From an uncultured archaeon (lineage in GTDB: Archaea > Asgardarchaeota > Thorarchaeia > Thorarchaeales > Thorarchaeaceae), in contig CAZSWP010000029.1 in assembly GCA_964610875.1 (NCBI GenBank), forward strand, positions 32,410-49,990: a stretch of 17,581 bases of DNA, given 5' to 3'. The notes beneath the pieces are model-generated. The model did not search any database. It saw nothing but the letters and a program-made list of their open reading frames with translations, and was not told the DNA's origin. A program made the position numbers and the translations under genes. Positions 1-17,581 of the stretch are shown here, one piece after another. Position 1 is the stretch's first letter. Each line of letters begins with the position of its first letter.

Positions 1-423
1 TATGATTATTCACCTTGGAGTGTAACTATGTTAGATGGCACCCGACAGTGGTTGAATGTAAGTCGTGAAGGTATTGACGATTTGGAAGACCTTCTTGATC
101 TGAGATTAATATCCATTCTTAGACTCAGCACTGCCAAATATGGTTATATTACTGCTTACAGCCTCACGGAGCTAGGAATTGACCTTATCAAAACAATATC
201 TGAAGAATTGAAGAGAGAAGTCCGAAATCTGCTATATGGAGAGTGTAAACAACCCCGACCAATTCTGATTCATGACCGAAAATTCTACTTCAAATGTCCA
301 GAATCAGATAAGGAGGTATACATTCCAATCGATGAGATTGAAGATGTGCCATATAGATCTGAGGCATACTTGCCGACACATCTGTCCAAACATAAGAATA
401 CTTCTGGAGGAGATAAACGGTGA
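1..423 (+). CDS. Uncharacterised winged-helix-like protein with degenerate Zn-ribbon-like C-terminal part (probably 5'-truncated by window edge)
   Basis: Frame 1 is open from base 1 (YDYSPWSVT-MLDG...), so the gene probably starts upstream; a GGAGTG at 17-22 means ATG 28 cannot be excluded. The helix 'DDLEDLLDLRLI' followed by 'AYSLTELG' matches the YxLTxxG wing pattern of wHTH domains. Two Cys (GECKQ...FKCPES). Stop TGA 421-423 overlaps the next GTG. Confidence 0.7.
   Translation, partial: YDYSPWSVTMLDGTRQWLNVSREGIDDLEDLLDLRLISILRLSTAKYGYITAYSLTELGIDLIKTISEELKREVRNLLYGECKQPRPILIHDRKFYFKCPESDKEVYIPIDEIEDVPYRSEAYLPTHLSKHKNTSGGDKR
406..410 (+). promoter_or_regulatory. Shine-Dalgarno GGAGG for the GTG start at 420
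   Basis: GGAGG 9 nt before GTG; GTGA start/stop overlap at 420-423. Confidence 0.75.
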
Positions 424-2174
424 ATGCTTCCACAATAAAAGACGAACTTACCGAATCAATCCAATTGAAAAATGTACGAGTGTTACTTAGTGAGTATATA
501 CCCTGTGATAGGAATATTCTGGAATCCATCGGTAAGAAAATCATGTCAGGTAGGGAAACTCAGGGGGAATTTGTTACAATGTTAATGGATGAGGTTCCCG
601 AGAGTACAATCTTCACCTCTGAGAAGATGTGTAATTCCATTCGTGTTATCGATTCATTACCAACCGAATACATAACTTGCGAAGCGTCAATTCAAGACCC
701 CACTGATGTCGAAGTGGAACAAAAAGAGCAAGTTGGTATCTATCTCAGTCATGATGGTCATATCATTTATGGTGCCCATATAACCGAAGTAGATGGTAAA
801 CTTGACATCTCGAAAGATGGGGTATCATTGGACAAACTAGCACGAATCATAATCGATCTTTCATACGATACATCACTGATGATGGATACCTTACTCACAC
901 AGCATCAGCGACGTCTAATGGAATGTGTATACAAGGGCACCTCTAGTAGCAGATACAAGTTTGTTGGAATTCTTGCTGAGAATATTGAGCCCCATTTTGA
1001 TGATCCTGAAGACTACATGGATGATGAGGAATATCAAAATGAGCTTGAACAGATACTAGATGATTTAGTTTTCGCTCATAAAAACGAACGCGATGGTAGT
1101 ATAATTCTCTCTGGCGAATCTGGAATCATGGTGACATCAAAATCCTGCGAAAAGTACGAATCTGTGGTCACATACTATTCCTTACTCAGAGGTTCAGAGA
1201 TATTTGTTAATGCACTCTTTGATCGCGTGTCTTTGTTATGGGATGAACTGGCAGATGTGAGAAAACTAATTGATAAAACAACTGAGGGGGACCATACAGT
1301 CATCACAAAGGCACAAAATATCCTCACAGATGCTTCTGCAAACTTCACCATTATCAAATCAATTGGCGGATATCTTACTAGAGGGTTCGAGTTAATTCAT
1401 GAAGGATGGAAGGATGAAAGCACGAAGATAGATGCCGAAATACTATCTGTAATTGACTTGGAATCAACACTATATCGAATCGTATCAAGAATCAATGATG
1501 CTGAAATCGATTTGAAGAGTCTTGAGAGCGAGGTTGAGGGTCTCCAGACACTCCTCTCAACACAGATTGAACAGCAGATGAGGCGTGTCTATAGTGCACT
1601 CAGAGACAACACTCGGAGCACAACTGAAGTCATAAGGGCCAGTGAACGCACTGGTAATGTCCTAGATGTCATCGAGCTAATCCTCTCCGGAACAATTGCT
1701 TTTGATATTGTATTTGCGTTAACTGGTGAATATGTCACTGAATTTGCTCTTTTCCCAACGGAGAATCCTGTTCTCTTCTTTACTCTGGCAATTGGGCTGT
1801 GGGGCGTAATCGTGATTGCTCTGAAGAAGAGCATGGATTGGCTTGAATCAAAGGTGGAGAAGAGTCATCTTACTCGGATTACCCTCAATGCCAAGTGCAG
1901 CATTGAGAAATTGGAAGCATATATTGATCAAGTTGAAACTGTTTCAATTGATGAAGAGCTTCAAAAAGACCGTTCAGCAGTGAGAGTAACTTACCACTAC
2001 AAATCACCCTTCATCGAAGGTGAAACAAAAGTGACAATTTCATATGATCGAAGAAATGCCATAATTCAAGATGTGATTATTGAAACAAGTGCAATGGATG
2101 TCACATTGATTAAGAACGGAGTTATTGAAAAGCTCCGTCAAACATGTCTTATGGAAAACCAATTAGCGCTATGA
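420..2174 (+). CDS. Uncharacterised membrane protein: large soluble domain, long coiled coil, two TM helices, C-terminal soluble domain (CorA-like topology)
   Basis: 584-aa ORF with SD. Heptad-like helix at aa ~357-411 (RINDAEIDLKSLESEVEGLQ...), hydrophobic segments at aa ~414-436 and ~450-468, acidic patch at aa ~192-215. No GMN signature. Confidence 0.75.
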   Translation: MNASTIKDELTESIQLKNVRVLLSEYIPCDRNILESIGKKIMSGRETQGEFVTMLMDEVPESTIFTSEKMCNSIRVIDSLPTEYITCEASIQDPTDVEVEQKEQVGIYLSHDGHIIYGAHITEVDGKLDISKDGVSLDKLARIIIDLSYDTSLMMDTLLTQHQRRLMECVYKGTSSSRYKFVGILAENIEPHFDDPEDYMDDEEYQNELEQILDDLVFAHKNERDGSIILSGESGIMVTSKSCEKYESVVTYYSLLRGSEIFVNALFDRVSLLWDELADVRKLIDKTTEGDHTVITKAQNILTDASANFTIIKSIGGYLTRGFELIHEGWKDESTKIDAEILSVIDLESTLYRIVSRINDAEIDLKSLESEVEGLQTLLSTQIEQQMRRVYSALRDNTRSTTEVIRASERTGNVLDVIELILSGTIAFDIVFALTGEYVTEFALFPTENPVLFFTLAIGLWGVIVIALKKSMDWLESKVEKSHLTRITLNAKCSIEKLEAYIDQVETVSIDEELQKDRSAVRVTYHYKSPFIEGETKVTISYDRRNAIIQDVIIETSAMDVTLIKNGVIEKLRQTCLMENQLAL

Positions 2175-2236
2175 GATTGATGGACCGACGAAGATAAAAT
2201 GTGCTTTTCAACTCAACTCATAGGAGAAATTTCAGG

Positions 2237-2932
2237 ATGCGTGTTGTTTCTATACTTGACATAAGTCTAGTTGATGTCCCTGGAATCCCTGTTTCAGTCA
2301 TCTTTACTGCTGGCTGCAACTTTGATTGTCCATTTTGTCAGAATGCTGATGCTCTCCCACTTGATTCAGGAGAAGAAATGACCATAGACCATATAGTCAA
2401 GCAGCTAAAAGATTCGTTAGCTGACGGTGTTTGTGTGACTGGAGGGGAGCCTACAATCCAGAAGGAACTTCCTTTACTATTATCAGAGATGCAAAAGATT
2501 GATCTTGGTCATATTAATTTAAACACTCAAGGTTCTGTGCCAAGTATCTTGAAAAACTCGTTACCATTTTTGGATTCCATTTGGCTCGATATCAAAGCAT
2601 CAGCTGAAAATTATCAAAGAGTATGTAGAACTAAAGAGAATCCCTGGAATCGTGTAAAGCAGAGTATTGACCTGATAATGGCTTCGAATGTGGAATTCTG
2701 GCCGCGAACCACCTACGCAGGTAATTTGATGGATATAGGTGATTTGCGCTGGATATTGAGATATCTAGAGGATATAGGTTTTGAAGGACGATATACAATA
2801 CAAAACTATGTGGCTTCTACTGGAGTTAGAGAGGAAGAGAAACCAAATCTCAGAGTGCCTGAGATTGAAGAGGTGGATATCATAAAGGATGAAGTACCAA
2901 CGGGAATTGAACTTGACCTACAATGGCGTTGA
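2237..2932 (+). CDS. nrdG: Radical SAM protein, anaerobic ribonucleotide reductase activating enzyme (NrdG2)-like
   Basis: CNFDCPFC (CxxxCxxC), GGEPT, N-terminal 'SLVDVPG..SVIFTAGCN' typical of the NrdG2/PFL-activase family. ATG 2237 with AGGAGA at 2222-2227 is preferred over GTG 2201. Confidence 0.8.
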   Translation: MRVVSILDISLVDVPGIPVSVIFTAGCNFDCPFCQNADALPLDSGEEMTIDHIVKQLKDSLADGVCVTGGEPTIQKELPLLLSEMQKIDLGHINLNTQGSVPSILKNSLPFLDSIWLDIKASAENYQRVCRTKENPWNRVKQSIDLIMASNVEFWPRTTYAGNLMDIGDLRWILRYLEDIGFEGRYTIQNYVASTGVREEEKPNLRVPEIEEVDIIKDEVPTGIELDLQWR

Positions 2933-2982
2933 CTTACATTCTACTTTAAAAGGCCTGAATGACAAAGAACCACAGGATTACC

Positions 2983-2990
2983 TTTATAAA
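2983..2990 (+). promoter_or_regulatory. Putative TATA box for psmA
   Basis: TTTATAAA about 63-70 nt upstream of ATG 3053; SD GGAG at 3039-3042. Confidence 0.55.
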
Positions 2991-3052
2991 CGCCGTTCTG
3001 TTTTCGTTTCGGTGACCGTATTTGGTCTTATTCATACTGGAGTCAAATAATC

Positions 3053-3793
3053 ATGTTTCCTACTCAGAGTATGGGCTACGATAGAGCAATCACAGTTTTT
3101 AGCCCTGAAGGACGTCTATATCAAGTTGAATATGCCACCGAAGCAGTACGTCATGGTCCATTAGCTGTAGGTGTTAAAGTAAAAGATGGTGTAGTATTAG
3201 CTGGTGAGAAACGTTCACCAAATCCTTTAGTTGACTTAACAACACTAAAGAAAATCTTACTAATTGATGACCATGTTGGTACAGCTATTGCTGGGCTCCA
3301 CGCAGATGCTAGGAAACTTATTGATCAGGCTCGTGTACGAGCACAGATTAACAGACTCAGTTATGATGAACCAATAACCATCCAATCTCTGGTTGTGGAT
3401 ATCTGTGACACAAAACAGATGCATACCCAATATGGAGGAGTACGACCCTTTGGTGTTTCTCTTCTCGTTGCTGGTATTGACGATATGGGTCCACAGCTTT
3501 ACACAACTGATCCCTCTGGCTCATTTTGGGGCTGGAAAGCAACAGCCATTGGTAAAGAGTCTGACGTTGTTCGGGAGTACTTCAAAGACAAATACAAAGA
3601 AGGCATGAATCTTGATGGAGCACTCAAGCTTGCATTAGATGGTCTCTTTGATGCACGTGGGGAAACAAGCGAAGAAAATCCCGCTGAAAAGGCAATGAAT
3701 ATCGAGATTGGTATAATTAAAACTGATGACAAGATGTTCAAGATTCTTACCCAAGAAGAAGTCGAGAAAGTACTGACTCCCGAGAAATCTTAA
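3053..3793 (+). CDS. psmA: 20S proteasome alpha subunit
   Basis: N-terminal signature GYDRAITVFSPEGRLYQVEYA, plus KILLIDDH, GLHADAR, QYGGVRPFGVSLL, TDPSG, ATAIG. Confidence 0.97.
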   Translation: MFPTQSMGYDRAITVFSPEGRLYQVEYATEAVRHGPLAVGVKVKDGVVLAGEKRSPNPLVDLTTLKKILLIDDHVGTAIAGLHADARKLIDQARVRAQINRLSYDEPITIQSLVVDICDTKQMHTQYGGVRPFGVSLLVAGIDDMGPQLYTTDPSGSFWGWKATAIGKESDVVREYFKDKYKEGMNLDGALKLALDGLFDARGETSEENPAEKAMNIEIGIIKTDDKMFKILTQEEVEKVLTPEKS

Positions 3794-4140
3794 TCAGTTT
3801 CATCGGACAGCAAGTTACATTCAAAACATGATTTCTTGGACGCTTTCTTTATTGCGTCTGCCAATCCGTCCTCGAGTGGAATTCCTGTGAGAGACCTATC
3901 ACATATGCGAATCATTGGTGATTCAGAAATGATTTCAAAATAGTTCTCATTCATATTCTCCGTGTCAATTTCATGAATGACCTTTTCTGGGAGGCCCTGC
4001 TTCGTAACTGCTTCTTGTAGCATCGCTCTTGCAGCATCACAGAAATGACAATTTGCTGACCTGTAAACTGCGATACAACCGCTCCTTCCACAAGCGGTAG
4101 TCTGTCCTTTATGGACATAAGTTCCCTCGTTTGGACTCAT
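3790..4140 (-). CDS. Thioredoxin/glutaredoxin-fold protein (CHFC) with extra cysteines
   Basis: Beta strand IAVY then CHFC and a helix; 'HEIDT'; cis-Pro-like 'SPMIRI'; 'LTGIP'. ATG 4140 is preferred because the extension to 4218 looks non-coding. Stop overlaps the psmA stop (TTAA 3790-3793). Confidence 0.7.
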   Translation of the reverse strand: MSPNEGTYVHKGQTTACGRSGCIAVYRSANCHFCDAARAMLQEAVTKQGLPEKVIHEIDTENMNENYFEIISESPMIRICDRSLTGIPLEDGLADAIKKASKKSCFECNLLSDETD

Positions 4141-4236
4141 CTCTCTTCGCGTCGCTCGTCTATGAATACTTAATGAACCAATGTGTTTCTGCAATACTCT
4201 TCTGATAATATTCATCACAGATTAGTGTGCAAGATA

Positions 4237-5124
4237 CTATTTCTTTACCTTCTCAACTAGATGGTCAACAATCATACCCGCGATGTCTAATTCTGTCACT
4301 CGTGCTAGTGCACTCCATGAAGGTGCTGCATTGGCTTCTATCACTACAGGACCATCCTCTGACTCCAAGATATCAACACCGGTATAGTCTAAATTCATGA
4401 CTTCCGCTGTCTTGATTGCAGTCTCGATATATTCCTCCGGAAGGTCCTCTGCGAGTTCGGCTCTTCCTCCACCATGTACATTGGTTCGCCATTCTCCTTC
4501 ATGGCCTTCTGGAAGATAACGGTACATTGCAGCTATGAATTGCCCTCCGATAACAAAGGCTCTAATATCACGTCCTGGTTTATTCACCATCTCTTGTACA
4601 TAGAGTACTTGTCCTAACTGATGGACGAATTTCATAGCTCGGTATGTGAGTTCGGGATGTTCTGCACGAATTGCTCCTAAACCCCTAGCTCCTATGAGAG
4701 GTTTAATGATGACGTCGTCATTCTCGTGGATGAACTCAATGCCAGCTTCTAGGTTCTCACCAATGAATGTCTTTGGTACTTTGATGCCTGCTTTGTGAAG
4801 GGCAGTGAGGGTTGCATACTTATCTTTTGCACGACGGAACGAATATGCTGGATTCATGACATAGATGCCCGCATCCTCGAAATGCTCCAGAACACTGATT
4901 CTGAAGGTTATCTGGTCTCCAGTCCCAAATCCGATTGTTCTTACTATCATTCCTTGAGCATCTGAAAAATCAACATCATTGAATATGAACCGATGCGGGA
5001 TTTGGGCACCAACATCAGCAAGTCTGATGGGCATGACTCGATGGCCTCTGTCTTCCATGGATTTGATGAGGCCTGCTGTAGCCCAATTATTGATATTCTC
5101 GTGGTACGTTATTGTAAGGAGCAT
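4237..5124 (-). CDS. RimK-family ATP-grasp alpha-L-glutamate ligase (MptN/Orf5-like)
   Basis: DKY, VPKT, IIKPLIGARGLG, YVQE, DIRAFVIG, WRTNVHGGG, GVDI, EANAAPSW. 'GTGDQITFRISVL' resembles the methanopterin-associated Orf5/MptN subgroup. ATG 5124 gives a typical length of about 295 aa. Confidence 0.88.
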   Translation of the reverse strand: MLLTITYHENINNWATAGLIKSMEDRGHRVMPIRLADVGAQIPHRFIFNDVDFSDAQGMIVRTIGFGTGDQITFRISVLEHFEDAGIYVMNPAYSFRRAKDKYATLTALHKAGIKVPKTFIGENLEAGIEFIHENDDVIIKPLIGARGLGAIRAEHPELTYRAMKFVHQLGQVLYVQEMVNKPGRDIRAFVIGGQFIAAMYRYLPEGHEGEWRTNVHGGGRAELAEDLPEEYIETAIKTAEVMNLDYTGVDILESEDGPVVIEANAAPSWSALARVTELDIAGMIVDHLVEKVKK

Positions 5125-5147
5125 ACTTTCTGGGACTCGGGTGTGCG

Positions 5148-5153
5148 TAAAAA
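5148..5153 (-). promoter_or_regulatory. Putative TATA-like box for a leaderless RimK-family transcript
   Basis: Minus strand reads CAAAGGC-TTTTTA, 24-29 nt upstream of ATG 5124, with no SD. Confidence 0.4.
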
Positions 5154-5248
5154 GCCTTTGAATTAGAGATAAATAATATGATCCCCGATCCATACAAAAG
5201 AATCAGGTCTTACCATCCATAAACCAGTTAGTGATAAGTAAAGATTCA

Positions 5249-5256
5249 TTTAAATA
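5249..5256 (+). promoter_or_regulatory. Putative TATA box for the 7TM histidine kinase
   Basis: TTTAAATA about 35 nt upstream of ATG 5291 in an AT-rich divergent intergenic region. Confidence 0.4.
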
Positions 5257-5290
5257 AAAAATATACCTAATATAACCGGGTTGTGTATAT

Positions 5291-6595
5291 ATGCAAAGCT
5301 TTTCCTTGATTGACCCAGCTCAAGCTATTCTTATTGAAACCTTCATTGCACTAGTCCTACTTGTAACATATGGCCTTTATAGGTATTCAATGGAATTACG
5401 ATACAAATTGTGGTCTATTGGATGGTTTATATTCGCAATATCCGCTACATCAAGTCTCCTCTCACAGGGAATCGGATTGGTTGAAACCGATTTCATCGCT
5501 ATCTCGGGAATGCTCATATCATCAGTATTGATATTGGACGGAGTAAATAATCACAAACGACGAGGAACTAGTTTGCTCATATTTCCGCTATCGATAATAT
5601 TTAGTTATATATCAGTACGTTTTGCCATTCTTTATGGTGTTTCATATGGCTTGGCTTTTACTCCCCCTGGAATTATTGTCGCTTATTCTTGTTTTTGTGC
5701 TGCATCAAAATTCAAAGTTATGACAGTGATTAGGAATTCAGATTATTGGGCAGTAGTGATTGGATTTGTGATATGGAGTATCTCTAATCTTCTATATCTG
5801 CCTTTTCAAATGTTATTGTTGTTGGATTTACAAGTAATTATAATGTCAGCAAGTATTATCATGACAGGGTCAGGATTATTAGCACATCAAATCAGTAAAA
5901 CTACAAGTAATTATAGAACGCAATATCAGCTATCACAATTACTAAATGGAATTATACAACATGATATAAGGAATTATACTAGTAACATTCGCGAAGCAAT
6001 AGTTCAGGCTAATAATTCAGAATCTGACACAACATTTTGGTTGGATTTGGCATCAGAAATTATTGATTCTATGCATGATTTCATATTAGAGATTCGAAAT
6101 ATTTCTGCATCTGTAACTCGTTTCGAAATAGAAAAGATGCCACTTGAACTAAATACCATTTTAACAGAAGTGATAAGTAGAATCCAAAGAGAATATGACC
6201 TTACAACTGATAACATCGAAATGAACATCTCTAAGGATTTGGTCATATGCAATTGCAAAATAGTAAATGAACTCTTTTGGAACATTATAGATAATTCTTT
6301 CAAACATGGAGCTGATAAGGTAAGAATAGATGTCTATTCTATATCCACAGACGAAATCCAGATTGAACTTTCTGACAATGCTGGAGGTATGTCACCAGAA
6401 ATTCAAACATTTCTTAACAATTCTGAATCTTTATCAAACCCAGAAGCTCCTGGAGCTGGGTTAGGAATCATCCTGATAAGAGGATTGACAACTCTCTGTG
6501 GCATCTCGATGAGAGTAATTGACTTGGTGACGGATCAAAAAGTGATTGGTTCAATATACAGAATGGGTTTAGAACGGTATATTGAACAAATATAG
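5291..6595 (+). CDS. Membrane sensor histidine kinase with seven predicted TM helices
   Basis: Seven hydrophobic segments in aa 1-200; H-box QHDIRN; N-box WNIIDNSFKH; G1 DNAGG; G2 GAGLG. Confidence 0.88.
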   Translation: MQSFSLIDPAQAILIETFIALVLLVTYGLYRYSMELRYKLWSIGWFIFAISATSSLLSQGIGLVETDFIAISGMLISSVLILDGVNNHKRRGTSLLIFPLSIIFSYISVRFAILYGVSYGLAFTPPGIIVAYSCFCAASKFKVMTVIRNSDYWAVVIGFVIWSISNLLYLPFQMLLLLDLQVIIMSASIIMTGSGLLAHQISKTTSNYRTQYQLSQLLNGIIQHDIRNYTSNIREAIVQANNSESDTTFWLDLASEIIDSMHDFILEIRNISASVTRFEIEKMPLELNTILTEVISRIQREYDLTTDNIEMNISKDLVICNCKIVNELFWNIIDNSFKHGADKVRIDVYSISTDEIQIELSDNAGGMSPEIQTFLNNSESLSNPEAPGAGLGIILIRGLTTLCGISMRVIDLVTDQKVIGSIYRMGLERYIEQI

Positions 6596-6720
6596 CAGCT
6601 TAGTACTAAACCTATGATATGACTCTCTTACTCGGTCATATTATTCTTTAAACCTTCCATATATGAATTTAGTGAATGAAAAACTTGATTTATTGCTTTA
6701 CTATAGAATTCTTGGTTTTT

Positions 6721-7779
6721 ATGAAAAGAAAAGATGCTGGAAGGGAGTCTTTCGAGAAACTCAAACGGGTTACACATCAAGTCATCTGTATGAGGAATAT
6801 ATCAAGATTACTTGGCGAGCATATCAATAAAACACACGATGTCCTGTACAACCTAGTACATTTGATTCCTGAAGGTTGGCAATATCCAAATATTACTTGT
6901 ACAAGAATAAAAGCTGGTGGTTATGATGTTAAGTCAGAAAATTTTGAGGAAACAGAATGGAAACAAGTAGTGAAAATACAATCTTCTACAAATAGATGGG
7001 GACAAATAGAAGTATATTATCTGGAGAAGAAACCAGAGCTAGATGATGGCCCATTCTTAGCAGATGAAAGATATCTCTTAGAAACTATAGCAAGTGAACT
7101 TGGAATGTTTTTTGAACATAAGAACACTGAAGCAATTAAAGAAAGGCAACATAAGGAATTGAATCTATATTCCTCTATCCTTCGACATGATATATTGAAT
7201 GATATCGGTGTTATCCTTGGGAATATTGACATCCTCAATGAAATATTGAACCATGACGATGAAACTAGTGAGATTCTTACTACAATTGAGACTTTATGTG
7301 TAAGAATGACCGGTATGCTTAGGATATTCACAATAAAACCCAACGAATTGGAAACCAACATCACTGATATCATCCAAGAATCACGCAAGACAGCTTCGAA
7401 TGCTTATCAGAAAATGGTTATCAAGCTACATATAGAAGATGATTCTAAGAATCTAAAGACACCATTCAGTAGACTATTACCTTTCGTATTCGATAATCTA
7501 TTTCGAAATACAGCCAAATATGCTGGATTGGATTCCCATATTGAAATTCATGTTCAGAGAAAAGAGGACAGTATCTGCATCCGCTTTTCTGACAATGGTC
7601 CTGGGATCCCTAAGGAAGTAAAGGAAGACCTCTTTGAAAAGGGAGTATCAACAAGTGGCGGAGGTCTTGGACTTTATCTCTCAAGAATGATACTTGCAAT
7701 CATAAACGGTGAGATTCAGCTTGTCGATATCAAAGGGAATAGTGGAGCTATTTTTGAGATTTCCCTCCCTCTCATATAA
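6721..7779 (+). CDS. Cytoplasmic histidine kinase with N-terminal GAF-like ('WQYP...GPFL..ER') domain
   Basis: H-box RHDILN; N-box DNLFRNTAKY; G1 DNGPG; F-box LFEKG; G2 GGGLG. The start is uncertain (6676 or 6721). Confidence 0.88.
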   Translation: MKRKDAGRESFEKLKRVTHQVICMRNISRLLGEHINKTHDVLYNLVHLIPEGWQYPNITCTRIKAGGYDVKSENFEETEWKQVVKIQSSTNRWGQIEVYYLEKKPELDDGPFLADERYLLETIASELGMFFEHKNTEAIKERQHKELNLYSSILRHDILNDIGVILGNIDILNEILNHDDETSEILTTIETLCVRMTGMLRIFTIKPNELETNITDIIQESRKTASNAYQKMVIKLHIEDDSKNLKTPFSRLLPFVFDNLFRNTAKYAGLDSHIEIHVQRKEDSICIRFSDNGPGIPKEVKEDLFEKGVSTSGGGLGLYLSRMILAIINGEIQLVDIKGNSGAIFEISLPLI

Positions 7780-7819
7780 GCAGTGTTCTCTTGTATACAT
7801 AGTAGCAACAACACCAAGG

Positions 7820-8179
7820 CTAAGCTAGATGTTTCTCGAAAGCCTGAAGAAGTACCTCTGCACGAATTGGTTTTGTAAGAAAATCAAGTGCCCCAGAATC
7901 AATTGCTTCACCATAGACCGATTCATCTGCACTTATGAATATGATATTCAATGAGGGATCTATTCTTTTCATCTCTTTGGTGGCTACTGCTCCATTCATA
8001 ATTGGCATACGATGGTCCATGAGGATGACATCCGGTTTTGGATGCATTTTGACTATCTGTTCTAGTGCCTCCATCCCATTGTATGCATGTCCCACAACAT
8101 TATGGCCTTTGATATCTAGAATCCGTTCAAGTACTTTATGTAGAAACTTGTCATCATCTACAATCATAACTGATACCAT
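7820..8179 (-). CDS. Stand-alone CheY-like response regulator (receiver only)
   Basis: IVDDD acidic pocket, phosphoacceptor in ILMDHRMPIMNG, Ser in ISAD, conserved KP; SD GGAGGT at 8197-8192. Confidence 0.95.
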   Translation of the reverse strand: MVSVMIVDDDKFLHKVLERILDIKGHNVVGHAYNGMEALEQIVKMHPKPDVILMDHRMPIMNGAVATKEMKRIDPSLNIIFISADESVYGEAIDSGALDFLTKPIRAEVLLQAFEKHLA

Positions 8180-8181
8180 TA

Positions 8182-9282
8182 TTAAGCTTCGACCTCCTGA
8201 CTAGAAAATTGCTGTTTTGGTGCCTGCCGTATTAGAATCACAAAATTCGTTCCTTTGGTGTAGTCACCATCAACTCTGTCTTCCACGCGAATATAGCCGC
8301 CATAATTCTCAATAATCTTTTTCACCAGTGTGAGTCCCAATCCTACTCCAAGGATACTGTCCTTTTCATGACTGAGTCTGGAAAAAACTGTTTCTTTATC
8401 AGCATCTGGAATACCCGGACCATAATCTCTAATCTGTACTCTAAGAAATGGAGTATGTTCAATCTCTTCTGCATCTATTTCAACTTTGACATCAGTACTA
8501 TCACCAAATTTCATTGAATTGTGAAGCAGGCTAAATAGGACATCATCAAAGTATTCATCAGCCTCTACAAAATAATTGTTAGGTGGTATTCTTACATCGA
8601 GGTTCAACTTTTTGTCGGGAAATTCCCTTTCGATAGCAGGCTTTATTTCTTGTATCGCTGAATGCAAATCATAGGTTTTTTGTTGGGGAGTGGCTGCGTA
8701 TAATCGACTTATTTTTCTTACATTAGATATTAGTCGTGAAGACCGTTCGATTTCATGAACTCCCTCTTTTATTAGACTCTCAAGATGATTTGGCATCGCT
8801 GAATCAAATAATAACACATCAAAGACAGAGAGAATTTCCTGATTGATATTAGTAAGATCATGGACCATTAAGTCCACTAAAAACTCCGCCCTGATACGAG
8901 CATCTTCTAGTTGTTTCTCAGTCTGTTTCTTATCAGTTATATCTCTAAAGAAACCAGTAATGCCAATGATTTTTCCATTCTCTTGCCGGGGGAAGATATT
9001 TCCTTTGACATAGACTCTTTCCATATCTTTTGTTAGGAAGGTCATTTCGATATCTGTCAAGTATTCGCCACTGAGAATAGACTCTGTAATTTCCTGATGT
9101 TGTTTTAGATGCCCCGGGAATAGAATATCTGTTATATTTAGTTCATCGGCTTCTTGAGTACTATATCCCAACGTTTCTAACCAAGAACGATTCACAAATT
9201 CGAAATTCCCGTCCTTTGTAGTACTATAAATCAGGTCGTTCGTCCCTTCGATTAAAGATACAATGAGTTGTAGATTTTCCAA
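8182..9282 (-). CDS. PAS-domain histidine kinase
   Basis: PAS (DLIY...VNRSWLETLGY...RDIT); H-box VHDLTN; N-box HNSMKF; G1 DYGPG; G2 GVGLG; TTG start with an upstream GGGGG; stop 2 nt before the receiver ATG. Confidence 0.92.
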   Translation of the reverse strand: MENLQLIVSLIEGTNDLIYSTTKDGNFEFVNRSWLETLGYSTQEADELNITDILFPGHLKQHQEITESILSGEYLTDIEMTFLTKDMERVYVKGNIFPRQENGKIIGITGFFRDITDKKQTEKQLEDARIRAEFLVDLMVHDLTNINQEILSVFDVLLFDSAMPNHLESLIKEGVHEIERSSRLISNVRKISRLYAATPQQKTYDLHSAIQEIKPAIEREFPDKKLNLDVRIPPNNYFVEADEYFDDVLFSLLHNSMKFGDSTDVKVEIDAEEIEHTPFLRVQIRDYGPGIPDADKETVFSRLSHEKDSILGVGLGLTLVKKIIENYGGYIRVEDRVDGDYTKGTNFVILIRQAPKQQFSSQEVEA

Positions 9283-9457
9283 CTGATGGGCAACCCCCTA
9301 TACAATTCTAAGACACATTTATCCTTCAATTATTTTTTGAAGTTATGAATATATTGTGTATGTAGATTCACAAGACCCATTCAACAATATGGAAGCAATG
9401 ATTCTTGTCTTGAAATACCTGATTTCTCTGCATTAGAATATCATATAAATTAGTGAA

Positions 9458-12400
9458 TCATCCTCCATTAGATTTCAAGAAGCGAATTTGGAAGGTTGTT
9501 CCTAGTGTACTGTTATTCGGTATTCTATCTTGAACTTCTATCTCAGCTTTTATCGTGTCTGCGATTTGAAGGGCTTGATGAAGACCAATTCCTCCATACC
9601 TTCTACTCTTGTCAAAAAGGAACTCCTTTCTTAAATCGTCAATCCCTATTCCGTTATCTGATATTCTGACTTCATATTTATCATCAAGTTCATCTATTGA
9701 TAACCATACTTCTTTCTGTTCGCTTGTATTATGAACTATGGAATTTTCAATGATATTGGTCAATATAAGATGTACATATTCATTACCAAGTATAGCAGCT
9801 TCCTGACTCATCCCAGATGTGTTTACTACTACATCATTAAGGATGTCTGAAGTGTTATCAAGAGCCTTTCTCACTTCATCGGTCAATGATATTGTAACTA
9901 TTGAGGAATCGTAGATACCTTCTGTCTTCTTGACCTGTGTGATTAAAGCTGAACATCTATTTACAATGTTTCTCATTTCATCGAATCCCTTTCCTGATAT
10001 TTCACTCGTAGATTCGATAATATCTAGTCCAATTAACAAACCCTGTAAATAATTACGAATATCGTGCCCCATAAGATCCATGAGTAGAATCGTGGATTCT
10101 TCAGCTTTTTTCAATTGTGTAATATCTCTGAATACCCACACTCTGAATAATACATCCTTTTCAAGTTGAATTGGTGTTGTATATACGTCAAGAATTGTAC
10201 CATTAACAAGGTACAATGATTCCACTCTAGTTTCTAGATTTTCATCAATGCTTCTTGTGAATTCTATGAACTCTGAAGGTTCGTTCAGTTTCGATGCCAG
10301 GCCATATAATACGGAATCAATAGAAGTTTCGTTATTTTCAATATGATCAATGTTCCAGATAGCTGAAAAACGGCTATTTGCATGAATGATTCTACCATCT
10401 GAATCTTGGACAAGAATTCCTTCATTTATTGAAGCTATGGTGTTCTTGAAGATAGCTTGTTCTCTTCTCAATATCTCAGCTCTTCTTTTTGATTCTGTCA
10501 TATCCGAAAAGATGGTATAGACTGAGGTTGGCTGCTTTGTGTCTTCACCAAACAACGGAACCGCATCGATGCGAATCCATCGATATTCTTTCATTCTTGG
10601 ATTATAGACCCCCATAACAACATCCTTAATCTGTTTCCCAGTTCGGAGGGCTGCCATGGAAGGATGTTGATCACCTGGAAACACCTCGCCATTTTCCGTC
10701 TTTGCTTGCCAGATATGGCTATCTGACATTCTTCCTTTCATTTCTTCAAATGTCTGACCAAGGATTTTTTCAGCAGCAGGATTTGCAAAGAGTATCACTC
10801 CTTGATTGTCTTGATATATTACACCTTGAGTCATTGTTTCATATAGCATTCTATAGCGTTTTTCATTCTCTTCAAGATCCATCTGTGTTTCAATTTCATT
10901 TGTAATATCAAGGATTACTCCTTCAAGGTACTTTACTTCACCGTCATCTCCAAAACTCCCACTTCCAATTTCACGAACCCATCTGACCCTTGTATCACTA
11001 TGAATTACTCGATATTTGAGTTGGAACTGCTTTCTTTCTACTACTGCTTCATGTATTGTATTCCAAACATATCTTGCATCTTCAGGATGGATTATACTAT
11101 GATATGATCTTCGTTTGTTTTTGATGAAATCTGACGGAGGGAATCCAACTATTTCTTCTATCGCATCACTGAGAAATAGCATTGTCCATTTGGTATACAT
11201 TCGACATCTATAAACTGCTCCGGGTATATTAGAAACTAGGATCCTATAATTTTCTACTGTTCTTTCAAGACCTTTCTTTGCGAAGACTTCTTTGGTCATA
11301 TCAATCGATGAAATCAATGATACTGGTTTACCATCGAACTCAATCAGCACCGCTGAATTTCTCAACCAAACAACCGAGCCATCTTTTCTGATTGACCTGA
11401 CAGTATACTCATTTGGAGCATCCAGATCTCTCACTCTTCTCTTAATGAATTCCAACATGATGCTCCTATCATCAGGATGAATTAGACGCTCAATCTCTTT
11501 GGATTCCATTTGTAGTAGTTCTGAGGTGTCATAGCCCAAGAACTTCCCAAAGGCATCGTTTACATAAAGAAATCTAAGTGGAGTGGCTTGCATGATTTGG
11601 ATGCCTTGTAGAGAAGAATCAGCTAGGGTGCGGTACCTTTCTTCACTCTTTGTAAGTGTCGTCAATGCATCATCAAGATGTTGTCGTATATGAATGGAAC
11701 TGATTCCAAAAGCCAGATTATTAGCAATTTCCTCGAGTAGTAATCCTTCTTGTTTGGAAAAACTATCAGGATTTGATGTAAGAATCAACATAAAACCATA
11801 CACATTGGTATCAAGAATCAGAGGAAGCACTATAGACCCTATACAACCATTCTCTTTTAAGAACTCTATCCAAGATACAGGTTTCTTTTCTTTAGTTGAA
11901 ATACTAGACGTAACTGGTGAATGGGTTAGTATTGCTTCAACGATGGGATTTGTTTCTTTATTCTCATCCATTTCTTTCAGAAGCGTTTTGGTAATGTTAT
12001 CAACAGAACCTGCAAAAGTCATAATGTCAGGCTCTCCATTTTCAAGGCGACCAATCACTGCAGCTACATAACCTGCATCTTCTACTATTATCTTAACAAT
12101 AGCATCATAGAGATTCTTCTCAGAGTCTAGCCTAATTATAGTTTGATTGCATCTACTGAGAGCTTTTTGGGTTTTTATTAGCCTGACTTCATATTCTTTT
12201 CTTTGTGTGATATCCATTCCGGAACTTAGCGTTCCAATAATATTTCCATCCTCTGAACTGATTACCGTATTTCGCCAAGCTATGGTTCTTACTGAACCAT
12301 CGTCGAGTACTATATCATTTTCAACAAATCTGTATGGCTCAATATTTCCCTCAACAATGTTTTCATGAATAGCCATTATCTCGTTCTTGTCAGATTCTCT

Positions 12401-13723
12401 TAAGAACTCATCAAACCAGTTTTTTCCAATTATTGAATCCATATCGAGCTGTAGGATTTCAGAGAGTTTTGGATTTCCCGATGTTATGTTCCCATTCCTA
12501 TCTAATATAAGAAATATCACATCAGCAACGTCAAAATACATCTTGGCTTTGACTTCAGCATCTCGTCTTTCTTTTTCAGCCCTTACATTCTCAGTAATAT
12601 CAGTAAGAACAAAAATTCCATTAAGAAATGGCGAATCACTTCTTGAATTAGCTTCTCCTTGAAGTATTACTTCTCTGTACGAGCCTTTTTTTGTCTTAAT
12701 CTTTAAAGTATTAGCATAGATGTGCCCTGATTTTCGCCAGGTTTTGTTTTTTTCCTTCAACACCGCGAAATGCTCATTATGAAATAACTGGATGAAAGAT
12801 TTACCGATGAGGTCGGATTTTTGATATCCAAGCTTATCTCTAGCTGTATCATTAAAATCCAATATATATCCATTTCTAGATATCAGGAAGCAATAAACGG
12901 GGAGACCATTGAAAAATCTTTCAAATCTTTTCTCTGAGGCAAGGAATTGCTTTTCTGCATCCATTAGTTTACTGATATCTTTAAGGACAACAAGTCTTGT
13001 ATTGTATTGACCAATCGGACATGGGGCTCCAGTTGCTAATACTGAGATTGATGAGCCATTCTTCCTTATGAGTGAAAGAACAAATGGATATGTTGTTTCT
13101 TTATCGACGTATTCTCTTATTCGTTGTCGATCCTTCCTTTCAAAAAGATCGAGTGCATTGGAGCCTATCAAATTCTCCTTCTTTTTGTCTGTCATTATTG
13201 CTAGACTTTTGCTAGTAGAAAGAATTCTAAACTCCTCATGAAGAAATGCTGCATATCCCGGCACAGATGATAAGACGGATACTGCATCACACCAAGTGTC
13301 GAGTATTTCTTTTTCTTCTGATAATTCGGGAATCATCAAATGAAGATAATAACCTGAGTTATTATCATCTTCGGGATATTTCAATAGATAACAATGAATA
13401 TCGGAAATATTAGATAAGCTCTCTTCTTCAAACCTTTTTGCTTCTTCTGATATCTCTAGCCCGTAGTATACAAGCAAGCCATTATCAACAAGTTCTTTTG
13501 TTTGATTCCACTTGAGAACAGGATACAATATTTCATCGATTCCTCTGTGATTAGCTGATATTTCCCCAACAAAATTATCTGCCAATATATTACTAAATAT
13601 GCAAAAACCATTAATATCAAAAAATTGAACTCCCACACTCAATTTATTGTACTTTTCTTCATTAATGGGTGTTTTTTTTTTGGGCTCAGTCCCATGACAT
13701 GTATTTTCCCCCATATGCATCAA
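9458..13723 (-). CDS. Giant cytoplasmic multi-PAS/GAF histidine kinase
   Basis: Seven PAS/PAC repeats ending DIS/DIT/DMT plus a degenerate N-terminal PAS, one GAF (...EIANNLAFGI), H-box GHDIRN, N-box NIIENSIVHN, G1 DNGIG, G2 GGIGL. Exact start uncertain (TTG 13723, ATG 13720 or ATG 13714). Confidence 0.93.
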   Translation of the reverse strand: MMHMGENTCHGTEPKKKTPINEEKYNKLSVGVQFFDINGFCIFSNILADNFVGEISANHRGIDEILYPVLKWNQTKELVDNGLLVYYGLEISEEAKRFEEESLSNISDIHCYLLKYPEDDNNSGYYLHLMIPELSEEKEILDTWCDAVSVLSSVPGYAAFLHEEFRILSTSKSLAIMTDKKKENLIGSNALDLFERKDRQRIREYVDKETTYPFVLSLIRKNGSSISVLATGAPCPIGQYNTRLVVLKDISKLMDAEKQFLASEKRFERFFNGLPVYCFLISRNGYILDFNDTARDKLGYQKSDLIGKSFIQLFHNEHFAVLKEKNKTWRKSGHIYANTLKIKTKKGSYREVILQGEANSRSDSPFLNGIFVLTDITENVRAEKERRDAEVKAKMYFDVADVIFLILDRNGNITSGNPKLSEILQLDMDSIIGKNWFDEFLRESDKNEIMAIHENIVEGNIEPYRFVENDIVLDDGSVRTIAWRNTVISSEDGNIIGTLSSGMDITQRKEYEVRLIKTQKALSRCNQTIIRLDSEKNLYDAIVKIIVEDAGYVAAVIGRLENGEPDIMTFAGSVDNITKTLLKEMDENKETNPIVEAILTHSPVTSSISTKEKKPVSWIEFLKENGCIGSIVLPLILDTNVYGFMLILTSNPDSFSKQEGLLLEEIANNLAFGISSIHIRQHLDDALTTLTKSEERYRTLADSSLQGIQIMQATPLRFLYVNDAFGKFLGYDTSELLQMESKEIERLIHPDDRSIMLEFIKRRVRDLDAPNEYTVRSIRKDGSVVWLRNSAVLIEFDGKPVSLISSIDMTKEVFAKKGLERTVENYRILVSNIPGAVYRCRMYTKWTMLFLSDAIEEIVGFPPSDFIKNKRRSYHSIIHPEDARYVWNTIHEAVVERKQFQLKYRVIHSDTRVRWVREIGSGSFGDDGEVKYLEGVILDITNEIETQMDLEENEKRYRMLYETMTQGVIYQDNQGVILFANPAAEKILGQTFEEMKGRMSDSHIWQAKTENGEVFPGDQHPSMAALRTGKQIKDVVMGVYNPRMKEYRWIRIDAVPLFGEDTKQPTSVYTIFSDMTESKRRAEILRREQAIFKNTIASINEGILVQDSDGRIIHANSRFSAIWNIDHIENNETSIDSVLYGLASKLNEPSEFIEFTRSIDENLETRVESLYLVNGTILDVYTTPIQLEKDVLFRVWVFRDITQLKKAEESTILLMDLMGHDIRNYLQGLLIGLDIIESTSEISGKGFDEMRNIVNRCSALITQVKKTEGIYDSSIVTISLTDEVRKALDNTSDILNDVVVNTSGMSQEAAILGNEYVHLILTNIIENSIVHNTSEQKEVWLSIDELDDKYEVRISDNGIGIDDLRKEFLFDKSRRYGGIGLHQALQIADTIKAEIEVQDRIPNNSTLGTTFQIRFLKSNGG
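13672..13681 (-). repeat. A10 homopolymer in the 5' end of the giant kinase
   Basis: T10 on the + strand, encoding P-K-K-K-T; the longest mononucleotide run I noticed in the window. Confidence 0.9.
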
Positions 13724-14168
13724 CCAGTCATTTATATATTACATTTGTTGCAAATTAATACTTTAGGTTTTTGTTGCTGAACTCGTTTCAATATCCTCTG
13801 AACCTGGATTCCTAGATGCAGTTCTAGGAGAGTTCAGTTCTTAAGGTGCGATTTTCAAACATAACCGTCACTAGATAATACTTTTTGATTGATTTTCTTC
13901 AAAATTATGGCATAGTCATACCTTTCATGAGTGAATTTTATTATGTTCTGTTTATAGTTATTCAGCTAAGCGAATTGCTTTAATCCATTTTGATACGTTT
14001 TCCATTCAAATGACTTTGCTTCAAACTTTAGATATTTGCCAAGACATGTGAGTTAGGAGCAGTTCCACAGAGTCTTAGTAAACTATGAACCGTGTTATTG
14101 TCTAGTGTCGCGATATAAGCAATTCATTAGTTTGAGGTTTCTAGAAGGAAATATGTGTCTGAGTTTAT

Positions 14169-14591
14169 TCAATCAGACTTCATGAGGGCAATCATAGCCT
14201 CTCCATCGAGAACGGCCTTATCGTCTTGATTTGTGCATGTGGTTTTTAGGGTCACTCGTTCCTTTTCATCGCTTAACTCTATAATCTCGACACGCGCAGT
14301 AATAGTATCCCCAATCCTAACAGGACGTAGAAACTTCATTGACTGTCCAAGATATATTGTTCCTGGACCGGGAAGTTTCATCCCGATTGCTGTACTGATG
14401 AATGCAGCAGTGAGAATGCCATGAGCTATCCTTCCCTTGAATATTGTGGTCTTTGCCCACACCTCATCAAAATGTAAAGGATTATAATCACCACTCAAGT
14501 CGCCGAAAGTTTTGATGTCTTCCTCTGTTACAGTATGAACAACCTCTGCAAATTGTCCTATCGCCAAGTCTGAATATTTGGTTACCTTCAT
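14169..14591 (-). CDS. MaoC/PhaJ-family (R)-specific enoyl-CoA hydratase
   Basis: Hydratase-2 motif FGDLSGDYNPLH...IAHG, LPGPGTIY, PVRIGD; ATG 14591 with SD GGAGTG at 14603-14598. Confidence 0.93.
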   Translation of the reverse strand: MKVTKYSDLAIGQFAEVVHTVTEEDIKTFGDLSGDYNPLHFDEVWAKTTIFKGRIAHGILTAAFISTAIGMKLPGPGTIYLGQSMKFLRPVRIGDTITARVEIIELSDEKERVTLKTTCTNQDDKAVLDGEAMIALMKSD

Positions 14592-14596
14592 TATGT

Positions 14597-14899
14597 TCAC
14601 TCCTTTTTCATTTGGCATCAATCAATCGTCATTGCATTCCAAGACCATCCAATTCCTGCGGCAGTCAAAACAACCACATCTCCATCTTTGACCTTCCCGC
14701 TCTTAAAACCCTCTTCTAATGAAACGATGGAATCATTTTGGCCCATATGCCCCCACTCATCGAAGTAAGTGGACTGGTCATATCGATGCACACCACATTC
14801 TTTTGCCACGTACTCGAATGCACTTCGCTTCATACGAATCAAGCCTAGATAATCAATATCTTCTCTTGTATATCCGCCCTTTTCTAACGACTCATTCCA
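14597..14899 (-). pseudogene. C-terminal remnant of a 3-oxoacyl-ACP synthase III (FabH)-like gene, 'HMKRS/GH' subfamily
   Basis: Frame reads ESLEKGGYTREDIDYLGLIRMKRSAF...YFDEWGHMGQND...KDGDVVVLTAAGIGWSW. The N-terminal two thirds with the catalytic Cys is absent (TAA at 14902-14900). The catalytic His position is Arg (CGT). TGA at 14620-14618 sits where the terminal Trp is expected; the next stop is at 14599-14597. Confidence 0.82.
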
Positions 14900-15101
14900 T
14901 TATAATAGGAATAACTCTTTGGATTGAGATTTATATAAGGAAATATTTTGATTCTTAGTAGTTGTTTCGTATACTAATTGAGTATAGCCGGATTTACGTC
15001 CATTAATGAATGAATCCGAGATTTTACCATTCAGAAGAAGACTCTAATAGCCGCTTGTATTATCATAACAGCTAAGCAGTTGAAAAACTGGAGGTTGAGA
15101 T

Positions 15102-16370
15102 TTGGTGGAAAGTGATGTTTCTACAAGTACTTCAGGCGTATCTAAACGATACATGATTTTTCTAGTAATCGTTATGGGTCTAGTGAGTAATCTTGATTCA
15201 TGGTTGTCTTTAATAGAATCAAAAGCTCTCACAGGTATCCTTGCGGATTTCTGGGGAATAACTGGATCAAGTAGTGCTGCAGAAGTGGCAGCTGCTCAGA
15301 GTGAGTTTGCATTCTGGCAGGGTGTCTTTGGAATAATTGTATTCGGTGTCTTCTTCATTGCATGGTTTGCTGATGCATATGGGCGAAGAAAGGGTATGAT
15401 GCTACTGGTATTAGTGATGGGTGTTCCTACTATCCTCATTGTTGTATTACCAATGAGCCTTTACCTTTTCCTCTTACTGTACTCTATTGTAATAATGGGA
15501 ACGACTTCAAACCTATGGGAAATCCCAATTTCTGAAGAGGCACCTGCAGTAAGTAGAGGAATGTATGGTAGTGCTGCGTTCCTTATTGGTGTAATACCAT
15601 TATATGCAATCCTAGGTACATCGATCATTGATAGCTTTGGCTGGCAGTGGGGTTATGGAGTCATGTTCTTCTTAATGATTGTACTAATGATTCTTCTATT
15701 CTTTATGAAAGAGCCACAGAGGTGGATAGATGCACATGCGAAGAGAGAGAACAAGCTGGGAGTAATGGATGCTCTGAGATGTTTAAGAACAGAAGACTAC
15801 AAGTATATCATCATTGCAACTACGGTCTATTTGACGTGGACTATTTCCTTCAAGATGGCTACAACATTTGGTGGTTCTTACTTTGTAAATGTCCTAAATT
15901 ACTCAGAAACAGAGTTCAATTCGATTCTCACAGTAGCAGGACTACTCTTACCTGTGAGTGCTCTCATATCGGGTATTCTACTTGATAAGGGCGGAAGGAA
16001 CTTAGTCCTTGTCATAGGTTCATTAGGTTCTATTTCGACTCTGGTTCTATTAGGATTCACGGGATTGCCTATGATGTATCAGGGAGCCTACTTTTTCATG
16101 GCAATGTTGCTGGCATGGATCTATGTCTACATAGCTGAGATATTCCCGAATGAAGTTAGGTCCACAAGTGTGGGTGTGTGTATAACGGGGGCACGGTTCG
16201 GGTATGTTGTGGGCCCATTATTATCATCTCTCTTGATTACACTATTTGCTGATATGGTAGGATTCTGGGCATTTGCAGGGATTTTACTTATAGTGCCTCT
16301 CTTCACGTTGGTAGCAAGACCCCTCGAAACAAAGGGGAAGACACTAGAAGAGATTGAAACTGAAAGATAG
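15102..16370 (+). CDS. MFS transporter (sugar-porter/aromatic-acid-symporter-like)
   Basis: About 12 TM segments; motif A ADAYGRRK; LDKGGRN; AEIFPNEVRS; C-terminal ETKGKTLEEI; SD GGAGGT at 15090-15095. Confidence 0.93.
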   Translation: MVESDVSTSTSGVSKRYMIFLVIVMGLVSNLDSWLSLIESKALTGILADFWGITGSSSAAEVAAAQSEFAFWQGVFGIIVFGVFFIAWFADAYGRRKGMMLLVLVMGVPTILIVVLPMSLYLFLLLYSIVIMGTTSNLWEIPISEEAPAVSRGMYGSAAFLIGVIPLYAILGTSIIDSFGWQWGYGVMFFLMIVLMILLFFMKEPQRWIDAHAKRENKLGVMDALRCLRTEDYKYIIIATTVYLTWTISFKMATTFGGSYFVNVLNYSETEFNSILTVAGLLLPVSALISGILLDKGGRNLVLVIGSLGSISTLVLLGFTGLPMMYQGAYFFMAMLLAWIYVYIAEIFPNEVRSTSVGVCITGARFGYVVGPLLSSLLITLFADMVGFWAFAGILLIVPLFTLVARPLETKGKTLEEIETER

Positions 16371-16380
16371 GTCCGAGCTA

Positions 16381-16416
16381 GAGAGTAAGCACATCTGGTG
16401 CTTCTCTCCTCTTTTT
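16381..16416 (+). terminator. Hairpin plus T-tract terminator after the MFS gene
   Basis: GAGAG(T)AAGCAC-atctg-GTGCTTCTCTC (11-bp stem with one bulge, 16381-16408), then T5 at 16412-16416. Confidence 0.65.
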
Positions 16417-16587
16417 ATTATCAATGTCTATTTGAAAGAAGGAAAAGAGAAACGTAGCAATCTCAGCAAAGTATTACTTAGAATCTTCTTCAAGCCAGAA
16501 ATCAATCTATTGTTCTCTTGTGATACTACATAACTTGGATTTAGCTGCTTCTTGAACGTAAAGGTGTAGATTTAGATTCAGAGTGGT

Positions 16588-16719
16588 TTGCAAGAGATTG
16601 AAGAAATCAAGACAGTAATAATGGAATATGTAGAAGGTGTCGCTGACTTTGATTTTCAAGAGGGAATATATCCTTGGCATCCAGAGGGCTTGAAATTTTC
16701 CTATGATCCTAATGCATGA
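16588..16719 (+). pseudogene. N-terminal stub of an NTF2/SnoaL-like (lumazine-binding-type) protein; below the ORF-track length cutoff
   Basis: Manual translation: (M)QEIEEIKTVIMEYVEGVADFDFQEGIYPWHPEGLKFSYDPNA*. This matches the 'I..vi..Y..G....D.......fHP.a' start of NTF2-like proteins and stops after 43 aa. Confidence 0.55.
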
Positions 16720-17550
16720 TGGTAGAAGTTGGAGTTGTCCTGCAAAGTTATCGATATACCTCCAATTTCGTTTGCCCATGATATCTGTTCGGTCATGAGT
16801 TACTTTCCAAACATAACTATCATTGTTCTCTGGAGCCCAATCGAAATATCCCAAGGCGTCCACACTTGCGAGATATGATATCCATGTTTCTTGTCGGATC
16901 TGTTCATAGCTTCCCTCCTTGCAATAGAGTCCATCTCCAGCTTCATTGAGAAAATCCCAAATGGTGCCCCAGATATCAAAATGGAACAACTTGTCTGGCA
17001 TAGCTGTCCGGTAGCTTCTCACAGTTTCGTAGAGCAGCATAGGCTGATTTGTTGCATAATAGCAGTCCATTGCAAACCCCTCTCCTTTCAGCTCATAAGC
17101 TGCTCCGTAATCCTCACCAAAACCCCAAGCTGGTGGCATGATCATATACTGGAATACAACTGCATGTGGAACTAGTTTCTTCACATAATCGTACATGTAG
17201 TTGTATGCCCAGACAGATTTCTCATTGAGCCATTCGAGAAACACCCAGAATTCTGTTCTATTTGTTTCATCAAATGGTTTCATCTCATATCCTGTTTCAA
17301 GATAGTAGGTTTCGTTGTATTTCTTTACATCAGGTGACAATTCATTACCAATATTGGCGTATCTTCTCCAAGCTGGCTCTTCATCACCAAGTGTTATGCC
17401 CCAAATCATTTCTGCATCAAAGGTTGTGATATCTGGCACACTCAAACCGTCAATGGAAAGACCTCGTGAGAAATTAATATTGACCTTTGCCATATGACGA
17501 TAGGTTTCCTTGTAGAAGATATCAAGTGGGTCGCGAACAGATACTAATAA
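16720..17550 (-). pseudogene. Internal fragment of a glycoside-hydrolase-like (TIM-barrel) protein
   Basis: Trp/Tyr-rich, with WGITLGDEEP (acid/base-like), AMDCY and LGYFDW. The frame is open 19 codons upstream of ATG 17493 to a TGA at 17553-17551. After QLQLLP the ORF-track tail (16507-16719) is the antisense of the NTF2 stub and intergenic DNA. Confidence 0.55.
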
Positions 17551-17581
17551 TCAGGACAAACCTTGACATTATTGTGTAGGT

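Follow-up and report, generated by a model that had tools for sequence, protein, structure and literature searches.

The window, which is the whole 17,581-nt stretch of DNA that was analysed, opens with two overlapping genes, and all the features described for these two genes lie on the plus strand. Gene 1 (positions 1–423) is represented by its 3' 140 codons and is assigned to the MJ1567 family (PF27231) by the family label of close orthologues. It starts 162 nt 5' of the window (G000:C29:32248), has a full length of about 191–194 aa and contains a frame-keeping 10-N assembly gap immediately ahead of window base 1, for which no bridging contig was found in public run contigs. Gene 2 (420–2174; MJ1566 family, PF27230) has a GTG start and encodes a 584-aa divergent CorA-fold protein with two transmembrane (TM) helices. 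A Shine-Dalgarno-like GGAGGAG (406–412) precedes this GTG with a spacing of 7 nt, and the stop of gene 1 overlaps the start of gene 2 as GTGA (420–423); on sequence grounds, these elements at 406–423 indicate translational coupling of the two genes. The stop/start junction is identical in a public run contig, probably from the source sample itself, the reads of which come from a microbial mat. Both open reading frames (ORFs) are real genes. The module is single-copy in the genome, and the closest homologues, with 55–63% identity, are labelled Thorarchaeota, with one Lokiarchaeota, which makes a Thorarchaeota-type Asgard archaeon the most likely source. A sequence-only reading of this DNA had reported the GTGA overlap, the strong Shine-Dalgarno sequence and a series of motifs in both proteins; the junction is as it described, and all the motifs are present in the translations.

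Downstream of the pair lies an NrdG2 activase of the radical SAM type (2201–2932, over the cut-off), which we considered as a further part of the module and rejected, given that it adjoins the pair in only three loci of the window's own family. The genes that follow, a proteasome subunit (3053–3793) and a RimK-family ligase (4237–5193), are ordinary, and the translations between 5291 and 13723 include one small receiver-like ORF surrounded by several that resemble histidine kinases.

In the precomputed Pfam annotation, gene 2 belongs to PF27230 (MJ1566_N) and the gene upstream of it to PF27231 (MJ1567), names that derive from consecutive M. jannaschii locus tags, and the same two labels are precomputed on orthologues and on fused proteins. 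Both families are already catalogued in Pfam, as uncharacterised. The sequence-only reading had presented the pair as undescribed, with neither gene matching a characterised family. This is correct for function but not at the family level, given that PF27231 and PF27230 exist and that gene 2 falls within the CorA superfamily. We found no paper that names either Pfam family or any of six member accessions, and none that gives a function for any family member. A direct Pfam scan, with a model set that lacks these two families, yielded no match above the cut-off, NCBIfam has no match for the pair, PADLOC gives one weak match only, and a sequence search of solved structures matched only generic coiled coils.

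The structure model of gene 2 is confident (pLDDT 91) and shows an N-terminal alpha/beta domain (aa 15–172; 462–935), followed by a CorA-like core made of a second alpha/beta domain, two long helices and a stalk helix (aa 178–412; 951–1655). Then come TM1 (aa 414–436), a short loop without GMN, and TM2 (aa 449–470), together at 1659–1829, and an extra C-terminal alpha/beta domain (aa 480–576; 1857–2147). The two hydrophobic helices (about 414–436 and 449–470) come after a 90-residue helix, and profile comparison revealed no internal repeat between the alpha/beta domains. The window's pair is of the same kind as other members of PF27230 and PF27231, except that its C-terminal domain is missing in the shorter family members of about 470 aa, as it is in CorA; this domain has helix-grip/CYTH-like matches only, which are weak.

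In a Foldseek search with the gene 2 model, CorA accounts for 18/18 hits at E ≤ 0.001 and for nearly all of the top 50, although the whole-chain TM-scores against CorA are low (0.13–0.20 by query). VIA-align matched the soluble domain of C. jejuni CorA (Z 12.5, rmsd 2.1 over 127 residues), M. jannaschii CorA (Z 11.4) and MRS2 (Z 11.3), but generic helical bundles score equally high in this comparison, with Z up to 13.6. Profile–profile comparison with an Asgard CorA profile built from 25 sequences gave 81% (E 1e-5) over 163 columns that span the helices, the stalk and both TM helices, and the reversed control gave 0.5%. In this alignment, the conserved Gly436 of gene 2 corresponds to the glycine ahead of the CorA signature, and the GMN position itself aligns to unconserved residues. 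The GMN filter is present in 0/134 homologues and any GxN in 8/134, and the Pfam scan gave gene 2 no match to PF01544 (CorA) over the cut-off. Fold and profile place gene 2 among the distant homologues of CorA/Mrs2, with GMN lost and extra domains at both ends, and the channel-like subunit with two TM helices proposed from sequence is borne out by the two predicted helices and the CorA fold matches. With the CorA/Mrs2/ZntB/CmaX proteins (2-TM-GxN, PF01544) it has in common the alpha/beta funnel, the two long helices, the stalk running into TM1, the short loop and TM2. It differs from them in lacking the GMN/GxN filter and a PF01544 match, in its extra N-terminal domain with near-invariant polar residues and its extra C-terminal domain of about 100 aa, and in having an obligate winged-helix partner. 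With the magnesium filter lost, it is unlikely that the gene 2 product is a channel for Mg2+ uptake; nor would it have to fulfil that task, because two ordinary CorA genes lie elsewhere in the same genome. Two other groups have a shape like that of gene 2, namely a Planctomycetota Atlas cluster of PF27233 (MJ0711_N; TM 0.54 by target) and an unnamed bacterial Atlas cluster of 375 aa (TM 0.74 by target), and these are possibly further CorA-fold families.

The shared CorA fold by itself shows no function. Among 23 near-invariant columns of gene 2, 19 fall in the two soluble alpha/beta domains and are mostly polar; the N-terminal domain alone holds 13 of the 23, which makes it a candidate ligand or subunit interface. 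The best-conserved segment on average is TM1, in which two glycines are kept at 93–94%, and TM2 is poorly conserved. Because TM1 has conserved charged residues in many members, the membrane part could work differently from that of CorA. A rival reading is a non-conducting membrane scaffold or sensor, in which the CorA fold would serve as a membrane-anchored platform to which partner proteins or RNAs attach, a role that has been suggested for DUF155/Rmd1/RMND1-type proteins. The lost GMN filter, the poorly conserved TM2 and the nearly invariant soluble head would suit such a platform, as would the ubiquitin-like, ubiquitin or E2 domains that eukaryotic members add. However, the full stalk and both TM helices are kept across the three domains of life, the strongest average conservation and the two glycines lie in the membrane, in TM1, and the Pfam scan gave gene 2 no DUF155 match, so that we regard a scaffold as somewhat unlikely.

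The first 135 or so residues of gene 1, read from the model of a fused homologue, adopt a PadR/MarR-type winged-helix fold, as the sequence-only reading had anticipated. The gene 1 part of this model matches VanR (Z 9.8, rmsd 2.4), MarR (Z 9.8) and PadR (Z 9.0), with RosR also matched within the range of 9–9.8. Gene 1 is unlike these regulators in having a beta-hairpin insert, an acidic recognition helix, a zinc-ribbon tail and a coupling or fusion to a membrane protein. The predicted recognition helix (61–102), assigned from the PadR pattern together with sequence, family consensus and secondary structure, is strongly acidic. Sequence comparison identifies a zinc-ribbon remnant with two Cys left (244–297); the full Cys/His set is present in many other archaeal copies, and no complete ribbon was found among the eukaryotic copies examined. 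Near the C terminus, the alignment consensus gives a conserved motif, EDVxY.S.xY (337–375), which sits ahead of the linker in fused proteins. The matches to VanR, MarR and PadR would fit a membrane-tethered transcriptional sensor, in which gene 1 is a DNA-binding regulator held or released by gene 2. We consider this decidedly unlikely, given that the acidity of the predicted recognition helix is kept throughout the family, that permanent fusion to a two-TM protein in protists fits gene regulation poorly and that the loci have no conserved regulated neighbour.

The two genes are strictly linked. Gene 2 has a strong match in 29/201 genomes of the phylum and in 5/44 of the window's own family, and gene 1 lies directly upstream in 27/29 of these Asgard loci; the two loci without it are 5'-truncated near contig starts. 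The split pair is also adjacent in three other archaeal loci, one of them in a clade with Thermoplasmata members, so that the adjacency expected in other archaea was indeed found. No third gene is common to the loci across lineages. Within the phylum, a closed Asgard genome has one in-frame TAG near gene 2 profile position 100 (L023, G074:C1:914151-915887), for which an error, a pseudogene or read-through are candidate explanations. Another locus has gene 1 in two tandem copies ahead of a short gene 2 (L032:69-1444). Directly upstream of the pair in a Heimdallarchaeaceae-type locus is a gelsolin-domain gene (L005:4639-5283), which is common to five related loci and absent from the loci of other lineages.

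A precedent for such a pair is the CRISPR-associated CorA of Bacteroides fragilis, a divergent member of the fold for which second-messenger binding is known and gated-channel activity has been proposed. It has an enlarged N-terminal part with conserved charged residues that may bind the ligand, and in type III CRISPR loci it needs a partner gene, a phosphodiesterase or lyase, that is sometimes fused (PMC10600005). Compared at the fold level, the likeness lies in the divergent CorA, the enlarged N-terminal part and the partner gene that is sometimes fused; the present pair differs in that its partner is a winged helix, and no type III cas genes or nuclease/lyase partner were found near the loci examined. 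This precedent, together with the patchy spread of the module (including 1/401 genomes in the phylum of a Myxococcales metagenome-assembled genome (MAG)), would allow an antiviral membrane effector, a cell-killing pore with gene 1 as its infection sensor. Such a role is very unlikely: the loci have no cas or defence neighbours and show housekeeping synteny within lineages, there is no convincing PADLOC match, no plasmid or phage matches were found in the collections searched, and the gene pair is single-copy in its genome. Apart from patchiness, nothing points to defence.

We instead favour an oligomeric gated channel with an obligate cytoplasmic accessory subunit, a reading that builds on the observed CorA homology, filter loss, winged-helix fold and strict linkage and to which we give about an even chance. 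The gene 2 product would assemble into a ring, pentameric by analogy with CorA, with the stalk and TM1 lining the pore. The gene 1 product, kept at a fixed ratio through translational coupling, would be the obligate cytoplasmic subunit; it would dock on the extra N-terminal domain of gene 2 and help to gate the pore, and would not bind DNA. Opening would probably be controlled at a ligand or subunit site made up of near-invariant polar residues in the soluble head. We count in favour of a channel the CorA fold and profile matches, the conservation of the head, the strict linkage, the presence of two ordinary CorA genes, the precedent of the CRISPR-associated CorA and the cNMP-binding domain of one algal homologue, and against it the low TM-scores, the helical bundles at equal Z and the charged residues of TM1.

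The pair also occurs as a single protein. An exhaustive gene 2 search recovered long homologues (750–1500 aa) in which the match starts at about residue 200, and of 81 such proteins that also matched a gene 1 profile, 80 have this match directly before the gene 2 part. The collinear fusion that the sequence-only reading had proposed for eukaryotic proteins is therefore present. Named eukaryotic fused proteins come from oomycetes, cryptophytes, Mantoniella, Symbiodinium, Mallomonas and Chromosphaera, so that the groups with the fused form include green algae, a dinoflagellate and an ichthyosporean. Several eukaryotic members (P0279, P0259, P0269, P0304, P0321, P0325 and P0330) have added domains, namely cNMP-binding, ANKRD40 ubiquitin-like, ubiquitin and E2, with the cNMP-binding domain carried by one algal homologue. 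Many entries bear the label 'WD repeat-containing protein 35', which we rejected as a probable annotation transfer; its likely source is an oomycete-clade gene model that joins WDR35 domains to the fused protein (P0192, residues 3–766).

The collinear fusion in protists is thus supported, but the proposal that a two-subunit complex had fused in eukaryotes is not, given that the same fusion is found on bacterial contigs. One is an 842-kb Wallbacteria contig with chemotaxis genes, and the others are from Riflebacteria, Myxococcota and two more plainly bacterial contigs. In the one phylum counted, such copies are rare (1/401 genomes). A copy filed under Verrucomicrobiaceae was excluded from the bacterial ones, given its intron-like splits and its grouping with cryptophytes; this MAG (L038) has two copies in exon-like pieces, and its contigs (G202 C127 and C455) are probably eukaryotic. 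On one bacterial contig, an AAR2-like gene (PF20981; L042:12477-13259, minus strand) lies about 1.5 kb downstream of the fused gene; AAR2 is a eukaryotic spliceosome assembly family. The archaeal copies examined are split, save one unplaced fused copy among them.

We built mixture-model trees of gene 2, gene 1 and both joined, which are unrooted, so that the direction of transfer is not readable from them. The rows include the unplaced P0060, P0235 and P0104 and an archaeal, probably non-Asgard locus (L003), and the joint tree leaves out three long Asgard rows. All three trees agree on the branching order. Eukaryotes and the Myxococcota-type pair form a clade with support of 98/88 in the gene 1 tree and 100/100 in the other two, and the Myxococcota copy nests within the eukaryote clade in the gene 2 and joint trees. 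The next branches are the Riflebacteria copy with an unplaced fused copy, then the other fused bacteria, and then the split archaea; the branch uniting fused bacteria and eukaryotes has support of 97/94 (gene 1) and 84/92 (joint). The fused copy P0104 groups with a split pair from Asgard archaea, which suggests a second, independent fusion; it is known from one 2.5-kb contig only (L075:37-2304).

Constraining the window's own, Thorarchaeota-like family to group with eukaryotes was rejected (AU p=2e-6), and the protist gene is related to the Thorarchaeota-like pair only distantly, not as a sister lineage. Constraining all Asgard archaea and eukaryotes to group against the deep bacteria was rejected as well (p=0.021 and 0.0004), although these rejections hinge partly on the long Riflebacteria branch. 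When Riflebacteria was left free and Asgard archaea and eukaryotes were constrained against four deep bacteria and two other archaea, there was no rejection (p=0.09). We take these results to mean that the rare bacterial fused genes are the nearest to the protist gene and that a broader Asgard origin of the eukaryotic gene is disfavoured. In the alternative scenario, the module came to eukaryotes from an Asgard ancestor by inheritance and was fused there, and stem or crown eukaryotes later passed it to bacteria. The rarity of the bacterial copies, the Myxococcota copy inside the eukaryote clade, the AAR2-like gene at one bacterial locus and the non-rejection of the most permissive constraint would agree with such inheritance. 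However, all three best trees place fused bacteria between archaea and eukaryotes, all the stricter constraints were rejected, and several transfers or repeated fusions would be required, which makes this scenario unlikely. The combined proposal of a class of ligand-gated, non-magnesium CorA-fold channels with a winged-helix subunit, passing from an Asgard split pair to a fusion in the eukaryotic stem with later transfer to bacteria, is highly doubtful.

We therefore do not follow the suggestion that the pair is a eukaryotic-signature-type module. It is present in Asgard archaea and eukaryotes, but it is also found in bacteria as fusions and in other archaea as split pairs, and a clade of the Thorarchaeota-like pair and eukaryotes was rejected. 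Because a few bacteria carry the fusion too, it is probably not an Asgard-to-eukaryote signature. The phylogeny of the module is a caution that not every combination of an Asgard split pair and a protist fusion is an Asgard-derived signature. Here, we describe a conserved, unstudied membrane module with members in archaea, bacteria and eukaryotes; given its presence in protist groups distant from one another, it may date to early eukaryotes. The bacterial fused forms offer a simple one-gene test system. If the module is a channel, it would show that a CorA fold can function with the magnesium filter missing and with regulation placed in a separate subunit.
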